Shown: in pieces, positions 1 to 64,000 of the stretch
How positions within the stretch are numbered: position 1 is the stretch's first letter
Layout of the letters: every line of letters starts with the position of its first letter
Program-made: the position numbers and the translations under genes
Source of the DNA: a bacterium
GTDB taxonomy: Bacteria; UBP6; UBA1177
NCBI GenBank assembly: GCA_017538365.1
Contig: JAFYIZ010000028.1
Span: 52,962-116,961, forward strand
DNA: 64,000 nucleotides
Direction of reading: 5' to 3'
Notes under the pieces: model-generated
Database searches by the model: none
What the model was told of the DNA's origin: nothing
What the model saw: the letters and a program-made list of their open reading frames with translations, nothing else

Positions 1-1595
1 TCTTTTTTATTATCGGGATCGATGCCGGATTCATACTGAGAGCGTCTATTCCCATAGCAAGGAAAAGAAGCGGAAGATACGGGTCGCTTGCCATTTCGCC
101 GCAGATATTGACAGGTTTGTTTTTTGCCTTTGCGACAGTCACGATCTGGTTTATCACTCTGAGAACAGCCGGATGATAGTATGAAAAATAGTCGGATGAG
201 AACTGATCCTTTCTTTCAACTGCCATTAAATACTGGATAAGGTCGTTTGTTCCGATGCTGAAAAAATCGACTTCGTCGGCAATTTTCTCGATTATGAAAA
301 CTGAGGCCGGAACCTCTATCATTGCGCCGATCCTGATGCTTTTGAGGTTTTCCGAAAGTCCCATATCAGCGGCTGTTTTGTAGAGAAGATTTCTGAAGTC
401 GTCGACTTCGTGAGTCGTGCTGACGAAGGGTAGCAGTATGTCGAGATTTCCGAGTTTTGCAGCTCTTACAAGTGCTCTTATCTGCGGAATGAAAACGTCT
501 GGGCGACCTTTGCAGAGCCTTATTCCGCGCATTCCCATGAAACCTTTCGTAACTATTGCGCCGCTTTTGTCTTCGCCGAAATCGAAAATTCTTATTGCGG
601 CTCTAAGCGGCAGAGCCTGATGCAGCACCTGATAGTAAACATCGTAGTGAGCATCTTCCGAAGGGATCTCGCCGTCTTTCGAGAACATGAGTTCGGTTCT
701 GAAAAGACCGATGAATTCGCCGCCGTATTTCTTGACGAAATCGACTTCGCCCGTCTGGTCGATGTTGCCGCCGACTCTCAGCCTGCGGTTGTCGCGCGAT
801 ATCGAAGGAGTTGAAATATCTTCCAGAAATCTTGCAAAGTAGCTTTTGAACTCGTCAGCCTTGCGAAGAGCGTTGTTTATTTCATCGACTGCCGGTCTCA
901 AAACGACGCGCCCTTTGAAGCCGTTGACGATGAGCATGTCGCCGTAGTCAAGCAGATGAATGAGGTCGGGAACTCCCATGACCGCCGGGATTTCGAGCGA
1001 ACGGAGCACCATAGTTAAGTGGCTGACTCCGCCGGGAGATTCTAGAACGATTCCTTTGACATTCGGATTTTTGGAAAGGACGTGAAGCTCGTCAACTGTG
1101 AGATTTTTTGCACAGACTATGAAATCTTCGTCGGGAAGCCTGTTCAAAACCGAGTGTGTGCCGCCGGTAAGTTCCGAAACCAGTTTGTCTCTGATAACTT
1201 CCCAGTCTGCTATTTTAGCTTTGACGTAGTAGTCTGTCGTATTCTGGTCAAGTACCGAAATGAGTTTGTCGAAAACTCCGAGCACCGCCCATTCCGCGTT
1301 GATCCGGCTTGATTTTATCATGTTTCCGACCATCTCCGAAAGGGTGGGGTCGGTGAGCATCATTTTGTGCGCTTCAAGGATGGACGCTGTTTCCGAGCCG
1401 ATATTCTTCTGCGATAAAATGTTCTCAAGTTCTCGTTCCGAAGCTGTTACTGCTGCTTGAAAACGATTGATTTCATTCGGAATTTCTTCGGCTTTCAAGT
1501 CGATGTGCGGAATTTTGGAATATTTGCGGTCGATAAAGAAAAGTTTTCCCGCGCCTATTCCGCCGCAGACTTTTTCGCCCTGAAGTTCAAGCCTT
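1..1595 (-). CDS. ptsI: PTS enzyme I (PtsI), 5' portion; the C-terminus runs off the left edge
   Basis: I translated the minus strand from a TTG at 1595: LRERLELQGEKVCGGIGAGK..., and around 1000: VLESPGGVSHLTMVLRSLEIPAVMGVPDL. This is the PEP-utilizing phosphohistidine domain. The frame is open to position 1. Confidence 0.8.
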
Positions 1596-1603
1596 TCCCG
1601 CAA

Positions 1604-1870
1604 TTATTCTTCCCCGAATTTTGTTTCGACAAGTTGTGTGAGAGCGTTCAGACACTCTTCTTCCGATTCGCCGTTCGTGCTTATTTTCACGGTGGAGCCG
1701 AGCGGAGCCGCCAGCATGAGGATTCCCATGATGCTTTTTGCGTTCACGCGGATGCCGTCTTTTTCCATTTCGACTCCGCATTTGAATTTTTCCGCTGTTT
1801 TAACGAAAAGGCTGGCTGCACGCGCATGAAGACCGAGTTTGTTTGTTATCGTAAGTTCAACTTCTCTCAT
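1604..1870 (-). CDS. ptsH: Phosphocarrier protein HPr
   Basis: 88 aa. Contains LGLHARAASLFV, the HPr His15 region, and KSIMGIL, the Ser46 region. Confidence 0.85.
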   Translation of the reverse strand: MREVELTITNKLGLHARAASLFVKTAEKFKCGVEMEKDGIRVNAKSIMGILMLAAPLGSTVKISTNGESEEECLNALTQLVETKFGEE

Positions 1871-2295
1871 TTCGACTCTCTTTTTTCAAGAAGTTGTTTT
1901 GCGCCGGTGATATTCTGTCTTGCACTGCGGATGATACCGTCAACCATCGTTCTGATGTCGGAATCGTCGTCCATGTGTTCAAGGCTGTACATAACCATCG
2001 AAAGATTTACGCCCGAAATTACGTCAACTTCCTCTTTTTTTGCGAGAGAAAGCGCGATGTTTGAAGGGCTTCCGCCGAAAATATCAACTAAAATCAATAC
2101 CTTGTGGCCTTGTTTGATGAAGTTGTCTATCGTGTTTTCAAGATTAGTCTTCATCGAATCGAGTTCCGTCACCATCGAAAATTCGATCGAAAAAAAGGCG
2201 GTCCTCTCTTTTACATCGATATCCATTATGCGCGAAGCAATGTTTAAAAGAGTGCTTCCGAGCTCTCCGTGAGTGATAAAAACAAAAGAGTACAT
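1867..2295 (-). CDS. PTS EIIA component, mannose/fructose family
   Basis: 142 aa. FVFITHGELGSTLL matches the His10 phosphorylation site of EIIA-Man. It overlaps the HPr start by 4 nt. Confidence 0.7.
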   Translation of the reverse strand: MYSFVFITHGELGSTLLNIASRIMDIDVKERTAFFSIEFSMVTELDSMKTNLENTIDNFIKQGHKVLILVDIFGGSPSNIALSLAKKEEVDVISGVNLSMVMYSLEHMDDDSDIRTMVDGIIRSARQNITGAKQLLEKRESK

Positions 2296-3252
2296 TTAAT
2301 TCCCCTTCAATCCTTTAAGTTTGTTGTCAAGTCTTTTTTCCATTTCCTTTGCCGCGAAAAATCCCATTTTTTTGAGAAGGTAATCGCGTGCTATAGCTTC
2401 CATGAGCGAGCTTAAATTCGAGCCGTTGCGTACCGGAATTATGTAGTAGGCCTTTTTCACGCCCAGGATTTCGTAGTAGTTTATTTTGTCGCCGACGCGC
2501 TCATAGTCGAATTTGTGGATCTCTTCCCACGAAACCAAGCGTACGACGCAGTCGATCTCCTTTTCGGAATCGACCGAGGTTATTCCGAACATCTGCTGCA
2601 GATCGACAAGTCCGATTCCGCGTATTTCGATGAAGTTGCGCCCGATCTCGTTGCAGCTTCCGATAAGTCTGTTGGGCGAGAGGCGCTTGATTTCGACAAA
2701 GTCGTCGGCAATCAGTTTGTGACCGCGCATGACAAGATCCAAACTTGTTTCGCTTTTTCCGACTCCGCTTTCACCCATGATGAGCATTCCGACACTTAAA
2801 ACGTCGATAAGCTGCGCGTGAAGCGAGACTGTCGGAGCAAGTGCCGTGTTCAGAATATCTCTCACATAGTCGGTGAAAACGCTTGAAATCATCGATGTCG
2901 ACATCAGCGGAACATTGTATTTGCGGGCTATTTCCTTGAACTGATCCGTCGGTTTTTCAGGGTAGGTGAAAATAACGAGGATCGGTTTTTCCTTGAGAAA
3001 AGTTTCCGACATTTTGAGCTGATCTTCCGTAGGCAGGGTGCGGAGATAGTCCATTTCGCTCTTTCCGAAAAGCTGGATTCTGTTTTTGTAGAGGTGTGCT
3101 ACAAAACCTGCGATCGAAAGACCGACGACCTGAACTTTGCTTTCGGTAAGTTCGATTTTTTTCATTTCGTCTTCGCTCATGTTTTCGAGCGAAAGATCAA
3201 GCTGAGTATTTTTCAGCAGTTCGTAAAGAGTGTAAAAAGCGGGTCCCGGCAT
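2296..3252 (-). CDS. hprK: HPr kinase/phosphorylase
   Basis: 318 aa. Walker A GESGVGKSETSLDLVMRGHKLIADD, typical of HprK. Confidence 0.9.
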   Translation of the reverse strand: MPGPAFYTLYELLKNTQLDLSLENMSEDEMKKIELTESKVQVVGLSIAGFVAHLYKNRIQLFGKSEMDYLRTLPTEDQLKMSETFLKEKPILVIFTYPEKPTDQFKEIARKYNVPLMSTSMISSVFTDYVRDILNTALAPTVSLHAQLIDVLSVGMLIMGESGVGKSETSLDLVMRGHKLIADDFVEIKRLSPNRLIGSCNEIGRNFIEIRGIGLVDLQQMFGITSVDSEKEIDCVVRLVSWEEIHKFDYERVGDKINYYEILGVKKAYYIIPVRNGSNLSSLMEAIARDYLLKKMGFFAAKEMEKRLDNKLKGLKGN

Positions 3253-3268
3253 GGCTAAAAATGTTCAG

Positions 3269-4297
3269 TTAGAATTGTTTAAGGAAACGCAGATCGCCTG
3301 CATGGAAATGGCGGATGTCGTCAATTCCGTATTTCATCATAGTAAGTCTTTCGATACCGCCGCCGAATGCAAAGCCCGAATAGATTTCAGGGTCGATTCC
3401 GCAGTTTTTCAAAACCTGCGGGTGGATCATTCCGCAGCCCAGATATTCGATCCAGCCTGTCTGTTTGCATACGCTGCAGCCTTTGCCTTTGCAGATTCTG
3501 CATTTGAAATCAAGTTCGAAACCGGGTTCGACGAAGGGGAAGAAGGAAGGTCTGAGTCTGATTTCGACATCTTCTCCGAAAATGCTCGAAATGATCTGTT
3601 TCAGTGTGAAAATAAGGTGCGAAACGGTGATTCCCTTGTCAACGACCAAGCCTTCGCACTGATGGAACGAGTGTTCGTGGCTCGCGTCGACCGCTTCGTT
3701 TCTGTATGTTTTGCCGGGGCAGACGAATTTGATGGGAGGTTTTTTCGCGAGCATTCCGCGGATCTGTACAGGGGAGGTCTGGCTGCGGAGAAGTTTTCCG
3801 TTCTTAAGCCAGAAAGTGTCCTGCGAATCTCTTGCCGGATGATCTTCGGGAATATTGAGCGCGTTGAAGTTGTAGTATTCTTCTTCCATCTCTGGGCCGT
3901 CAAGAATATCGAAACCCATTGAAATGAAAAGGTCTTCAAGTTCTTTTCTGACGATCGAAAGCGGGTGGATGGAACCCTGGACCGGCGTTTCAGGCCAGGA
4001 AATATCGCTCCATTCGTTCTCGACTTTCGCATTTATCTCAGCAACTTCGAGCTCTTTTGCCTTTTTTGCGATAGCCGCTTCAAAATCGTTTTTGACGTTG
4101 TTGATGAGCTGGCCGACTTCCTTTCTCGCTTCGGCCTGAAGGTCTTTCATGTCCTTCATCAGAGTGGTGAACTCTCCTTTTTTGCCGAGAATGGCAACTC
4201 TGAGCTGCTCAAGCGCCTCTTTTTTATTGATCTCGCTTATCTTTTCGCTGAAACTCTTCTGCAGAGCTTCTATCTTTTCTTTCATCATGACTCCCAC
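3269..4297 (-). CDS. pheS: Phenylalanine--tRNA ligase alpha subunit
   Basis: 342 aa. Class II aaRS motifs FRPSFFPFVEPGFE and GFAFGGGIERLTMMKYGI. No pheT follows. Confidence 0.9.
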   Translation of the reverse strand: MGVMMKEKIEALQKSFSEKISEINKKEALEQLRVAILGKKGEFTTLMKDMKDLQAEARKEVGQLINNVKNDFEAAIAKKAKELEVAEINAKVENEWSDISWPETPVQGSIHPLSIVRKELEDLFISMGFDILDGPEMEEEYYNFNALNIPEDHPARDSQDTFWLKNGKLLRSQTSPVQIRGMLAKKPPIKFVCPGKTYRNEAVDASHEHSFHQCEGLVVDKGITVSHLIFTLKQIISSIFGEDVEIRLRPSFFPFVEPGFELDFKCRICKGKGCSVCKQTGWIEYLGCGMIHPQVLKNCGIDPEIYSGFAFGGGIERLTMMKYGIDDIRHFHAGDLRFLKQF

Positions 4298-4458
4298 CTA
4301 TAAAATTTAAAAAAACAATTAAAATTGTGCCTCGCACGGGCGGGAACTTTACTGATAAATGAAAAATTTTCAAGGATAACTAAATTTTTTTATAATTTTG
4401 TGCTATAAGCGCCTGTTTTTTGTTGATTGAAGTGTTTTTGGAAAAATTTTTATAGATT

Positions 4459-7400
4459 TTGGAGGTTTTTATGTCTGGCGTTATCAAAACTTCGGAGGCT
4501 TTGAAAGTCAATCTGGCCGAAACTTTTGTTGCGGGTTACGAATTTTCCGAGCAGGAAAAATTCATTCTGAGCGCAGTTGAAAAGCATCCGCTTCTTGAAA
4601 AGAGGATGAGGACTTTCTTTCTAGAGCTCAACCATCCGTTTCCCAATTTTACCGAGGTAATCGAGGCTTACCGCTGGATCACGCTTGAAAATATGTGGGT
4701 TTTCGCTGATCTTGAAGAGAGCGACAAGCTGCTGAAACTTCTCGGTGACTATTTCATGCAGATTTTCTCGCAGAAGCTCGATATTCCGCAGCGCAACAGG
4801 CTCCGTCAGACTATTTTCAACGTCCTTGAACTCCTCTATAAAATTCTGCAGAGCAGCAAAATTTCGGACGAAGTTTTCAATTCTTATCTTGATATAACCG
4901 AAACGGTTCTTGCCGACGGCAATCCTGGGCTTATGGAAGCGTCGAGTTCGCTCAAAAAATATGTTGCCGAAATCTGCAAGGATGAGCGTTTCAGTGCCAG
5001 AATCTTCAAAATGCTCAAGCGCGTAATGACCATAAATCTGGACTACTGGAAAAATGTCGAATCGTTCTCAGACTGGCTTGAAAAGAGGACTATCGAACAC
5101 GGCGACGAGGCGCTGGAAATCGAAAACGCGATACTTTCGCAGTTTCCGCCGGAGCTTTTCACTGAGTGCGAAGAGGGAATTGAAAAGGCTGAAAAGTGCG
5201 AAGACTTCTTCAAACTGCCCGATTACACGTTTTTTACCGACAGATTCCGCAACACGATCGACTTTATTCCGACACCGATATGCAAAATCTACTACATTTT
5301 CTATCTGCTTGATTTTTCGTCTATGGAAAGTCTGCGCGAATACCTTCTTTTCGACCTCAACAGAACTCTGAAGATAGTTTCGATCGACGATGCGGGCGAG
5401 GCAAAACGCTTTATAACGCGCATGTTCGACTTTTTTAAACCCGTCAGAGAGCTTTTCCAGAGCGCGATTCTCGATTGTGTGAAAACGCTCGGAAAAGAGA
5501 TTGTAAAACGCGGCAGCGCGGCAATCTGCGACCACTTTTTTGATGCAGTCATCCGCTTCGGATTCGTTTATCCCGAACTTAAAGGTGTAAACTCCGACTG
5601 GCAGATGATAGTCGACAAAAACCACGTCAAAAACATAAGGACATGGCTTGAAATAATCGAAGTGAACCCCTCGAAAAGCACGAAACTTCTGTCGGCTCTT
5701 CTTGTAAATCTGAGGATCGGCGGCGTTTTTATCTCCGATACCGACCTTTTCCAGAGTGATGTTACGAAGTTTTTGAACAGCCAGATCGCGCCGGCTTACC
5801 ACATCGCGCGCCAGATCGCAGTTCTCTTCCCGGTTTACTTCAACGAGATCGGTGCTGAGGGCGAGCTTAGAAAAATTTCGACTGCGATTGACGAAATATG
5901 CCACAGAAAGGATCTGCTCACTCACTTTTTGAGAAAGCAGATTCACGCAGAGAGCAACAACACCCACATCCAGCTTGCAAAAGATGTCTTCATTTTCTGG
6001 CTCACCGGCAAAAAGGAACACCTTCAGAACAAGATTCCGAACGAAATTTACGAAACTCTCGAGCCGTCCGGCGAAATGTACGAAGGTCTGCACGAAGTCG
6101 CCCGTTTCGTAACGAGCAGGGTAAGAGGCGACTACGAAGCTCTTTTCACGATGAAACCTGCGGAAGTCGAGAAGATCATCGCCGATTTCGGAGCAGGTCA
6201 TGAAGTCGAGCAGAAAAAAGTCGGATACCTTTTCAACATTTATCTGCTTCTCAAGGAAAAATATTATCTCAATCCAGGCGATATTGCGAAAAAACTTAAG
6301 AAAATCACATATATACATCAGGCGACTATTGACGAGTTCGAGGCTGCAATGACTGCCGAGGACTGGAAAAGCGCAGTCAGAATCGCTTTCAAAATCATGT
6401 CCGCCCTCAAAAAGACGGTTCTTTCGGAAGAGCAGACCGAAGGAGTCGAAAACATCTACTACAAACGCCATATCGCAATCGGAATTCCTTCGATGTACGG
6501 CGAATACAGAGAGCCTAAATTCGAGGCTCTGGGCATGATTTACAGGATGGAGCAGCTTGTTTCGACGATGGTTGAAAAGCTGGTTTCAACTACAAAACTT
6601 CCTTATATTTCAGCCGACAATCTGCGTGAGACCTGCGAAATTCTCGAACTTTTCAGAGAAGGTCTGGAGCTCGGCGGTATCACGAGTGAAAATTTCAATT
6701 CCGACCTCAAGATGCTTGAATACAGCCTGGTTTCCTCAAGTTTCTCGCTGCATCAGTACACCAACATTTTCGAATTCTTTGCTGAGGATTTGAGCAAGAT
6801 CGTTTACGACTACTTCCTCGGAATCCACGATTCGAACCTCAAAATCGTCCTTGAACAGTACATTGAAAAGCACAATCTCACCGTTTCATCGGAAAAGGAC
6901 AAAGAGAAGATTATCCACAAGAAAAGCGAGGAATTCTACCGCGACATCATTTCGTCGTCATTCCTCATGCAGCAGATCGACAGCCTGATAAACTACCTTC
7001 TTTCGATTCTGCACGGCATACCGAAGAGCCTGACGCAGGAAGATATCCACATGATAATGACCTACAAGCGCAAATCGATAATTTCAGAAATCGACAAGAA
7101 GGATGACGAGCTCGACAACCAGGTTTTCTTCGGTGCGAAAGGGTATTTCCTGAAAAGAATCAAAGAGTACGGAATGCCGGTTCCGCACGGATTCATCCTT
7201 ACGACCGAGCTTTTCAGACGCCGCGAAGCGCTCATGAAACACCCCGAAATCGAGAAGGAAATTTATACGACGATATCAGATGAACTTGGCATTCTCGAGG
7301 AAAAAACGGGACTCCAGTACGGCAACCCGAACAATCCGCTCATGCTGTCGGTCAGAAGCGGTTCGGCAATGTCGATGCCCGGCGCGATGAACACTTTCCT

Positions 7401-8553
7401 CAATGTCGGAATGAACGACGAATTTGTCGAACAGCTCGCAAAAAGGGAAAATTACGGCTGGACTTCTTGGGACTGCTACAGACGGCTGATCCAGACCTGG
7501 GGCATGAATTTCGGTATCGACCGCGACTTGTTTGATGCAGTCATCGCCGATTTCAAAAAGGTTTACAAAGTCGAGAAAAAGATCGGTTTCAAGCCTGAAG
7601 TCATGAAACTTGTAGCCAAAGAATACATGAAGATTCTTGAAAGCCAGAAAGTGAAATTCGAGCAGAATCTCCACAAACAGCTTTTCACTTCGATCCACGC
7701 GGTTTTCGATTCGTGGAATTCGCGCCGTGCCCTTGTTTACCGCGACAAACTCCACATTGCAAGCGAGTGGGGAACTGCGGTCATCGTTCAGAAAATGGTG
7801 CTCGGAAACATCAACTACGACTCCGGAACGGGTGTTGTTTTCACGCGGGAACCCAACGGCAGAGGCAGAAAGGTATGTCTTTACGGCGATTTCGTAATGT
7901 GTTCGCAGGGTGAAGACATCGTCGGCGGTCTTGTTCACCCGTATCCGGTTTCGGAAAAGCAGAGACTTGAGATGAAAAACGCGCCTGATATCAGTATGGA
8001 AAAAGATTTTCCTGAAATATATTCGGCACTTAACGATATTTCAGTCGAACTTATCAACAAGCGCGGTTTCGGCCATCAGGAGATTGAATTCACCTTTGAA
8101 ACCTCGAAAAAACAGGATCTTCACATTCTCCAGATCCGTTCGTACCACCAGAACGACCTCATGCAGGAAGAGCTTGTTCCCGACAATCTGCCGCTGATAG
8201 GCGAGGGAACCGGCATCGGAAACAACGTCCTCACCGGAAGAGTCGTCTTCTCGATGGAAGACATCGAAAAATGCAAAAAACTCTATCCCGGCGAAAAGAT
8301 CATCGTTATGCGTCCCGACACCGTCAGTGACGATATCGACATGATTTTCGAAGCCGACGGACTGGTCACATCCCGCGGCGGAGCAACATCCCACGCGGCT
8401 GTTACGGCGGTCCGTCTCGGCAAAATCGGTGTCGTCAACTGTAAATCCCTCACCTTGGATGAAGTCAACAAAACCTTCACATTCGGCGGCGAAACTAAAA
8501 ACGTTCTCTGCACACTCACTATCGATGGCAGACGCGGATTCATTTACGGGTAG
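4459..8553 (+). CDS. 1364-aa multidomain protein: unknown N-terminal ~820 aa, then a PPDK/PEPS-like ATP-grasp nucleotide-binding domain and a PEP-utilizing phosphohistidine swivel domain; no PEP/pyruvate TIM-barrel domain
   Basis: The C-terminal third contains GAKGYFLKRIKEYGMPVPHGFILTTELF and LMLSVRSGSAMSMPGAMNTFLNVGMNDEFVEQLAKR, which matches the PPDK N-domain LSVRSGAxxSMPGMMDTxLNLGLND. It also has LVTSRGGATSHAAVTAVRLGKIGVV, the GGxTSHAAI phosphohistidine motif. The protein ends about 25 aa later. RBS ggagg precedes the ATG. Confidence 0.6.
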   Translation: MEVFMSGVIKTSEALKVNLAETFVAGYEFSEQEKFILSAVEKHPLLEKRMRTFFLELNHPFPNFTEVIEAYRWITLENMWVFADLEESDKLLKLLGDYFMQIFSQKLDIPQRNRLRQTIFNVLELLYKILQSSKISDEVFNSYLDITETVLADGNPGLMEASSSLKKYVAEICKDERFSARIFKMLKRVMTINLDYWKNVESFSDWLEKRTIEHGDEALEIENAILSQFPPELFTECEEGIEKAEKCEDFFKLPDYTFFTDRFRNTIDFIPTPICKIYYIFYLLDFSSMESLREYLLFDLNRTLKIVSIDDAGEAKRFITRMFDFFKPVRELFQSAILDCVKTLGKEIVKRGSAAICDHFFDAVIRFGFVYPELKGVNSDWQMIVDKNHVKNIRTWLEIIEVNPSKSTKLLSALLVNLRIGGVFISDTDLFQSDVTKFLNSQIAPAYHIARQIAVLFPVYFNEIGAEGELRKISTAIDEICHRKDLLTHFLRKQIHAESNNTHIQLAKDVFIFWLTGKKEHLQNKIPNEIYETLEPSGEMYEGLHEVARFVTSRVRGDYEALFTMKPAEVEKIIADFGAGHEVEQKKVGYLFNIYLLLKEKYYLNPGDIAKKLKKITYIHQATIDEFEAAMTAEDWKSAVRIAFKIMSALKKTVLSEEQTEGVENIYYKRHIAIGIPSMYGEYREPKFEALGMIYRMEQLVSTMVEKLVSTTKLPYISADNLRETCEILELFREGLELGGITSENFNSDLKMLEYSLVSSSFSLHQYTNIFEFFAEDLSKIVYDYFLGIHDSNLKIVLEQYIEKHNLTVSSEKDKEKIIHKKSEEFYRDIISSSFLMQQIDSLINYLLSILHGIPKSLTQEDIHMIMTYKRKSIISEIDKKDDELDNQVFFGAKGYFLKRIKEYGMPVPHGFILTTELFRRREALMKHPEIEKEIYTTISDELGILEEKTGLQYGNPNNPLMLSVRSGSAMSMPGAMNTFLNVGMNDEFVEQLAKRENYGWTSWDCYRRLIQTWGMNFGIDRDLFDAVIADFKKVYKVEKKIGFKPEVMKLVAKEYMKILESQKVKFEQNLHKQLFTSIHAVFDSWNSRRALVYRDKLHIASEWGTAVIVQKMVLGNINYDSGTGVVFTREPNGRGRKVCLYGDFVMCSQGEDIVGGLVHPYPVSEKQRLEMKNAPDISMEKDFPEIYSALNDISVELINKRGFGHQEIEFTFETSKKQDLHILQIRSYHQNDLMQEELVPDNLPLIGEGTGIGNNVLTGRVVFSMEDIEKCKKLYPGEKIIVMRPDTVSDDIDMIFEADGLVTSRGGATSHAAVTAVRLGKIGVVNCKSLTLDEVNKTFTFGGETKNVLCTLTIDGRRGFIYG

Positions 8554-8616
8554 TCTTTATTTTTTAGGAAAATTGAGTATAATAATGCGTTTTTTTTGTA
8601 TTTGCAGGAGATTTTT

Positions 8617-9661
8617 TATGAAAAAGTTTTTGACTGTTGTATTTGTTATTATTGCTGCAATGATACTTGTTTCGTGCAGCGGTAAAAATCTTGACGATTT
8701 GATTGATGTTCCTGACACAGGCGATTCCGCTGATTCTTCCGCGACACCGGAACAAAATGACACCGATAATGGCGGTGATGCAAATGAAGACACTGCCGAT
8801 TCGAATGATGATACCGGCGATTCGACGACTGACACCGGCGATTCAAATGCTGATACCGGTGATTCAACGACTGACACCGGCGATTCCGGCAACGAAAACG
8901 ATGCAGACAGTGATTCCGATGATGTCGAAGTTTCGGATATTGATATGTCGGATAACGATCAGGAAGAGTCAGGTGACGATGCAGATTCCTCAGATTCCGA
9001 CAATGATAACGACAAAGATCCCGCAGATTCAGGTGATGACAGCGATACCACGGATTCAGGTGACGACAAAGATCCCGCTGATTCCGGAGATGAGAGCGAT
9101 CCCGCAGATTCAGGTGACGACAGCGATACCACCGATTCGGGTGATGATAACGATACCGATTCAGGCGAAAATCAGCAGAAATGCACTGAAATCACTCTCA
9201 TTAATGCTGATCAACTCAGCTACAATAAAGAGTCTTCAACTAGTCACGTATTCAAAACGACATACACTCCTAACACTGGTTCAAATGATAATTTATACAT
9301 TAAAATTTTTGGTTCCTACACGGATAATTATTCCGATAATTACTCGTTGGCTGGAACGAACTGGAAGGATGACAAAGGATATAACATGGCAAACGGAGTT
9401 TTCGTATATGTTTACGAAAACGAATACTGTGACTACAACGGCAGCAACTGCTCCCATAGCAAAATGTACTTCCAGAGAAAGGGAAATGTCGATGTATCAT
9501 CGATGCAAGTCAATAATTTCGGAACAAACATTTTTTACGCAGATCTTGACGGCGTAGAACTTGAAGAAGTCTCAATCAACGGTGCAAACCAATCAATACC
9601 CAAAGAAGGTGGAGAATGTCTTAAAATCAAGGATACAGAGGTTCATTATCAGTGGTATTAA
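8617..9661 (+). CDS. Lipoprotein with a long acidic D/S/T/G tandem-repeat region (DTGDS / DPADSGDDSDTTDSGDD repeats) and a C-terminal globular domain
   Basis: ATG at 8617 after RBS gcaggaga. Signal and lipobox MKKFLTVVFVIIAAMILVSCSG. The track ORF start at 8429 overlaps the upstream gene and I rejected it. Confidence 0.6.
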
Positions 9662-9762
9662 AATCCGTTAAAATAAAAACCGCTTTCTAATCAAAAAAAC
9701 TTCTTTTACAAAACACACACCATCACTTCTTAAAGATTCACGCCATAAAAAATGTTTGTAAC

Positions 9763-9798
9763 AGAATAAAATTCAAGCCTTAAATCTAAAACTTGAAT
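9763..9798 (-). terminator. Putative intrinsic terminator downstream of the tRNA pair (minus strand)
   Basis: Inverted repeat attcaag(9771-9777)/cttgaat(9792-9798). It is followed on the minus strand by a U-rich tract (the revcomp of aataaaa at 9763-9770). Confidence 0.4.
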
Positions 9799-9843
9799 CG
9801 GAAAAAATGAAAGGAAATAAAAAAGGAAGCCTCTTCGATTTTC

Positions 9844-9918
9844 TGGCGACCCCTAGCGGATTCGAACCGCTGTTAGCGGCGTGAGAGGCCGCCGTCCTAA
9901 CCGCTAGACGAAGGGGTC
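9844..9918 (-). tRNA. tRNA-Glu (anticodon CUC)
   Basis: Reverse complement: GACCCCUUCGUCUAGCGGUUAGGACGGCGGCCUCUCACGCCGCUAACAGCGGUUCGAAUCCGCUAGGGGUCGCCA. It folds as a cloverleaf with acceptor GACCCCU/AGGGGUC, anticodon stem GCGGC/GCCGC and loop CUCUCAC. CCA is encoded. Close to canonical tRNA-Glu. Confidence 0.85.
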
Positions 9919-9932
9919 ATTGCATGAATAAG

Positions 9933-10006
9933 TGGATCCCGAACAAGGATTCGAACCTTGATTGACGGAGCCAGAATCCGTAGTCCTGCCATTGGACGAT
10001 CCGGGA
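9933..10006 (-). tRNA. tRNA-Gln (anticodon CUG)
   Basis: Reverse complement: UCCCGGAUCGUCCAAUGGCAGGACUACGGAUUCUGGCUCCGUCAAUCAAGGUUCGAAUCCUUGUUCGGGAUCCA. Acceptor UCCCGGA/UUCGGGA, anticodon stem ACGGA/UCCGU, loop UUCUGGC, T-arm CAAGG-UUCGAAU-CCUUG. CCA is encoded. Confidence 0.8.
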
Positions 10007-10016
10007 ACCTCATGCT

Positions 10017-10373
10017 TTATTTGAAGATTCTTGCGAAGACTTTGTCATCCCAGCCGATGACGTAGATTTTGTGCCACGGTGCAGACTGTTTCAGGTTGTA
10101 GAAAACATGAACCCGATAATTCTCTTCGTTGGTGAGAAGCTCGTCTTTAACCGAACTGTCTCCCACGAAAAGTGCCTGAACCTGTTTTACTGAAGTATCG
10201 AAGTCTTTCATGAGCTGATACTTGTTGTCTCCGGTCTTAGTTGCCTGAGCCGGAAGATAGGCCAAAAACAAGTCTTTTGCAGAAATCCCAAAACTCAAAA
10301 GTGAAAGGACGATCAAAACGGCGGCTTTATAGCCAAAATTTTTTTTAAAGTCAAGAAAAAATTTCATTTTCAC
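10017..10373 (-). CDS. Small secreted hypothetical protein (118 aa)
   Basis: ORF with N-terminal signal peptide KAAVLIVLSLLSFGISAKD. No recognisable domain. Confidence 0.45.
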   Translation of the reverse strand: MKMKFFLDFKKNFGYKAAVLIVLSLLSFGISAKDLFLAYLPAQATKTGDNKYQLMKDFDTSVKQVQALFVGDSSVKDELLTNEENYRVHVFYNLKQSAPWHKIYVIGWDDKVFARIFK

Positions 10374-10396
10374 GAAAAAATCTCCGTTTTCTTTAA

Positions 10397-11395
10397 CTAT
10401 TCGCCCTGATTCTGGAGTTCTTTGATTTTTTCTTTGAGAGCTTTTTCTCTTTCCCAGATCTCTTTGAGCTGTTTTCTTGCCTCTTCGTCAGCCTTTTTGG
10501 TGTCTTCGATGAGTTTTTTAAGTCTGTCTCTTTCCTTGTTTTCAGCTACGAGTTCGTCCGGAGTGATGTGAACGCCGTCGATAATGTAGAAGTTGAAGGA
10601 AAGCGGCTGGTCGGGATCCCACTCTTCGGGAATGTCCTTTACGACCGATTTGAAAACCTTTACGGAGTTGGGAAGGAGCGAAGTTCTGAGACCTTCATAT
10701 CTCATATCGGTGACAGGAAGGAAGTTCTCTGCATAGATTACGTCGCCGTTTTTATCTTTGAAACGGACTCTGATGCCGACTCTGATCATATCAAGGTCGC
10801 TGCTGCCGTTGAGGATCGTTCCGGTAAGTTCTGCAAAACCGGGGCGGTCGGGAATCTTTTTACCAGTAATATCATCGATTTTGATGAGTCCTTTGTAGTT
10901 TTTGAGCAGGTTTGCAAGTCTTGCCTGTTCTGCATCACGCTCGGTGATTTCAGCCATAAGAGTCTGAAGTTCGACTTTGAAAGCTTCTCCTTCCTTTACG
11001 ACTCTGACCGTGAAGATGAGCGTTGCGTCTTCATTCATAACGCCTGCCATACGACCCATGTTAGCCGTCTGACCGGTAGCTTCGATGAAAGCCTTGGTTT
11101 CTGCGTCGATAACGATATTTGCACGCGAAGTTCTGATCTCAGTTCCGATTTTGCCTTTGTATGTTGTTGTTGCAAAATCTTTGAAATCTTCGAATGTTAC
11201 GACTTTTTTCATCTCGCTTGAAAGCCAGTTGTCATAAATTTCCTGCAAAGTTCCCTTCTTGCCGTCGGAAGCGTCGCGGACTGCATAAAGATAGCTCTGA
11301 ATGAAAGCGTCGACCTGATCCTGAAGAGATTTCGATTTTTCGCCGCAGCTCAAGAACATCAGCGCTGCAAGCAAGAAAAGCATCAATTTTTTCAT
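10397..11395 (-). CDS. Hypothetical lipoprotein with a C-terminal charged coiled-coil
   Basis: Likely start MKKLMLFLLAALMFLSCGEKS (lipobox). The C-terminus is ENKERDRLKKLIEDTKKADEEARKQLKEIWEREKALKEKIKELQ. Confidence 0.5.
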   Translation of the reverse strand: MKKLMLFLLAALMFLSCGEKSKSLQDQVDAFIQSYLYAVRDASDGKKGTLQEIYDNWLSSEMKKVVTFEDFKDFATTTYKGKIGTEIRTSRANIVIDAETKAFIEATGQTANMGRMAGVMNEDATLIFTVRVVKEGEAFKVELQTLMAEITERDAEQARLANLLKNYKGLIKIDDITGKKIPDRPGFAELTGTILNGSSDLDMIRVGIRVRFKDKNGDVIYAENFLPVTDMRYEGLRTSLLPNSVKVFKSVVKDIPEEWDPDQPLSFNFYIIDGVHITPDELVAENKERDRLKKLIEDTKKADEEARKQLKEIWEREKALKEKIKELQNQGE

Positions 11396-11441
11396 AATTC
11401 CTCCTGAAAAAGTAAAAAAACAATGTTGCGCGAACATATTA

Positions 11442-13391
11442 TCACTTTAAATATAAGTCAAGAATATAATAACCTTTGATATTCATTGCCGAAATATTGG
11501 AACTTTCGCTCATGAACGGCGTGATTTTTATCGAATATGTTTCTCCGGCTTTCACTTTGCGGGTAATGAAACTGTATTTGTTGAAGTGAAGAGTGGATAT
11601 CATGTCGTCGGAAGTGCCGATTTCAACGCCGTCATGCAGCAGAGTCATCACGGTATCGATATCGAAACTTGTCGATTCGCGGTCAGGACTTGTCGAAATA
11701 TAGACGGTTCCGTCGCGTTCCGCTGTAAATTCGAAAGTGTTCTCGTAAAAATCACTGTCGGTATCGAAATATCCGAAATAAGCTTTGTCAGTCGAAATTT
11801 TTACCGGGTTTTTGTCGGTTCCGTGACTCCATTTTTCAGGTTTCGAGATAATTTCTTCAATCGAAAGAGTCAGTTTCTCACCTGAATTCTGCTCGCATTC
11901 GTTGATAAAAAGTCCGAAAACGAGAGTTTCAGTCAACTCGTATTTTCTTGAAAAAAAGCGGACTGTTTCAGCGGGATCGGGCATTGCAAACGGCAGCAGG
12001 TCACGGTCAAAAATGTAGAGTCCTGCAAGATTTTCAGGCACAGAAAGAGTGATTTCTGCAAGATTTTTTTCTTTGTCGGCAATCCACTTGAAAAATTTCC
12101 AGCCGCAGTCGGGAAGTTCAATCTCAAGCTTGCCGGCGGATGAATCGAAAGTTTCGATTTTTGTCTCTCTGCTGATTTCAAGAGAGTAGGGAACGTCGCT
12201 TCCCAAAAGGTCGAGGTAAATATCTCCGTTGAAAGGCGCGAGCATGTTGATGTTGTGTGTTTCGATGCCGCTCAGCATGTTTGCACGCAGTGCGATAAGG
12301 CCGCTTCCGGTTATGTTGTACGAAGATCCCCAGATTTCGGCAATAAAAGGATTCGGATTTTCGGGAGTGATTTTTATGGAAAGAATATCACCCTTTTCGA
12401 CTTTGAATCTGAACCAGTCTTCGTCGTCGCTCTCAACGCCCAAAATATTTTTCTTTTCAGTGTCCAAATATCCGGAAATATTGGCCGAATCGGTGATGTT
12501 TGCATAGTCGAAGGTGTCGTTCGGTTCAAGTTCCTTTGATTCCGGCTGCTGCGTGAAGGAGACACTGAAAACCTCGTCCTCAGTTTCGTCGAGATCGAGG
12601 AGCATTCTGCCGGTCACGAGAAGATGCCGCAGATTTCCTTCAAGTCTGGAATAGATGAGCGGGTCGATTTTATTGCTGTAGTAGTCTTCATCGTCGTTTC
12701 CTGCGACGATTTCGCGGCTTCCGCAGTTCATGACAAAAGAAAATTTGTTGCTTTTCATATTTTTCGAGTCGACATTCATCTGGTAGAGCGCGCTTTTTTC
12801 AAAAACCGGTTCGAGAATGTCAATATGCTTGCCTGATTGCGAGAAAACTCTTTCAACTGTTGAATTTAATTTGATTTTTTCATAGTTGTCAGCGTCGCAT
12901 ATATGACTTGTTATCACTCTGAAATAATATTTGAATCCACCGACTTTCTTCTCTTCACCTGTGTTTCTTTTGTCGCCTATTTCAAAATAGTTCCAGCCGT
13001 CGGCAGTCGTTACGAAAGTTGCCCTGCGTTTTCCCGGAACTTTGAAAACCGCGAAAGTGTAGTTGCCAAGATTGTCGTTGTGAGCGATGTACGGCTCGAA
13101 ATTTTCTTCTCTGCTTTCAAACTCAAAAGTGATAAGAGTTCCGGAGGGCAGCCAAATCTTGAAAATGTCTGTATCGGCTGAATTTCCCTTGGGTTTTGCA
13201 ATTTCTGCGGCGTAAATGTTTCCTTCAGAAATTTCGAAAGCCGGAAAATCGTTAGGTTCGACTTCGTATATATATTCGGCAGAATCAACGTATTTCGTAT
13301 GTTCGCAGCCGGCAACAAGCGGCAGAAACAATAAAAAATAGAAATATTTCAAAAATTTTAGAGTCAAACAGCCTGCTCCGCAACAAATCAA
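11442..13391 (-). CDS. Secreted/lipoprotein hypothetical protein (649 aa) with two pre-peptidase C-terminal (PPC)-like domains
   Basis: Signal with lipobox FLPLVAGC. Two segments begin EPND..., each followed by a D.DWF.F-type signature: EVEPNDFPAFEISEG... and LEPNDTFDYANI...DEDWFRFKVEKGDILSIKI. Confidence 0.5.
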   Translation of the reverse strand: MICCGAGCLTLKFLKYFYFLLFLPLVAGCEHTKYVDSAEYIYEVEPNDFPAFEISEGNIYAAEIAKPKGNSADTDIFKIWLPSGTLITFEFESREENFEPYIAHNDNLGNYTFAVFKVPGKRRATFVTTADGWNYFEIGDKRNTGEEKKVGGFKYYFRVITSHICDADNYEKIKLNSTVERVFSQSGKHIDILEPVFEKSALYQMNVDSKNMKSNKFSFVMNCGSREIVAGNDDEDYYSNKIDPLIYSRLEGNLRHLLVTGRMLLDLDETEDEVFSVSFTQQPESKELEPNDTFDYANITDSANISGYLDTEKKNILGVESDDEDWFRFKVEKGDILSIKITPENPNPFIAEIWGSSYNITGSGLIALRANMLSGIETHNINMLAPFNGDIYLDLLGSDVPYSLEISRETKIETFDSSAGKLEIELPDCGWKFFKWIADKEKNLAEITLSVPENLAGLYIFDRDLLPFAMPDPAETVRFFSRKYELTETLVFGLFINECEQNSGEKLTLSIEEIISKPEKWSHGTDKNPVKISTDKAYFGYFDTDSDFYENTFEFTAERDGTVYISTSPDRESTSFDIDTVMTLLHDGVEIGTSDDMISTLHFNKYSFITRKVKAGETYSIKITPFMSESSNISAMNIKGYYILDLYLK

Positions 13392-13541
13392 CGTTATTAT
13401 TCAGATAAATCACCGAAAGTAAATATAAACTGCGGATTTTGGAGACCTGAAAAAAGGAATGTGATTTTTGTTTATCTTTTATGTTTACAAATAATGTAAT
13501 TTCGCTAAAATAATGCGGCTTTTTTTTATGAGGAGAAAAAA

Positions 13542-14561
13542 ATGAAGTTTTCAGCTTTAATTTCAGTTTTGTTTCTTTCCTTCGTTTTTGTTGCCTGTGT
13601 ATCAGACGAAGATGAAGAAATGCGTTGTATCACCTCTATGGATTGTCCTGACGGTTATACCTGTGCAAATTCTGTCTGCCAGCCGCCGGTTGCTGCCGAG
13701 ACGGATGCTGATGCTCAGAATGATAATGAAACGCAAGATTCCGACACTTCTGTATCCCAAGACGATTCCGGCAGCGTAGATGCCGACAATGTTGTGTCGG
13801 GAGATGATGACGTTTCGCCGGTTGAAGATGACGATGTTTTGGATGATTCGGACGATTCAGATGATTCGACTGAAGAACTGCCTGATGACGTTTCTGCGAC
13901 CGACAATGACGTGGTTGATGAAACTCCTGACGAAGTTACTGTGCTGGAATGTCCGAACAACTGCAGTAATCACGGTGACTGTGACACAGCAACCGGAGTA
14001 TGCACCTGCACAGACAACCATGACGGTGCGGACTGTTCAGAGTGCAAAACCGGATATACGAACAACGGCGGCACATGTGTTCAGAAACAGTGCGACACAA
14101 ATAAATGTTGGACATCCCACAGTTGCACATATCCTATCAGCAGCATTTTTACAAGCACTGAAACTATTTATGCCCACGGAAATTGCGATAACAATACTGG
14201 TGAATGTCAATGTGAAAGCGGCTGGCTTACTGCCAATAACGGAACGGGGGAAACTTTAACCTGCGGTACGGATTATGAAACTTTCGAACCGTTTGAAACT
14301 CTTAACAACATTCAGTGCACAGTCTGCGACAAAAACAATCCGCCGTCACAATATGCTTCAACAGGCTGTCCGACAAACTGCCCGTCTTTGTTTTGCAGCA
14401 ACGCTTTGTTGATAGATACTGGTTCGGGCACCTGTTACTATGAACCTACCGGTTCCCACAGATTATATTGCAAATGTGCATCAGGTTATACGATAAGCGG
14501 CAGCGAATACTACGATGCAAATCCTATGGGAATGTGCAATTCTGAATCGTCTGGCGAATAA
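13542..14561 (+). CDS. Cys-rich secreted lipoprotein with an acidic stretch and EGF/tenascin-like Cys repeats
   Basis: MKFSALISVLFLSFVFVACVSDEDEE lipobox. Acidic D/S-rich linker. CSNHGDCDTATGVCTCTDNHDGADCSECKTGYTNNGGTCVQKQC. Confidence 0.55.
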   Translation: MKFSALISVLFLSFVFVACVSDEDEEMRCITSMDCPDGYTCANSVCQPPVAAETDADAQNDNETQDSDTSVSQDDSGSVDADNVVSGDDDVSPVEDDDVLDDSDDSDDSTEELPDDVSATDNDVVDETPDEVTVLECPNNCSNHGDCDTATGVCTCTDNHDGADCSECKTGYTNNGGTCVQKQCDTNKCWTSHSCTYPISSIFTSTETIYAHGNCDNNTGECQCESGWLTANNGTGETLTCGTDYETFEPFETLNNIQCTVCDKNNPPSQYASTGCPTNCPSLFCSNALLIDTGSGTCYYEPTGSHRLYCKCASGYTISGSEYYDANPMGMCNSESSGE

Positions 14562-14669
14562 CTCTCTGATTTAATTAAAAAACCCAAACATGTTTCTGCT
14601 TTTTTTATCGGTTTTAACAATCGGAAAACTATATTTCTGCAAAAAACAATCAAGGTTTTGAATTTTTTC

Positions 14670-14697
14670 TTGACCTTGAAAAATCAAGGTATATAAT
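14670..14697 (+). promoter_or_regulatory. Candidate lexA promoter (-35 TTGACC, 16-nt spacer, -10 TATAAT) overlapped by a perfect 7-4-7 palindrome ACCTTGA-AAAA-TCAAGGT; candidate LexA operator
   Basis: TTGACC at 14670-14675 and TATAAT at 14692-14697. Palindrome at 14673-14690. An extra TCAAGGT half-site lies at 14651-14657. lexA starts at 14731. Confidence 0.45.
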
Positions 14698-14730
14698 TGC
14701 CTGGATTTATGTTTTTTTGTGAGGTGAAAA

Positions 14731-15378
14731 ATGACAGTTTCAAGACAAAACGGACTTACCGAATCCCAGGCTAAAGTTTTGAAGACAGTTTCCGATTTTA
14801 TTGCTGAAAACGGCTATTCTCCGACCGCAAAAGAGATTTCCGAGATTCTGAACATTACGCAGACTTCGGTTTTCGAACAGTTGGAACGGCTTGAAAAAAA
14901 GAGGTATATAACCAGACAGAAAGGTGCCGCAAGAACTATCGGCATACTTAATCAGCCTGAAAATGAAAAGCCTGTTAAAAAAAGTGACTCTGTGAAACTT
15001 GTGAAAGTTCCGATCATCGGAACGATTGCTGCCGGTGCTCCGATTTTTGCAGACGAAAATATGGAAGGGGAGATCCTGGTCGATGAAAGCAACATCGGAA
15101 AAGGAAGGTTCTTTGCTCTCAGAGTCCGCGGCGACAGTATGATAAATGCCGGAATAAACAACGGTGATTTAGTCATAATAAAACGCCAGCCCCTTGCTGA
15201 AAACGGTGATATTATCGCTGCTTTGATTGACAGCGAGGCTACTTTAAAACGTCTTTCACTCAGCAACGATGAAGTTTTTCTGCTTCCCGAAAACGAAAAA
15301 TATTCTCCGATAAACGTTACCTGCCGTGAAGATTTCAAAATTTTAGGCAAAATGGTGACAACCGTAACGGTTTTGTGA
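14731..15378 (+). CDS. lexA: LexA repressor (SOS regulator, S24 peptidase)
   Basis: 215 aa. N-terminal winged HTH. Cleavage site AAG in VKVPIIGTIAAGAPI. FALRVRGDSMINAGINNGDLVIIKRQ (Ser nucleophile in GDSM) and GDIIAALIDSEATLKRL (catalytic Lys). Confidence 0.9.
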   Translation: MTVSRQNGLTESQAKVLKTVSDFIAENGYSPTAKEISEILNITQTSVFEQLERLEKKRYITRQKGAARTIGILNQPENEKPVKKSDSVKLVKVPIIGTIAAGAPIFADENMEGEILVDESNIGKGRFFALRVRGDSMINAGINNGDLVIIKRQPLAENGDIIAALIDSEATLKRLSLSNDEVFLLPENEKYSPINVTCREDFKILGKMVTTVTVL

Positions 15379-15397
15379 GAAAAAACCGCAACTTCTT

Positions 15398-15425
15398 TTG
15401 ACAACCTTATAAATACTGCTAATAT
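15398..15425 (+). promoter_or_regulatory. Candidate sigma70-type promoter for the downstream OMP gene
   Basis: TTGACA at 15398-15403, 16-nt spacer, TAATAT at 15420-15425. RBS gaggtg precedes the ATG at 15455. Confidence 0.35.
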
Positions 15426-15454
15426 TAGCGGTTTTTTTGTGAGGTGTGAAAATT

Positions 15455-16924
15455 ATGAACAATTTTGTCAAGAGTTTATTCGTTTTAATTTTCCTTTCAT
15501 TCCAGTTGTTGCTCGTTGCCGAAGAAGCAGAGTCAAAAGAGGCTTCGACGCCTGCTGATGCGGTTTCTGCACAGTCGGATGAACAGAATCCTTCTGTCGA
15601 AAGTAAACCTGCCAAGAAGGATGACCGAGGTTTTGTTTTCGGTTCTTACGGCAGAGTTCAGCCTGCGACTGATCTTCGCGGAGGCTCTCCGAAGTGGGTG
15701 AATATAGTCGGTCACGGCAGCAGGCTTGAGCAAAGCAGCTATGTAGAACTCGATTTTGCTTATCTTCTCCCGCAGATTGGCGACAACGGTCCGAAGTTTG
15801 ACTTTGTTTCGACTCTCGCTTTTTCAGAATCGCTTTTTCACGATAACGGCAAATGGATCGCGCTGAATACGGTTAGAAACCTTTTTGTCAGAGCTGAAAA
15901 CGTTTTTGTAAAACCGCTCGGTTTCTGGGTTGGAAGCAGAATGTACCGCGGCGATGACATCTATCTCCTGGATTTCTGGCCTCTTGACGACGACAATATT
16001 TACGGCGGCGGCGTAACTCTTCACTTCGATGATTTTGCTCTTGAATACTATTTCGGTTTCAACCGTCTCGAAGTTGACTGGCAGTACCAGGAGCAGGAAG
16101 TCGTTTCAAGCACTTTCGGCTCAGAAAGCATAACATGGATGGACAGGCAGCGTATCGTTACCGGTCTCAAATATATGCAGAGATACAATGTTACCGAAAA
16201 AATAGGCTTGAAATGGAAGCTCATCGGTGAATTTCAGAGGATAAGTGCCGGTGAAAAGAGCAACGATCCTCTTGATGAGGACAATTCGATAGTTTATCCC
16301 GAAGATTTCGGCTGGTCGCTTGGCGCTCAACTGGGTCTTTTCGGCTATGCAAAGAACAGTTTTACCGATATTTTCTTCAAATACTCCGGAGGTCTTGCGG
16401 CTTACGGTCTCATGAGCGTTCCGTGGGGATTCGATTCAAAATACAAAACCAAGGATGCCAGAGAGATTCTTTTTGCAATTACATCCAATCTTGAAATCGG
16501 CTGGTTCGGCGCGATTTTCGGCGGTTATGTCCGTTCTTTCAGGGATTCAGACGGCAACAAATACGACAATGACGATTTTGTCGAATACACTTTTTCGCTC
16601 CGTCCGCACTTCTTTATCCATGAAAACTTCTATCTTGCTTTCGAAGTATCGCATCAGCTCAAGGATATGAACGGTCTGACAAATCTGAATAACGGCAAAA
16701 CCAAAAGCATTATGCCGCAGGTTACGAAATTCTCGCTTATTCCGATAGTTACTTACGGCGGCGGAAACTACGGCAGACCTCAGCTTCGTCTGGTTTACAC
16801 TCTTGCAGTTCAGAATGACGATGCCCGCTACTCCTACAACAAAGAGGATTTCCGTGCGAAACATTCCGTTCTTCATTATTTCGGTTTGAGCGCTGAATGG
16901 TGGTTCAATGTCGATCACAGATGA
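15455..16924 (+). CDS. Outer-membrane beta-barrel (porin-like) protein, function unknown
   Basis: Signal peptide MNNFVKSLFVLIFLSFQLLLVAEEA. Alternating aromatic/hydrophilic beta-strand pattern. C-terminal WWFNVDHR with a terminal aromatic region typical of OMPs. I chose the ATG at 15455 with RBS over the GTG at 15446. Confidence 0.55.
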   Translation: MNNFVKSLFVLIFLSFQLLLVAEEAESKEASTPADAVSAQSDEQNPSVESKPAKKDDRGFVFGSYGRVQPATDLRGGSPKWVNIVGHGSRLEQSSYVELDFAYLLPQIGDNGPKFDFVSTLAFSESLFHDNGKWIALNTVRNLFVRAENVFVKPLGFWVGSRMYRGDDIYLLDFWPLDDDNIYGGGVTLHFDDFALEYYFGFNRLEVDWQYQEQEVVSSTFGSESITWMDRQRIVTGLKYMQRYNVTEKIGLKWKLIGEFQRISAGEKSNDPLDEDNSIVYPEDFGWSLGAQLGLFGYAKNSFTDIFFKYSGGLAAYGLMSVPWGFDSKYKTKDAREILFAITSNLEIGWFGAIFGGYVRSFRDSDGNKYDNDDFVEYTFSLRPHFFIHENFYLAFEVSHQLKDMNGLTNLNNGKTKSIMPQVTKFSLIPIVTYGGGNYGRPQLRLVYTLAVQNDDARYSYNKEDFRAKHSVLHYFGLSAEWWFNVDHR

Positions 16925-17000
16925 TTTTGAAAAAAATTCAGAATATTCGGTTTATGCGTATAATAAGTCGTTTTTTTGTTTGTTAAATTGAGGTCAAATC

Positions 17001-17378
17001 ATGAAATTGGTTAAAAAGTTACTTTTTATTTTTCTCATAGCTCTGATTGCGGTGATGATTGCTTATTTTGCGAGAGTTAACGATACGAATGTCACTCTCA
17101 ATCTGATTTTTGTCTCTGTAAAGGATATTCAGCTCTGGCTGCTTTCCCTTTTCTGCTTTCTCGCAGGTGTTATTTTTTCGGTTATGGCCGTATTCATTGA
17201 CATTATGTTCATGTCCGGCAACGAAAGGAAGCTGCGCAAGGAGTTGAAAAAGCTTAAATCAGAGCTTATTGCAGTCCGCAACGAAAAGTTGGCCGATATC
17301 GACGATTCTACTTTTGCCGAAAACGGTGAAAAACTTCCTGCAACAGATATCGAAAAAGAAAATCAGGAACAAAATTAG
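17001..17378 (+). CDS. lapA: LapA-like (DUF1049) inner-membrane protein
   Basis: 125 aa. Two transmembrane helices followed by a charged coiled-coil RKLRKELKKLKSELIAVRNEK. Sits immediately upstream of the lapB-like gene. Confidence 0.5.
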   Translation: MKLVKKLLFIFLIALIAVMIAYFARVNDTNVTLNLIFVSVKDIQLWLLSLFCFLAGVIFSVMAVFIDIMFMSGNERKLRKELKKLKSELIAVRNEKLADIDDSTFAENGEKLPATDIEKENQEQN

Positions 17379-17387
17379 GAGTTTACC

Positions 17388-18431
17388 TTGTGGTTTTTCG
17401 ATCGTTTAAGGAAAAAGAGCAAAAAATATACTTCGACTTATAAATTCCCGATAGAAATTCAGGATTTTTTCGATGCTCTGCGTGACTGCCATCTGAACAA
17501 CCGTCCTGAATATTTTGCCAAGCTTAAAAAACTTGCCGGAAATTATCCCGAAGAGCCGATATTCTGGCTTTTTGCCGGAGACGTTCTGCGTGACAAAAAC
17601 CCTGAAAAGGCGTTGGAACTTCATCGAGACGTTCTTTTCAGACCTGTGACGGCGGGTGTTTTCCGTGCAATGGTTTTGGAGCACATCGCACGTGACTACA
17701 TAGTCATGAAACAGAACAAAAAGGCTGTTTCGGTGCTGAAAGATGCGGTAAAATGCGCCGATTATGCTCCGGCTGCGCTCCTGCTTTCCGAGGTTTACGA
17801 GGCGGAAGGCGACTATGAAGCGGGACTTGAAGAGATCAAAAGATACATTTCGCTTACCGACCCTAAGAATGAAGCGCTTATGGTGCGTTACTGCGCCAGA
17901 GCCGTAAATCATTTTTTCAGGTTGCGTGGAAATGACAAAAACGGTGCGTTGAAATGGCTCTCGCTTTTTTCAAAAAAGTGCGGAGACGGCGGGCAGTCGC
18001 TTTTTGCAGATTATCTTTCGGTTCTTATAAATTCGAATGTGAAGAAAAGTTCTGAGTATCTTAAAAAAATTGTCGACCTCGGGGAAAATTACGAAATTTC
18101 CGCCCGCTCGCTTCTTCTTAATTTCGAAAACGGCAGCGAGATAAATTACGGTGTCGAAGGTGCTTATAAAGAGTTGTTCCATGTGATTTTCAACAAAAAT
18201 CTCAAATATGATGAGAAAAATTCAGGTATTGCTTCGGAAACGCTTGCGGCTCACAAATTAACCGTCAGAAATTCACTTGCCGGTGATTTCAATATCCTTG
18301 ATGCGGCGATTCCGGATCGTTCTCTGTTTGTTTGCAGTGAATGCGGCAGACATTTGGTCGAAATTTCACCGGTGTGTCCGGCTTGTCAGAAAATAACTGG
18401 TAGAAAATTCAAAATAAATCAGGAGGTTTAG
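17388..18431 (+). CDS. lapB: LapB (YciM)-like LPS assembly regulator: TPR repeats plus a C-terminal rubredoxin-type zinc ribbon
   Basis: 347 aa. TPR-like helical repeats. C-terminal CSECGRHLVEISPVCPACQK (CxxC-x9-CxxC). TTG start at 17388. Confidence 0.65.
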   Translation: MWFFDRLRKKSKKYTSTYKFPIEIQDFFDALRDCHLNNRPEYFAKLKKLAGNYPEEPIFWLFAGDVLRDKNPEKALELHRDVLFRPVTAGVFRAMVLEHIARDYIVMKQNKKAVSVLKDAVKCADYAPAALLLSEVYEAEGDYEAGLEEIKRYISLTDPKNEALMVRYCARAVNHFFRLRGNDKNGALKWLSLFSKKCGDGGQSLFADYLSVLINSNVKKSSEYLKKIVDLGENYEISARSLLLNFENGSEINYGVEGAYKELFHVIFNKNLKYDEKNSGIASETLAAHKLTVRNSLAGDFNILDAAIPDRSLFVCSECGRHLVEISPVCPACQKITGRKFKINQEV

Positions 18432-19571
18432 ATGAAAAAACTGCTTTTTCTCCTCGCTGTTGCATTGATTTTTTCTTCGTGCGGCGGAGATTCAAAGTCA
18501 AATGAAGGCGGCGGGATGAGTACAAGCGACTTCTTTGAAAGGTATCTCGATACGCTCTGCAATGCTGCCACCAAGTGTAATTCAGGTTTCGTAAATGCGG
18601 AAAACCTTTCTTTCTGCCCTAAAACGATACTTAATTCAGCAAAGCCTTTCGAGGGTTTTCACAAAGGTGAATCGGTAATTTTCAAGCACAAATACGACAT
18701 GTTGAAGAATGCCGAAGAAATGGGTTGGCTTTCACTCAATACGGAGCAGGCTGAAAGTTGTTTCGCCGTTATCGCCCAGATGGAACCGTGCAATCCGCTC
18801 GATGTCCAGCTCCTTGATATTCCGGAATGCGCCAATGTTTTCAAGGGAACGAAACAAGTTAGAGAAGCATGCAATCAGGATGAAGAGTGTAAAAACGGCT
18901 GGTGCAATATGCGCGGCGGTATTTGTCCCGGATCATGCGTTGATTACAAGCAGCCTGATCAAAGCTGCAATTCATCGCTTGACAAGTGCGTTATCGGATA
19001 TGAGTGCCGTTCTTCCGGCTGTTCCAAATCAAGCTCCGGAGTCGTCAACGATCCGTGTGTAGACAACAGCGACTGCACGACTTTTCTTTTCTGCTACGTT
19101 AAAGAGGGTGATTCTTTCGGAGTCTGCCTCAAGAGAAAAGGTGAGGGCTTGGCATGCTCAACTGCTGATGAGTGTGTTGTCGGTCTGAGCTGTGTCAACA
19201 ATCTCTGCACCCGTTCGAGAGTCAGCGACACGGTTGGTGCTCCCTGCGGTGTTCAGGATGAAAAGGACGAAGACGGCAACGAAATAGTTCTTGAATGCAA
19301 CAGGTTCTCGAAACTTGAATGCAGTCTGGCGAACGTCTGCCAGAAAATGCCTACCTCTTCCAATCTGCAATGTGCCGAATTCTGCGATACTGATCTCGGA
19401 CTTGTCTGCGATTCATATTCGCATACCTGCCAATGGCCTAAAAGTGCAGTTAGCCCGTGCACAAGCAATGAACAGTGCGCCTCGCTTTACTGTGCTGCGG
19501 TTCCCGGAACAGAGGATCAGGAAATTATGATTTGTCAGGAGCCTCAGTGCCTGCCAATAAATGAAGAATAA
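18432..19571 (+). CDS. Cys-rich lipoprotein (about 40 Cys), hypothetical
   Basis: MKKLLFLLAVALIFSSCGGDSKSNEGGG. Numerous CxxxC/CxnC spacings. RBS aggagg lies within the lapB stop region. Confidence 0.55.
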   Translation: MKKLLFLLAVALIFSSCGGDSKSNEGGGMSTSDFFERYLDTLCNAATKCNSGFVNAENLSFCPKTILNSAKPFEGFHKGESVIFKHKYDMLKNAEEMGWLSLNTEQAESCFAVIAQMEPCNPLDVQLLDIPECANVFKGTKQVREACNQDEECKNGWCNMRGGICPGSCVDYKQPDQSCNSSLDKCVIGYECRSSGCSKSSSGVVNDPCVDNSDCTTFLFCYVKEGDSFGVCLKRKGEGLACSTADECVVGLSCVNNLCTRSRVSDTVGAPCGVQDEKDEDGNEIVLECNRFSKLECSLANVCQKMPTSSNLQCAEFCDTDLGLVCDSYSHTCQWPKSAVSPCTSNEQCASLYCAAVPGTEDQEIMICQEPQCLPINEE

Positions 19572-20109
19572 CTTTTTTCTCGTTTTTTTATCCCTTGTTT
19601 TTTTATCGGTTTCCTGCGCAACAGCCGAAAAAGTCCAAAATCAGAATAATGAACAGTCGGAAGTGCAGACTGAATCAGGGCCACAGCCTGTTGAGCTGAA
19701 AAAGAAAAAGTCGCTCGCAGATGATATAATCGTTCGTGACATCTACTCGAAAGAAGAGTATCCGCTCAGCAAAATTGCGCAGAAAAGTGTTGTTTTTATT
19801 GAACTTTCTGCTTCATGGTGCAAAGCGTGTCCCGAAATGAAGGATATTACGGCAAAACTTGTTTCCTATTTCGGAAACCGTGTGTTTTTTATCCGTCTTT
19901 ACCTGGAAAACGATATCCAGGAAGATAAAGAATACAACGATATTATTCCGGAAATGGCGGTTGTTTCATCGCCTGTTGAACTTTCGCTTGAAAAAACCGA
20001 TGTTATGCCTCGGGTCGTTGTTTTGAGCAATTCAGCAAGTGAAGTCGCCGCCGATATTATCGGTGCTTATCCGAGTCTTTATTATTACGGATTGCTTTCT
20101 GAACTCTGA
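19561..20109 (+). CDS. Thioredoxin-fold lipoprotein (TlpA/ResA-like thiol-disulfide oxidoreductase)
   Basis: 182 aa. Lipobox LSVSCATAEK. Active-site motif ELSASWCKACPEM (WCxxC). Confidence 0.6.
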   Translation: MKNNFFLVFLSLVFLSVSCATAEKVQNQNNEQSEVQTESGPQPVELKKKKSLADDIIVRDIYSKEEYPLSKIAQKSVVFIELSASWCKACPEMKDITAKLVSYFGNRVFFIRLYLENDIQEDKEYNDIIPEMAVVSSPVELSLEKTDVMPRVVVLSNSASEVAADIIGAYPSLYYYGLLSEL

Positions 20110-21042
20110 TTATCTGTCGAAATCTTTTTCAAAACCTACTTTCTGAAGAAGTCTTTCTTTGTCGAACCACTTTTCTTCAACTCTGACGAAAAGGTTTAAA
20201 CCGACCTGACAGCCGTAAAGTTCTTCGATATCACGCCTTGCCGCAGAGCCGATTTTTCCCAAAGTCGCTCCTCTTTTGCCGAGAACGATCCCTTTCTGGC
20301 TGTCTCTTGCAACGTGGATTGTCGCATCGACGAGCAGAATATCCTTTGTTCTGTGATCGCGCATTTTTTCAACTGTGACGACAACGGAGTAGGGAAGTTC
20401 CTGCGAAAGTTCGAGGAAAAGTTTTTCGCGTATGATTTCCGAAACGAGAAAGTTGTCTTCCTGATCGGTGTACATATCTTCCGGAAAGAGCTGCGGACCC
20501 GGTTTGCAGAACTGTTTCAGCGTGTTTATGAGCTCTTCCGTTCCGGTTCCTGTCTTTGCCGAAATCGCACACGACGCGGCGAAGTTGAAATGTTTTTTGT
20601 AAACCGCGATTGTATCGTCAACGCGCATCGGTTTAACGGCGTCAATCTTGTTTGCAACGAGAATTACCGGAATTTTCGGCGGAAGATTTTTAAGTATGTG
20701 AGCCTCTTCTTCGCCGATTCCCTTTTCAGGGTGCTGAGTTGAAACGTCGACAAAAAATATAGTAAAATCAGCATCTTGTGCGGCTGAAAAACTGTATTTG
20801 TTCATCCAGTTGTTAAGAAGTTTGCCGAAATCGGTTGAAGTTATTCCCGGAGTGTCGGTAAAAACTATCTGTGTATCTTCACCGTTGTAGATTCCGCGGA
20901 TTTTGTTTCGCGTCGTCTGCGCTTTCGGAGTGACGATGGATATTTTTGATTGAACTATAGTGTTGAGAAAAGTCGATTTTCCCGAGTTCGGAACGCCGAT
21001 AATCGCTGCAAATCCCGAATATTTAAGCTCGTTACCCAACAT
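20110..21042 (-). CDS. era: GTPase Era
   Basis: 310 aa. G1 GVPNSGKST, G3 DTPG, G4 NKID, C-terminal KH domain (VVTVEK...). Overlaps the ansA stop by 11 nt. Confidence 0.9.
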   Translation of the reverse strand: MLGNELKYSGFAAIIGVPNSGKSTFLNTIVQSKISIVTPKAQTTRNKIRGIYNGEDTQIVFTDTPGITSTDFGKLLNNWMNKYSFSAAQDADFTIFFVDVSTQHPEKGIGEEEAHILKNLPPKIPVILVANKIDAVKPMRVDDTIAVYKKHFNFAASCAISAKTGTGTEELINTLKQFCKPGPQLFPEDMYTDQEDNFLVSEIIREKLFLELSQELPYSVVVTVEKMRDHRTKDILLVDATIHVARDSQKGIVLGKRGATLGKIGSAARRDIEELYGCQVGLNLFVRVEEKWFDKERLLQKVGFEKDFDR

Positions 21043-22051
21043 TTTCGTTTTCCTTTTCGCCTGCGCAGTTTTGCATCATGAACTTTTTTATTTCGTTGAT
21101 GTCGGAGTATCTGCCCAAAGCGACCATCATTTTTACCAGAGTCGCTTCCCTTGTCATGTCGACTGCGCTGATAAGACCGTAGAATTCGGCTTTTGAAGCG
21201 ACATCGTAAAGGCGGAGATTGACTTTTCCGATGGGTGACTGGCTGCATACCGCAATCGGAACGCAGTTTTCGGCTGCGTCTTTGAAAAGTTCCTCAAGAC
21301 CTGGGTTGTCACTAGGAATGTTGCCGCTGCCGTAAGCCTCGATAACGATTCCTTTAACTTTTTTGTTTTTTACCATGACTGAAAATGAGGAGAAGTCGAT
21401 TCCCGGAAAGAAGGGAATTATGATGACCTGATCCATAAGGCGGGTATCTATCTCGAATTTTTCAGTCGGTTTCGGAAGAAAACGGTATTTTTTGCTTTCC
21501 ATGCCGATTCCGAGCTTTATCAGAGCGTTGTAGTTAGGGCTGTAGAATGCGTCAAAATCCCATGCGTCCTTCTTTTTTGCCCTGTTTCCCCTGAAAACTG
21601 TGTGGTTGAAAAGGAGAACGACTTCATTGAGTTCGCTGTTTATCGCAACTTCCATCGCATCAACCAGATTCATGAAGGCGTCGCTTCTGCGGTCGATCAA
21701 AGGCAGCTGTGCGCCGGTCATAACAACAGGTTTACCAAGATTTTTCAGCATGAAAGAGAGTGCCGAGGCAGTATAAGCCATCGTATCCGTACCGTGAATT
21801 ACGACAAAACCGTCGTATAAATCGTAGTTTTTCGCGATATGCTCGGCGATTTTTACCCAGTGCAGCGGTCTGAAAAGAGAAGAATCCAAATTGCAGAGCT
21901 GGTGCTGCGTTATTTCTGCATCAAAAAGCGGTTTTATTCTTTCTGAAATATAGTCCAGAGCGTAATTTCCGGGTGTCAGCAGCCCTTTTTCGTTCGATTC
22001 CATGACGAAAGTGCCGCCAGTGTGAATTATGAGTATTTTTTTCTGTGTCAT
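21032..22051 (-). CDS. ansA: L-asparaginase (type I)
   Basis: 339 aa. ILIIHTGGTFVM (catalytic Thr in TGGT) and VVIHGTDTMAYTASALSF. Confidence 0.85.
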   Translation of the reverse strand: MTQKKILIIHTGGTFVMESNEKGLLTPGNYALDYISERIKPLFDAEITQHQLCNLDSSLFRPLHWVKIAEHIAKNYDLYDGFVVIHGTDTMAYTASALSFMLKNLGKPVVMTGAQLPLIDRRSDAFMNLVDAMEVAINSELNEVVLLFNHTVFRGNRAKKKDAWDFDAFYSPNYNALIKLGIGMESKKYRFLPKPTEKFEIDTRLMDQVIIIPFFPGIDFSSFSVMVKNKKVKGIVIEAYGSGNIPSDNPGLEELFKDAAENCVPIAVCSQSPIGKVNLRLYDVASKAEFYGLISAVDMTREATLVKMMVALGRYSDINEIKKFMMQNCAGEKENENVG

Positions 22052-22179
22052 AGCCCCCTCCTTTGCTGAAAGCTGAATTTATATAATATTTTTTTTATTG
22101 CAATATCTCTATGCAAAAATCCTTTTTTTAAAGAGATTTTTCAATATAATTCCGCGTTATTTTGTTTGTAGAGGTCTTC

Positions 22180-22779
22180 ATGGAACAGAAAAAAACTTTG
22201 GCGCTTTTCGATTTCGACAAAACTATTACCGACAGAGACACATTTCTGCCGTTTCTGCTCTTTTCATTCGGCTGGTTTAGGACAATGTTGGTGCTTTCAT
22301 TTCTTTTTCCGCAGGCGTTGATCTGTCTTGCCGGTTTTATGTCGCGTAAAAAGTTCAAGGAGATGGTTTTCAAGCTGACGATAAAAGGCTGGACTAAAGA
22401 AAAATTTCATGATGTGGCTCAGGATTTTTACAGGCAGAAGGTGAAAACCTATCTCAGAAAACCGGCTCTCGACGAAATAAAGATGCATCTTGAAAACGGT
22501 GCCGATGTTTCGCTTGTTTCAGCTTCACCTGAAGACTGGCTCTGGCCTTTCACCGAGGAATACGGCATAAATCTGATCGGAACGCGCCTTGAAATAAAGG
22601 ACGGACGCTACACCGGAAACATTGTCGGCGGCAACTGCCGCAAAGCTGAGAAGGTGAACAGAGTCAAAGAAGTTTACAACCTTGAAAATTACTCCGACAT
22701 TTATGCGTACGGCGATTCACGGGGCGATAAAGAGATGCTGGAGATGTCGAATCATCCCCATTTCAGAACTTTCGATTAG
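22180..22779 (+). CDS. HAD-IB family hydrolase
   Basis: LALFDFDKTITDRDTF (motif I DxDxT). C-terminal YAYGDSRGDKEML (motif IV). Confidence 0.65.
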   Translation: MEQKKTLALFDFDKTITDRDTFLPFLLFSFGWFRTMLVLSFLFPQALICLAGFMSRKKFKEMVFKLTIKGWTKEKFHDVAQDFYRQKVKTYLRKPALDEIKMHLENGADVSLVSASPEDWLWPFTEEYGINLIGTRLEIKDGRYTGNIVGGNCRKAEKVNRVKEVYNLENYSDIYAYGDSRGDKEMLEMSNHPHFRTFD

Positions 22780-24437
22780 ATTTTTTTCCTGATTTCTTCT
22801 GCGATTTTTCTTGTCATTTCGACAGGGTGGTAATTCGCGAAAATACCTGAAACTTTGAGTGCGTTTGCCGCGATAGTCGTGTTTTTGTCGACCGAATACT
22901 GCGAAAAGAAGTAAAAAGGAATTTCCGAAATCTCTTTTTTGTGCTTGATTGCGGCTAACAGTCTAAGCGGAGTGATTGCGGTATCCGTCATGTCAATGTC
23001 GCAGAGAATGAAGCCCAAGTGATCCTTTTCGTCTTTGATTATCTGGGCGGCTTTTTCTATGGTTTTCGCTTTTGTGACTTCGATATTTATGCGGCTGAAT
23101 TTGTCAGCGATGTCATCGAGATCGAATTTTTTCTGTGAAATGACGATCGCATTGATCTTTTTCAGTGAAGAGTCTGTTTCTGAAATCTGCTGCGTCTGTT
23201 CGAGCGCGGTTATGAGCCTGTCGCTGAAGAACATCGTCTCTTTGAGCTGCTGAAGCGCCTCTTTCGGTGCAACACCGGAAATTCTCGTCATAAAATCATA
23301 AGTGTTTGCAAGAAGCAGAATGAGAGAACCGACCGGAATTTCGTTCAGCTTGAGATTGCGCGGAAATCCCTGCCCGTTGTAGGTTTCATACATATTTTCA
23401 AGGCAGTTGAGTGCAAGTTTTGAAAGCTGTACATCGGTGAAAAGTTTCGTCGCTATCTGCGAATAAGTTTTCATTTTGTCTGTATTCGTCTGGTTTTTGA
23501 TGTCGAGAGCAGTGAGGTGAAGTTTTTTGCCGACATCGTGAAGATAAGCTGCAATCGTGAGGTCGTAAAGCTCGACTTCGGAAAGATGTATCGCTTCGCC
23601 GATTTCTTTGCAGAGGATCGCGACTCTCTGCGAGTGGGCGAAGTAAGTGTCTCCGTGTGCTGCGACATCGAGAAGATTCGAGAATATGCGGAGAAGCTCG
23701 ATGAGCTGGTTTCCCTGTTCACGAACCCAACTCGGCATACTGCTCATCATCGAAGTCGTAACTGCGGTTACATCGACTTTCGTGTCGGCAAGCTCAGCTT
23801 TGTTGACGATCATCGAGAATGTCTCGCGCTTGTCCTGACGCAGTTTATCCTCGTCCATCGTTGCTATATCCTGGATCCTGTTCGCCATTTCTATATCATT
23901 CGGATTATCAAGGGAAATGATTGTTTCATTGGCAAACATATCGTGGTGCATCGAAACGGAATTCCTGACAAGCCTGTCAAACGCGGAAATATCGTTGTTG
24001 TACTGTTTCAGAATAAGGGCTTTTATCACGTTTGAAGTGGCAACGACGGGAACTACAGACTGAACGCCGTTGAGCAGTATTTTGAGCTCGTCAAAAAGGA
24101 CGATATTCTGCGGTTCGTAGGTGAGAAGAGTTAGACGGTAGTTGTTGATGCTGTACTTCAAAGGAAAAATGGTTTTGTCCATCGCCATTTTCAGAGGAAT
24201 AATGTCTGACGGGGACATAACCGCCATTTTTTCAAGTTTTTCACTTGTTATATACTGAACATTGAACTGCTTTGAAAGGTACTGCAGAAGCTCTGTTTCC
24301 GGTATCTTGCCGAGTTTGAGAAGGATCTCTCCGAGATATGTCGGGTGATTTTTCTGAAAAGAGAGGGCTAAAGAAATATCTGATTCGGAAATAAGCCCTT
24401 TATCTAAAAAGTATTCTCCGACTTTCATTCCAGTCAT
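22776..24437 (-). CDS. Multidomain signalling protein: N-terminal MshEN (T2SS-E N-terminal-like, c-di-GMP-binding type) domain, HD-GYP phosphodiesterase domain and a C-terminal receiver-like domain
   Basis: N-terminus MKVGEYFLDKGLISESDISLALSFQKNHPTYLGEILLKLGKIPETELLQYLSKQFNVQYI (MshEN-like). HD domain HSQRVAILCKEIG...AAYLHDVGK. YNGQGFPRNL (GYP-like). C-terminal HLGFILCDIDMTDTAITPLRLLAAIK (receiver-like). Confidence 0.55.
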   Translation of the reverse strand: MTGMKVGEYFLDKGLISESDISLALSFQKNHPTYLGEILLKLGKIPETELLQYLSKQFNVQYITSEKLEKMAVMSPSDIIPLKMAMDKTIFPLKYSINNYRLTLLTYEPQNIVLFDELKILLNGVQSVVPVVATSNVIKALILKQYNNDISAFDRLVRNSVSMHHDMFANETIISLDNPNDIEMANRIQDIATMDEDKLRQDKRETFSMIVNKAELADTKVDVTAVTTSMMSSMPSWVREQGNQLIELLRIFSNLLDVAAHGDTYFAHSQRVAILCKEIGEAIHLSEVELYDLTIAAYLHDVGKKLHLTALDIKNQTNTDKMKTYSQIATKLFTDVQLSKLALNCLENMYETYNGQGFPRNLKLNEIPVGSLILLLANTYDFMTRISGVAPKEALQQLKETMFFSDRLITALEQTQQISETDSSLKKINAIVISQKKFDLDDIADKFSRINIEVTKAKTIEKAAQIIKDEKDHLGFILCDIDMTDTAITPLRLLAAIKHKKEISEIPFYFFSQYSVDKNTTIAANALKVSGIFANYHPVEMTRKIAEEIRKKI

Positions 24438-24524
24438 TACAAAAACTCCTTAATCAAAAAAACTACTCTCAAAAAAAGACGCGATATTATACTCAAACAA
24501 AAAATAAAATCAAGTTGGTTCGTT

Positions 24525-25442
24525 TTATTTAGTTTCAAGAAATTTTACAGCCGCTTCGTGCATTTCGAGAATCGTCTCCTCTTTGCCGGAGCAGATAAGA
24601 AGTTTGTCCGTGCCGCTTCTGAAGAAAAGTTCCGTTTTTTCTTTTGCGGAGAATCTGTCGAGTGCGTGCATTTCGATATCATCCGTCATGGAAATGCCGG
24701 AAAAACCGATCTCTTTGCGCAGAATTTTGTCCCATTCCGGTGCAAGAGATGCGGGAAGCTGACTGATTTCAGGCAGAAGAAGGTGAGCTTTCATCACGAA
24801 ACCAGAAGCGTTTGCAAGTTTCCGATAGGGAACGAGATCTTCGCTGAAAAGGTTTTCGAACGGTTTGTTTATAAGCGGAAGCTCCGAGTGCGAATCGATT
24901 ACTGTCGTTCCGTGACCCGGGAAATGTTTTATCACCGGAAAAACGCCAGCTTCCTGCATTTTTTTGATATATATTGAAGCAAATTCGACGACTGTTTCGG
25001 GATCTTCGCCGAAAGAGCGGTCTCCTACGATCGAATTGTCCTCACCACTTCTAAGATCAACATTCGGTGCCATGTTCATGTTTATTCCGATCTCATTCAG
25101 TTTTTGAGCGAGAATCCCGATCTTTTCTGCCGCGACCTCTTTGCCGTAAGTCACGAGCTCTTTCATCGAAGGGAGCGAATAGTCGTCTTTCGGCAGCCTG
25201 CGGACCCTCCCGCCTTCTTCATCAATCGAATGAAACTCGATAGAATCGAAGCATTTCGTCGATTTAATGAGGTTTTGCAGCGATTCGCAGCTTTCAACAT
25301 TCCTTTTGAAGTAGATGATCCCGCACGGAGAGACTTCGCGCAGCATCGACATTTCACTTTTTGTAAGCGTTATTCCCGAAAGAGAGACGATAAGCCGCTC
25401 TCCAGCTTCTTTTTTCAACCTTTCAAGTTTCGGTGATGTCAT
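24525..25442 (-). CDS. nagZ: Beta-N-acetylhexosaminidase (GH3, NagZ-like)
   Basis: 305 aa. KHFPGHGTTVIDSHSELPLINK, the GH3 N-domain catalytic region. Confidence 0.75.
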   Translation of the reverse strand: MTSPKLERLKKEAGERLIVSLSGITLTKSEMSMLREVSPCGIIYFKRNVESCESLQNLIKSTKCFDSIEFHSIDEEGGRVRRLPKDDYSLPSMKELVTYGKEVAAEKIGILAQKLNEIGINMNMAPNVDLRSGEDNSIVGDRSFGEDPETVVEFASIYIKKMQEAGVFPVIKHFPGHGTTVIDSHSELPLINKPFENLFSEDLVPYRKLANASGFVMKAHLLLPEISQLPASLAPEWDKILRKEIGFSGISMTDDIEMHALDRFSAKEKTELFFRSGTDKLLICSGKEETILEMHEAAVKFLETK

Positions 25443-25569
25443 TTTTCACTCCATAAAAACAACTTCCGGCGGAATATAGCGAAAGGATTTTTTCATGCAA
25501 ATTTTAACTTGATTTGACAATATTTCTTTATTTTCTAAAGTTCTCCGTTTTGTGTTTTTGGAGGAAATA

Positions 25570-26334
25570 ATGATTTTTATAGTCGATATCGGAAACAGCA
25601 ACACGGTCGTCGGAATATACAAAGGCAAAGATCTTATCAAAAGGTGGAGGATTTCGACAGACAGGACTCTCACGGTCGATGATATTGCGGCAAAGCTTTC
25701 AGCACTCATGATGTTCGACAGGATCGACACGAAAGATATTTCGCAGTGCATAATCAGCTCGGTCGTTCCGACTTGGAACCATGCGTGGGAGCGCTTTTCG
25801 ATAGAGTTTTTGAACATGAAGCCGCTCTTTTTGAGATACAACACCAAGTGCGGGATTTCATTGAATATTTCCAATCCGTCAGAGATCGGTGCCGACAGAA
25901 TCGCAAACTCGGTGGCTGCTGCGGCGATGTTTCCGCAGGGTAGTTTCATCATTGATTCGGGAACGGCCATAACGCTTGATATCGTCACTCCGAAAAAAGA
26001 GTATATCGGCGGCGCAATCATGCCGGGTATCATGATTTCGATGGAAGCGATGTCACTCCGTACCGCGAAACTTCCCCGTTTCGAGCTTGACAGACCGCTT
26101 CACGCCATTGGAAAATCAACTTTGGAAGGGCTTACGAGCGGCGTTTTCTACGGTTTTGTCGGAATGGTTGACCGCGTCATCGAAGAGTCGCTGAAGGAAG
26201 TCGATTTCAAACCCAAAATCATAGCAACGGGCGGACTTGCCGGCGCAATCGCATCGGCTTCAAACTATATAAGCGAGTTCGACAGGGATCTTACGTTAAA
26301 AGGTCTTAAAATTATTGCCGATTTAAATAGATAA
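25570..26334 (+). CDS. coaX: Type III pantothenate kinase
   Basis: MIFIVDIGNSNTVVGIY, the ASKHA DIGNT motif. GADRIANSVAA. RBS ggagga. Confidence 0.85.
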   Translation: MIFIVDIGNSNTVVGIYKGKDLIKRWRISTDRTLTVDDIAAKLSALMMFDRIDTKDISQCIISSVVPTWNHAWERFSIEFLNMKPLFLRYNTKCGISLNISNPSEIGADRIANSVAAAAMFPQGSFIIDSGTAITLDIVTPKKEYIGGAIMPGIMISMEAMSLRTAKLPRFELDRPLHAIGKSTLEGLTSGVFYGFVGMVDRVIEESLKEVDFKPKIIATGGLAGAIASASNYISEFDRDLTLKGLKIIADLNR

Positions 26335-27240
26335 CTATTCTTTTACCGATCCGATGAGCTGATCGATATTTTCATGCCTTTTTTCGAGGTATTCTTCAAG
26401 TTTTTCGGCGCATTCACCGGCAATTGCCGGATTTACGAAGTTGTATGCTCCGATCTGAACGGCTTTTGCTCCGACAATGAGGAAATCAAGAACATCTTCA
26501 AAGGACGATATTCCGCCGATTCCGATGACGGGGATTTTCACTGTTTTTGCCGTCTGCCATACCATTCTGAGTGCGACCGGTTTTATCGCAGGGCCGCTCA
26601 AGCCGCCGATTTTGTTGCCCAGAATAAAAGTCCTTTTTTCGCGGTTTATTGCAGTTCCTATAAGCGTGTTTATTAGTGAAACCGCGTCTGCGCCGCCTGC
26701 TTCGGCTGCAAGGGCAGTCTGTGTTATGTCGGTCACGTTGGGTGAAAGTTTTACGATTACAGGTTTATCCGTTACAGCTTTAACGGCTTTTGTAAGTCTT
26801 TGAATTGTTTCAGGATTTGCTCCGAAAGCAGAACCTCCCGATTTTACGTTGGGGCAGGAGAGATTCATCTCAAATGCGTCGATTCTATCTTCTTTCGATA
26901 AAATCTCGGTAAGACGGACAAAATCTTCTTCAGAAGAGGCGTAAAGGTTGACGATTATCGCACATTTGAGATCTCTGATTTTCGGCATGATCTCGTTCAG
27001 AAAGTGCTTCGAGCCGCAGTTTTCAAGCCCGATGGAGTTGAGCATTCCGGAAGCTGTTTCGACAACGCGCGGACTCGGATTTCCAGCTCTCGGTTCAATC
27101 GAAATCCCTTTCGTGCAGAATCCGCCGATCTTGTTGAGGTCGAAAAAGTCGGTGAATTCGCTTCCGTAACCGAAAGTTCCGGAAGCGGTTAGAATCGGGT
27201 TCTTGAGTTTGAGTTTCCCAATATTTACAGAAAGATCCAT
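26335..27240 (-). CDS. pyrD: Dihydroorotate dehydrogenase (class 1 catalytic subunit)
   Basis: 301 aa. LKNPILTASGTFGYG, NLSCPNV, GGISSFEDVLDFLIVGA. Confidence 0.85.
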   Translation of the reverse strand: MDLSVNIGKLKLKNPILTASGTFGYGSEFTDFFDLNKIGGFCTKGISIEPRAGNPSPRVVETASGMLNSIGLENCGSKHFLNEIMPKIRDLKCAIIVNLYASSEEDFVRLTEILSKEDRIDAFEMNLSCPNVKSGGSAFGANPETIQRLTKAVKAVTDKPVIVKLSPNVTDITQTALAAEAGGADAVSLINTLIGTAINREKRTFILGNKIGGLSGPAIKPVALRMVWQTAKTVKIPVIGIGGISSFEDVLDFLIVGAKAVQIGAYNFVNPAIAGECAEKLEEYLEKRHENIDQLIGSVKE

Positions 27241-27422
27241 ACCTTAGCAACTCCTTTTTTTCAAATCAAACAAAAACCATAAACGATAGTATAAAAGATT
27301 TTTTTATCAAATTTCTTGTTTTATCTGAATGAGGTGGTTGCTTGTTTTTTTAAGAGTGAAAAAATTCCAGCTTTCTGCAAAAAGTGCTATATTGCCGCGC
27401 TTTCTGTTTTCGGAGAGAAAAA

Positions 27423-28052
27423 ATGAACGGAAAAAAGTGCTACATTCTCGATTTTGACGGAACGGTAACCGCGTTGGACACGCTGGTCGTCGCGTTCGAT
27501 AAATACTGCATTGTCGATTGGCGCGAGCTGGAAAATGAGATGCGTGCCGGAAGAAAGGAACGTCATCAGACTTTGGTCGATGAAGTCGAATCGATGAAGG
27601 CTGAAAAAGAAGAACTCTTCGATTTTATTAAGAAAAATGTTCCTGTAAGAAAAGGGTTCTTCGATTTTGTGAAAAAAGTCCGCGAAAACGGGGATGAAAT
27701 CGTGATCTTAAGCGGCGGTTTCAGAAGTTTTGCAGACCTTTTCATGAACAATGTTGAAGTCGAGGCTTATATCAACGATATCAAATACTTAGGCAACAAA
27801 AACTGGGAACTCGTCCCGTGCCGGAACGCACTTCCGCCTCTCTGCAATAAAAACTGCTCGAACTGCAAACGGGCAGTCGTTGAAAAATATAAAAACGAAG
27901 GCTTCGAAACTATCTATTTCGGTGACGGCGAGACCGATTTCTGCGGTTCAAGATACGCTGATAAAATCTATGCAACCGATGAACTTGCCGAAAAACTCGC
28001 TTCCGAAAACGTGAAATTCACATATTTTAAAGATTATACTGATATTTTGTGA
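27423..28052 (+). CDS. HAD-superfamily hydrolase (MtnX/PSP-like subfamily IB)
   Basis: CYILDFDGTVT (DxDxT), ILSGGF, YFGDGETD. Internal Cys cluster CNKNCSNCKR. Confidence 0.55.
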   Translation: MNGKKCYILDFDGTVTALDTLVVAFDKYCIVDWRELENEMRAGRKERHQTLVDEVESMKAEKEELFDFIKKNVPVRKGFFDFVKKVRENGDEIVILSGGFRSFADLFMNNVEVEAYINDIKYLGNKNWELVPCRNALPPLCNKNCSNCKRAVVEKYKNEGFETIYFGDGETDFCGSRYADKIYATDELAEKLASENVKFTYFKDYTDIL

Positions 28053-28059
28053 GGAAATT

Positions 28060-29253
28060 ATGAGCAGAGTAATGACTGGCGACAGGCTCCGCATTTCGAT
28101 TTTCGGCAGGAGAAATGCCGGAAAGTCTTCTTTGATAAACGCTTTCACGGGGCAGAATGTGGCGATCGTTTCCGATGTTCCGGGAACTACGACCGATCCC
28201 GTAATGAAAGCGATCGAGCTTTTTCCTACTGGTCCTGCGATCCTTATTGACACAGCCGGACTTGACGATACAGGCGATGCTTTGGGTCTTGAAAGGGTAA
28301 AAAAATCGGTAAGTTATCTAAAAAAATCGGATATGGTGATCCTTGTTGTAGATGCTTCCGGAACTGCCGGAGAACTTGAGGACAACATAATTGCTGAATG
28401 CGAAAATGAAAAAATCCCGCTCATTCTGGTTCTCAACAAGTCGGAACTGACCCTTTCGGAAAGCGTTAAAACGTGGCTCGAAGGCAAAGAATACATTTCG
28501 GCAAGCGCTAAAAACAACGAAGGAATTGAGAAAATCACGAAAAAGATAACGGAACTCTCTCCAGACGAGTGGGAACCGCCGTTTCTGCGCGATCTCATAA
28601 ATCCCGGAGATATCGTTCTGATGATAACTCCTATTGATTCAAGCGCGCCGAAAGGACGCATGATCATGCCGCAGGTTAGAGCTTGGAGAGACATTCTTGA
28701 CGGCGGAGGTATTGCTCTTTCGTGCGAGCCGGCTAATCTGCAGAAAACGTTTGATTCGCTCAAAAGCAAACCGGCTCTCGTAGTCACAGATTCTCAGGTC
28801 TTTTCAAAAGTTGCTCCTGTTGTTCCAGAAGATGTTCCTTTCACGTCGTTTTCGATCCTTTCGATCAGGCAGAAAGGAAATCTCGCTGAAATGGTGAAGG
28901 CTGTTAAAACGGTTGAAAATCTTAAAGCTGGCGACAAAGTGCTGATCGCAGAAAGCTGCTCGCACCATTCTCAGGATGATGACATAGCCCGCGTCAAGAT
29001 ACCGAAATGGCTGAATGACAAAGTAGGCGGCGGACTTATAATAGAAACTTCAAGCGGCAGGGATTATCCCGAAAATCTCACTGACTACAAACTGATAGTT
29101 CACTGCGGTGCCTGCACTTTGAACCGCCGCGAGATGCTGCTTCGTCAGGCGATCCCCGCTGAAAAAGGAGTGCCTGTGACGAATTTCGGAGTTCTCATAA
29201 GCTATCTGCACGGCGTTTTCCCGCGTGCGCTGAAACCTTTCGGGATTGAGTGA
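28060..29253 (+). CDS. hydF: [FeFe]-hydrogenase maturation GTPase HydF
   Basis: 397 aa. GRRNAGKSSL (G1), DTAGLDD, NKSE. C-terminal FeS ligands ESCSHH ... HCGACTL. Confidence 0.8.
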   Translation: MSRVMTGDRLRISIFGRRNAGKSSLINAFTGQNVAIVSDVPGTTTDPVMKAIELFPTGPAILIDTAGLDDTGDALGLERVKKSVSYLKKSDMVILVVDASGTAGELEDNIIAECENEKIPLILVLNKSELTLSESVKTWLEGKEYISASAKNNEGIEKITKKITELSPDEWEPPFLRDLINPGDIVLMITPIDSSAPKGRMIMPQVRAWRDILDGGGIALSCEPANLQKTFDSLKSKPALVVTDSQVFSKVAPVVPEDVPFTSFSILSIRQKGNLAEMVKAVKTVENLKAGDKVLIAESCSHHSQDDDIARVKIPKWLNDKVGGGLIIETSSGRDYPENLTDYKLIVHCGACTLNRREMLLRQAIPAEKGVPVTNFGVLISYLHGVFPRALKPFGIE

Positions 29254-29480
29254 ACGAGGTAAAAATGGTTACTGAAACAATGATTATAATTGCTCTCAGG
29301 CAGAAAAACTGGGAGGCTGCGGCTGAAATGGTGCATGAATACGCCGAGAAAAAGCCGGAAAGTGAGATCGCCAAGATCTTTTATGCGGTTGAAACGGCTG
29401 AAAAGTCGGTCGAAGCGGCGTGGCTGCTTTCAATTTTTGCCGAAATAAAATGGCGCGAAATGAATGAGGTCGATATATGA
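29250..29480 (+). CDS. Small hypothetical protein (76 aa), translationally coupled between hydF and aroQ
   Basis: ATGA overlaps at both ends. No recognisable motif. Confidence 0.35.
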   Translation: MNEVKMVTETMIIIALRQKNWEAAAEMVHEYAEKKPESEIAKIFYAVETAEKSVEAAWLLSIFAEIKWREMNEVDI

Positions 29481-29911
29481 AAATCCTGCTTATTGAAGGA
29501 CCTCTGCTTGATAAAATAGGCGAGAGGGAGCCTGAGATCTACGGTGGAAAGGGAACGCGCGAAAAACTGATCTCCGCTTTCAATGAAAAGGCTGCCGCTC
29601 TCGGAGTCGAGACCGAAGCGGTTTCAGAATACTGCGAAGGAGCTCTCGCAAAAATCATCGTAAATGCAAAATGTGACGGAATCGTGATAAATCCCGGCGC
29701 TTACACTCACACGAGCGTTCTTCTGCGTGATGCACTTCTGTGCTCAAAAATCCCGTTTGTCGAAGCGCATATCTCAAATGTCTTCGAAAGAGAAGAATTC
29801 CGCAGAAAATCGTATTTGAATGATGTCGCCGTCAAAGTTGTTTACGGTCTGGGAACTGCGACTTATTCCACCGCGCTCGAAGGTTTAGTCGCTTTTCTTA
29901 AAGCAAATTAA
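29477..29911 (+). CDS. aroQ: 3-dehydroquinate dehydratase, type II
   Basis: 144 aa. ILLIEGPLLDKIGEREPEIYG, GIVINPGAYTHTSV, PFVEAHISNV. Confidence 0.85.
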   Translation: MKILLIEGPLLDKIGEREPEIYGGKGTREKLISAFNEKAAALGVETEAVSEYCEGALAKIIVNAKCDGIVINPGAYTHTSVLLRDALLCSKIPFVEAHISNVFEREEFRRKSYLNDVAVKVVYGLGTATYSTALEGLVAFLKAN

Positions 29912-30380
29912 GGTTTGGCTACGAGCACGATCTTTCCTTTTTCCAACCTGAAAAACTTTTCGGTAAAAGGTATGAATTCCGAAGATTTGTCCTCTTTTTC
30001 GATTTCGGCCAAAGAGTAGGTCGGAGTAGGGGTGAATGTGACGATTTTGCCTAATAGTTTGCCCGACTTGTCAAAAACAGACTCTCCAATTAAAAGATCC
30101 TGAGATCGACCGAAAATCTCTTCTTCGGGAAGAGCAAACTTTTCACCGATCAGAAATTCGGCTTTTTTGAATGAGTCGACTCCGTCAAGACGAACTGCAA
30201 AACCTTTGCCGATCTTTGTTATCGCGGCAATACGCCACTTTGTTTTGAACTCAAAATGATAGAGATGATTAAAATCCAATAAAAAATCGCTGTCTTTGAA
30301 TTCCGGCTTGAAAAGAAGAGAACCGTCTTTTTTCAGAACTTTCGAAAAAGTTCCTACGACTTTTAAAGATGGGGTGCTAT
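29908..30380 (-). CDS. rimM: 16S rRNA processing protein RimM
   Basis: PRC-barrel-like C-terminus. Position in the ffh-rpsP-KH-rimM operon. Start uncertain: the track ORF runs to 30408. Confidence 0.6.
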
Positions 30381-30614
30381 TCAATCTTCGACTATTTCGA
30401 GAGTGCACTTTTTCTGCTCATGTGAAGTTGCAGCGCCGAGAAGAACTCTCATTGCCTTCGCAATCCTACCTTCTTTGCCGATAACTTTACCAAGATCAGA
30501 TTTTGCTACTCTGAGTTCGAGAACGGTCGAATTTTCGCCTTCAACTTCTGTTACTGAAACCTGTTCGGGATGATCAACCAGTTTCATAGCGATTTGTTCA
30601 ATGAGTTCTTTCAT
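30381..30614 (-). CDS. KH-domain RNA-binding protein (YlqC/UPF0109 family)
   Basis: 77 aa. VTEVEGENSTVLELRVAKSDLGKVIGKEGRIAKAMR (KH GxxG). Confidence 0.75.
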   Translation of the reverse strand: MKELIEQIAMKLVDHPEQVSVTEVEGENSTVLELRVAKSDLGKVIGKEGRIAKAMRVLLGAATSHEQKKCTLEIVED

Positions 30615-30646
30615 AAAATCCTCCGAAAATAGAAGAAGTTAAACTC

Positions 30647-30898
30647 TTACTTTCTTACTTTTTTTACGAGAGAAGCGACTGTGTCGGAGCTCTGTGCGCC
30701 TTTTTTGATCCATTCGTCATACTTTTCAACATCGATAACGATTTCAGCCGGATCAACACACGGATTGTAGTGTCCGAGTCTTTCGAGATAATCGCTGTCT
30801 CTTTTCTTTCTGCTGTCAAGAACAACAACTCTGTAAGAAGGTTTTTTCTTGGAACCGCCTCTGGTCAGTCTGATGCTAACGCTCATTAAATCCTCCAA
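30647..30898 (-). CDS. rpsP: 30S ribosomal protein S16
   Basis: 83 aa. MSVSIRLTRGGSKKKPSYRVVVLDSRKKRDSDYLERLGHYNP. Confidence 0.9.
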   Translation of the reverse strand: MEDLMSVSIRLTRGGSKKKPSYRVVVLDSRKKRDSDYLERLGHYNPCVDPAEIVIDVEKYDEWIKKGAQSSDTVASLVKKVRK

Positions 30899-30901
30899 AA
30901 A

Positions 30902-32254
30902 TTATTTGACTAAGTTGCCTAAACCCTTGAATTTTTTCATAAGCCCGCCCAATCCGAGCTTATTTATGCTTTTCATCATTTTTTTCATTTCAAGGTATTG
31001 CTTCATAAACTGGTTTATATCCTGAACCTTCGTTCCGCTGCCGTTCGCGATCCTTCTGCGGCGCGATGCGTTGAGAATTTCGGGTTTTCTGCGCTCTTCT
31101 TTTGTCATCGAGAAGATGATGGCTTCGATTTTGGAAAGCTCTTTGTCAAGGTTGACTTTTCCTTCCATCTGCTTCATCGCCTTGCCCATTCCCGGAATCA
31201 TTTCAAGCATGTTTTCCATCGGGCCCATATTCTTTATCATCTTCATCTGAGAGAGGAAATCTTCGAGGTCAAACTCGTCTTTTCCCATTTTTTTCTGAAG
31301 TCTGAGAGCTTCTTCTGCGTTGATTTTTTCAGTCGCCTTTTCGACAAGCGAAAGAACATCACCCAAACCGACTATACGGCCTGCGATTCTTTCGGGATGG
31401 AAAACTTCGAACTGGTCGATTTTTTCGCCCATACCGACGAATTTGAGCGGAGCGCCCGTTGCAGCATTGATAGAAAGCGCCGCACCGCCTCTCGCATCAC
31501 CGTCCATTTTCGTTAGAACGACGCCGGTAATCGAAAGTCTTTTGTGAAACTCAGCCGCGACGTTTACTGCTTCCTGACCTGTCATAGCATCAGCTACGAA
31601 AAGGATTTCCGACGGTTCAACCGCGTTTTTGATGTTTGTGATTTCGTCCATCATCTCTTCATCGACCTGAAGACGGCCCGCGGTATCGATTATGATGACA
31701 TCGGCGACGTTGTTTTTGCCGTATTCTACCGATTTTATTGCGATATCGACCGGATTCATGCCGACTTCCGACGGATAGACGTCAACATCGATTTTTGCAG
31801 CTAAAGTCTTGAGCTGATCAATCGCGGCAGGTCTGTAAACATCGGCGGGAACGAGAAGAACTCTCTTTTTCATCTTGTTTTTGAGAAGGTAAGCTAACTT
31901 TCCCGCAGTCGTCGTTTTACCGCTTCCCTGAAGACCTGCCATGAGGATTATTGCCGGCGGTCTCACGTTCAGATTGAGCGAATGGTCGCCTTCTCCGAGC
32001 ATCGAAATGAGCTCCTCGTGGAAGATTTTGATGAACATCTGACCAGGATTTATGCTTTTCGCAACTTCCGTGCCGAGTGCTCTTTCCTTAACCTTTTCAA
32101 CGAGTTCCTTGACGACTTTGAAGTTTACGTCGGCTTCCAAAAGAGAAAGTTTGAGCTCTCTTATTCCGTCTTTGATATTGTCTTCAGTAAGCTTGCCGAC
32201 ACCGCGCAACTTTTTAAAGGTCGCTTCGAGTTTGTCGGTGAGTTGATCAAACAT
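30902..32254 (-). CDS. ffh: Signal recognition particle protein Ffh
   Basis: 450 aa. GLQGSGKTTTAGKLA, DTAGR, TKMDGDARGGAALS, Met-rich C-terminal M domain. Confidence 0.9.
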   Translation of the reverse strand: MFDQLTDKLEATFKKLRGVGKLTEDNIKDGIRELKLSLLEADVNFKVVKELVEKVKERALGTEVAKSINPGQMFIKIFHEELISMLGEGDHSLNLNVRPPAIILMAGLQGSGKTTTAGKLAYLLKNKMKKRVLLVPADVYRPAAIDQLKTLAAKIDVDVYPSEVGMNPVDIAIKSVEYGKNNVADVIIIDTAGRLQVDEEMMDEITNIKNAVEPSEILFVADAMTGQEAVNVAAEFHKRLSITGVVLTKMDGDARGGAALSINAATGAPLKFVGMGEKIDQFEVFHPERIAGRIVGLGDVLSLVEKATEKINAEEALRLQKKMGKDEFDLEDFLSQMKMIKNMGPMENMLEMIPGMGKAMKQMEGKVNLDKELSKIEAIIFSMTKEERRKPEILNASRRRRIANGSGTKVQDINQFMKQYLEMKKMMKSINKLGLGGLMKKFKGLGNLVK

Positions 32255-32369
32255 TTCACCCTCTCAAAAAAAGCCGTGCGATTATAGTGAAATTCTTTTT
32301 GTAGTCAAGATTTTAGTTTATTTTCGCTGATAAAAGTGTATAATCGGGCGTTGTTTTTCGGGGGATTCC

Positions 32370-33167
32370 GTGCGAGACTTTATTGAACAGCTAGGTTCCA
32401 AGGCGGTAAGCACTTTCAAAAACGTTTCGGGTTTCTGTGTATTCTGCCTGAAATGTCTGCGCGAATTTTTGATGGGGTCTTTTTTCAATCGCGCCGCGTT
32501 TGACATTCTGGTCATGCAGATATTTTTCACGGCATATCAGCTTCTCAACTTTTTTGTCATTCTGAGTGCGGTTTTCGGCAGTATATTCATCGGAATAGTT
32601 TTCCAGACTGTAAAAAGTATCGGTCTTGTCCAGTATCTGGGAAACATTATCATGGGTGTTGTTGTTCTGGAATTTTCGCCGCTTATCACGGTTGTTCTGC
32701 TTGCTTTGCGCAGTTCTTCCGCTGTTAATTCCGAGATTGCCGTTATGAAGGTCAACCACGAAATTGACGCGCTTGAGTCGTTCGGGATTGATCCGGTTGT
32801 ATATCTTTTTCTTCCGAGAATCATCAGTTTTATCATAAGTGTGACGGTTCTTTCTTCGCTTTTTGCGATAATTGTCCTTTTCAGCGGTTTTGCTTTCAGC
32901 AGCGCGATATTCGGCATGAGTCTCGGGATATTCACAGATATGATTGTAAATTCAGTTACGGTTTTTGATATAATCCTGTTTTATATAAAAACGATAGTCT
33001 TCGGTTTTTTCATATCGGTTATTCCGCTTTACAACGGCTGGAAGACCAAGTATCGCTCTACCGACATCCCTGTTTCAGTACTTAGCGGGATGATGGGCGT
33101 TTTCATGTCGATAGTTTTGGTGGAGGTTGTGTCATTAGTAGCAAGATTCTTCCTGAATTCTTTGTGA
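32370..33167 (+). CDS. mlaE: MlaE-family ABC transporter permease
   Basis: 265 aa. Multipass membrane protein with the VNHEIDALESFGIDP (EIDAL) signature. Confidence 0.7.
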   Translation: MRDFIEQLGSKAVSTFKNVSGFCVFCLKCLREFLMGSFFNRAAFDILVMQIFFTAYQLLNFFVILSAVFGSIFIGIVFQTVKSIGLVQYLGNIIMGVVVLEFSPLITVVLLALRSSSAVNSEIAVMKVNHEIDALESFGIDPVVYLFLPRIISFIISVTVLSSLFAIIVLFSGFAFSSAIFGMSLGIFTDMIVNSVTVFDIILFYIKTIVFGFFISVIPLYNGWKTKYRSTDIPVSVLSGMMGVFMSIVLVEVVSLVARFFLNSL

Positions 33168-33592
33168 GCGAAGCTGAGCTCAAAGCGCGTTCCGAGGCGA
33201 TCCGTGCCGAACAGCGTGTCGGTTTTGTGTCGCCCGATATCCCGCTTCTTTCGAACCTGAGTGTTTACGACAACATTTCGCTTGTTCCGCGTTATCTGAC
33301 GACTGAAAAAGACGAGACGATACGTGCCGAAATCGAAAAAATGCTCGCTCTTCTGGAGATTTCCGATTCGATAAACAAAAAAACTTTTCAGATTGATTCC
33401 GATACGGTTTTCAAAGTCAAACTGCTGCGCGCTTTAATGCTGAAAGATTCCGTCACTGTCATTGACAGGCCGTTTGTTATGCTGAGCACCGCTGCCGACA
33501 TAAAACCGATCGTGAAAATGCTGGACACGCTTGAGCTGGACGGAAAAAAAGTCGTGTTTTTCGATTTCGAGTGGAATAAATCAAAATATTAA
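33164..33592 (+). CDS. N-terminally truncated, degenerate ABC ATPase domain (MlaF-like C-terminal half only)
   Basis: 142 aa. LSVYDNISLVPRY (Q-loop region), degenerate signature QIDSDTVFK and VTVIDRPF in place of Walker B. No Walker A. Confidence 0.45.
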   Translation: MSEAELKARSEAIRAEQRVGFVSPDIPLLSNLSVYDNISLVPRYLTTEKDETIRAEIEKMLALLEISDSINKKTFQIDSDTVFKVKLLRALMLKDSVTVIDRPFVMLSTAADIKPIVKMLDTLELDGKKVVFFDFEWNKSKY

Positions 33593-34959
33593 ATGTGAAT
33601 TGCTCTTCCGAGTGCTCCGAGCAATGCTTCAAGCGACGCTTCAGAAAGTGTCGGATGCGGATGGATCGATTCGACGATTTCTTCTGCTGTGAGTCCTGCG
33701 TTCATTGCCGGAATGAATTCCGAAATGAGGTCGGTCGCACCGTTTCCGATTATGTGAACGCCGAGGATTTTGTGCGTTTCTTCGTCAATTATGACTTTTA
33801 CGAATCCGGTCGTGTGGTTTGCCGCAACTGCTTTTCCGTTCGCGCTGAAGGGGAATTTGCCGACTTTGAATTTAAGTCCCTTTTCAGCAGCCTGAGCCTC
33901 TTTGAGACCCATCGACGCGATCGACGGAGTGCAGTATATGCAAGCTGGATTGTAGAGATAGTTTATCGGTTTAAGATCTTTCATTCCAGCAATCTGCTCA
34001 ACAGCCAGGATTCCTTCATGTTCTGCCGTGTGTGCAAGCATCGGAGTGAAAATAACGTCACCGACTGCGTAGATTCCCGGAACGTTCGTGCGGCAGAATT
34101 CGTCAACGGGGATGAAACCGCGTCTGTCCGGAGTGATTCCGGCAGCTTCGAGGTTGAGGTTCGCCGTATTCGGAGAGCGTCCGACGCAGGAGAGGACCTG
34201 CTCAGCCTCAACGACATTTCCGTTTGCGAGAGTGAGTGTTACGCTTTCATCGGTTTTCTCAGCTTTTTCAACCGAAGTGCCTGTAATTATTTTGATTTTT
34301 TTCTTCTTAAACTCTTTTGTGAGTTCTTTGGAAATGTCTGCGTCTTCCATCGGAATGATTGAATTCATCGCTTCGATTATCGTTACTTCGACTCCGAAAG
34401 TGCGGTAGACGAAACCAAGCTCGACTCCGATTACGCCGCCGCCGATTATTGCAAGGCTTTTCGGCAGTTTTGCCTGGAAAAGCGCCTGATCGGAGCTGAT
34501 GATTTTTTTATTGTCGATCGAAAAATTGGGGAAATCGCGGACAACCGATCCTGTTGCAATGATGATGTTTTCAGCGTCAAATTCGGTTTCGCCGGCTTTT
34601 ACGGTGTGGGGCGAAGTGAATTGTGCTTCAGCCTGAACGAGACGGACGTTGTTTTTCTTGAAAAGGTATGCGATTCCCATTCTGTTTTTTGAAGCAGCAT
34701 TTTTTGCGTGGTCATTTACTTTTGTCCAGTCAAATTCGGCACTTGCCGTGATTCCTAAAGCCTCTGCGCCAAGTATCGAATTGAATGTTTCTGCTGCCGA
34801 AATGAGCGCTTTCGTCGGGATGCAGCCGCGGTTGAGGCATGTTCCGCCGACAAATCCGCGTTCGATGACGACCGGTTCTAACCCAAGCTGAGCCGCTCTG
34901 ATTGCTGCAACATAACCGCCTGGACCTGCACCGATGATGAGAAGTTTTACTTTTTCCAT
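33589..34959 (-). CDS. lpdA: Dihydrolipoyl dehydrogenase (E3)
   Basis: 456 aa. LLIIGAGPGGYVAAIRAAQLG, redox disulfide GGTCLNRGCIPTK, C-terminal HPHPTLSE dimer-interface motif. Confidence 0.85.
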   Translation of the reverse strand: MEKVKLLIIGAGPGGYVAAIRAAQLGLEPVVIERGFVGGTCLNRGCIPTKALISAAETFNSILGAEALGITASAEFDWTKVNDHAKNAASKNRMGIAYLFKKNNVRLVQAEAQFTSPHTVKAGETEFDAENIIIATGSVVRDFPNFSIDNKKIISSDQALFQAKLPKSLAIIGGGVIGVELGFVYRTFGVEVTIIEAMNSIIPMEDADISKELTKEFKKKKIKIITGTSVEKAEKTDESVTLTLANGNVVEAEQVLSCVGRSPNTANLNLEAAGITPDRRGFIPVDEFCRTNVPGIYAVGDVIFTPMLAHTAEHEGILAVEQIAGMKDLKPINYLYNPACIYCTPSIASMGLKEAQAAEKGLKFKVGKFPFSANGKAVAANHTTGFVKVIIDEETHKILGVHIIGNGATDLISEFIPAMNAGLTAEEIVESIHPHPTLSEASLEALLGALGRAIHI

Positions 34960-35105
34960 TATTTCCTCCTTAAAAAATAAAAAGAATCAACAAATTGCGC
35001 GCAATATTAGGAAAAAGCGGGAAAAAGGCAAAATTTTTGTTGCCTTTTTTATTTCAGGTATTATAAAGGCAGTGCTTTTGTTTTTTAAGGTTGTTAAGGG
35101 CTTTT

Positions 35106-36353
35106 ATGGAACTTGTTGAAAAACTTGAGATTTTGGGCGCTGCGGCAAAGTTCGACGCAAGCTGTTCGTCGAGCGGAAGCAGCAGAAAAGGTGTCGAAGG
35201 CGGCATCGGAAGCGCATACAGAGCCGGGATTTGTCACAGCTGGGCGGCTGACGGAAGGTGCATAAGTCTTCTCAAAGTTTTGTTCACGAACTACTGCATA
35301 AATGACTGTGCGTACTGCATCAACAGGCGCAGCAATGACGTAAAGCGGGCGACTTTTACGGTCGACGAACTTGTCTCGCTTACGATGAATTTCTACAAAA
35401 GAAACTACATTGAAGGGCTTTTTCTGAGTTCAGGTATCATAAAAAATGCCGATTTTACGATGGAAAAACTGATTGCCGTGGCGAAAAAACTGCGCAATGA
35501 AGAAAATTTTCACGGCTACATTCATTTGAAAGTGATTCCGGGAGCGAGCGATATTCTTATAAAAGAAGCTGGGCTATATGCCGACAGAGTTTCGGTAAAT
35601 ATCGAACTTCCTTCAGAAAAAAGTTTGAAACTGCTTACCGAAAAAAGCAAAGAGTCGATAATAAAACCGATGACTGACATTACTTCCGACATTGTTGAAA
35701 ACCGTGAAGAGAGGAGAAAAACAAAAAAACTTCCCATGTTTGCTCCCGCCGGGCAGACGACACAGCTCATTGTCGGTGCTACGCCCGAAACCGACCGGAA
35801 AATAGTGAAACTGACCGAGGCTTTTTATAAAAAATTCAGCATGAAAAGGGTTTACTACTCGGCCTTCGTGCCTGTAAATTCCGACAACCGTCTCCCGATT
35901 GTTTCGATGCCGCCGCTCGACCGCGAACACAGGCTCTATCAGGCTGACTGGCTCATGCGCTTTTACGGTTTTCAGGCTGACGAAATCGTAACGGAGGAAA
36001 ATCCGTTCCTTTCCGACGACATTGATCCGAAGGCTGTCTGGGCCATGCGGAACATGCACCTGTTTCCGCTTGAAATCAACACGGCGGCGTTCGAAATGAT
36101 TCTGCGCGTGCCTGGAATAGGGAGAAAATCGGCTTTCAGAATAATTTATGCTAGAAAAAACGGCTCGCTCGATTTTGACGACCTCAAAAGAATCGGCGTT
36201 GTCCTCAAAAGGGCGCGCTATTTCATCACCTGCAAAGGAAAGATGATGGCAGACACGATCATTGCAGAGCTGACAGTTTTCGAAGCGATGAAAACGACCA
36301 GCACTAAAGCCGGGGCTGTTGACCACACTTACGAGCAGCTTTTACTCTTTTAA
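35106..36353 (+). CDS. Putative DNA modification/repair radical SAM protein (TIGR03916-like)
   Basis: MELVEKLEILGAAAKFDASC. CINDCAYCINRRSND (CxxxCxxC). Confidence 0.6.
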   Translation: MELVEKLEILGAAAKFDASCSSSGSSRKGVEGGIGSAYRAGICHSWAADGRCISLLKVLFTNYCINDCAYCINRRSNDVKRATFTVDELVSLTMNFYKRNYIEGLFLSSGIIKNADFTMEKLIAVAKKLRNEENFHGYIHLKVIPGASDILIKEAGLYADRVSVNIELPSEKSLKLLTEKSKESIIKPMTDITSDIVENREERRKTKKLPMFAPAGQTTQLIVGATPETDRKIVKLTEAFYKKFSMKRVYYSAFVPVNSDNRLPIVSMPPLDREHRLYQADWLMRFYGFQADEIVTEENPFLSDDIDPKAVWAMRNMHLFPLEINTAAFEMILRVPGIGRKSAFRIIYARKNGSLDFDDLKRIGVVLKRARYFITCKGKMMADTIIAELTVFEAMKTTSTKAGAVDHTYEQLLLF

Positions 36354-36357
36354 AACA

Positions 36358-37119
36358 ATGATTTTTATTTACGACAGCACATTTGAAGGTTTTCTGAGCG
36401 CGGTTTTTGACGCTTTTCCGGTAAAAGAAGAGGTCTCGATTGAAAAAAAAGATTGCTGGCAGCCGCTTCTTTTCGCCGAGCCTGTTGAAGTCAAAACAGA
36501 GCCCGAAAAAGCGGAAAGAGTTGCGGAAAAACTTCTTTCGATATGCGGGCATCGCGGATTTTCGGCGATAGTCCAGATCTTTCTTTCGGAAGCTGAAGGG
36601 TGCGAAACGGCTGCGTTTTACCTGATAAAATCGGTGATAAAATACGGTTCGAAGTCGTTTTCGCGCTTTCAGGATGAGAAAATTACCCACGCAATGGAAC
36701 TCAGAAAAAAAGTTTCCAAAGAGTGCGACAGATTTTTGGGAATTCTGCGCTTTTCGGAGCTTTCAAACGGCGTTTTCTACGCTCCGTGTGAACCAGATCA
36801 CAACATTATTCCGCTAATTGCCGGTCATTTTTACGAGCGTCTTTTGGGAACAAAGTGGATGATCCACGATCTCAGGCGCGGATTTGCCCTCTATCACAGC
36901 AATGGCAATATGGAAAATGTTGAATTTATTGATGAATTAACCTCTCACTTGAATATGGCGAATCTCTTGGGAAAGTCCGAAAACGAAGAAGATTTCGCCG
37001 AAATGTGGTGCCGCTACTTCAAAACCATTGCCATTGAAACCCGCATAAATCCTAAATTACAGAGGCAGTTCATGCCGCAGCGTTACTGGAAATACCTGAC
37101 TGAAAAGAAAAACGGTTAA
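36358..37119 (+). CDS. DUF4130/TIGR03915-like probable DNA metabolism protein (partner of the radical SAM gene)
   Basis: MIFIYDSTFEGFLSAVFDAF N-terminus, typical of this family. Overlaps the upstream gene. Confidence 0.5.
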   Translation: MIFIYDSTFEGFLSAVFDAFPVKEEVSIEKKDCWQPLLFAEPVEVKTEPEKAERVAEKLLSICGHRGFSAIVQIFLSEAEGCETAAFYLIKSVIKYGSKSFSRFQDEKITHAMELRKKVSKECDRFLGILRFSELSNGVFYAPCEPDHNIIPLIAGHFYERLLGTKWMIHDLRRGFALYHSNGNMENVEFIDELTSHLNMANLLGKSENEEDFAEMWCRYFKTIAIETRINPKLQRQFMPQRYWKYLTEKKNG

Positions 37120-37309
37120 GGTTCTCTTTGTTGACTTTATTCACCGCAAACCGATAATGCACAATCTTTTGGTTATTGATTGAATTGAGTAAATCATAAA
37201 AAAATCATGAGTAAATTTCCTGAATTCGACAAACAGGAAACCATTTTTAATCCGCATAACATTCGAATTTGTTTTATCGGAAAAGGGCGAAGAGCGTTTT
37301 TTTAAGGCG

Positions 37310-37325
37310 TTTTTTTTTTTTTTTT
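37310..37325. repeat. T16 homopolymer tract (intergenic)
   Basis: ggcg + 16 consecutive T + gaacc. It lies 90-110 nt upstream of the 37415/37433 start. Confidence 0.9.
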
Positions 37326-37432
37326 GAACCTTTACGTTTCCAAATCTGATAAAACAAAAAAATTGCATACCAAAATGGTAGCATTTTTTTCAACAAGGGC
37401 AGGTCTATTTTTTTGTGAACCCAGGAGAAAAA

Positions 37433-37906
37433 ATGACGAAAAAAACAGATGTTATGGTTTTGGTCGATCTGGTTAGGGCGCTCGGTTATAAAAATCCCGA
37501 AAAGCTCGCAAACTGGATCCGCGACATTATTAAAAAAAAGGAAGATTTCGACAAGCGGTTTCATATTGCAGGTCCGGAGCGCGATTTCGGCAGACGGGAA
37601 GAAAAGTTTCTGCTTGATGCTGATGCCGTAGTTCTGGTGGAAAATCTCTGCTTTCTCAAGCCTTACATGTCGTGTTTCGGAAAATCGATGGAAGACAGTC
37701 GGGAATTCCAGCCTTACAGGATTCTTGCCAAAGAGAAGGGTTTTAATAAGGCGGAACTCGAAAGAAAGTATAAACGGCTTCGCGCCGAACTTCAGGCAAT
37801 GAAAGAGGAAAGCGAAAATGCTCTTAGAGAACTTGAAACGTTCCACATGATTCTTGTTAGTGGTGAACCAATTGATATTACTAAAGAAAAGTTGGTTAAA
37901 AAGTGA
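37433..37906 (+). CDS. Hypothetical protein (about 158 aa), charged/coiled-coil C-terminus
   Basis: ORF with RBS ggagaaaaa. No recognisable domain. Confidence 0.4.
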   Translation: MTKKTDVMVLVDLVRALGYKNPEKLANWIRDIIKKKEDFDKRFHIAGPERDFGRREEKFLLDADAVVLVENLCFLKPYMSCFGKSMEDSREFQPYRILAKEKGFNKAELERKYKRLRAELQAMKEESENALRELETFHMILVSGEPIDITKEKLVKK

Positions 37907-37978
37907 TTTTTTTGACAACCAATTTGGTAGCAATAGCAGACTTTTGTTTTGTTTGTTTTATCGATTAAGGAGGGAAAA

Positions 37979-39100
37979 ATGAAAAAATTTCTTGTTTGCG
38001 CAGCTATGCTTGCTGCAATGGTTTTTATTGTTTCCTGCGGCGGCAGCGGTAGCGGAGGTGAAAGTTATTATCAGGAATGTGTTTACGGGGATTATGTCTG
38101 CAAATATGGAGATTCCTACTACTGCGGCTATTCCGGCAACGATTTGAGGTGGATGCTTGCAGAGCATTGTGAGTATTGCGATTCATGGACCGGAAAATGC
38201 GACAACAGTCACAGCAGTGATTCAGAGTGTTCTGCCGGGCAATATAAGTGTGACGGCTCTTATTCCTACTCTTGTTACAATGGCTACTGGAGCTATGATG
38301 CTTACTGCGATTACGGTTGCAATTCTTCTACAGGAAAATGCAACAGCAGTTCTAACGACGATAACGACAGTTCTCTGAACTTGTCATGCATGTCGATTTA
38401 CAGCTGCTATGCTGATTGCGAAGACAATGCATGTGCACAAAATTGTGTGGACAATGGCTCTGAAACCGGTCAGCGTCAATTTTACGAAATGTATGAATGT
38501 TGGATAGACAACTGCTCGGATGCAACAACTGATGATGAATTTACAGAGTGTGTATACAGCAACTGTTCAAAAGAAATGAAAGACTGCGGATTTACTGTTC
38601 CGGACGGCAATAATGATCCTACTAATCCCAGTGATCCCACCACTGATCCATCTGATGAATGTGCCGAAGGTTTGTTCTACTATCAGGGAACATGCCAGAG
38701 TCCGTGGGGCAAAAAATGGATAGTCACTTTTATAAGTGCAAAAGTTGCTGAAAAAAATGCTGACGATGAAGCGTGGGATGGCTTGGGCGGCCTGCCGGAT
38801 CTTTTTGCTGTTGTAAAAATCAACGGTAAAGAAGTCTTTAGAACAATTGAAGGTAGTGACTCCACTGCTGCGACATGGAATGAAGATGCTACAATAGATT
38901 TCTCTGCAAAAACTGACAAAATCACCTATTGTCTTTACGACGGTGATGCTGTCGGCGGAGATACAAGTTCAGACCTGGCATCTTCGAACGATGAAGTAGG
39001 CTGCTGGGATCATGAATTTGAATGGTTCAGCCTTGATAAAGTAACCATTACTTCAGACGTTGTCGACCACTTTGATTTTTCTCTTGAACCGGCTTGGTAA
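37979..39100 (+). CDS. Cys-rich lipoprotein with a C-terminal C2-like beta-sandwich segment, hypothetical
   Basis: MKKFLVCAAMLAAMVFIVSCGGSGSGG. Repeated C..G.Y.C..G motifs. C-terminal WIVTFISAKVAEKNADDEAWDGLGGLPDLFAVVKINGKEVFRT. Confidence 0.5.
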   Translation: MKKFLVCAAMLAAMVFIVSCGGSGSGGESYYQECVYGDYVCKYGDSYYCGYSGNDLRWMLAEHCEYCDSWTGKCDNSHSSDSECSAGQYKCDGSYSYSCYNGYWSYDAYCDYGCNSSTGKCNSSSNDDNDSSLNLSCMSIYSCYADCEDNACAQNCVDNGSETGQRQFYEMYECWIDNCSDATTDDEFTECVYSNCSKEMKDCGFTVPDGNNDPTNPSDPTTDPSDECAEGLFYYQGTCQSPWGKKWIVTFISAKVAEKNADDEAWDGLGGLPDLFAVVKINGKEVFRTIEGSDSTAATWNEDATIDFSAKTDKITYCLYDGDAVGGDTSSDLASSNDEVGCWDHEFEWFSLDKVTITSDVVDHFDFSLEPAW

Positions 39101-39189
39101 ACTGTTGTTTCCACTTAATCCCTAACAAAAATTGTCATTTTTTGATTTCTGCCTAAAATTGATCGGTTTTTTTGTTTATGGAGGCAAAA

Positions 39190-39870
39190 ATGAAAAAGAT
39201 TTCTTTGTTTGTGTTAATGATTTTCGGAATTTTCATGCTCTTTGCGGTTGATGCTGCGCCTGAAACGGCTCAAGAATCTGTCGAAACGACTCCGGAACAG
39301 GCAGAGCCGGCTGAAAACGCGCAGGAACCTGCCGCTGAACCCGAACAACCTGCTGAAAGTATGCAGCAGCCTGTAGAGACTGCTCCTGAGGCATCTGCCG
39401 AAACAGCACAACCCGCTGAAACAGTGCAGGAACCCGTAGAGATGTTACCTGAAACGTCTCCAGAACCTGAACAACCTGCTGAACCTGCACAACCCCGTTC
39501 TGAAAAACCGCAGAAAATCAAATATTACAGACCTTACCTCGGTGCCGGAATTCCGCTTATCGTCATAGGTTCGGTATCTTTTGCACTTATGATGCCGGCT
39601 ATGGGAACTATGGCGTTTGCCGCTTCAGACGCATGTGAAGGTAAGGATTGGGATTTCTGCGAAGAACTTCACGACAACAATAAAAAACACCACACCGCGT
39701 GGACGGTAGGTTCCGTTATGACGGGAGTCGTCGGCGCTGGAATGATCGCAGTCGGATCGTGGCTGACAAGTGTTGAAAAACCGAGAGAAAATCAGTGTGT
39801 TACACTGGAAGGTGTCGCAGTTCTTCCGACCAAAGACGGAATGTATGCTTCCATAGGTCTGGGTTTCTAA
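39190..39870 (+). CDS. Membrane-anchored protein with a Pro/Glu/Ala-rich repeat region (PEQAEPAE-type repeats) and C-terminal transmembrane helices
   Basis: Signal MKKISLFVLMIFGIFMLFAVDA. Repeats EPAENAQEPAAEPEQPAE. C-terminal hydrophobic segments. Confidence 0.5.
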   Translation: MKKISLFVLMIFGIFMLFAVDAAPETAQESVETTPEQAEPAENAQEPAAEPEQPAESMQQPVETAPEASAETAQPAETVQEPVEMLPETSPEPEQPAEPAQPRSEKPQKIKYYRPYLGAGIPLIVIGSVSFALMMPAMGTMAFAASDACEGKDWDFCEELHDNNKKHHTAWTVGSVMTGVVGAGMIAVGSWLTSVEKPRENQCVTLEGVAVLPTKDGMYASIGLGF

Positions 39871-39975
39871 CCGTATTTTCTTAATTTCCGAAGCCGGAAA
39901 ATCATCATCTTAAATTGACAATTTACTCTTCATCTTTAGAATATTCCGCTTATGTTTTTTTGAGTGGAGAGAATT

Positions 39976-41187
39976 ATGGGAAAAACAGTCATTGAAAAGA
40001 TTTTTTACGACCATCTGATTGACAAAAACGAGCCTGTAACGCCGGGTTCTATCGTCTGGATCAATATTGACTACAAAAGTGCGAGAGATTTCGGCGGCGC
40101 AAACGTCGTCAACAACCTCGAAAGCAAGTTCTCAGGTTCTTTGATTGCAGATAAAGAGCGCACGATGTTCACTTTTGACTGCGTTGCACCGGCAAAAACA
40201 ATTCCTTACGCCGTAAACCAGCAGAGATGCAGGGTTTTCGCAAGAAAGGAAGGGCTCAAAGTTTACGATGTCGATTCGGGAATCGGTTCGCACATTCTCA
40301 TTGATGAATACGCAAAACCGGGAATGACGATTGTCAGCACTGACAGCCACTTCAACATCATGGGGGCGATAAGCTGCTTCGGCCAGGGAATGGGAGATGT
40401 CGATATTTCCTACATCTGGAAAACTGGCCGTACCTGGTTCGAAGTGCCGCAGAGCGTAAAACTTACTCTCAAAGGCAAACGCAAAGCGGGAATAAAAGCG
40501 AAAGACATAGTTCTTTTCATGCTCAAGAAGTTCGGATCTCGCACATTCCTCGGACAGGTCGTCGAGCTTTACGGCGAGGAAGCTGAAAAACTCACTCTTG
40601 ACGAGAGAGTAACTATCGCCAGCATGGGAACCGAAATGGGCGTAATTTCGATAATGATTCCGACAACTGGTCTCGAAGGTTTCAAAGAAATCAAGGCAGA
40701 TCCCGACGCGAATTATGCCGCTGAATACGAGCTTGATCTTGATGCTCTCACTGAACCGCAGGTCGCTGCTCCGCCGCATCCGCACAACGTTCACAACGTC
40801 AGCGAATTTGCCGGAAAAGCGGTCGACACGGTCTTCATCGGAAGCTGCACGAACGGCAGAATTTCCGATTTTGAAGATGTCGCAAGGATTGTCAAAGGCA
40901 AAAAAATCAAAACTAACGGATATATCGTTCCGTCATCGCGCAGGATTTACGGCGAACTCATGAAGTCGGGCATTCTCGAAACGCTTTTCGACGCAGGTTT
41001 CGTAATCGCAAATCCTGGTTGCGGCGGATGCGCTTCAGGTCAGATCGGAATGACTGGCGACGGCGAGGTTATCGTTTCGACTTCAAACCGCAATTTCAAA
41101 GGCAAACAGGGAAACGGCGAGGTTCATCTTGCCAGCCCGGCAACGGCTGCATATTCGGCATTGAAAGGGGAGATCTGTGGATTCTGA
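39976..41187 (+). CDS. leuC: 3-isopropylmalate dehydratase large subunit (aconitase family, small LeuC/HACN type)
   Basis: MGKTVIEKIF..., SHILIDEY, aconitase Cys ligands GSCTNGR and PGCGGCASG. Confidence 0.75.
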   Translation: MGKTVIEKIFYDHLIDKNEPVTPGSIVWINIDYKSARDFGGANVVNNLESKFSGSLIADKERTMFTFDCVAPAKTIPYAVNQQRCRVFARKEGLKVYDVDSGIGSHILIDEYAKPGMTIVSTDSHFNIMGAISCFGQGMGDVDISYIWKTGRTWFEVPQSVKLTLKGKRKAGIKAKDIVLFMLKKFGSRTFLGQVVELYGEEAEKLTLDERVTIASMGTEMGVISIMIPTTGLEGFKEIKADPDANYAAEYELDLDALTEPQVAAPPHPHNVHNVSEFAGKAVDTVFIGSCTNGRISDFEDVARIVKGKKIKTNGYIVPSSRRIYGELMKSGILETLFDAGFVIANPGCGGCASGQIGMTGDGEVIVSTSNRNFKGKQGNGEVHLASPATAAYSALKGEICGF

Positions 41188-42595
41188 GAATTTGATCTCG
41201 CTCCTCTTTGTTTTAGATTCGTCTCCGCAAAGCGGCGCGTCTCTTGCATTTTTCAACAGTTTTATCGAGCAGCTTATCGACTGCATGGCTGAAAAAGTTG
41301 CTTTGACTGTGTTTTATCCTGAATTTTCGGACAAAGAGGAACATTTTTCGCTCAGCATAACGCAGACACCGAAATACCGCCGCATGGTAACGTATATTCC
41401 GACGCGGCTGGAATCTTTCAGCGATACTTATCTCAACGAAAAAATGGACGGAGTTTTCAGTTTTATCCTGAAAGAAGACCACTTTGACGCAATCCACATC
41501 TGGAGCCTTAAAAATCACTCTTTCAATTACCCGCTGCTTGCGAAAGAGCGGGGGATTCCGGTGGTTTACACTTTTTGCGACGGATTTCTTTTTTCAAATT
41601 CTATTTTTGAAAAAGGGCTGGGCGTAAGCGGCGAAAAAGTGAGGGTTTCAAATTTCGTAAACTCTTCGATAACTTCTTTTGTCCGCAGACTTGTCAGTGC
41701 CGTCAAGCCTAAACCGCGCTCGTACTGGTTTGAAAACATCGGCAGATTCAGCCGCTACTACAACCGCACGCCGGAAAGCGGAATCGGACCTGACGTGTTT
41801 GAAGAACGAACCGATTTGGCTGACGAAGTCGTCTCTTTCTGCGACAAATTCCTGTTTTTTTCGGAACTTGAATACAACCTTTTCTACCGCCCGCTGATTC
41901 CCGAAAGCAAGGCGGCTTTCATGGAACAGGGAATAATGCGTGAACTCGATTTCTGGAACCGTCCTTTCGAAATCGAAGGTGCGGTCAGGTTCTGTTTTAT
42001 GGGCGAGATTCTGCCGGAAGAGGGTATTCTGGAGCTTGTCGAGGCGTTCAACATCCTTTACAGCGAAGGATTCTGCAACGAACTGCACGTTTACGGCGAA
42101 ACTCACGAAAATTCGCCTTATTTCACCAGGCTCAAACAGCGCGTTAAAAGCCCTGACATCTTTTTCCACGGCTCGATTCAGGGAGGAAGGATAAACGCCG
42201 CGCTCAATACAGCCGACGTGCTGATTGTTCCGGCAAAATGGACGCGCAGCGACACTTTTCTGGTGAACAACGCGATTTCCGAAAGAAAGGCGCTCATAGT
42301 TTCAGGAAAGAACGCGCTTGCCGAAAAAGTGAGAAAGTCGGGCAGGGGAATCATTCTTGACGAAGTGACTCCGCGCGCAATCGCAGACGCCGTTTCGGAG
42401 CTCGAGCGCAACAGAAAAAGGCTTTACTATTTCATGCGTGTCACTGACGATTTCAGAGTTCCCGATATAAACGAAAACTGCGATGCGCTGACTTCGCTTT
42501 ACGGTGAACTTGCGAAAAATTATAAAGAAGCAGATCCGCTTTTACTTGCGAGAAAACTTAACAGAAGAAGAAAAGAGAGGCAACAACGTGGATAA
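41177..42595 (+). CDS. Glycosyltransferase-like (GT-B fold, GT4-like) hypothetical protein
   Basis: 472 aa. C-terminal half has an alternating beta-alpha pattern, VRFCFMGEI...ELHVYGE...FHGSI...VLIVPA, typical of GT4 C-domains. Low confidence. Confidence 0.35.
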   Translation: MDSENLISLLFVLDSSPQSGASLAFFNSFIEQLIDCMAEKVALTVFYPEFSDKEEHFSLSITQTPKYRRMVTYIPTRLESFSDTYLNEKMDGVFSFILKEDHFDAIHIWSLKNHSFNYPLLAKERGIPVVYTFCDGFLFSNSIFEKGLGVSGEKVRVSNFVNSSITSFVRRLVSAVKPKPRSYWFENIGRFSRYYNRTPESGIGPDVFEERTDLADEVVSFCDKFLFFSELEYNLFYRPLIPESKAAFMEQGIMRELDFWNRPFEIEGAVRFCFMGEILPEEGILELVEAFNILYSEGFCNELHVYGETHENSPYFTRLKQRVKSPDIFFHGSIQGGRINAALNTADVLIVPAKWTRSDTFLVNNAISERKALIVSGKNALAEKVRKSGRGIILDEVTPRAIADAVSELERNRKRLYYFMRVTDDFRVPDINENCDALTSLYGELAKNYKEADPLLLARKLNRRRKERQQRG

Positions 42596-43454
42596 ATTCA
42601 AAAACAACAGTACTCCTACGCCGGCTTTGGTCGTAAAACTTGTACTTGTACTCGTTTTTCTGCTTACCGCGGCTTTTGTGAGCGGAGTCATGATCGGGAA
42701 AAACGGCAGACGGAACATCGACAGAACGAGTTCCGACGAAGAGGGAATAAACGAAAAACTCTCAAACTGCATTTTCAACTCTGACGAGCTTCGCGAAAAA
42801 TACCTGAAACTCAGGGCTGCGGCGCGTGAAAAAGGGCTTGTGGATGAAAATGACGTCGTCAACGCCAATGTGGTTTGCAGACCGGAAGAAAAACTCTCGG
42901 AAAAACCGGTTGAACCGGAACCTGAGGAAAAAACAGAGGAAACGAAACCAGCCGAGACATCATCAGAGGTTTTGCATGAAAAGGAGAATCCTGAACCTGT
43001 AAAACAGGAAAATGTTGAACCTGAAAAACCCGTCGAAACAAAACCTGTTGAATCCAAACAAGCGGAACAAAAACCCGCAGAAAAACCGGAAAAACAGGTG
43101 GAAAAACCTGTAGAGACATCTCCGAAAGAGCCCGCAAAACCGGAGAAAACGGAAAAATCTGATAAAAACAAGACAATCGATGAAATACTGACAGAGAAAA
43201 AAGCGGAACCTGCGAAAGAAAAAGGGCAGACGTGCCGCTTTTCGATACAGGTTTTTGCTGCAAGCACCAGAGAACAGGCTGACGCGGCTGCCAAAAAGCT
43301 GAAATCTCTGAAACCGCGCGTGATCAGCGGCGAAAGCAACGGCAAACAGTGGTTTAAGCTCAGATCGGGATGCTTCGATTCAAAAGAAGCTGCCGAAGCC
43401 AAGCTGCCGGAAGTCAGAAAATTGGAAAAATCGGCATATATTGTCTCGGAATAA
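42588..43454 (+). CDS. SPOR-domain (peptidoglycan-binding) membrane protein with PEKP repeat linker
   Basis: GTG at 42588 after RBS aagagagg. Transmembrane helix. PE/K repeats. C-terminal CRFSIQVFAASTREQADAAAKKLKSLKPRVISGESNGKQWFKLRSGCFDSKEAAE (SPOR). Confidence 0.55.
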   Translation: MDKFKNNSTPTPALVVKLVLVLVFLLTAAFVSGVMIGKNGRRNIDRTSSDEEGINEKLSNCIFNSDELREKYLKLRAAAREKGLVDENDVVNANVVCRPEEKLSEKPVEPEPEEKTEETKPAETSSEVLHEKENPEPVKQENVEPEKPVETKPVESKQAEQKPAEKPEKQVEKPVETSPKEPAKPEKTEKSDKNKTIDEILTEKKAEPAKEKGQTCRFSIQVFAASTREQADAAAKKLKSLKPRVISGESNGKQWFKLRSGCFDSKEAAEAKLPEVRKLEKSAYIVSE

Positions 43455-43475
43455 TAATTTTTTAAGGAGGAATCC

Positions 43476-43979
43476 ATGGCAATCATTAAAGGAAAGGTTT
43501 TCGTTTACGGACACGATGTAAACACCGATGTCATTTTCCCCGGAAAATACACTTACACCGTGACTGATCCGAAAGAAATCGCGTCTCATGCACTTGAAGA
43601 CGAAGATCCGAATTTTATTAAGGAAGTTCAACCTGGCGACATCATTGTTGCCGGAAAAAATTTCGGCTGCGGCTCTTCCAGAGAGCAGGCTGCATTCTGC
43701 TTCAAATACTTGGGAATGGGTGCCGTAATCGCTGAATCCTACAGCAGAATCTACTTCAGAAACTGCATAAACGCAGGTCTTCCGGCTCTCGAAATCAAAA
43801 ATCTTCTCGGTAAAGTCAAAAGGGGAGACACCCTTGAAATCAACACAGAAACGGGAACGGTTTTCCTTCCCGACGGTTCAACTGTCACATTCCCGCCGCT
43901 TCCTCCCGAAGTCGACGAAATCATGCAGAAAGGCGGTCTCGACGAATATATCAAAGCAAAATTGGCTGCGAAAAATTAA
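43476..43979 (+). CDS. leuD: 3-isopropylmalate dehydratase small subunit
   Basis: 167 aa. MAIIKGKVFVYGHDVNTDVIFPGKY, GKNFGCGSSREQA. Confidence 0.85.
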   Translation: MAIIKGKVFVYGHDVNTDVIFPGKYTYTVTDPKEIASHALEDEDPNFIKEVQPGDIIVAGKNFGCGSSREQAAFCFKYLGMGAVIAESYSRIYFRNCINAGLPALEIKNLLGKVKRGDTLEINTETGTVFLPDGSTVTFPPLPPEVDEIMQKGGLDEYIKAKLAAKN

Positions 43980-44773
43980 AGGCTCAACGATTTTCTAGGT
44001 TTATCAGGTCTCGGATTGTCTGAAGTCGCAGTGTAGTCGAAGTTTACTTCAACTTCATCGTCGCTGTCTCCTTTCGGGAAGACGGTGTCTTCAAGTTTTT
44101 CAACAGTGCAGTCAATCACGAATTTATCTTTGAAAGTGTTGTTCCTGAGTTTGATGTCGTAAACTTCGCCGTCAGGGTCGATTGTGAATTTAAGTGTGAA
44201 TTTTCCCTGCAGTTTCGGGTTTTTTGCTCTGCGGTTGTCAAAACATTCCTTGAATTTCTTCATTTTTGCGAGCGATGCTATTGTCTGTGTGCGCAGATCG
44301 TTTATTTTGTGTTTTTCTTTCTGTTTATGTTTCTCTCTGACGATTTTGTATGAGAGGTGGAATTCTGCATCACGTGAATTTCCCGGTCTTACACCGATCT
44401 GCTCCATCTCGTTTTTGATGCATTTGGCAATTTTGTTGGCATTTTTCGATTTCATTTTTTCGATTTCTATCATTTCGAAAAAGCCTTCGCTGTCGATATT
44501 GATGGCAAAATCGATATTCATGTTTTCGTCTTCGCCCGATTTTACCTTGGCCTGATAGCAGTTGATGAAGTCCTCATCCAGCATCTTCATTTTGCGGGCG
44601 ACCTCGGTATCTTTCGAATATCCGTAGACTTTGAGAGTTTCGCCTCCTTCGATTTCGACATATCCGATTTCTGAGTTGTCACTTCTTTTCGTGTTTTTTT
44701 TGGAAGAATTTTTTCCCGATGAACAGGAAAAAACAGAACAAACGATTAAAAAGATTACGAATAATTTTTTCAA
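43976..44773 (-). CDS. Lipoprotein with TonB-C/AgmX-like C-terminal domain(s), hypothetical
   Basis: TTG start at 44773 after RBS aaagaggt. LKKLFVIFLIVCSVFSCSSG lipobox. GKFTLKFTIDPDGEVYDIKL. Confidence 0.45.
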   Translation of the reverse strand: MKKLFVIFLIVCSVFSCSSGKNSSKKNTKRSDNSEIGYVEIEGGETLKVYGYSKDTEVARKMKMLDEDFINCYQAKVKSGEDENMNIDFAINIDSEGFFEMIEIEKMKSKNANKIAKCIKNEMEQIGVRPGNSRDAEFHLSYKIVREKHKQKEKHKINDLRTQTIASLAKMKKFKECFDNRRAKNPKLQGKFTLKFTIDPDGEVYDIKLRNNTFKDKFVIDCTVEKLEDTVFPKGDSDDEVEVNFDYTATSDNPRPDKPRKSLSL

Positions 44774-45414
44774 ATCAACCTCTTTTTTACAAGTTCCGTC
44801 AATGAACTGAAAACCGGCGCTCCGGTGCTTTTCAATACTTCCGCCGTGTTGTGACCGCGTGAAACGAGCGCGACGTCGCAACAGGCCGCCTTTGCAGTTT
44901 CGTAGTCGTGGCATGTGTCTCCGACAAAAAGGATCTCGTTTTCAGAATATCCCGACTGGTCGAGGATTTTTCTGCAAAGATGAGTCTTTCCTTCTGCATA
45001 GTAGTTTTCAATTCCTTCAATGAAGCGGAAGTATTTGTTTATTCTGAGCATTTCGACGTGTTTGTTGAGCATTTTGTGCTCCATTGCCGAAAGGATGCTG
45101 ACTTCGATTCCTGCTTTGGTAAGTTCTTCAAGCGTGGAGACGACATCGGGGAAAAGTTTAACCTTTTCTATGTCTGCAATATAGAGTTTTCCGAATTCCT
45201 GCGCTATTTCATCCCATTCGCCTTTGACGTCAAGCCCGAGCTCTTTATAGAATACAGATACCGGAAATTGAAAATTTTCTCTGTAATATTCGGTTGTTAT
45301 CGGTTTGATTCCGCGCTTTTCCAAAACGCCGTTTATAGCATTCAGATTGAGCCAGACATCATCGATCAGAGTGCCGTTCCAATCGAAAATTATCATTCTT
45401 TTGCCGTTAGCCAT
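44770..45414 (-). CDS. HAD-IA family hydrolase (phosphoglycolate phosphatase-like)
   Basis: MIIFDWNGTLIDD (DxDxT), VGDTCHDYETA. Confidence 0.7.
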   Translation of the reverse strand: MANGKRMIIFDWNGTLIDDVWLNLNAINGVLEKRGIKPITTEYYRENFQFPVSVFYKELGLDVKGEWDEIAQEFGKLYIADIEKVKLFPDVVSTLEELTKAGIEVSILSAMEHKMLNKHVEMLRINKYFRFIEGIENYYAEGKTHLCRKILDQSGYSENEILFVGDTCHDYETAKAACCDVALVSRGHNTAEVLKSTGAPVFSSLTELVKKRLI

Positions 45415-45417
45415 TTT

Positions 45418-46005
45418 TTACTCCACGGCGTAGCTTACAAGTTCAGTCGTTGTCTGCGGGATCATCTTGTTTTCACGGACATCTTCAAGAACCGTAACGA
45501 TCTTTACGATGCCGACTTTCAGCGCGAAATAGTGGTATGAGTGAAGCACTTTTTTGTTCGGAAGTTCAACGGTGGTGTGAACTTTGATCGTTCCTTCAAA
45601 TGTTCCGGCGGGAACTGTAACAGTCTCGTCAACGCCCTCTGTCTTTCTGATTTCGCGCGTTTTCTGCTTAATTATTGTAATCCATGATTCTCTCTGGAGC
45701 GGGAACATCAGAAGATAGCGTTCCGCGTCTCTGATTCCGTGCCTGTCGGTTTTGAGCCTGCCGCCTCTGTTGTCGAGAAACCAGTCGCCGTCGGTTCCGA
45801 CGATACTGATTTCCTGTTCGCCGGACTGCCCGAAGTAGTTGACTTTGTATTTCCAGCTGTTGCCGACTGCGAGCGGGAGATAGCGGTCAGCCGATTCCTT
45901 GTAGTCGGAAAGGTGGTATTTTTCATCTTTCTTTTTGTCGGCGCTGCCGCATGAAACTGCAAAAACCGCAACGAAAACCATAAAAATCAAAAGTGCTTTT
46001 TTCAT
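45418..46005 (-). CDS. Hypothetical lipoprotein
   Basis: MKKALLIFMVFVAVFAVSCGSADKK lipobox. No recognisable domain. Confidence 0.45.
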   Translation of the reverse strand: MKKALLIFMVFVAVFAVSCGSADKKKDEKYHLSDYKESADRYLPLAVGNSWKYKVNYFGQSGEQEISIVGTDGDWFLDNRGGRLKTDRHGIRDAERYLLMFPLQRESWITIIKQKTREIRKTEGVDETVTVPAGTFEGTIKVHTTVELPNKKVLHSYHYFALKVGIVKIVTVLEDVRENKMIPQTTTELVSYAVE

Positions 46006-46195
46006 AATTGTCCTCATTTTTAAAAATGCTCCCAAAATGCCGCAGAATTATAATGATTTCTCTAAAAAGAGCAAAAGAAACGCGATTTTTTTAAATTCGG
46101 CTGATTTTGCGGCTCTCTGAACTCTTTATTTGACTTAAAAACCGCCGCAAATAAACTTTCCCGTTTTTTGTTTTTATTTAACTTTGGAGGGAAAA

Positions 46196-47317
46196 ATGAA
46201 AGATCCGAGAATCGTAAAAATTGCGAAAAATCTTGTCAACTACAGCACGAAAGTTCAGCCGGGCGACAATGTCCTGATTGAATACCGCGACAACTGGCCT
46301 CTTCCGCTTGTTCTTGCTCTCATCGACGAAGTCAAGGCTGCCGGCGGCAGACCTTTTGTAAACTTTACCGACATGCAGCTTCAGAGAAAACTTCTTCAGG
46401 CTGCAGACGACGAATGGTTCGACACGATGTGTGAAATCGACCTTCTCAGAATGAAGAAAATGCAGGCTTATATTTCAATCAACGGCAGAAACAACAGCTT
46501 CGAACTTTCGGATGTTCCGCCGGAGCAGATGAAGAAAAACACGCAGAAATACCTCATTCCGGTTCATTTGGACCAGCGCGTAGCTCACACCAAATGGTGT
46601 ATTCTTGCTTTCCCGAACCCGTCCTACGCTCAGGCTTCTTCGATGAGCACCGAGGCTTTTGAAGACTTCTACTGCGATGTCTGCTCGGTTGACTACGCGA
46701 AAATGGACAAGGCGATGGACCCGCTCAAGGAACTTATGGATAAAACCGACAAAGTCCGCCTGCTCGGCCCCGGCAGAACCGACCTCACGTTCTCAATCAA
46801 AGGACTTCCGGGAATCAAATGCTCCGGTCAGTGCAACATTCCCGACGGCGAAGTTTTCACCGCTCCGGTCAAGGATTCGGTCAACGGCGTTATCGAATAC
46901 AACACTCCGACCGCTTACCACGGCACGAAATTCGACAAAGTTATCCTCACTTTCAAAGACGGCAAAATCGTCAAAGTTGAAGGATCGGATGTCGAGAAAC
47001 TTGAAGAAATCTTCAACACCGACGAAGGTGCAAGATACGTCGGCGAATTTGCAATCGGCGTAAACCCGTACGTCACGAAACCGATGGTTGACATTCTTTT
47101 CGACGAGAAAATCTGCGGATCGATCCACTTCACGCCGGGTGATTCCTATGAAGAGTGCCCGAACGGCAACAAATCAGGCGTTCACTGGGATCTTGTTATG
47201 ATCCAGACTCCGGAATACGGCGGCGGCGAGATTTATTTCGACGATGTTCTCATCAGAAAGGACGGAATGTTCGTTCTCGACGAGCTCAAACCGCTTAACC
47301 CCGAAAACCTCAAGTAA
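46196..47317 (+). CDS. Aminopeptidase, M29 (AmpS/PepS) family
   Basis: MKDPRIVKIAKNLVNYSTKVQPGDNVLIEY matches the M29 N-terminus. CNIPDGEVFTAP. Confidence 0.7.
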   Translation: MKDPRIVKIAKNLVNYSTKVQPGDNVLIEYRDNWPLPLVLALIDEVKAAGGRPFVNFTDMQLQRKLLQAADDEWFDTMCEIDLLRMKKMQAYISINGRNNSFELSDVPPEQMKKNTQKYLIPVHLDQRVAHTKWCILAFPNPSYAQASSMSTEAFEDFYCDVCSVDYAKMDKAMDPLKELMDKTDKVRLLGPGRTDLTFSIKGLPGIKCSGQCNIPDGEVFTAPVKDSVNGVIEYNTPTAYHGTKFDKVILTFKDGKIVKVEGSDVEKLEEIFNTDEGARYVGEFAIGVNPYVTKPMVDILFDEKICGSIHFTPGDSYEECPNGNKSGVHWDLVMIQTPEYGGGEIYFDDVLIRKDGMFVLDELKPLNPENLK

Positions 47318-47323
47318 AAATTC

Positions 47324-47386
47324 TGCCGCCGCAGTTATACCGTAATCCCGTGATCACGGCGGCGGCATAAAGAACCGGGATCCCGG
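47324..47386. repeat. GC-rich palindromic intergenic repeat element (locus D): stem tgccgccg/cggcggca enclosing CGTGATCACG, followed by CCGGGATCCCGG
   Basis: Read directly. 8-bp stem at 47324-31/47360-67, perfect 10-nt palindrome at 47349-58, 12-nt palindrome at 47375-86. Shares cores with the repeats at 54457, 56304 and 59926. Confidence 0.7.
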
Positions 47387-47483
47387 TGGCAGCGCGGCGG
47401 CTATAAAAAAATTTGATAAAATTTATTCTTGTTGTTATAAAGCGGCGTTTTTTTTGTTTTTACTTAATTTTTTGGAGTCAGAG

Positions 47484-49094
47484 ATGAAGAAATTTTTCGT
47501 ACTTACGGCTTGTCTTGTTGCCATGATTGCATGCGGAAACGGTCACGACGTGATGATGCAGAAAATGGAAGAGGCTGCTGAAAGAAACAAAGCCTATCAC
47601 GAGGCTGAAGAGGCAAAAAAGAAAGAAAAACCGAAATTCGTAGATGATGAAATCAAAGAAGAGCTCCCTGCGATCGTAGACGCGGCTGCAAAAGGCAACC
47701 TTGCGGCTGTAAAAGCTGAAATCAGCAAGGGAACTCTTGTCGATACTAAGGACGGACGCAGCAGAACGGCTCTTTACATGGCTGCTTCTGAAGGTAAAAA
47801 AGATGTTGCAGACTACCTCATCGAAGAAGGTGCAAACGTCAACACGAAGCGCGATGACGGCGACACTCCGCTTATGGCTGCTGCAAGAAAAGGCGACAAG
47901 GAGATCGTTGAGGCACTTATAAATGCGAAAGCCGATATTGCTCAGGCAGACAATTTCGGCAGAACTCCGCTTATGATGGCTGCTTCCAGCGGTTCGAAAG
48001 AGCTTGTTGACTATATGCTTGCAAACGGTGCAGACCTCAATGCAACTGACAAATACGAGCTTTCGGCTCTTATTTTCGCGATGAAGGCTCACAAGATGGA
48101 TCTTGCGAAATATCTGCTCAGCAAAGGCGCGAAGGTATGGAAAGCGAAACCTCTCGTAATCAAGGAAAAACCCCTTGTCCTCAAGATCGAAGGCAAAGTT
48201 CAGCCGGGAATGGAAGAAGTTATCGAAAATCTTGACAAGAAAGATGTTCATCTCCGCCAGAAAACCGAGCTTTTCTACGCAGTTGAAACGGGCGATCTCG
48301 ACCTTGTCAAACTTCTTGTACAGAAAGGATCTCCGGTTCTCGTAGACGATGTCGAGCAGAGCAGGGAAACGATAATTTATGAATTCGGCGGAGGCAAGGA
48401 AGAAGAACGCGATATGCTTTTCCAGAGAAAGATCACGAGAACTTCTTACGACCGCGACCAGAAAAACCTTCTTCACTACGCTGCTGAAGGCGGATATGTC
48501 GATATCATGAAATTCCTCATTTCCAAAGGCGCAAGACTTGAAGAGACCGACGGCGAAAACGTCAGAGGTCCGCTTTTCTACGTCGTAGCTCAGGAAGTCG
48601 ACCCGAAAGATCCGGGCAAAGAGGCGAGACTCGTTGCAACGGCTGATTACATCATCGAAGAAGGCAAAAAGACCTGGACGAAGAGAGTCAGACTTACCAA
48701 AAAAGAACTCGACAAGATGAGAGAGAAAGAAAAAGCTAAAAACTGGTGGGAAAAGAACCCGTTCGATACCGAATGGAAAGATGTCACCGCTCCGAAAGTC
48801 GACATTGAAGAATACGATTACGAAGGCTGGCATGTTCTTGCTCTCGCTGCAAAATACGGTCACACTGACATCGTTAAACTTCTCATAAACAAAGGCGCTA
48901 ACATCAACCACAAAGAGAGAAAAATGGGTAACACCGCGCTTATTTACTCGAGAGTCGGCAAATTCAAAGAGATGGAAAAATTCCTTCTTGAACACTGTGC
49001 GAAAGAGGGAATCAACTTCGATCACGAAGAGCTTGCAAAACAGGGCTGGAAATGCGTTGATGGAAAAGAAGTTTTCGAAAAGCCTGCCGAATAA
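47484..49094 (+). CDS. Ankyrin-repeat lipoprotein
   Basis: MKKFFVLTACLVAMIACGNG lipobox. Multiple ANK repeats (DGRSRTALYMAASEGKKDVADYLIEEGANVNTKRDDGDTPLMAAARKGDKEIVEALINAKADI...). Confidence 0.65.
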   Translation: MKKFFVLTACLVAMIACGNGHDVMMQKMEEAAERNKAYHEAEEAKKKEKPKFVDDEIKEELPAIVDAAAKGNLAAVKAEISKGTLVDTKDGRSRTALYMAASEGKKDVADYLIEEGANVNTKRDDGDTPLMAAARKGDKEIVEALINAKADIAQADNFGRTPLMMAASSGSKELVDYMLANGADLNATDKYELSALIFAMKAHKMDLAKYLLSKGAKVWKAKPLVIKEKPLVLKIEGKVQPGMEEVIENLDKKDVHLRQKTELFYAVETGDLDLVKLLVQKGSPVLVDDVEQSRETIIYEFGGGKEEERDMLFQRKITRTSYDRDQKNLLHYAAEGGYVDIMKFLISKGARLEETDGENVRGPLFYVVAQEVDPKDPGKEARLVATADYIIEEGKKTWTKRVRLTKKELDKMREKEKAKNWWEKNPFDTEWKDVTAPKVDIEEYDYEGWHVLALAAKYGHTDIVKLLINKGANINHKERKMGNTALIYSRVGKFKEMEKFLLEHCAKEGINFDHEELAKQGWKCVDGKEVFEKPAE

Positions 49095-49136
49095 TTCTTA
49101 AAATTCTTAAATTTTTTCAATAAATTGAGGTATTCA

Positions 49137-50183
49137 ATGAATAAAATCTTTTTGATTCTTTTTGCTCTTTTGATGATGGGGTCATGCGGTGGAGACGCTC
49201 CGGAAGCTGATGCTGCACAAGGTTCTCTTGGCGGAATCTGCTATCCGAACAAGACCTGCGATGACGGTCTGGAGTGTTCTGAAGATGGTAATATTTGCGT
49301 CAAAAAAGATTCGAACGGTGATATTGACAATCCGACAGATCCTGCAAATAACGATTCGGATGCCGATTCCGGTGATTCGGAGAATTCATCAGACAACGAT
49401 TCTTCTGATTCTGTTTCCGACAATGATCCGGCTGAAAATGAGGCGGGATGCGGCAACGGAGTAAAGGAAGCCGGCGAAGTTTGCGAAAAAGGGGAATATG
49501 TAACCTGTTCAGAGGTTAATAGCGAATATTCTGCTTCGAATTTTGCAACCTGCAACGACTACTGCAACGGTTGGAATACCGCCAATTGTGAAAATTCTCA
49601 AGAAGGCGCTCAGCCGCTTGCAAGTTTTCCGGCAAGAACGCATGAACTAACCTATCTTTACAACGGCTTGACTGCGTTTGAAGAAATGGCAAATCAGGAA
49701 GACGAGCTCTGGAAGTCAGCTCTTTTCAACGCTTCGGTAACTATGAGCGGCGAAACTTATTCCATTCCGAATCCTCTGGCTAATGTTCACTGGATTGCGG
49801 CTTATTACGATTCTGATGTCCTCTCTTTCTACCAGAATTCGTACGCATGTGACGATTCAATGAACTGCCAATATGCAACTCCTGCTGTTATGTTCGGAGC
49901 CGCTTTGTCAGCTCTGAAGGCAGGAAAAGAACTTTCTATCGGCATTTCCGATGAAAATCAGGTAAATATGCTCATAGAAGATGTCATGACAAATTCGGAA
50001 CAGGACTGCGTAATGCTTGTCGGTTATGGCACTTTGAAAGTCGATTCGATCAACATTTCGTCAGGATCTGCCGGTAATTTCAAATTCACAACTTCAAAGA
50101 TCGGTTTGTATCTGCCGGCTGCAACACCTGAAGGCGATGTTACGAATGAACTTGAAAATGCGGGGTTCACAATATGCAAATAA
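49137..50183 (+). CDS. Cys-rich acidic lipoprotein, hypothetical
   Basis: MNKIFLILFALLMMGSCGGDAPE. D/S-rich acidic stretch. Multiple Cys pairs. Confidence 0.5.
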   Translation: MNKIFLILFALLMMGSCGGDAPEADAAQGSLGGICYPNKTCDDGLECSEDGNICVKKDSNGDIDNPTDPANNDSDADSGDSENSSDNDSSDSVSDNDPAENEAGCGNGVKEAGEVCEKGEYVTCSEVNSEYSASNFATCNDYCNGWNTANCENSQEGAQPLASFPARTHELTYLYNGLTAFEEMANQEDELWKSALFNASVTMSGETYSIPNPLANVHWIAAYYDSDVLSFYQNSYACDDSMNCQYATPAVMFGAALSALKAGKELSIGISDENQVNMLIEDVMTNSEQDCVMLVGYGTLKVDSINISSGSAGNFKFTTSKIGLYLPAATPEGDVTNELENAGFTICK

Positions 50184-51448
50184 AAACTAAAATCTCAATA
50201 ATTACGGCAATTTCTGTTTGTTTGTTCTTTGCTGTTTCTTGCGGCAGCTCTTCGAAAGAAGAACCGAAAAATGACACCGATACTGAAACAACTGATGCAG
50301 ATGAAACGGACAATAGCGGGGATGAGAACTACAGTGCCGGCGTTTCTTCAATAAAATTTACGATTCCTGAAGAATCTTCGTTGGTTGCCGAGTCTTCCGG
50401 TCATTTGGCGTTTCCTGATGTTGTCAAACTCCAAAACGGAAAGCTGATGACTGTTTTCAGAAGCGGCAAGGATCATGCTGAAAAAAGCGGTTCTATAATC
50501 GTGGCTTTTTCCAAAGACGGAGTAGAGTGGGATGATTCCGATTATTTGATGAACGACAGCACAATCGATGACCGCGACCCGTCAATCACCGTTTTTTCGG
50601 ACGGAAGAGTCGGAATGAACTGGTTCAAATACCGTTATGCCGATGATCATAATGAGCCTTGGGTTCATCATTTGTTTTTTGCGGTTTCCGATAAAAGCGG
50701 GCTTAATTTCAGCGAACCGGTTCAGGTTGACCCCGGCATTTTCGACTATTCGGAAACTGCGGTTTTGGATGAAAACGGAGTTTGGCTTGACGAAAAAGGA
50801 GAGGAAATTACTGTCGCGGCTTCTTCGAGTTCCGCAATAGAACATGAAGGAAAAATAATAATTCCGGGTTATTTCGGCGGTGCACTGAACTGGAGTTCGA
50901 TGGGATCAACGCCGAAAACGAGAGTCGTTCTTTTTGAAAGTGCTGACGGCGGAGCAACTTGGACACCGAATAAAGTCGAAGCCGAAATTGACGACAAAAT
51001 TTGGCTCAGTGAACCGGCACTGCTCAAAGTTACTGAAAAACGCTGGCTTTTACATGTCAGAACTGCAAAAGGTGCAAGCCCGAGCAACAAAGGCGATCTC
51101 ATGCAGAGCATTTCGGAAGACGGCGGCAAAACCTGGTCTCCATATGAAAGTCTTGGTTTTGTAGCTCATGCACCGGAACTCCTGAAACTTAACAACGGCG
51201 TGATCGTAAGTTCTTTCCGCTGGCTCGACTATGTCGGATCAAATCCGAAAAGCGAATCCGTTTCGATGATTTATTCGCTTGACGGCGGCGCAACATGGTC
51301 GGATGTTATCGAAATTCTGGACTGCGGGGCGGCGGAATGCGGTTATCCCGGCATGGTTGAACTTGACGGAAATAAAATCCTCGTCGTTTATTACACACCG
51401 GGCGGAAAGACGATTGAATCTAAAATCATAACTTTTGAAGCGGAATAA
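50174..51448 (+). CDS. BNR/Asp-box repeat glycosyl hydrolase (sialidase-like) lipoprotein
   Basis: Lipobox FAVSCGSS. Asp-box repeats SADGGATWTP, SEDGGKTWSP, SLDGGATWSD. Confidence 0.6.
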   Translation: MQIKTKISIITAISVCLFFAVSCGSSSKEEPKNDTDTETTDADETDNSGDENYSAGVSSIKFTIPEESSLVAESSGHLAFPDVVKLQNGKLMTVFRSGKDHAEKSGSIIVAFSKDGVEWDDSDYLMNDSTIDDRDPSITVFSDGRVGMNWFKYRYADDHNEPWVHHLFFAVSDKSGLNFSEPVQVDPGIFDYSETAVLDENGVWLDEKGEEITVAASSSSAIEHEGKIIIPGYFGGALNWSSMGSTPKTRVVLFESADGGATWTPNKVEAEIDDKIWLSEPALLKVTEKRWLLHVRTAKGASPSNKGDLMQSISEDGGKTWSPYESLGFVAHAPELLKLNNGVIVSSFRWLDYVGSNPKSESVSMIYSLDGGATWSDVIEILDCGAAECGYPGMVELDGNKILVVYYTPGGKTIESKIITFEAE

Positions 51449-51532
51449 TTGCTTTATAATTTTTTGTAATTATAATAATTTGCTTATGTTTTTTGGATGT
51501 TTTTGGCAGTTTAATATTTTACGGAGTTAAAA

Positions 51533-52393
51533 ATGAAAAAAATTTTGTTGGTCATGCTTGTTTGTTCGCTCCTTTTCGCTCTTTCCTGCGGCAGCAGCGA
51601 TAAAAAGGACGGAAAAACCTCTCTTATCGAAAAGAAGATCGAAATGATCAAAAACGACAATCAGGGCAAACCTGTAAAACAGATGGTCGAAATCCTCAAA
51701 CTCAAGGCTGAGAACGAGGAATTCGTAAAGAAATCAGTTATGAAGATTTATTCCGAAATCACCGGAAAAGTTGCTCCTCATCAGCTTGCACAGTTCAAGG
51801 AATCGCCGAACAGAAACGTTCAGGTTCCGGGAAATGTTTCAAGAATCCACATCAAAAGCGACTATGTTTCAAGTGCGAACGTAATGCTTTTCCTCATGAA
51901 AGGAAAAGAAGCTGTCGTTTGGGACGAGCTTGAGTTCAACACCGAGAAAAAATACGATTTCGCTCCGGGCAACTACGATTTCGTCATGATCGTTGACAGA
52001 CCGGACAACAGCAATGTTTATGTTTTCAAGTATGACCGCAGCTTCAAAGGCGGCGAGCTTTACTTGGGCGAATTCAAAATCGTCGGCAAATACAGCAACT
52101 CCGGCGAATGTGCAACTGGTTACATCCGTGACGACGCAGAAACCTGCATCGCTCCGTCATTCAAAATTTTCGACAACTGTGACGCCGGAACACACCTCGT
52201 AGAGCATCTCTGCTGCGAAGAAGGATTCAACTTCATCATGGACGGTCAGTGCTCGAGATACAGCGACACCGTTGAAAACGTTATCTGCCCGGCTGGTTAC
52301 CACGAAGGCGGAAAGGGAAGATGCTGCCCGACCGGAATGCTCTTCATCGACGACAAATGCCAGGTTCCGCCAAAAGAAGAACCGGCAAAATAA
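51533..52393 (+). CDS. Lipoprotein with a Cys-rich C-terminus, hypothetical
   Basis: MKKILLVMLVCSLLFALSCGSSDKK. C-terminal CATGY...CIAP...CDAGTHLVEHLCCEEG...CPAGYHEGGKGRCCPTG. Confidence 0.5.
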   Translation: MKKILLVMLVCSLLFALSCGSSDKKDGKTSLIEKKIEMIKNDNQGKPVKQMVEILKLKAENEEFVKKSVMKIYSEITGKVAPHQLAQFKESPNRNVQVPGNVSRIHIKSDYVSSANVMLFLMKGKEAVVWDELEFNTEKKYDFAPGNYDFVMIVDRPDNSNVYVFKYDRSFKGGELYLGEFKIVGKYSNSGECATGYIRDDAETCIAPSFKIFDNCDAGTHLVEHLCCEEGFNFIMDGQCSRYSDTVENVICPAGYHEGGKGRCCPTGMLFIDDKCQVPPKEEPAK

Positions 52394-52407
52394 CCCGATT
52401 TTCTATA

Positions 52408-52746
52408 ATGGATCAAAAACTTCTTCCCGAAATAAAACTTTTTAAAGAGCGGTTTAGCGAATTTCTAGAAAGTGAAGCTGCACTCAACGGAAAACTGCTT
52501 GTCAGAGAGCTTATTTACCGCTTTGCCATGGTGCAGTTCAGGGATACGCACGGTTTTGAGGCTGGAAAAGTTGAATACATCGCCAAAGTTTTTGACGAAG
52601 CGAAGGCTGAATTCGGGAAGATTTTTGAGGAGTTCGCTGTTTTCTGTATTGAAAACGGTTTCGACGAGACTTTTATAAACTCAGAGATGAAGAAATGGCT
52701 GACCGAAATTTCGGAAAAAATGGAACTCGAAAAGGCGGAAGGCTGA
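52408..52746 (+). CDS. Hypothetical cytoplasmic protein (112 aa)
   Basis: ORF. Start chosen at the first ATG after the upstream stop. No motif. Confidence 0.35.
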   Translation: MDQKLLPEIKLFKERFSEFLESEAALNGKLLVRELIYRFAMVQFRDTHGFEAGKVEYIAKVFDEAKAEFGKIFEEFAVFCIENGFDETFINSEMKKWLTEISEKMELEKAEG

Positions 52747-53774
52747 TTCTTTTCATTCTGCTTTCGGTGCTTTTTCACGGGCTTGTTTTTTTAATAAAAA
52801 TCGACCTTTCAACCGATAAAAGCGAAGAGGAGAGTCTCGTTTCGATAAAGTATCTTGATGATTCTGCGGCAAAACTTCCGGCAACTCCGGTTCTTCCGCC
52901 GAAACCTGAAAAGAAAAAGGAAAATTCGAAACCGAAAGGGCAGGTCGTCGATATTGCAAAGCCGAAAATCGAGAAAAAACCTTCAGAAAGCCGTTTTCTT
53001 TCGGAATTTGACAGTTCTGTCGAGAAAGAAACTGTTTCCTCTCAGCACGATGACAACATAAATGTCCGCGGCGAAAGTCTGAAAAGGCAGCTTGCCAAAA
53101 AGGCGGAAAACATGAAAGTCGAATCTGACGAAAGCATGATGATGCCGATGCAGTCGGCTGATGCGCAGAAACCTGAGCAGGCAAAGGCCGAAAAAATCAA
53201 AAAAGGGGAACTTAAAGGTTTCGAAGGCGATGACGGCAACTATGCGGCTGGAAAAGATAAGGAAATTGCCGGAAAGCTTGATGCTAAAGACGACAAGGAT
53301 GAAGAAGGGCGCGTGAATGTCGGCGGAAGGTGGATTCCGAAAAAACTTCTTCCTTATCTCAATGGTTCCGACGCTGTGCTGATGAGTCCGTCGAATGATT
53401 TTCTGGAAGATGTCAGAAAGGGGAACGAGACTTATCTCAACACTCAGAAATTTGCTTATGCGGCCTACTTCAACAAGATGAAACAGGCGATCTCACGAAA
53501 CTGGAGTCCGGGGACGGCGATAATCGTGAACGATCCTACCGGCAGAATGTATGGCAGAAAGGACAGATTCACGAAGCTCCAGGTTTTTATTTCGGCGCAG
53601 GGAAAGCTCGTCAAAGCAAAGGTTATCACGAGCTGCGGAGTCGATTTTCTTGACCGCGAGGCGATAAACGCATTCAAAATGGCGGCTCCTTTCGCTCCAC
53701 CGCCCGAAATCCTTCTCAACGAAGACAAACAGCTTGAAATACGTTTCGGATTTATGGTGACAACACATGAATAA
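52695..53774 (+). CDS. TonB-family protein (transmembrane anchor, Pro/Lys-rich linker, TonB C-terminal domain)
   Basis: Transmembrane RLILFILLSVLFHGLVFLI. PVLPPKPEKKKENSKPK. C-terminal domain ...KLQVFISAQGKLVKAKVITSCGVDFLDREAINAFKMAAPFAPPP. Start uncertain: 52-nt overlap with the upstream ORF. Confidence 0.5.
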   Translation: MADRNFGKNGTRKGGRLILFILLSVLFHGLVFLIKIDLSTDKSEEESLVSIKYLDDSAAKLPATPVLPPKPEKKKENSKPKGQVVDIAKPKIEKKPSESRFLSEFDSSVEKETVSSQHDDNINVRGESLKRQLAKKAENMKVESDESMMMPMQSADAQKPEQAKAEKIKKGELKGFEGDDGNYAAGKDKEIAGKLDAKDDKDEEGRVNVGGRWIPKKLLPYLNGSDAVLMSPSNDFLEDVRKGNETYLNTQKFAYAAYFNKMKQAISRNWSPGTAIIVNDPTGRMYGRKDRFTKLQVFISAQGKLVKAKVITSCGVDFLDREAINAFKMAAPFAPPPEILLNEDKQLEIRFGFMVTTHE

Positions 53775-54456
53775 TTCAAAAAAAGCGGTCGTTCTTTTCA
53801 GCGGCGGCCTTGATTCTACGACGGTTTTAGTTTATGCGCTGAAACAGGGTTATGATGTTTATCCGCTCACTTTTTCCTACGGTCAGAGGCACGCGATCGA
53901 AATAAAACAGTCGGAAAGAACGCTTGAAAAATACGGACTTCTGGACAGACAGACGATATTTTCGATTGATCTCACACCGTTTGTAAACTGCTCGCTTATC
54001 AACAAAAATCTGGAAGTTCCAGAATTTGCCGAAAACAGGATTCCTTCGACTTACGTGCCGTCGAGAAACCTTATTTTTCTTTCGGTAGCATCGGGTTTTG
54101 CCGAAACTCTGGGCGCGGAAAAGATTTTCATCGGTGTCAATTCAGTCGATTATTCGGGTTATCCCGACTGCCGTCCTGAATTTGTCGAAGCATTCAATAA
54201 AACGATCGCAGTCGGAACTAAGCAGGGTGTCGAAAGTGGAATAAAAGTTGAAGCACCGATTCTCAACATGTCAAAAAAGGAGATAGTCGAGCTCGGAATG
54301 TCGCTTGGAGTCGACTATTCGCTCACACACAGCTGCTACAACCCGACTCCCGACGGGCTTTCATGCGGAGTCTGCGACAGCTGCCGGCTCAGGCTTGAAG
54401 GTTTCAGACAGGCAGGATTCACTGATCCGCTGAAGTATGCGGCGCGCAAAAAATAA
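53767..54456 (+). CDS. queC: 7-cyano-7-deazaguanine synthase
   Basis: KAVVLFSGGLDSTT (PP-loop). C-terminal zinc Cys CYNPTPDGLSCGVCDSC. Confidence 0.9.
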   Translation: MNNSKKAVVLFSGGLDSTTVLVYALKQGYDVYPLTFSYGQRHAIEIKQSERTLEKYGLLDRQTIFSIDLTPFVNCSLINKNLEVPEFAENRIPSTYVPSRNLIFLSVASGFAETLGAEKIFIGVNSVDYSGYPDCRPEFVEAFNKTIAVGTKQGVESGIKVEAPILNMSKKEIVELGMSLGVDYSLTHSCYNPTPDGLSCGVCDSCRLRLEGFRQAGFTDPLKYAARKK

Positions 54457-54514
54457 CGGGATCACGAGATTCCGGTTTGCCGCCTTCGAGATTACTGGAT
54501 CACGAGATTCCGGG
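54457..54514. repeat. Intergenic repeat (locus A): direct duplication of GGATCACGAGATTCCGG
   Basis: 17-mer at 54458-54474 and 54497-54513. Shares cores CGGGATCACG / GATTCCGG with loci at 56304, 59926 and 47324. Confidence 0.7.
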
Positions 54515-54607
54515 ATTCCGAATAGTGTTTGTGGCGGCTGAAATTTTTGATTTTTTTCCCAAAAAAGCTAAAATTCCTGCCGTTGATTTTTTTTCTAGGA
54601 GGAAAAA

Positions 54608-55708
54608 ATGAAGAAAATCTGGTTGGTTTTAACGATTGTTTGTGTTTTCGTGCTTTCAAGCTGCGGTGGAGACAGCAAAACCCCGACAAAAGTTGAGGAA
54701 GAAACTGAAAACATGCCGGAGGAAGCTGAGGATGTGCAACCAGCTCCCAGTCCAAATGATGGAGCTCCTGAAGAACCTACTAACAGCAATGCGGAGTCTG
54801 ACTCCGGAATTCCCGGCTACACTGTTGAATTCAACATTATTGATATTGACATGATGGGACAGGGACAGTCAATGGCGATTGGCTACTTCATGAAGACTGC
54901 ACGTGAAGATCTGGAAGAAGATGAAGTTGAGGATGTTACGCTCGACACCTGTGTTATGGGTGAATCTTCACCGCGCGTTCCGAAATGTTTAAGCAAAGCC
55001 GACTGTGCTCCTGAGCAGGAATGTGTGCCGGAGACAGACAGCAACGGTAATGTGATCGAAAACAGTGAGCACTGCGAAACTCCGAACAGAGCTTCTCTTG
55101 ATGTAGGACCGGTTGAGATCGCAGGTTTTAACGGAGGTCCTTATCCGTTTGCTTACGAGCCTGGAGATCAGGTTTACAAGATGAATGGAACCGGTGACGG
55201 CAGTATTGACCGTTCTCTTATTGCGTATGGTGTCGACTATACGATTCGCGGCGAAAATATGATTCCAGACGATCTTAATTCGCTTTCAGCAACATTCAGA
55301 ATGCCTCCAATGCTGCAGCTTATCGAACCTGCTGCGACTGAAGGGGGAACATTCGGTGCTGCAATCGCGATCGATAACTCAAAACCGCTCAAATTTGTCT
55401 GGGAAGGCAACGGCGGACAGGGTTATATCGATATCACGATCACGGCGGCTCAGTCTCTTGCCAATACGGTTTCTGTAACATGCAAAGTTATTGACGACGG
55501 CGAATTTACAGTTCCGGAAGAGTTCGCTTCACAGCTCGTTTTCGGCGGCGGCGGTGACGGAATGATGGATCAGATGCTTGCAATGATGAATATGATAATT
55601 TTCGACCGTCATACTGAATCGCCGATTACCGGTGACGGCATTTCTGTCGGCAGAGTTTCGTCGGAACAGCTTATCATGGTTAATGTTCTTCCGACAGGAT
55701 CCAATTAA
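54608..55708 (+). CDS. Hypothetical lipoprotein
   Basis: MKKIWLVLTIVCVFVLSSCGGDSK. Acidic N-terminal region. No recognisable domain. Confidence 0.45.
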   Translation: MKKIWLVLTIVCVFVLSSCGGDSKTPTKVEEETENMPEEAEDVQPAPSPNDGAPEEPTNSNAESDSGIPGYTVEFNIIDIDMMGQGQSMAIGYFMKTAREDLEEDEVEDVTLDTCVMGESSPRVPKCLSKADCAPEQECVPETDSNGNVIENSEHCETPNRASLDVGPVEIAGFNGGPYPFAYEPGDQVYKMNGTGDGSIDRSLIAYGVDYTIRGENMIPDDLNSLSATFRMPPMLQLIEPAATEGGTFGAAIAIDNSKPLKFVWEGNGGQGYIDITITAAQSLANTVSVTCKVIDDGEFTVPEEFASQLVFGGGGDGMMDQMLAMMNMIIFDRHTESPITGDGISVGRVSSEQLIMVNVLPTGSN

Positions 55709-55739
55709 TCTGTAACTAACTTAGCCGCAAGGCAAATTT

Positions 55740-56303
55740 ATGAAAATCATCCGCGTCAATAAAGATTTGATTCTCAAAGAGTTGGAACTTTCTGACGCCG
55801 AACATATCTTCAAATCAATCGATTCACAGCGCGAATATCTTGGGAAATGGCTTCCTTTCGTTGAATTTACCAAAACAGTCAAAGATTCGCTTGACTATGT
55901 CAATTCGGTCGTCACAATGCCTGAAGAATGCAAAGAGTGGCAGTTCTCTGTTTTCTGCGGCGACGATTTTGCAGGGCTTGCAGGATTCAAAGGAACCGAC
56001 AGGCTCAACCGAAAAAGCGAAATAGGCTACTGGCTAAAAGAGGAGTTCCAAGGGCGCGGCATAATGACCGAGTCAGTCCGAGCGCTCATAAATTTCGGCT
56101 TTTCAGAACTCAACCTCAACAGAATCCAGATAAAATGCGCTCCAGACAACATCAAAAGCAACAGAATTCCGCAAAGACTGGGCTTCACTCTTGAAGGAAT
56201 CGAGCGCGACAGCGAATTCGTGAGAGAAGGTGTCTTTCGTGACGCCAATGTGTGGAGTCTTTTGAAAAGAGATTCGGAATCCAGGGATTACGAGAACCAG
56301 TGA
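55740..56303 (+). CDS. GNAT N-acetyltransferase (RimJ/RimL-like)
   Basis: 187 aa. GYWLKEEFQGRGIMTESVRALINFGF, the acetyl-CoA binding motif Q/RxxGxG/A. Confidence 0.65.
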   Translation: MKIIRVNKDLILKELELSDAEHIFKSIDSQREYLGKWLPFVEFTKTVKDSLDYVNSVVTMPEECKEWQFSVFCGDDFAGLAGFKGTDRLNRKSEIGYWLKEEFQGRGIMTESVRALINFGFSELNLNRIQIKCAPDNIKSNRIPQRLGFTLEGIERDSEFVREGVFRDANVWSLLKRDSESRDYENQ

Positions 56304-56377
56304 TCCCGATTGCGGCGCGTCGAGATCCGGTTGCGGCGCTTTTCGGGATTCCGTGATTCCGGTATTCCGAGATCTCG
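56304..56377. repeat. Intergenic palindromic repeat block (locus B) filling the convergent gap between the GNAT gene and lipA
   Basis: Read directly: GTGATCCCG, GCGGCGCGTCGAGATCCGGTTGCGGCGC, CGGGATTCCGTGATTCCGGTATTCCGAGATCTCG. Same cores as loci A, C and D. Confidence 0.7.
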
Positions 56378-57250
56378 TTATTTTGTTGCGCCGCTGATCA
56401 TATTCTGGTGAATTTCTTTTGCGTTGAAGGAGCTTCTGACAAATCTGCCCGAATAAACTTCTTTGAATCCGATGGACAAACCATAGTCGCGCAGTGCGTC
56501 AAATTCAGCCTGAGTGTAGTCTTTTTCAACAGGGATGTGCTGCAGCGACGGGCGGAAATACTGCCCGATGGTCATTATGTCGCATCCTACATCGCGCAGA
56601 TCGCGCATCAGAGCATGGACTTCATCAATATTTTCTCCGACTCCGAGCATTATTCCCGATTTCGTGATAAAACCTTTGCGTTTCATGTAGCAGAGAACGT
56701 CAAGCGAGCGTTTGTAATCAGCCTGCGGGCGCACTTTCGAGTATAAAGATGGGATTGTTTCGACATTGTGGTTGAAAACATCTATCGGCGAATCAGCAAC
56801 GATATCGAGATTTTCCTTTATTCCGAGGAAATCTGGGGTCAGGACTTCGACCAAGGTTTCAGGTGATAACTCTTTGACTTTTTTAACAGTTTCGGCGAAG
56901 TGCGCCGCTCCGCAGTCGGGAAGGTCGTCTCTTGTTACCGAGGTTATTACGGTATAAAGCAAGCCCAGATCTTTTACGGCAAGCGCAAGGTTCATCGGTT
57001 CGTTCGGATCGGGAAGGGGGATGTTTTCATTGTGGACGATGTTGCAGAAGCGGCAGTTGCGGGTGCAGCTGTTTCCCAGAATCAGGAATGTCGCCGTTCT
57101 TTTCTTAAAGCAGTCGCCTATATTCGGGCAGTGCGCCGATTCGCAGACCGAATGAAGGTGGTGCAGACGCAGAATCTGCTTCATTTCGGCAACGAAAGGA
57201 GACTTGAAAGTCGATTTTTTGAGCATTTCCTCAGCCATAATCAGCCTCAT
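56378..57250 (-). CDS. lipA: Lipoyl synthase
   Basis: CESAHCPNIGDCF, FLILGNSCTRNCRFCN (radical SAM CxxxCxxC). Start chosen at MRLIMAEEM. The track ORF extends to 57340 and overlaps rlmN. Confidence 0.85.
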   Translation of the reverse strand: MRLIMAEEMLKKSTFKSPFVAEMKQILRLHHLHSVCESAHCPNIGDCFKKRTATFLILGNSCTRNCRFCNIVHNENIPLPDPNEPMNLALAVKDLGLLYTVITSVTRDDLPDCGAAHFAETVKKVKELSPETLVEVLTPDFLGIKENLDIVADSPIDVFNHNVETIPSLYSKVRPQADYKRSLDVLCYMKRKGFITKSGIMLGVGENIDEVHALMRDLRDVGCDIMTIGQYFRPSLQHIPVEKDYTQAEFDALRDYGLSIGFKEVYSGRFVRSSFNAKEIHQNMISGATK

Positions 57251-57302
57251 TGAACATTCATAAAACGCGGGATTTAAGCCTTTGAAACGGCGCTTGTCAA
57301 GG

Positions 57303-58322
57303 TTAATTTTTGACTCTTCCGAGTTGTCCGCAGGCTGCAAGTTTGTCGCTGCCGCGCGATTTCCTTATGAGTGCGGTTACGTTTTTGGCAATCAGAATAT
57401 TCTGGAAGTCGATGATTTTTTTCATCGGTGTCGGTTCGAAAGCGGCTCCGTCAAAGGTGTTGAAGGGGATGAGATTGACTTTTGCATCGTATCTTTTCGC
57501 GATTTTTGCGAGTTTTTCGGCATCTTCCGGAGTGTCATTGAAATTTTTGAGCATAACATACTCTAGGACGACCATTTTTCGTGAAATCGGATAGGAATCT
57601 ATTGCCTTTAGCAGCGCCGAAAGCGGATATTTTTTATTTATCGGCATGATTTTACTGCGTTTTTCATCGGTAACTGCATGAAGGGAAACGGCGAGGTTGA
57701 CTTTCGTTTTTTCACCGAGTTCTACGATTTTATCGGCAACGCCTGAAGTCGAAACGGTGATTTTTCTATTTGAAAAGTTGAAGCAGAAATCATCCATTAA
57801 AATATCTATTGCGTCAAGCAGGTTTTCAAAGTTTAAAAGCGGCTCTCCCATTCCCATGAAAACGAGATTTGTGATTTTTTTCCCGCTTTTTTCAGCTTCG
57901 ATCTGTGCAGACAAAACCTGACCAGTGATTTCGGAAACTGTGAGATTCCGCTTGAAACCGAGGCTTCCCGTGCGGCAGAAAGCGCAGTGAAGAGGGCACC
58001 CAGCCTGGGTCGAAACACAGAGGGTGCAGCGCGTCTCTTCAGGGATTATGACCGCTTCGACAGCGTTTCCGTCAAATAGCCCGAAAGCTAATTTCTGCGT
58101 GCCGTCGGACGATGTGAAAACTTCTTCCGGTACCATCGGCGTGATTGAGAAAAGTCCGGCAAGTTTAGCGCGGTCGTCCTTGCTGATGTTGCTCATTTCA
58201 TCGAACGAAAAAACTCTTTTCTGATAGATCCACTGGGTTATCTGGGTTGCTTTGAACTTCGGAAAACCGTTTTCTAGAAGAAATCCTTCGAGTTTTTTTC
58301 TTGTTAAATCAAATATTTCCAT
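57303..58322 (-). CDS. rlmN: 23S rRNA (adenine2503-C2)-methyltransferase RlmN
   Basis: 339 aa. CVSTQAGCPLHCAFCRTG, GMGEPLLN, C-terminal ACGQL. Confidence 0.9.
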   Translation of the reverse strand: MEIFDLTRKKLEGFLLENGFPKFKATQITQWIYQKRVFSFDEMSNISKDDRAKLAGLFSITPMVPEEVFTSSDGTQKLAFGLFDGNAVEAVIIPEETRCTLCVSTQAGCPLHCAFCRTGSLGFKRNLTVSEITGQVLSAQIEAEKSGKKITNLVFMGMGEPLLNFENLLDAIDILMDDFCFNFSNRKITVSTSGVADKIVELGEKTKVNLAVSLHAVTDEKRSKIMPINKKYPLSALLKAIDSYPISRKMVVLEYVMLKNFNDTPEDAEKLAKIAKRYDAKVNLIPFNTFDGAAFEPTPMKKIIDFQNILIAKNVTALIRKSRGSDKLAACGQLGRVKN

Positions 58323-58324
58323 TT

Positions 58325-59191
58325 TTACCAGCCGAAAAAGAATGAAAGCATTGAATTTATGATTTCAGTCGGAAGCAGGAACATGACGAGGCCCCCGAAA
58401 GCTAAGAACGGACCGAAATAAATTGCGTGTTCGACATCTTTTTCCTCTTTTGAATTGAGGTCTTCAGCTGAAATGTTGCCGGCGATGCGTTTTTTGCCGA
58501 ATATTAGTTTTGCCGCGAGATAAAAAATTATTCCGCCGAGCGATGCGATAAGCAGGATGAACGGTATCATGACCGGCCCAGTGAACGCGCCGATTGCAGC
58601 TAAAATCCAGACATCGCCCAGACCCATGCCGATTTTTTTAGTAACGAGGTAGAAAATGAGGATTGCGAGCAGAAGAAATCCTGCGCCGACGCCTATTCCG
58701 ATGAGGGATTGCTGCCAGCTGAAAGTCGGTTCGAAGAAGCTCCAAAGAATACCCATGAAGATCGGCGGGATTATCACTTTCGAATAAACGAACTGCGTTC
58801 TGTAGTCGATTGCCGCGGTGACGACAAGTGCCGAAATGAAGTAAAGCGGGAGTATCAGACGCGGATAAAAACCGAATTTAAGGAATGCAAAAAGGTATAA
58901 AAAGGCGTTCAGAAGCTCGATTACAGGATAGATAAGTGAGATTTTTTCACCGCAGCCCGAGCATTTTCCGCGCAGGAAAATCCAGCTGAAGACGGGAATA
59001 TTTTCATACCATGTTATTTTATGGTTGCATTTCGTGCAGGAACTCGGCGGAAAAACGATGCTTTTGCCGAGCGGAATGCGGTAGATGCAGACATTGAGAA
59101 AACTGCCGAAAAGAAGCCCGTAAATAAAGACGAAAACGGCTGAAAAAGTCGCGAAACGCGGTGAATTGAAAAGTACGAAAAACTCTTCCAT
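58325..59191 (-). CDS. Prepilin peptidase (A24 family, PilD-like)
   Basis: ATG at 59191 after RBS ggag. MEEFFVLF..., LLFGSFLNVCIYRIPLG, zinc tetracysteine CTKCNHKI...CSGCGEKI. I rejected the 150-aa N-terminal extension in the track ORF. Confidence 0.7.
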   Translation of the reverse strand: MEEFFVLFNSPRFATFSAVFVFIYGLLFGSFLNVCIYRIPLGKSIVFPPSSCTKCNHKITWYENIPVFSWIFLRGKCSGCGEKISLIYPVIELLNAFLYLFAFLKFGFYPRLILPLYFISALVVTAAIDYRTQFVYSKVIIPPIFMGILWSFFEPTFSWQQSLIGIGVGAGFLLLAILIFYLVTKKIGMGLGDVWILAAIGAFTGPVMIPFILLIASLGGIIFYLAAKLIFGKKRIAGNISAEDLNSKEEKDVEHAIYFGPFLAFGGLVMFLLPTEIINSMLSFFFGW

Positions 59192-59355
59192 TTTGCACTC
59201 CAAAATCAACAAAAAACCAGTAATTTTTGACATAACAGAGGAAAAGTCAATCAAATTCGGCACTGCCGCTCGTGATCCCGGCAAGACTTCGGCGGCGCTC
59301 TTGTTTTTCCAATGCTTTTCTTTAAAATCTCGGCAACTTGTTTCGGGAGGACGAA

Positions 59356-59940
59356 ATGAAAATAGTTTTTGCATCCGGAAACCGCGGGAAACTGCGCGAG
59401 GCCGGAGAGATATTTTCGGGTTTTGAGATCGTGCCGATAAGCGCTTTTCCCACTTGGAATGCACCTGTTGAAAACGGTTCAACTTTTCTGCAGAATGCGG
59501 TGATAAAGGCTGAAGCTGCTGCTGCGGCGGCTGAAGGAGAGATTGTTCTTGCTGACGATTCAGGCCTGGTTGTTCCTGCTTTAAACGGTGCCCCAGGCAT
59601 TTTTTCGGCCCGTTTTTCTGCGGAAGGGACCGATGCGGCAAACAGAAAAAAACTTCTTGCCGAACTTTCCGGAATTAATGACAGAAGTGCATACTTCCTC
59701 TGCACGGCGGTTCTTATTTTTCCGGACAAAACTGTGATTGCGGCAGAGGGAAGATGTTACGGTAAAATAATTGAAACCGAGCGTGGAAACAACGGTTTCG
59801 GCTACGACCCGGTTTTTGTGCCCGACGGCTATGAAAAGACTTTGGCGGAACTTTCGGAAGAAGAGAAAAATTCTATCAGCCACCGCGGAAAAGCCTTTCG
59901 AAAATTGATCGGCGCCGCTGATCTTCACGAGATCTCGTGA
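59356..59940 (+). CDS. rdgB: dITP/XTP pyrophosphatase (RdgB/Ham1)
   Basis: MKIVFASGNRGKLREAGEIF, FGYDPVFVPDGYEKTLAEL, ISHRGKAF. Confidence 0.85.
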   Translation: MKIVFASGNRGKLREAGEIFSGFEIVPISAFPTWNAPVENGSTFLQNAVIKAEAAAAAAEGEIVLADDSGLVVPALNGAPGIFSARFSAEGTDAANRKKLLAELSGINDRSAYFLCTAVLIFPDKTVIAAEGRCYGKIIETERGNNGFGYDPVFVPDGYEKTLAELSEEEKNSISHRGKAFRKLIGAADLHEIS

Positions 59941-60019
59941 TCTCGGAATCCCGTGATACCGAAGCGGCGCAACCCTTGCGGGATCACGTAATCCCGGAAT
60001 CTCGGAATCCCGAAGCGCC
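59926..60019. repeat. Intergenic palindromic repeat block (locus C), overlapping the rdgB stop codon
   Basis: CACGAGATCTCGTG palindrome (59926-59939), then TCTCGGAATCCCGTGAT, GCGGCGCAACCCTTGCGGGATCACG, TAATCCCGGAATCTCGGAATCCCGAAGCGCCGCC. Same cores as loci A, B and D. Confidence 0.7.
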
Positions 60020-60092
60020 GCCCACGATTTTTTTTGACTTTTGAAGGCTCTTCAATATAAAGGCGCGTTATTTTTTTGTTTTATTTCTATTT

Positions 60093-60845
60093 TTGGAGGA
60101 AATTATGGCTTTGAAGCTTAGAGGCGCAAGAAAAGCTAAGAAAAAAGAGCTTGAAACGGCGGCAAATATCGTTGAAAATGACGCTTTTCAGGAGCAGGGG
60201 AAAAAGGTTGTTCTCGAACATCCTTACTTTATTTTCGGTTGTGTTGCAGCGATCGTTGTTGTTGTTATTGTCGCAATGCTTATTTCGACTGCTGTAAAAT
60301 CGGCATCAGATGCAAAATCGCTTGAATATGCCGCAGCGACGGAACTTCTTGACAAGGCTGACGATGACTCGTCGGAAAACGCTAAAGCAACTTACGAGCA
60401 GGCTCTTGCCGCTTTCGACAAAGTTATAAAAAATCAGTCCGGTTCGATGAATGCGGCTGCTTCAATGGTATTTTCAGGTCGTATTTACAAAGAAAGCATG
60501 AACAACTGCGACAAGGCGGTTGATTTCTTCAAACAGGCACGCACTAGCGGAAAACTCAGCACCGATGTCCGCTTTGTAGCTTACGAAGGCGAGGCAATGT
60601 GCTACTTCGATAAAGGCGATTACGAAAAAGCTGTTGATCTCTGGAAGGAATGGCTCAATCAGAAAACCGATATCTATAAGGATTACGCGCTTTACTACAC
60701 CGGCATGACCTATGAAAAACTCGGAAAAGCCGATGAAGCGGCTGTTTATTACAACAGATTGAAAGACGAATATCCGAAGAGCCTTCTTCTTGCAAAAATC
60801 ACGGGCAAAGTTACAACAAAAGAGCCTGAAAAAGCACAGAATTAA
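60093..60845 (+). CDS. Membrane-anchored TPR-repeat protein (YfgM-like)
   Basis: 250 aa. Single transmembrane helix FIFGCVAAIVVVVIVAMLI, followed by TPR-like repeats. Stop overlaps the next start (taATG). Confidence 0.4.
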   Translation: MEEIMALKLRGARKAKKKELETAANIVENDAFQEQGKKVVLEHPYFIFGCVAAIVVVVIVAMLISTAVKSASDAKSLEYAAATELLDKADDDSSENAKATYEQALAAFDKVIKNQSGSMNAAASMVFSGRIYKESMNNCDKAVDFFKQARTSGKLSTDVRFVAYEGEAMCYFDKGDYEKAVDLWKEWLNQKTDIYKDYALYYTGMTYEKLGKADEAAVYYNRLKDEYPKSLLLAKITGKVTTKEPEKAQN

Positions 60846-62059
60846 TGTTTCCTCGCAAATTTTTCCCAATTTTTTTCGTTTTTTTATTTTCTCTTCCGAT
60901 TTCTGCCGAATTTGTCGGATCTGTCGAATTTGACGAAAATGCAGGAAAAGCCCCTGTTTTTGTTAAAAAAGGTGAACCGCATTTAGCTATTGAATGGGCG
61001 ATTCCGCTCAAAAAAAATCAGGTTCAGGTAAACAGGCGCGAAGAAGCCGGAGTGACTCTTTTCGGAGAGGATATTCTTGTCGCGTCACGTTCAGGCAGTC
61101 TTCATCTTTTCGGAAAAAACGGCGAACTCAAAGTGACGGCGGTTTTTGAAGGTGAATGCACGGTGGCGCCTGTCGCAGTTGATGAAACACACGCACTTGT
61201 TTCGGTTTCAAATTCGGTTTTAATGATGGAGCTTGTTACCGGAAAAAAGGGGAAAAAGTACAGCTGGAAAGTACTTTGGAATATCGCGGGAAAGGCGACA
61301 GTCGCGGCGCAGCCTTTTGTCTATGAAAACAAACTTGTCCTCATTCAGTTCCACGACAGTGTGATTTATGTTGTAGACAAGGAGAGCGGTGAACTTAAAA
61401 ATATGTACAGCGACTATGAAAACAGCGAAGAACTATCCGTTATACGCCTTGCGCAGCCGATATTCGTCGACGGAAAGATCGTTTTCGGTTTTTCCGACGG
61501 CACAATAACCTTTTTCATGCTGCGTGATGAAGGCAAAGTCGATCTGATTCCTTACTACAAATTCAAAACGGCGAGCTCGATGAAAAGGTTCGAAAAACGT
61601 GACTTTTTCGATCTTCTTTCTTTTGTCCAGATCGAAGATTCAATTCTTTTTTCGGGCGGGGAGTACGGCGGCGTTATCGTTGACGGAAAGCCTTCTAAAC
61701 TTGAAAACATGGAAGATCTCCAGCTTTTCAAATATGAAAACGGTTTTGCCGGTTTCGGCCGCCGCGGAATTTTTCTTTTCGATGAGAACGGAAAATTCAA
61801 AACGCAGCCGTTCAAGTCGATGAATTATGTTACCAATCTTGTTCAGGGAAACGGTTTTACAGTTGCGATGACATCAGGCGAAGGACCGATGCTGGGCGAT
61901 ACTGATGCCTTTATTTATCTGCTTTCCCCGGATTTTGCGAAGATACATTACTCCATGATGATACCGAACGGAGTTTCAAGTAATGCGGTGTGTGACGGGC
62001 GCGCAGTGTACTTTATTTCGGACATGGGAGTACTTTATAAGTTAAAAGTGTTAAATTAA
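60845..62059 (+). CDS. Secreted beta-propeller-like protein (possible BamB/YfgL-like)
   Basis: Signal peptide FFPIFFVFLFSLPISAEF. Repetitive beta-strand-rich sequence. Position after the YfgM-like gene mirrors E. coli yfgM-bamB. Assignment is weak. Confidence 0.3.
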   Translation: MFPRKFFPIFFVFLFSLPISAEFVGSVEFDENAGKAPVFVKKGEPHLAIEWAIPLKKNQVQVNRREEAGVTLFGEDILVASRSGSLHLFGKNGELKVTAVFEGECTVAPVAVDETHALVSVSNSVLMMELVTGKKGKKYSWKVLWNIAGKATVAAQPFVYENKLVLIQFHDSVIYVVDKESGELKNMYSDYENSEELSVIRLAQPIFVDGKIVFGFSDGTITFFMLRDEGKVDLIPYYKFKTASSMKRFEKRDFFDLLSFVQIEDSILFSGGEYGGVIVDGKPSKLENMEDLQLFKYENGFAGFGRRGIFLFDENGKFKTQPFKSMNYVTNLVQGNGFTVAMTSGEGPMLGDTDAFIYLLSPDFAKIHYSMMIPNGVSSNAVCDGRAVYFISDMGVLYKLKVLN

Positions 62060-62140
62060 TGGAAAATTTTCTTGCAATATTAAAGAAAATGATTAGAAAT
62101 GAGCGGCTTTTTGGAGCAAAGACTTTTTATGGAGGAGTGA

Positions 62141-62416
62141 ATGAATAAGTCGAATTTAATTGCTGTTTTTTCTGAAAAAGCAAACCTTTCAAAGAGAAAT
62201 GCGGAACAGTTCGTAAACATTATGATTGATTCAATGATCAAAGCTCTCAAAAACGGCGAGCGCGTTGAAATCAGAGGTTTCGGCAGTTTCGTAGTTCGCA
62301 CTTACGGTGCTTATGAAGGCAGAAATCCCAAGACCGGCGCAACGATAAACGTCGATCAGAAGAAACTTCCTTTCTTCAAGGCTGGAAAAGATCTTCTTTC
62401 CCGCATCAATGACTGA
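62141..62416 (+). CDS. HU/IHF-family DNA-binding protein
   Basis: 91 aa. RVEIRGFGSFVVRTYGAYEGRNPKTGATINVDQKKLPFFKAGKDL (the HU/IHF arm). Confidence 0.8.
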   Translation: MNKSNLIAVFSEKANLSKRNAEQFVNIMIDSMIKALKNGERVEIRGFGSFVVRTYGAYEGRNPKTGATINVDQKKLPFFKAGKDLLSRIND

Positions 62417-62432
62417 TTAACTTCAGTTTTTT

Positions 62433-62454
62433 GCCGCTTCGTGCGGCTTTTTTT
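62433..62454 (+). terminator. Rho-independent terminator after the HU/IHF gene
   Basis: gccgc-ttcgt-gcggc hairpin (62433-62447), followed by a T7 run. Confidence 0.6.
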
Positions 62455-62470
62455 ATTTTTCGGATAACTC

Positions 62471-64000
62471 ATGTCGTTTAAAGCAGAACTCTATTTTACG
62501 GCTGCTGCCATAAGGCTCGCGCGATATTTCATTTCGCAGAACGACGGAAATGAGATCGTCATGGTCGGCAAGGTGGATGCAGACGGAAAAATCTGCGATC
62601 TACGCCGCGCCGCGATGGGGGACACCGGCTCTGTGCCTGCGGTTATTGCTACTGCCGCGCCTGGGGAAGTGCTTATTCACAACCATCCGAGCGGAAACAT
62701 AAATCCGAGCGCCGCAGATATTGAAGTTGCAGCACGCGCAGCCGAAAAAAGTGTCGGTTCATACATTGTTGACAACGATGTGATAAATGTTTTTCCGGTT
62801 GTCGAAAGGATCGAACCCGAAAACACCGAAATTGAGCCTATTGATCTTGAAGAAGTTGCTGAGATTTTCAGCAGAAACGGAAGACTTGCGCAGTCTGACA
62901 GTACGTTTGAGTTCAGACATCCTCAGACCGAAATGGCTTTGAGTGTTGCCGAAGCGGTAAATTCCTCGTCTGTTCTGGTTTCAGAAGCGGGAACGGGAAC
63001 TGGCAAAAGTTTCGCATACCTTGTTCCTGCGCTGCAATACGTCTCGAAAAACAAAGGTAAGAGAGTCGTCATAAGCACTTCAACGATCGCTCTGCAGGAA
63101 CAGCTTTTCAACAAGGATATTCCGGCGCTTCTCAAAAAACTTGATATTGACGATGTCGGAACGGTCGTTCTGAAAGGGAGAAGCAACTATCTCTGCAAAA
63201 GGAGATATGCTGATTTCAGAATGGGTAGTATCCAGACGAAAATCGACGATGCAGCTTCACAAAAAAGTGTCGAAACTGTCGAAGAGATCGACCAGTGGCT
63301 CAACTATACCGATGACGGATCTCGCTCGAACATGAATTCATCGCTTGCTCTCGATATTTGGAACGAGATTTGCGCTGACGAGCTGGCATGTGAAAAAAGC
63401 AAATGCCGTTTTTTCAGTTCATGTTTCTTTTTCAAGGCTAGAAGACGTGCGAATTTTGCTTCTCTCATCCTTGTCAACCACCATCTTTTAATGGCTGATG
63501 TCTCGATGAAATCAGCAGAAGACGAAGGTGAAGGAATCCTTCCGAAGTTTGATATTTTAGTTATTGACGAGGCTCACAACATTTTTAAAAGTGCGGTCAG
63601 TTTTCTTGGTGAATCGGTTTCGTCAAATTCAGTCAGAAAGCTGCTCGGAAAACTTTACAATACCAATTCGGGGCAGGGGCTTCTGACAAAACTTCTCAGT
63701 AACAACGCGAATTCAACGCTGCTCAAACCTGTTGAAAAGGCGGTGAATATACTTTCCGGCGGTTTTCAGGCGAAACTCGCACACTCGTTTATTCCCGAAC
63801 TGATTTCGATTCTGGGCAAAAACAGCGACGAAAACCTTTACGAACTCGACGACCCTGAAAAGCGGAAAGAAATGACCGATATTCTGGGAAAGATTGTTAC
63901 AGTCGTAACTGATGTGACCGATCTGATTGCGCCGGTCGTAAAACTTTTGAAGGAAAAAGATGAGGCGCACACCGAGCTCAGAACCGTCATGGATGATATG
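62471..64000 (+). CDS. DinG/Rad3-family ATP-dependent helicase with an N-terminal RadC-like JAB/MPN domain; the 3' end runs off the window
   Basis: I translated this manually: no stops to the window end. N-terminus VLIHNHPSGNINPSAADIEVAARAAEKS (RadC JAB HNHPSG motif). SEAGTGTGKSFAYLVPAL (Walker A). FeS Cys cluster CEKSKCRFFSSCFFF. VIDEAHNI (DEAH box). Confidence 0.7.
   Translation, partial: MSFKAELYFTAAAIRLARYFISQNDGNEIVMVGKVDADGKICDLRRAAMGDTGSVPAVIATAAPGEVLIHNHPSGNINPSAADIEVAARAAEKSVGSYIVDNDVINVFPVVERIEPENTEIEPIDLEEVAEIFSRNGRLAQSDSTFEFRHPQTEMALSVAEAVNSSSVLVSEAGTGTGKSFAYLVPALQYVSKNKGKRVVISTSTIALQEQLFNKDIPALLKKLDIDDVGTVVLKGRSNYLCKRRYADFRMGSIQTKIDDAASQKSVETVEEIDQWLNYTDDGSRSNMNSSLALDIWNEICADELACEKSKCRFFSSCFFFKARRRANFASLILVNHHLLMADVSMKSAEDEGEGILPKFDILVIDEAHNIFKSAVSFLGESVSSNSVRKLLGKLYNTNSGQGLLTKLLSNNANSTLLKPVEKAVNILSGGFQAKLAHSFIPELISILGKNSDENLYELDDPEKRKEMTDILGKIVTVVTDVTDLIAPVVKLLKEKDEAHTELRTVMDDM

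Follow-up and report, generated by a model that had tools for sequence, protein, structure and literature searches.

REP-like repeats are known mainly from Proteobacteria, and their origin, their spread and their benefit to the host are still debated. BIME and REPIN doublets consist of two palindromic units in inverse orientation with a linker between them, and REPs and REPINs are associated with a single-copy RAYT, a Y1/HUH transposase that is flanked by the repeats. The BOX elements of Streptococcus pneumoniae, whose modules boxA, boxB and boxC measure 45-60 nt each, have end modules that are conserved and internal repeats that vary in number, are predicted to form stable stem-loops and lie near gene ends. 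NIME combine the 20-bp unit dRS3 (ATTCCC-N8-GGGAAT) with interiors that are non-periodic blocks of 50-150 bp, exchangeable between loci. [quoted passage not shown] REP and BIME elements are located at 3' ends in a copy number that varies per locus, and the roles proposed for them are stabilisation of mRNA 3' ends, termination, topological insulation and protein binding (PMC3333891, PMC3733652).

The window, which is the whole 64-kb stretch of DNA analysed here and belongs to a metagenome contig from ruminant gut, carries a repeat block, locus B, between two convergent genes. The GNAT gene (55740-56303, + strand), which matches the Pfam models Acetyltransf_1, Acetyltransf_3 and Acetyltransf_4, ends with a TGA stop at 56301-56303, and lipA (56378-57238, - strand), which matches Radical_SAM and is named lipoyl synthase in the source, ends with a TAA stop at 56380-56378. 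With both stops located, positions 56304-56377 are exactly the 74-nt gap between them, as the initial annotation had it. The gap is wholly repeat and the cores quoted for it are found there; the limits set at the two stops do not hold, since the repeat block really extends from 56269 to 56394, passes both of them and supplies the stop codons and the last codons of GNAT and lipA.

Locus B opens with an array of five degenerate octamers (56269-56308; on the + strand GAGATT CGGAATCC AGGGATTA CGAGAACC AGTGATCC CG), which overlaps the last 11 codons of GNAT and its TGA stop. An extra G+C heptamer, the clamp copy GCGGCGC, follows at 56312-56318 and is missing from the orthologous gap of the sister species L247. 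The solitary octamer CGAGATCC at 56321-56328 is the leftover of an array between two clamp copies, and the second GCGGCGC clamp of the gap lies at 56333-56339. There begins the one complete module of the locus, 62 nt long (56333-56394, - strand), for which a clamp-closed hairpin fold is predicted. It contains four tandem octamers, CGGGATTC CGTGATTC CGGTATTC CGAGATCT, with a closing CG (56344-56377), an A/T-rich spacer (56378-56387, - strand) that holds the lipA TAA stop and two sense codons, and the partner clamp GCGCCGC (56388-56394), which is placed within lipA codons (..I S G A T K and stop, the last 5 codons). In canonical orientation, which is the lipA sense strand, the module reads GCGGCGC, spacer AACAAAATAA, four units, CGAAAA and GCGCCGC.

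The proposal that locus B is of the same family as three other blocks of the window, loci A, C and D, is borne out by the pattern CGNNATNNCGNNATNNCG, which has 12 matches in the window where 0.11 are expected, a number reached in 0 of 100 shuffles, and all 12 lie inside these four loci. Locus A (54439-54538) has two modules with a common middle clamp, in the order GCGGCGC(GC), 2 units, GCCGCC, 4 units and GGCGGC, and its first clamp lies inside the last queC codons. Locus C (47325-47401), which is 3' of an M29 peptidase gene, reads GCCGCCGC, 2-3 units, CGGCGGCGGC, 1 unit and GCGGCGGC. Locus D (59912-60021, + strand) has two complete modules (59912-59970 and 59964-60021) that share a middle clamp and stand head-to-tail, judged by their spacer tags, and the Ham1-like ORF stops within its first array. 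Beyond the four named loci there is a fifth, locus E (59259-59298), a decayed module that retains a single unit, CGTGATCC, and is flanked by the divergent prepilin-peptidase and Ham1 genes.

All five loci of the window are intergenic or overlap ORF ends (three tandem, one convergent, one divergent). The last 3-11 codons and the stop codon of lipA (56378-56394), queC (54439-54456), the Ham1-like gene (59912-59940) and GNAT (56269-56303) come from the repeat. About 30 of the 35 3' gaps of at least 40 nt in the window have no module, and all five loci lie in the 47-60 kb region; positions 1-47000 are free of modules although they contain about 25 intergenic gaps of at least 40 nt. The window has other features as well. 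Positions 8703-9200 carry coding tandem repeats of 21, 27 and 54 nt, in an Asp/Ser/Thr-rich stretch of a putative secreted or lipoprotein ORF. The motif TATAAT-N4-6-GCG-T8 stands shortly upstream of start codons at 8578, 13506, 16959, 37298 and 47436, and may be a promoter or 5'-leader architecture typical of the lineage.

Modules of this family, with a length of 59.7±2.1 nt (n=28), consist in order of a G+C-only clamp of 6-8 bp, a spacer of 8-11 nt, four 8-nt units, CGA(A/G) and the complementary clamp, and the interior enclosed by the clamp measures about 45 nt. They occur singly or as doublets with a common middle clamp (loci A, B and D, and positions 5010-5134 of L093, a locus from another rumen MAG), and in a MAFFT alignment of modules the clamps are out of register. 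Between one clamp and the first unit, most of the 28 modules keep an asymmetric motif, (A/T)TCTTG(Y), found in the window at 59919-59927 and 59971-59978, which by analogy with the GTAG of REPs could be a recognition tag.

The unit pattern, CG-DD-AT-HH, is its own reverse complement. Among 173 units, position 3 is A in 70, G in 64, T in 37 and C in 2; position 4 is A in 75, G in 70, T in 26 and C in 2; position 7 is C in 75, T in 50, A in 43 and G in 5; and position 8 is T in 92, C in 43, A in 38 and G in none. Thus C is excluded from position 3 (2/173) and G from position 8 (0/173). Positions 3 and 8 are complementary in 78 units against 61 expected, and R4-Y7 pairs are not enriched. Many units are perfect 10-bp palindromes (CGAGATCTCG, CGGGATCCCG, CGGAATTCCG, CGAAATTTCG). 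Perfect palindromy was rejected as the rule of the units, the excess being weak, and clusters of GATC or GANTC methylation sites were rejected too, with A as frequent as G at position 4 and T or A as frequent as C at position 7.

The 28 modules were chosen for perfect clamps, which makes counts of clamp pairs among them circular, and clamp pairing was therefore judged by permutation and flank tests. The query of the metagenome scan contained the 5' CGCCGC and three units, and left the 3' clamp unspecified. Nevertheless, the complement GCGGCG is found within 27 nt on the 3' side of 15 of the 22 low-GC, non-simple arrays, against a direct copy in 1 of 22 and a background rate of 1.7% (p=3e-22). 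Inverted GC 6-mers flank 28 of 44 arrays and direct ones 7 of 44; permuted partners give 17.0±2.4, so that clamps of differing sequence are each matched by their own complement. The clamp is a true inverted repeat.

Like the REP, BIME and REPIN elements of Enterobacteria and Pseudomonas, the modules are multi-copy, G+C-rich imperfect palindromes, intergenic and, in the loci examined, mostly located just 3' of ORFs. As in REP and BIME, they cluster as doublets, vary in repeat number at a locus, keep a species-specific consensus in concert and are foldable in the transcript. They differ from REPs in size (about 60 nt) and in build, with a G+C clamp of 6-8 bp around about 45 nt that hold four 8-nt units. 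The tag (A/T)TCTTGY sits inside the clamp and is not a terminal GTAG or CGTC; GTAG/CTAC is found in 0 of 28 modules, and CGTC (2/28) and GACG (6/28) have no fixed position. Unlike REP and BIME elements, the doublets share a clamp and appear head-to-tail, and modules also stand between divergent genes. Among the Pfam calls for the window (~64 kb) and for 20-kb samples of its relatives there is no Y1_Tnp family.

Similarity to the other systems is partial. With BOX the family shares a modular intergenic build, predicted stem-loops and a position near gene ends, but its internal repeats are 8-nt units, the sequences are unrelated and the BOX host belongs to a different phylum. With NIME it shares short inverted repeats that bracket variable interiors, as in the interiors of the sister species L246 at orthologous sites described below, but the octamer register has no counterpart in NIME. 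CRISPR arrays have identical repeats of 25-40 nt and unique spacers of similar length; this identity was rejected for the octamer arrays, whose units are 8 nt long, contiguous and non-identical. Rfam at its gathering threshold finds two tRNAs and no other match in the window and no match in nine related loci, and a permissive search (E<=10) of 54400-60100 returned a chance snoRNA match and nothing else. The literature search on octamer or 8-bp intergenic repeats and on the literal sequences returned nothing relevant. The modules are an undescribed family, REP-like in behaviour and outside the described REP superfamilies.

Related modules are present in three sister species, in the other rumen MAG (L093) and in rumen metagenomes, where the scan recovered about 20 contigs of the same design. 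When the GTDB representative genomes were scanned for three CGNRATYN units, the matches listed included one MAG locus that is clearly related, L093 (goat duodenum MAG RGIG2292), which has one divergent module locus (3020-3077) and one convergent. A phage origin was rejected: the scan of viral contigs gave 3 matches with one true module, an AT-rich bona fide one (L252, 1214-1290) on the 34-kb viral-classified contig IMGVR_UViG_3300037454_000495. Two hits of the metagenome scan, L127 and L219, are unrelated CRISPR arrays whose repeat CTTCAATGGGGCCGCGATCACGTGATCGCGGAAT matches the query by chance.

Three syntenic sister species (L247, L244/L245 and L246) were compared with the window. The genes they have in common with it are 85-90% identical in DNA, and identity at four-fold sites among the four sister genomes is 0.48-0.71. 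Across alignable orthologous units, the CG and AT positions are identical in 123 of 128 cases (96%) and the other positions in 65 of 128 (51%; Fisher p=1e-17). The scaffold, comprising the clamps and the CG/AT register, is shown to have been preserved between species at orthologous sites, whether by selection or by concerted evolution, and the variable positions drift at about the neutral rate. Hypermutation of positions 3, 4, 7 and 8 was first suspected, given how nearly identical the adjacent promoter DNA is from species to species, and was rejected since their 51% identity is close to that of flanking four-fold sites (48-71%). A diversity-generating retroelement was likewise rejected, as the variation goes beyond adenines and there would seem to be neither a template nor a reverse transcriptase.

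The gap between lipA and GNAT differs from genome to genome. It has 74 nt in the window (one module, a remnant of clamp and unit, and an array), 56 nt in L247 (one module and an array), 5 nt in L244 (four units without GC clamps, still with a small hairpin) and 10 nt in L246 (two inverted arrays of another 8-nt unit, CGTNACGN). Consequently the C-terminal tail of lipA is different in every close relative and matches whichever repeat follows. All four sister species still have an octamer-based hairpin in this gap, although its sequence has turned over. The modules of the L246 dialect, with the unit CGNCGTNA / CGTNACGN, have a GC clamp, 4-5 units of 8 nt and a length of about 57 nt, and occupy orthologous sites of loci B, A and C (10853-10925, 12729-12774 and 19819-19874); a normal CG..AT module is also present in the L246 locus, at 6266-6325.

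Other loci vary in a similar manner. Locus A is present in the window and L247, is an empty site in L244 and is replaced in L246 by a block of the other dialect. The window, L247, L244 and L141 all have locus D with its clamps and spacers conserved, and the Ham1 stop codon falls at differing places within its array among genomes. D2 has 2 or 4 units, and locus E has 1 unit in the window, 3 in L247 and 4 in L244. The locus C module is inverted between the window (47325-47401) and L244 (19804-19858), judged by the TTATAC spacer that adjoins the array. Three more distant relatives, with lipA 85, 78 and 65% identical, have no period-8 arrays in the 20 kb examined of each.

These comparisons also bear on whether the blocks are genuine. 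That they are low-complexity runs arisen by chance, or an artefact of assembly or adapters, has a negligible probability: in favour of it there is a superficial resemblance of CGAGATCT and CGAGAT(CT) to what we take to be the ends of Illumina adapters, and nothing else. The counts are far above chance, ORFs run in frame into the repeat, and diverged orthologous copies with conserved gene context turn up in other projects as well as in other species. Three independent assemblies carry an identical locus D, and contigs from seven samples encode an identical GNAT protein; the independent assemblies refute an artefact.

The same turnover could be that of a mobile element. MITEs have terminal inverted repeats, a target-site duplication and a related autonomous IS, and the modules resemble them in their TIR-like clamps. 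The modules could be purely selfish and non-autonomous elements, similar to MITEs or REPINs, with their transposase elsewhere and no function for the host, the lipA-GNAT site being a tolerated insertion; we consider this conceivable but doubtful. Their multiple copies, limited to intergenic spacers and dispensable ORF tails, point in this direction, as do the presence or absence of locus A, the inversion of locus C and the gain and loss of units. So do the conserved asymmetric tag near one clamp, which is reminiscent of the unpaired tags of REPs, the one module on a viral-classified contig, and the narrow phyletic range of the modules, which are absent from the 20 kb examined of each of the three more distant relatives. 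However, the orthologous scaffold is 96% kept while neutral sites are 30-50% diverged, and a selfish element would be expected to decay unless conversion or selection were ongoing. In addition, no target-site duplication is visible between the filled and the empty site of locus A, no transposase is found in about 100 kb of annotated neighbourhood, and the GTAG tag is missing from all 28 modules.

The palindromic character stated in the initial annotation is confirmed by folding of a 141-nt block (56265-56405), which is more stable than shuffles on both strands with RNA and with DNA parameters. As RNA its two strands reach -53.4 and -44.7 kcal/mol (z -2.4 and -2.5), and with DNA parameters the z values are -3.3 and -1.5. 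The expected RNA structure on both strands thus holds for the extended block but not for the 74 nt alone (z -1.2 and -0.9). In the + strand fold of the 141-nt block, the array that lies in GNAT is predicted to pair with the array on the lipA side. Modules of L093 fold at z -4.9 to -6.0, and loci C and D at about -3. Shuffling the variable unit positions leaves the energy unchanged, with a mean z of -0.14 for modules and +0.22 for arrays (n=29), which means that foldability belongs to the unit pattern and the clamp. A specific hairpin inside the array was rejected, since there is no covariation and pattern-preserving shuffles fold as well.

Intrinsic terminators have a G+C-rich stem, a loop of 3-8 nt and a U-tract immediately after it. 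The modules share with them a G+C-rich inverted repeat just past the stop codon, but lack the U-tract, have a very large interior and occur in no fixed orientation, promoter regions included. The initial annotation had suggested a bidirectional terminator, and a dedicated Rho-independent one, evolved for the lipA/GNAT pair, would agree with the placement of the block exactly between two convergent stops, with its G+C-rich inverted repeats, with the folding of the extended block on both strands and with the hairpin kept in the gap of four species; even so, it is improbable. No T-run follows the clamps of locus B on either strand, and among the 28 modules a T-run stands directly after the clamp in 1 on the canonical strand and in 5 on the other. 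The clamp encloses about 45 nt and not a loop of 3-8 nt, and the 74 nt alone are no more stable than shuffles. A terminator scan over 54 kb of the window found sites no commoner than in shuffles and none at locus B; sigma-70-like sites exceed shuffles (36 vs 25 and 35 vs 24) and terminator-like sites do not. The same element also occurs where genes diverge, and it may point either way: its orientation with respect to the genes varies and flips at one orthologous site, and the flanks of L093 3020-3077 are T-rich upstream and A-rich downstream, which is the reverse of a terminator. Given the missing U-tracts and the modules between divergent genes, a dedicated bidirectional terminator is not supported. 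Locus B is a compound member of a repeat family spread through the genome and not a purpose-built terminator.

The best reading of the family, to which we give an even chance, is a REP/BIME-like structured repeat that forms an RNA 3'-end hairpin on either strand. The clamp would close a hairpin of about 60 nt, whose interior is a short spacer (often ..TCTTGY) with four CG-DD-AT-HH units; since the unit pattern is self-reverse-complementary, either DNA strand or its transcript can fold into a clamp-closed imperfect hairpin. Modules fill the space from the stop codon to the next promoter and often give the upstream ORF its stop and last codons. At locus B, the lipA transcript and the convergent GNAT transcript would each finish within clamp-closed hairpins or run into them, and these hairpins may serve as a 3'-end structure with strand symmetry, as a barrier to exonucleases and/or as a non-canonical pause or insulator that separates the transcription units. 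The block may accordingly be one that stabilises or delimits 3' ends. The REP-like reading is supported by the turnover of unit number, orientation and presence, as in BIMEs, with the scaffold kept. Counting against it are the many 3' gaps of the window that have no module, the lack of covariation inside the arrays, and the failure to find a transposase or a target-site duplication.

This REP-like reading is arguably incomplete. Two of the seven loci (locus E and one L093 locus) are flanked by divergent genes, which makes a 3'-end role impossible there, module orientation is not tied to transcription, and neither the invariance of CG and AT nor the exclusion of C3 and G8 is needed for a hairpin. 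Taken together, these features speak for a further reader with dyad symmetry (a protein, nuclease or transposase), and the invariant CG/AT register hints at a symmetric one. The dialect swap of L246, with its architecture retained, pulls towards structure.

MetJ operators are tandem series of 2-5 dyad-symmetric 8-bp met boxes (AGACGTCT), with dyads within and between units, in the promoters of met genes. The octamer arrays resemble them in geometry alone, by the period of 8 and the strand-symmetric unit, and differ in the unit (CG-DD-AT-HH), in their location at gene ends (lipA, queC, Ham1 and M29 peptidase) and in their flanking clamps. The array could be an operator-like site for a dyad-symmetric reader, such as a cooperative dimer every 8 bp, as with MetJ, or a nuclease or transposase; the clamps would delimit the array, which would act on the DNA as a roadblock, an insulator, a nucleoid-structuring site or a recombination site. 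We rate this as unlikely. In its favour, CG and AT are invariant and strand-symmetric within every unit, C3 and G8 are excluded though a C:G pair would suit a hairpin equally, and covariation is missing within arrays. The scaffold is conserved between species and the remaining positions drift, perfect 10-bp palindromes are frequent among the units, modules are found with every arrangement of the flanking genes and themselves lie either way round, and the four units, 32 bp, would span about three turns of B-DNA. Against these points, no candidate protein was found, palindromy within units is weakly enriched, adjacent arrays are out of 8-bp phase (starts 51 and 55 nt apart), and the covarying clamp points to pairing of strands. 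The L246 dialect CGNCGTNA, with clamp and size kept, favours architecture or else needs a second reader. The REP-like, operator-array and selfish readings are not mutually exclusive.

Arrays of CG-DD-AT-HH units without clamps, with 4-11 units, occur in many rumen and gut Bacteroidales MAGs among the matches listed (L008-L120), with Prevotellaceae, Muribaculaceae, Paludibacteraceae and Bacteroidaceae as hosts; examples are L019 3399-3500, L030 6320-6420, L064 1170-1290 and L120 407-700. In the arrays listed, CG and AT are invariant, C3 is present in 0 of 126 units and G8 in 4 of 126, and this adherence to the same rule again favours the operator-like array. They sit in intergenic spacers and recur within single MAGs, with at least 5 matches in CAYOUJ01, and neither an Rfam family nor a literature match was found for them. 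It is a distinctly speculative idea, and one we hold to be quite unlikely, that the CG-DD-AT-HH array is the functional core of cross-phylum cis-elements read every 8 bp by a conserved dyad-symmetric factor, with the GC clamps and the 60-nt hairpin as lineage-specific packaging. If true, array and reader would be an undescribed genome-structuring, roadblock or recombination system.

The family is a structurally distinct REP-like repeat in an abundant uncultured rumen lineage, with a possible link to the similar Bacteroidales arrays. In housekeeping genes (lipA, GNAT, queC and Ham1) its modules rewrite the C-terminus and the stop codon, and they can mislead gene callers and terminator predictors in rumen MAGs. 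The rule set is unusually explicit (the size is fixed, the units number four, CG and AT keep an invariant register and certain bases are excluded), and the orthologous copies in several species make the constraint on it measurable. If the register reflects a protein reader, the family would provide a defined motif for finding that protein.

Follow-up and report, generated by a model that had tools for sequence, protein, structure and literature searches.

A clamp-and-octamer repeat at the 3' end of rdgB, probably one locus of a REP/BIME-like mosaic family in an uncultured ruminant-gut bacterium

REPs (repetitive extragenic palindromes) and BIMEs (bacterial interspersed mosaic elements) are repeats of E. 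coli and other Proteobacteria. BIMEs are mosaics of short GC-rich palindromic units that alternate in orientation and are joined by a few conserved types of linker, and they can bind gyrase, IHF or Pol I. REPs of the GTAG/CGTC super-families bear an unpaired GTAG or CGTC tag at one end and are associated with a RAYT (Y1 transposase) gene that they flank. In Rickettsia, the palindromic elements known as RPEs are selfish palindromes within or at the end of open reading frames, where they are translated without destroying the protein; they measure 100-150 bp, have a conserved sequence and are inserted internally and in frame. Periodic arrays of another kind are bound by MetJ (met boxes) and ParG (parH), where tandem quasi-palindromic boxes with an 8-bp period, a fixed CG and a central A/T step accommodate ribbon-helix-helix dimers. 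These arrays are the promoter operators of specific regulons and their boxes are well conserved. For REP sequences, the transcribed hairpins can terminate transcription, stabilise the upstream mRNA and stall ribosomes (PMC3733652; PMC12306157; bioRxiv 10.64898/2026.03.23.713779), with precedent for the terminator and stabiliser roles in bioRxiv 10.64898/2026.03.23.713779. Work cited in PMC12306157 ascribes stalling to REPs that lie no more than 15 nt from a stop codon, and REPs within genes have been reported (PMC3733652). In Staphylococcus aureus, STAR elements repeat a short GC-rich motif every ~40-60 nt between genes, in a genome of lower GC content (PMC3532100). Geobacter metallireducens carries interspersed multicopy families, in each of which some four units of 7 or 8 nt stand in tandem (PMC2700814). 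These octa- and heptanucleotide families are often paired on opposite strands and have been proposed as regulator binding sites (PMC2700814).

The repeat block described here lies at the 3' end of rdgB in an uncultured ruminant-gut bacterium. It is probably one member of a mosaic repeat family, specific to the lineage, that resembles REPs and BIMEs. In the window (the whole stretch of 64,000 nucleotides analysed), rdgB occupies 59356..59940 on the plus strand (194 codons and TGA, from the ORF listing and PF01725 homologues) and codes for the RdgB/Ham1 non-canonical purine NTP pyrophosphatase. The frame opens with ATG at 59356 and closes with CAC GAG ATC TCG TGA. The block is composed of two ~51-nt modules, each made of a ~40-nt cassette of four to five imperfect tandem octamers (CGNRATCN, ending in CCCGAA) and a 7-nt GC clamp, GCGSCGC. 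Only CG and AT are fixed in the octamer; the remaining four positions are free. Clamp 1 (GCGCCGC, 59912..59918) lies within the rdgB codons for G-A-A and was found to be complementary to clamp 2 in a repeat search, while clamp 2 (GCGGCGC, 59964..59970) has two possible pairing partners, clamp 1 and clamp 3 (GCGCCGC, 60015..60021). The centres of successive clamps alternate between C and G, so that each clamp is the reverse complement of the next and every cassette is enclosed in a hairpin. Cassette 1 (59920..59963) reads GATCTTCA, followed by CGAGATCT, CGTGATCT, CGGAATCC and CGTGATAC and then CGAA; cassette 2 (59971..60014) consists of the linker AACCCTTG, the units CGGGATCA, CGTAATCC, CGGAATCT and CGGAATCC, and again CGAA. 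The repeat search also returns two direct 43-nt copies (59928-59970 and 59979-60021, 79% identity), and TRF finds two period-8 arrays (59931-59957 and 59979-60012) whose units are 73-78% alike. When orthologs are aligned (alignment A1), the CG and AT columns of cassette 1 are invariant and the other positions variable.

The original prediction had drawn attention to a perfect 14-nt palindrome, CACGAGATCTCGTG (59926..59939), that encodes the last rdgB codons and bears the stop codon (59938-59940), together with three more family units (GGAATCCCG, GCGGGATCACG and TAATCCCGGAATCTCGGAATCCCG) and a T8 run (60028-60035), all of which are present. The block was placed correctly, but its true span is larger, from clamp 1 (59912) to clamp 3 (60021). 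Likewise, its repeat-derived coding sequence is real but starts 14 nt earlier than the palindrome, at the GCGCCGC at 59912. The palindrome does not hold as a conserved feature, being lost in two relatives, L216 and L218. In L204 it is imperfect: of the helix tested, the outermost pair (15-28) and the innermost (19-24) are broken, and the second arm reads CGGG, not CGTG. Across seven related orthologs its helix is 88% paired, with two pairs changed on both sides (not significant), and the clamp helix is 100% paired. Nor does a perfect 14-nt palindrome alone exceed chance, with five in the window against ~4.2 expected.

Where does RdgB end and the repeat begin? Matches to solved RdgB/Ham1 structures in the PDB span residues 1/2-183/187, and homology ends there. 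Clamp 1 begins in frame at codon 186, so that residues 186-194 and the TGA stop are repeat-derived. Read directly, this tail (GAADLHEIS and TGA, 59911..59940, plus strand) comes from a frame that runs across clamp 1 and 2.3 octamers, and it is missing in relatives without a cassette. The dispensable nine-residue tail of RdgB and its stop codon are thus repeat sequence.

The rdgB site holds zero, one, two or three modules in 14 congeners (84-90% nucleotide identity), and the RdgB tails vary accordingly. Wherever a relative has an octamer cassette at this site, its RdgB ends in the tail that the repeat encodes, AADLH(G/E)I.., or in a variant of that tail. The cassette-less relatives have unrelated tails (..KLLTFKGSSL* in L215, ..GAAKFF* in L213, ..SRAAHFF* in L214, ..GILNRKTAATF* in L003 and ..IMEKLSKM* in L004), so that conservation of the C-terminus in relatives that lack the repeat, which would have spoken against a repeat origin, was not seen. 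The proposal that a repeat had inserted at the gene terminus, or had been co-opted as one, is thus borne out by tails that follow cassette content and by the end of PDB homology at residues 183-187. Among close relatives RdgB is 191-197 aa long, with six or more different tails. A single clamp at the clamp 1 position, with no cassette, is found in L213 and L214, and L216 differs from L214 by an extra 120 nt, which lie between a pair of direct GCGCCGC clamps. In one clamp-less congener the rdgB frame terminates within the putative -10 box of the next gene. Some clamps are direct rather than alternating in L202, L217 and L218, the last of which ends in two direct clamps that are unable to pair with each other. 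A second type of cassette has a 9-nt unit and the same clamps; a search of the window for it (CCTAAGGAC..) found none. Three independent assemblies of the same species (L209-L211) have an identical block without length variation, and the block is therefore not an assembly artefact.

The window holds four further loci of the family, of which three touch stop codons. Locus A (47325..47401) begins 8 nt past the stop of the gene at 46184-47317 and consists of GCCGCCGC, the units AGTTATAC, CGTAATCC and CGTGATCA, CG and GCGGCGGC, followed by CCGGGATCCCGG and GCGGCGGC. Locus B (54439..54538) has a clamp in the last queC codons, octamers beginning at the base right after the queC TAA stop (54457), a GCCGCC..GGCGGC hairpin and then T5 and T7 runs. 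Locus D (56270..56394) is located between the convergent genes for a GNAT acetyltransferase and lipA, where the octamers overlap the GNAT stop (56301-56303) and a GCGCCGC clamp (56388) falls within the last lipA codons. A small copy (59265..59298; GCCGC, TCGTGATCCCGG, CAAGACTTC, GGCGGCGC) occupies the divergent pilD/rdgB intergenic region and has grown to three or four octamers in L201, L204, L001 and L002. Clamps and the octamer skeleton are common to the five loci, all of which fall in a 13-kb part of the window, and to the sites found in congeners. Clamps vary by locus and lineage, yet remain complementary (GCCGCCGC/GCGGCGGC, GCCGCC/GGCGGC, GCGGCC/GGCCGC and CGCGCC/GGCGCG), and certain junctions recur (..ATCCCGAA|clamp, clamp|AA(C/T)(C/G)C.. 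and clamp|AAAGAAATCCCGA). The family lacks the tags of classical REPs: there is no GTAG beside any clamp, and CGTC is confined to the GCGGCGCGTCG of locus D and of the loci orthologous to it. Seven distinct intergenic sites are known from the congeners (four tandem, two convergent and one divergent), most touching a stop codon; six of the seven are 3' of genes and one is divergent, and several overlap last codons, so the family is not strictly extragenic. These copies were counted in ~64 kb of genome and in the syntenic loci of relatives.

The repeat architecture does exceed chance. Octamer runs of at least two units number six in the window, where 200 shuffles give 0.57 (maximum 3), and a control set of 76 unrelated rdgB loci holds only one two-unit run. 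With at most one mismatch, GGAATCCCG has 31 matches where 14.5 +/- 4.0 are expected. With Rfam 15, only two tRNAs match in the whole window at the gathering threshold, and between 59700 and 60200 at E <= 10 the best local matches have E >= 0.31, far under gathering scores. GATC avoidance or another Dam-type explanation was considered and rejected, the observed/expected ratio of GATC (0.78) being unremarkable.

How might such a block have arisen, and what might it do? Comparison with congeners shows that an older single clamp stood at the 3' end of rdgB, just before a T-tract and the promoter-like element of the next gene, and that in the source species two modules have been added beside it. 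Changes in module number probably need no dedicated transposase and result from events between short direct clamps, be it duplication, deletion or recombination. In the RNA, the hairpin of clamps 2 and 3, 6 nt before U8, may serve as an intrinsic terminator and/or as a block to 3'-exonucleases that would insulate rdgB from the downstream TPR operon. It is also possible that the hairpin straddling the rdgB stop slows termination, as REPs of E. coli do when they are no more than 15 nt from a stop codon.

In the minimum-free-energy fold of the block (-51.8 kcal/mol, z = -2.96), clamp 2 pairs with clamp 3 and closes a hairpin at 59964-60021, which a hairpin plus T-run scan also finds. The putative U-tract of a terminator, T8 (60028..60035, plus strand), lies 6 nt past clamp 3 and overlaps a -35-like TTGACT. 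In the window, an all-GC 5-bp stem followed by a T-run occurs six times, four of them at family loci, and the last clamp hairpin with U8 may well act as a terminator or 3' stabiliser. Clamp-to-clamp hairpins measure 55-60 nt and combine a 7-bp stem with a large interior. As a terminator, the 2:3 hairpin would have a 7-bp all-GC stem, a 44-nt interior, a 6-nt spacer and U8, a geometry whose wide interior and spacer make it atypical of intrinsic terminators; a terminator consensus scan allowing loops of 3-8 nt did not list it. The T-tract is present in all relatives but L215. Since these include L213 and L214, where a lone clamp forms no hairpin, the tract by itself is no evidence of a terminator. 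Shuffling the variable octamer positions within position class gave a mean folding z of 0.0 (n = 24 arrays); since predicted folding energy is left undiminished, the cassette interior bears no sign of a selected specific structure. Downstream, a promoter-like TTGACT-16 nt-TATAAA (60034..60061, plus strand, read from the sequence) probably drives the TPR gene (ATG at 60105). The segment is conserved in 14/14 relatives, including L215 with its empty site, and it is absent from a consensus scan because TATAAA lacks a T at position 6. That congeners tolerate anything from zero to three modules argues against a strongly selected function at the rdgB site, and the family site in the divergent pilD/rdgB promoter region, the two unpairable clamps at the end of L218 and the lack of REP tags also count against the REP/BIME-like reading.

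Similar octamer arrays are also found elsewhere. CG/AT octamer arrays are plentiful in the scanned metagenome contigs, of which many are rumen-type, and are also found in viral contigs; an ATAA-anchored period-8 scan of viral contigs, intended as an unbiased control for the fixed CG, gave, among the matches listed, AT-rich low-complexity DNA. The wider arrays mostly start no more than ~10 nt from a stop codon and show a strand bias, with CGNNATAA on the sense strand, and about 8% are enclosed by complementary GC clamps like the loci of the window. It is conceivable, though not likely, that the cassettes are part of a wider undescribed class of imperfect arrays in which CpG recurs at 8-nt intervals, AT follows 4 nt after each CpG and the other four positions are free. 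If a dedicated mechanism makes or maintains such arrays, the block at rdgB would represent, for a single lineage, a new kind of intergenic element and not a REP analogue, and the candidate mechanisms would include an array-binding protein, an RNA-binding factor at intercistronic junctions and a repeat-generating process.

Could the cassettes instead be read as DNA? They might form arrays for a small dimeric protein that binds cooperatively to 8-bp boxes by reading the CG and AT steps, like MetJ on met boxes or ParG on parH, with the clamps and the T-run incidental. The tandem palindromic 8-bp format does fit met-box arrays, the CG and AT columns are invariant in orthologs where positions 3, 4, 7 and 8 vary freely and without structural signal, and both orthologous sites and unrelated contigs show the CG..AT.. 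skeleton around cores that differ (GATC, TATT, ATAT). However, CG and AT could also be kept fixed by concerted evolution of the units, and a specificity of four bases in eight would be very low. The sites are mainly at gene 3' ends, not promoters, and the strand bias of the wider arrays with respect to transcription points to the RNA level or to composition, not to symmetric DNA binding. We therefore regard a protein-binding array as unlikely.

Doubtful to a greater degree is the idea that the modules are MITE-like, non-autonomous elements that insert at GCGSCGC and duplicate it with a transposase supplied in trans. Compared with single-clamp L214, both L216 and L201 have an insertion between direct GCGCCGC clamps with identical outer flanks, and modules stand at several unlinked intergenic sites. 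Yet a target-site duplication would be direct, whereas the clamps of a single cassette are inverted (GCGCCGC..GCGGCGC); cassette sequences differ between loci, unlike copies of one element, and longer terminal inverted repeats are absent. Tandem duplication of a module (L217) and recombination between clamps would give the same pattern, and a non-exhaustive look at the annotated neighbours in the 64-kb window revealed no transposase.

The complementarity of clamp 2 to both of its neighbours brings to mind an attenuator coupled to translation. As long as the rdgB stop is free of ribosomes, clamp 1 would pair with clamp 2, clamp 3 would be free and transcription would read through; a terminating ribosome would melt 1:2, allowing clamps 2 and 3 to pair before U8 and transcription to stop. 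Clamp 1 and the 5' half of the first hairpin do lie inside the frame, and constrained folds of -47.0 (1:2) and -51.8 (2:3) are only 4.8 kcal/mol apart. Against this, 2:3 is already the minimum-free-energy pairing without a ribosome, a conserved promoter-like element of its own precedes the downstream gene, and the arrangement is not conserved among congeners, given their variable module number and the direct clamps of L202, L217 and L218. Such a switch is very improbable. Least probable is an ordinary microsatellite or VNTR, generated by replication slippage of an 8-nt unit, with no family or function and adjacent to the stop by chance: period-8 arrays and unit and module numbers that vary between species are what it would produce, but the units are imperfect and differ at defined positions, length does not vary in the three assemblies of one species, the architecture recurs at four other window loci and seven congener sites, the 9-nt-unit cassettes have the same clamps, and the complementary GC clamps that bound the arrays already largely refute it.

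Taken as a REP/BIME-like family, the block offers a natural series (empty site, single clamp, one, two and three modules) in which a selfish or neutral repeat overwrites the dispensable end of a housekeeping gene and donates its stop codon. The same series may show a terminator-like hairpin arising where none existed. For annotation, such repeats move predicted stops and C-termini between close relatives. The family brings an unusual grammar, a GC clamp with a CG/AT-fixed octamer array, to an uncultured ruminant-gut lineage, and it draws attention to a wider set of arrays with 8-nt periodicity, as yet unexplained, beside stop codons in metagenome and phage contigs.

The only octamer-repeat families found in the literature, those of Geobacter metallireducens, are unrelated, with different units (GTTGCTYN and TWGTTGAY) and no GC clamps described. 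Differently from the MetJ and ParG operators, only four of eight positions are fixed here and the sites are mostly at 3' ends, so that the resemblance is one of form only. As in STAR elements, the number of repeats differs between strains or species (PMC3532100), but STAR motifs are direct repeats with non-periodic spacers, while here inverted clamp pairs enclose spacers made of octamer arrays. Like RPEs and intragenic REPs, the palindromic repeat contributes translated residues; in contrast to RPEs it supplies just a 9-codon terminal tail and a stop, and its cassette sequences are not conserved. With respect to REPs, which are imperfect palindromes of 20-40 nt forming one stem-loop, the paired part is reduced to a 7-nt clamp, and the periodic array of octamers (or nonamers) that makes up the bulk of each module has no REP counterpart. 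The likeness to REP/BIME lies in the organisation: clamps that alternate along the block (GCGCCGC/GCGGCGC/GCGCCGC), recurrent linkers, a variable number of units, and interspersion in intergenic regions, mainly after genes, in tandem and convergent pairs.

The repeat block at the 3' end of rdgB is larger and more regular than first described. It opens with a 7-nt all-GC clamp (GCGCCGC, 59912-59918) and a single T (59919), followed by a cassette of imperfect octamers at 59920-59963 (GATCTTCA CGAGATCT CGTGATCT CGGAATCC CGTGATAC CGAA), a second clamp (GCGGCGC, 59964-59970), a second cassette at 59971-60014 (AACCCTTG CGGGATCA CGTAATCC CGGAATCT CGGAATCC CGAA) and a third clamp (GCGCCGC, 60015-60021). 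The spacer CCACGA (60022-60027) leads to a T8 tract (TTTTTTTT, 60028-60035), so that further units and a T run do lie beyond the palindrome, as the original prediction had it. Overlapping the T8 run is TTGACT-16 nt-TATAAA, which resembles a promoter, is kept in every relative examined and would serve the next gene. A repeat search shows that adjacent clamps are reverse complements and that the block contains two direct 43-nt copies (59928-59970 and 59979-60021, 79% identity), while TRF detects period-8 arrays. The perfect 14-nt palindrome from which the prediction started, CACGAGATCTCGTG at 59926-59939, is present and carries the last rdgB codons and the stop, the ORF (ATG at 59356) closing with CAC GAG ATC TCG TGA (stop codon 59938-59940). 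Alone it is unremarkable, since the window has five such palindromes against about 4.2 expected. The non-random part is the architecture: the window has six runs of two or more octamers, compared with 0.57 (maximum 3) over 200 shuffles and a single run in 76 unrelated rdgB loci. The block is identical in three independent assemblies of the species, which also have identical RdgB; this rules out an assembly artefact and shows that the block is stable in this species.

How much of RdgB is made of repeat? Clamp 1 starts in codon 186, so the repeat supplies residues 186-194 (GAADLHEIS) as well as the stop. Solved RdgB/Ham1 structures are homologous up to residue 183-187, and distant genomic relatives match residues 1-184/185. 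Only ruminant-gut MAGs represent the window organism, and its congeners, with 84-90% nucleotide identity in the flanks, present a graded series of clamp and cassette content at the rdgB 3' end. Relative L215 has neither clamp nor T-tract; its ORF reads through the next gene's TTGACT..TATAAA (10560-10600) and uses the TAA within TATAAA, the putative -10 box, as its stop, which gives the tail KLLTFKGSSL. L213 and L214 have a single clamp with the T-tract directly after it (tails GAAKFF and SRAAHFF), L002 has one octamer cassette, the window, L201, L204, L216, L218, L001 and L206 have two cassettes, and L202 and L217 have three. L216 differs from L214 by an extra 120 nt set between two direct copies of GCGCCGC, the outer flanks being identical. 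At least two kinds of cassette share the same clamps, together with short linkers: the octamer kind (CGNRATCN..CCCGAA) and a nonamer kind of four to five tandem CCYTAAGGA, quasi-palindromic around TTAA and bounded by GCGSCGC. The latter occurs in L201 (10608-10668), L202 (10636-10687), L216, L001 (10575-10625), L206 and L218 (in the pilD/rdgB spacer); a search of the window found none. RdgB tails follow module content, reading AADLH(G/E)I.. or variants wherever an octamer cassette comes after clamp 1, and IMSRLQDF, a tail similar to those of distant relatives, where a nonamer cassette begins past the stop. This comparison of C-termini is the check that the original prediction suggested, and it supports the claim that the repeat took over the gene terminus: it shows modules added next to a pre-existing clamp, which now encode a dispensable protein tail and the stop.

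Four further loci in the window have the same grammar of clamp and octamers. Locus A (47325-47401) begins 8 nt past a stop codon; in locus B (54439-54538) the clamp lies within the last queC codons and the octamers run from the base after TAA; locus D (56270-56394) lies in the convergent GNAT/lipA spacer and overlaps both gene termini; and the divergent pilD/rdgB spacer has a short copy (59265-59298). The congeners together have seven distinct sites, in four tandem-gene, two convergent-gene and one divergent-gene spacers. At the orthologous GNAT/lipA site (the window, L204, L216 and L218), different congeners have different arrays: GATYC octamers with clamps, TATT octamers with clamps, CGATAT octamers without clamps, or ACGT-rich hairpins. 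These arrays turn over between species, not strains, and the spacer appears to be a hotspot of periodic, palindromic sequence. Family loci make up four of the six all-GC 5-bp stems with a following T-run in the window. Between 44 and 64 kb the search found a single intrinsic terminator of compact canonical form (GCCGC TTCGT GCGGC plus T7, 62433-62457), and its stem is like a shortened family clamp.

Directly downstream of locus A, the gene at 47454-49094 encodes an ankyrin-repeat protein. Its matches to Legionella Ank effector models are partial and far below cut-offs, and such a protein is unusual for a free-living gut bacterium. Other repeats in the window include tandem 21/42-nt and 27/54-nt units (GAYRAYACCGSMGATTCA-like, 8783-9158) within ORF 8429-9661, which probably encode an Asp/Ser/Thr-rich repeat domain, a coding 63-nt tandem repeat (2.3 copies) with a 9-nt repeat (39337-39494), which appears to encode Pro/Glu/Ala-rich sequence, and a perfect T16 run (37310-37325). 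The 4-nt palindrome GGCC is far rarer than expected over the whole window (observed/expected 0.30), and CTAG (0.45) and GTAC (0.50) are also low, which suggests restriction-modification pressure, for example from a HaeIII-like system.

The predicted fold of the 136-nt region pairs clamp 2 with clamp 3 and has an energy of -51.8 kcal/mol (z = -2.96), and a fold constrained to pair clamp 1 with clamp 2 is 4.8 kcal/mol less stable. An alignment of seven orthologous first modules shows no change in the clamp helix, with every pair intact (100%). For the palindrome helix the figure is 88%, and the two pairs altered on both sides fall short of significance; L216 and L218 do not have this helix. Clamps vary between loci and lineages with complementarity kept, the best evidence that pairing or inverted symmetry is important. 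Within the cassettes there is no sign of selected structure, because arrays with their variable bases re-assorted fold no less stably (mean z 0.0, n = 24), and Rfam returned no family match. In the ortholog alignment, every octamer keeps its CG and AT columns and varies at positions 3, 4, 7 and 8; in one less likely rival reading, the octamers would form an array bound by a protein.

Scanning for four CGNNATNN units plus CG gave at least 120 stretches in metagenomes and 61 in the viral collection. Among the matches listed, many are imperfect arrays with CG and AT fixed and others are perfect microsatellites; the scan pattern itself imposes CG and AT, and a control anchored elsewhere in the unit was overwhelmed by AT-rich DNA, so the "fixed CG/AT" rule is unproven outside the window lineage. 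The imperfect arrays (for example L117 8925-8958, L146 3536-3569 and viral contig L236, with five arrays in 14 kb) fill short co-directional spacers on viral contigs and on metagenome contigs of about 50% GC, many of which are rumen-type. Among the matches listed, 42 lie between co-directional ORFs, most of them beginning within 10 nt of the upstream stop; the arrays show a strand bias, the sense strand reading CGNNATAA with A at position 7 in 71% of units, and complementary GC clamps flank 10 of 124 arrays (about 8%) against 1.3 expected by permutation. We know of no described family like these imperfect 8-nt-periodic CG/AT arrays, and this wider class could be the part that is new.

What might the rdgB block do? 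Its anatomy and the roles of E. coli REPs (bioRxiv 10.64898/2026.03.23.713779; PMC12306157) suggest that the last clamp hairpin with U8 may act as a terminator or 3' stabiliser, and that the stop-straddling hairpin may make termination slower. Several observations argue against strong selection for a function: the hairpin has an unusual geometry (44-nt interior, 6-nt spacer), L213 and L214 have the T-tract without a hairpin, the L218 clamps cannot pair, and congeners tolerate zero to three modules. Less probably, the block is a MITE, a translation-coupled attenuator or a plain microsatellite. The evidence best supports a REP/BIME-like mosaic repeat, and the original prediction was right about both the feature and its interpretation. 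The rdgB site offers an instructive empty-to-filled allele series together with an unusual octamer grammar. Classical REPs carry a GTAG/CGTC tag (PMC3733652), and for want of it the family falls outside that class. As in REP/BIME elements, short palindromic GC units alternate in orientation with a few types of linker or cassette between them, and are interspersed after genes in numbers that vary between related genomes.

Follow-up and report, generated by a model that had tools for sequence, protein, structure and literature searches.

The gene described here lies at the end of the window, the whole 64,000-nucleotide stretch of DNA that was analyzed. Its 5′ part occupies positions 62,471–64,000 on the forward strand and supplies codons 1–510 of approximately 836, the remainder falling past the window edge. 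Translation of this frame gave 510 codons and zero stops. An in-frame TAA at 62,465–62,467, shortly before the start ATG at 62,471, makes a longer N terminus impossible; because the open reading frame begins one codon past this stop, there can be no upstream HhH domain. The full-length homolog P0003 (836 aa) is 97% identical, without gaps, to all 510 residues encoded in the window, and the complete gene is visible in four syntenic loci (L001–L004). Fused reading frames in homologs span approximately 815–880 aa. The earlier note had read the locus as a single fused gene rather than a separate radC and dinG, and this reading was borne out: the identical architecture was found in 119 of the 120 best homologs, which come from independent assemblies (the sole exception, P0046, is N-terminally truncated), and the fusion is also present in 56 GTDB species genomes. 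The chance that an assembly or sequencing error has joined a small radC to a separate dinG is practically nil. The frame is continuous, more than 100 independent assemblies share the fusion, the linker is conserved and modeled with good confidence, and short sequences matched by the JAB profile are pieces cut off at contig ends, running on into Walker A. The gene is confirmed as a genuine DinG-family helicase with a JAB domain fused at its N terminus.

Residues 1–113 (62,471–62,809; this and all following features are on the forward strand) form a RadC-type JAB/MPN+ domain. In the JAMM motif, the general-base glutamate is E28 (codon 62,552–62,554), which sits in the sequence GNE. The zinc ligands H70, H72 and D83, together with S80, are contained in HNHPSGNINPSAAD (residues 70–83; 62,678–62,719), which corresponds to the HxH-x7-S-xx-D portion of the motif. 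The zinc motif in the window is complete (E28...H70-x-H72-x7-S80-xx-D83), and this E-x(n)-H-x-H-x7-S-xx-D pattern sits on a JAB fold. E28 showed no variation across 80 full-length and 48 N-terminal-domain sequences (about 33–97% identity), nor did H70, N71, H72, P73, P79, S80 and D83 in the full-length and N-terminal-domain alignments; identities within the set of 80 go down to about 32%. The JAMM motif was carried by 119 of the 120 top homologs and was intact in 56 of 57 related genome loci with an N-terminal JAB-type extension. The one exception, from Cetobacterium (L061), has kept the domain and lost H70, S80 and D83, three of the five catalytic residues; such loss in some fusobacteria had been noted before (Iyer et al., 2011; PMC3239186). 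Retention of the domain without these residues suggests that it also has a non-catalytic role. The Pfam RadC model (PF04002) scored 29.5 bits against a gathering score of 22.1, matching residues 58–92 only. The dN/dS of the JAB domain (0.013–0.07) was as low as that of the helicase core. Strong purifying selection of this kind indicates that the domain is most likely an active hydrolase tethered to the helicase and, taken with the invariant zinc site, leads us to infer a putative active zinc hydrolase.

A linker of 32 residues (114–145; 62,810–62,905) connects the JAB domain to helicase motor domain 1. It comprises two short helices, at 126–132 and 138–142 in the secondary structure of the full-length model, and a nearly invariant glycine, G137. 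What remains of the gene within the window (residues 146–510; 62,906–64,000) encodes part of a DinG/XPD-type helicase: motor domain 1 and the FeS domain, together with the beginning of the Arch domain. Direct reading of the sequence placed Walker A (motif I, EAGTGTGKS) at residues 172–180 (62,984–63,010), where E172, A173, T175, G176, G178 and K179 are invariant. The DEAH box (motif II) occupies residues 366–369 (63,566–63,577), and all four residues, D366, E367, A368 and H369, are invariant. Between these motifs, cysteine conservation defined the FeS-cluster domain (63,194–63,424), bounded by C242, C307, C312 and C318; of these, the last two are invariant and the first two are found in at least 90% of sequences. 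A fifth cysteine in the region, C301, is not conserved. The RadC signature, Walker A, the four FeS cysteines and the DEAH box were each located where the earlier note had put them, and domain searches agreed: in addition to PF04002, DEAD (41.8 bits) and DEAD_2 (28.9 bits) matched the window reading frame, and Helicase_C_2 was found in P0003 (135 bits), in the portion beyond codon 510 that the syntenic loci supply and that lies outside the window.

The full-length model (pLDDT 88.7) shows helices as far as residue 833 and superposes on DinG–ssDNA structures. Foldseek searches with this model retrieved E. coli DinG (6fwr, E 2.5e-37), S. aureus DinG (9ii8, E 4.5e-30), XPD (4a15, E 3.2e-23) and CasDinG (7xf0, E 1.2e-22). 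A sequence search of the PDB gave 6fwr at E 5.6e-46, so that E. coli DinG is the top solved structure both by sequence and by fold. Walker A, the DEAH box, the four FeS cysteines between motifs Ia and II, and the XPD-like fold together place the protein among the DinG/XPD (Rad3) FeS SF2 helicases.

NCBIfam models for YoaA, DinG and DinG-related proteins matched residues 124–507 of the window fragment. The stand-alone FeS helicases YoaA and DinG of E. coli have the motifs and FeS cysteines in common with the window protein, and the Arch domain and Helicase_C_2 in common with P0003, whereas the N-terminal JAB domain is an addition of the window-type protein. The best NCBIfam model for P0003 was the YoaA equivalog NF053712 (509.7 bits), which falls below its cut-off of 680; judged by these scores, the protein is YoaA-like and not YoaA. 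DinG models also stayed under their cut-offs, whether of the E. coli type (NF008729, 359.7 bits, cut-off 598) or the Bacillus type (NF005981, 414.1 bits, cut-off 789; TIGR01407, 324.5 bits, cut-off 547.7). Canonical RadC/YicR (UPF0758; 2qlc) differs in having an N-terminal HhH domain, which is absent from the window protein, and the cut-offs of its models lie far above the whole-protein scores of P0003 (TIGR00608, 20 versus 133.85 bits; NF000642, 23.9 versus 180 bits).

The earlier note regarded the fusion as unusual, a view that found no support. RadC-type JAB domains fused to DinG/Rad3 helicases were reported in five bacterial groups by Iyer et al. (2011; PMC3239186), who suggested a nuclease function for the JAB domain. 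In 2025, a review (PMC11981726, section 3.8) named "RadC-like DinG" as one of ten DinG subgroups, modeled it, and reported that no experiments on it exist; the type example is Desulfuromonas soudanensis A0A0M4DKS9. Full-text literature searches for experimental work on RadC-DinG or on RadC catalysis returned only these two in silico papers, of 2011 and 2025. BLASTP comparison of P0003 with the first 399 aa of A0A0M4DKS9, as given in Table S1 of the review, yielded 36% identity (E 7e-85) over 409 residues covering both JAB domain and helicase (residues 6–410). Defining features of the subgroup are present: a RadC-type JAB domain lies N-terminal to a DinG helicase in one polypeptide, the N-terminal domain has the conserved E/H/H/D putative metal center, and motor domain 2 (Helicase_C_2), the Arch domain and the C-terminal helix are seen in P0003. 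Only the lineage differs, the window being from a rumen bacterium. No rRNA was found in the window. There is nothing out of the ordinary about the gene within its known family, whose architecture was published as early as 2011, and it is almost certainly the chromosomal, housekeeping copy of RadC-like DinG of this rumen bacterium. The closest genome in the collection searched was a yak-rumen MAG, RGIG10122 (93% identity). NCBI already lists almost identical proteins, named "DEAD/DEAH box helicase." The fusion occurs in many phyla and groups, among them Gemmatimonadota, Geobacter relatives, Spirochaetota, Fusobacteriota, Halanaerobiales, Sumerlaeota and Planctomycetota. Gemmatimonadota, Fusobacteriota, Halanaerobiales, Sumerlaeota and Terriglobia extend the distribution beyond the five KEGG orders of the review (PMC11981726).

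The JAB domains of RadC-DinG proteins constitute a small subfamily of their own (215–571 clusters at 50% identity), seen only in fusion with DinG. Candidates for stand-alone members were sought among short matches (119–273 aa) from a search of 1.84 billion proteins. Of the eight short matches examined, five continue into the helicase (Walker A, which in P0128 survives as a frameshifted remnant); the remaining three end within or just past the linker, as contig-end fragments would. From these sequences, the subfamily appears to exist solely as a DinG fusion.

The surroundings of the gene are of a housekeeping kind, with HU upstream and proS downstream; in the four syntenic loci the neighbors are HU, proS, a sigma-70 factor, a MiaB-like gene, rpsA and recX. 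Within its own lineage, the gene is syntenic and single-copy. We called open reading frames in 47 fusion-bearing loci and clustered three neighbors per side. No operon partner common across phyla was found among these loci; synteny was confined to lineages, namely Gemmatimonadota and the lineage of the window, where TPR, beta-propeller and HU genes recur. The earlier note had also raised a role in defence. The corresponding explanation, that the gene belongs to an anti-phage or mobile-element system, such as a type IV CRISPR CasDinG-like or other helicase-effector system, can draw on two observations: the PADLOC model PDLC01439 ("typeIV_DinG") gives 407 bits on the helicase part, and JAB peptidases are known in CBASS (Cap3) and Bil (BilC) defence, both of which are among the fold matches. 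However, the neighbors are housekeeping genes, none is kept across phyla, and no cas or other defence genes were found within 10 kb in L001–L004. Type IV CasDinG (Csf4) is defined by a TIGR03117 cut-off of 400 bits and by adjacent csf/cas genes; here the model gave 110.7 bits and no such genes adjoin. The JAB domain alone matched no PADLOC model, and the typeIV_DinG match reflects generic DinG homology. On the neighbors, the Csf4 score and the PADLOC result we rejected a defence or CRISPR context, which we consider very improbable.

As a discovery, the gene carries little weight. The survey adds that the JAB subfamily is apparently found only fused to DinG and is constrained by selection as strongly as the helicase core, and that the gene is a chromosomal housekeeping gene without a conserved partner, with an inactivated copy in at least one lineage. 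Its remaining value is as a pointer to the activity of RadC, which is said to have been an open question for RadC-type JAB domains since "RadC, a misleading name?" appeared in 2008. RadC-DinG would be the most tractable place for testing whether RadC domains cut protein or DNA, because here the JAB domain is tied to an enzyme of known substrate, single-stranded DNA tracked in the 5′→3′ direction.

The earlier note's suggestion of a coupled nuclease/deubiquitinase-like and helicase activity is a fair hypothesis for this putative enzyme, and it can be made more explicit. By family membership, the C-terminal 690 residues would form an XPD/DinG-type FeS helicase whose two motor domains together hold single-stranded DNA and which moves 5′→3′ using ATP, with the FeS and Arch domains forming the strand-separating pore. 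The N-terminal 113 residues are a minimal RadC-clade JAB/MPN+ domain, which would be held by the linker of approximately 30 residues at the N terminus of motor domain 1. A hydrolase so placed may act in cis on whatever the translocating helicase encounters, and the bond cleaved would most likely be a peptide or isopeptide bond. Such a helicase-guided metallopeptidase could free the strand it tracks from stuck or cross-linked proteins where forks have stalled or at intermediates of repair, after which the same polypeptide would unwind the DNA. We regard this full scheme, an FeS helicase with a cis-acting JAB metallopeptidase that removes DNA-bound proteins, as possible, though somewhat short of probable. 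We lean toward a peptidase because the best fold matches with known activity (JAMM1, Rpn11, CSN5, BRCC36, Cap3 and BilC) are zinc isopeptidases or peptidases and because the literature searches gave no JAB-fold nuclease. A fusion of RadC to ArdC, a protein with an ssDNA-binding and a zincin peptidase domain (Iyer et al., 2011; PMC3239186), fits the theme of protein on single-stranded DNA and points the same way. Against a peptidase mechanism, no known ubiquitin-like conjugation partner adjoins the gene in the fusion loci.

In the alternative put forward by Iyer et al. (2011), the domain would be a zinc-dependent JAB nuclease that trims or cuts the strand exposed by the helicase, much as in DinG proteins fused to a DnaQ-type exonuclease. 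We consider this rather unlikely, although positional analogy favors it. Proteins from Cloacimonadota (L067), Anaerolineae (L068) and Armatimonadota (L084) bear an RNase_T domain (DnaQ-type, 3′–5′) at the same N-terminal position, and their helicase cores are 32–33% identical to that of P0003, which matches the closeness of RadC-DinG proteins across phyla. No RNase_T domain is present in the protein described here. The ExoDinG proteins of Bacillus and Staphylococcus (8zef, 9ii8) likewise have an accessory hydrolase at this position on an equally related helicase core; their accessory fold is unrelated, however, being an RNase H-like DEDD exonuclease (DnaQ-like, 3′–5′) whose region, linker included, spans approximately 250 residues compared with 113 for the JAB domain. 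Non-homologous domain displacement was argued by Iyer et al. (PMC3239186), who also noted RadC fusions to HhH, primase and ArdC DNA-binding modules, and a third subgroup in the review, EndoDinG, has an N-terminal endonuclease (PMC11981726). Set against these points, the literature searches found no domain of JAB or deaminase-like fold with demonstrated phosphodiesterase activity. A single-zinc site of His/His/Asp plus Glu is the classic arrangement for amide hydrolysis in JAMM enzymes, which also counts against a nuclease.

The observation that the Cetobacterium ortholog keeps the fold with three of five catalytic residues gone is consistent with a third explanation, in which catalysis is secondary or absent and the JAB domain either docks a partner (for example, the C-terminal tail of SSB, replacing the recruitment of YoaA by HolC) or auto-inhibits the motor. 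JAB domains typically grip the C-terminal tails of their substrates, which is in keeping with docking. Furthermore, YoaA is the top model for the helicase core, and the review states that its partner HolC is missing from organisms that have RadC-like DinG (PMC11981726). Nevertheless, all 80 sequences compared, drawn from many phyla, have the five catalytic residues, and nearly all of the loci retain an intact motif; a pure binding module would have no need of this. Inactive MPN− domains elsewhere shed their catalytic residues quickly. We therefore judge a mainly binding or regulatory role to be quite unlikely.

Returning to the peptidase, its most specific form would be a DNA-guided metallopeptidase in which the DinG motor, moving 5′→3′ along single-stranded DNA, delivers proteins that it meets covalently cross-linked or tightly bound there to the tethered zinc site for cleavage. 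This form is, we stress, speculative and on balance unlikely; a first JAB-fold nuclease would be about equally likely and of similar interest. If correct, it would for the first time assign a biochemical function to JAB domains of the RadC clade and yield a one-polypeptide bacterial counterpart of the FANCJ–SPRTN pair. FANCJ, a 5′→3′ FeS helicase of the XPD/DinG family, cooperates with the zinc metalloprotease SPRTN where proteins obstruct the DNA. In eukaryotic DNA–protein-crosslink repair the two activities reside in different polypeptides, and the protease belongs to the zincins rather than to the JAB enzymes; the likeness would be one of functional analogy, offered as a working model and not as membership. 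Matches to "RADC" in papers on DNA–protein crosslinks proved unrelated to bacterial RadC.

The region 62471–64000 (+) translates as one frame of 510 stop-free codons. An in-frame TAA (62465–62467) lies one codon before the ATG at 62471, and a terminator-like hairpin (62433–62447), whose T-run is about 10 nt 5′ of the ATG, closes the upstream HU-like gene (62141–62416). Because this stop codon and the HU terminator adjoin the ATG, the N terminus of the helicase is fixed and no extra upstream domain is possible. Near-identical 836-residue proteins are numerous in a large protein database; one of these, P0003, matches all 510 window residues at 97% identity without gaps and is named by NCBI simply as "DEAD/DEAH box helicase". 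RadC, DEAD, and DEAD_2 all scored above their Pfam gathering thresholds in the window ORF. Beyond the window edge, the contigs that encode P0003 (L001–L004), which are syntenic with the window, show a Helicase_C_2 domain (135 bits) at the 3′ end of the gene. The motifs listed in the earlier note (JAB signature, Walker A, four FeS cysteines, and DEAH box) were all found. The fusion of a RadC-type JAB domain to a DinG-family helicase is thus real and was correctly read. An assembly or sequencing artifact is effectively excluded.

The JAB signature HNHPSGNINPSAAD covers residues 70–83 (+). Three alignments, two of full-length homologues (22 and 80 sequences) and one of N-terminal domains (48 sequences), show E28, H70, N71, H72, P73, P79, S80, and D83 as invariant at overall identities down to about 32%, and these residues match the JAMM zinc motif (E…HxH-x7-S-xx-D) exactly. 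The AlphaFold2 model of residues 1–121 has a mean pLDDT of 93.1, and the JAB-domain profile matches 2qlc (1.2e-7) and, weakly, AfJAMM. Between the window gene and close relatives, dN/dS in the JAB domain (0.013–0.07) is as low as in the helicase core. The N-terminal part is a true JAB/MPN+ domain, intact and belonging to the RadC clade. Canonical RadC was considered and rejected: whole-protein scores fall far below the RadC cut-offs, the HhH domain is absent, and the Pfam RadC match (29.5 bits; gathering threshold, 22.1) is confined to residues 58–92.

The helicase part carries the Walker A motif EAGTGTGKS (residues 172–180, +), FeS cysteines C242, C307, C312, and C318 (+), and a DEAH box (residues 366–369, +). 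The full-length model (pLDDT 88.7, pTM 0.85) matches the E. coli DinG-ssDNA complex (6fwr, E = 2.5e-37) as well as S. aureus DinG, XPD, and CasDinG, and a PDB sequence search agreed. This part is therefore a DinG/XPD FeS helicase. The nearest profiles are YoaA-type, with every NCBIfam score of P0003 under its equivalog cut-off: YoaA, 509.7 bits (680); Bacillus-type DinG, 414.1 (789); E. coli DinG, 359.7 (598); and Csf4, 110.7 (400). The PADLOC profile PDLC01439 ("typeIV_DinG", CAS-IV-A associated) scored 407 bits on the helicase part (P0003; window positions 62906–64000), and no cas genes were found within 10 kb of this housekeeping gene. This profile appears to detect generic DinG and could yield false CasDinG calls.

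The earlier note had called the fusion unusual, a description that the survey does not bear out. The JAMM motif precedes Walker A in 119 of the 120 best homologues, the exception being an N-terminally truncated entry. One genome of each GTDB species was scanned, which gave 80 loci; in 56 of these the match extends over the N-terminal domain and the JAMM motif is intact. The closest genome is a yak-rumen MAG (93%). The fusion occurs in Gemmatimonadota (many), Geobacter/Desulfuromonadales, Spirochaetota/Treponema, Fusobacteriota, Halanaerobium, Sumerlaeota, Planctomycetota, Terriglobia, and unclassified bacteria. A search of 1.84 billion representative proteins with the JAB profile recovered 215 clusters under a cut-off of E ≤ 1e-30 and 571 when this was relaxed to E ≤ 1e-10. 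Eight short matches were inspected; five continue into the helicase and three end in or just past the linker, so that this JAB subfamily seems to occur solely as a DinG fusion. Iyer et al. (2011; PMC3239186) had already noted RadC-type JAB domains joined to DinG/Rad3 helicases in five groups of bacteria. "RadC-like DinG" has been described as one of ten DinG subgroups (2025 review; PMC11981726), and P0003 is 36% identical across both domains (E = 7e-85) to the type protein from Desulfuromonas soudanensis (A0A0M4DKS9). Literature searches found no experimental or later paper on RadC-like DinG. The window gene is an ordinary member of an already known, named, and experimentally uncharacterized subgroup, which may offer a way into the long-standing question of RadC-type JAB function.

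Both domains lie on one polypeptide, with the JAMM site intact and strongly constrained and the helicase motifs and FeS site intact. From family knowledge, the helicase would be driven by ATP 5′→3′ along ssDNA, and its FeS and Arch domains would make up the pore at which the strands part. The JAB domain is probably an active zinc hydrolase that acts in cis on whatever the helicase encounters. Single-zinc His/His/Asp plus Glu sites are amide-hydrolysis sites, and those structural neighbors of the JAB domain whose activity has been established are peptidases or isopeptidases; we therefore lean, tentatively, toward a peptide or isopeptide bond as the one cut. That the domain is instead a nuclease is somewhat less likely, and is argued by positional analogy with ExoDinG and EndoDinG. 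Iyer et al. (2011; PMC3239186) proposed such an activity from the displacement of the 3′-5′ exonuclease of related helicases. Three helicases in our survey (L067, L068, and L084) carry an N-terminal RNase_T exonuclease where the JAB domain sits and, at 32–33% identity, are as close to P0003 as are cross-phylum RadC-DinG proteins, which reproduces the displacement argument.

Loss of zinc ligands in some fusobacterial copies has also been noted (Iyer et al., 2011). In the RadC-DinG orthologue of a Cetobacterium sp. MAG (L061:3745–4180), the JAB site reads IFNHSSKHLHPTDGE (H70→F, S80→T, D83→E) and the remaining domain aligns normally; judged by these substitutions it is an inactivated copy, confirming that such copies exist. 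Its retention implies a structural or binding role besides the putative catalysis. A mainly noncatalytic, recruiting JAB domain would accommodate this lineage and the presence of a YoaA-like core where HolC is reportedly missing, but is improbable with all five catalytic residues conserved almost throughout.

The gene lies in ordinary chromosomal housekeeping surroundings. Upstream are HU (Bac_DNA_binding, 100 bits; directly adjacent), a BamB-like β-propeller gene, a TPR gene, and rdgB (Ham1); downstream, in L001–L004, are proS, a chalcone-isomerase-like gene, a sigma-70 factor, a MiaB-like radical-SAM gene, rpsA, and recX. The HU neighbor is kept in this lineage only (L001, L005–L007). No neighbor was conserved across phyla among 47 loci, and RadC-like DinG therefore works without a dedicated operon partner. 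The defense role that the earlier note had entertained finds no footing in this context and is, for practical purposes, excluded. The + strand between 61900 and 62700 showed no sigma-70-like promoter, and no obvious Shine-Dalgarno sequence precedes 62471; with the hairpin so close to the ATG, terminator read-through may give low-level helicase expression.

Elsewhere in the 64 kb, the only RNA genes found by Rfam or ARAGORN are tandem tRNA-Glu(CTC) and tRNA-Gln(CTG) (9844–10006, −), with no rRNA. In a 1364-residue ORF (4459–8553, +), Pfam recognizes only the C-terminal quarter (PPDK_N, 933–1171; PEP-utilizers mobile domain, 1280–1360), and roughly the first 900 residues have no family match. 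Three ORFs have marginal or no Pfam matches: 11442–13391 (−; 649 residues), 52695–53774 (+; 359 residues), which ends in a weakly matching TonB_C domain, and 54608–55708 (+; 366 residues), which is acidic and Cys-rich and starts with a lipoprotein-like signal (…LSSCGG). A 546-residue protein (47454–49094, +) carries many ankyrin repeats (Ank_2, 175 bits); proteins of this kind are seldom seen in free-living bacteria and are often tied to host interaction. The mechanical ORF of a prepilin peptidase (A24; 58325–59641, −) spans 438 residues from a TTG start; its first ~150 residues, low in complexity and Q/P-rich, are probably untranslated, because gene calls in syntenic loci are only 275–288 residues long.
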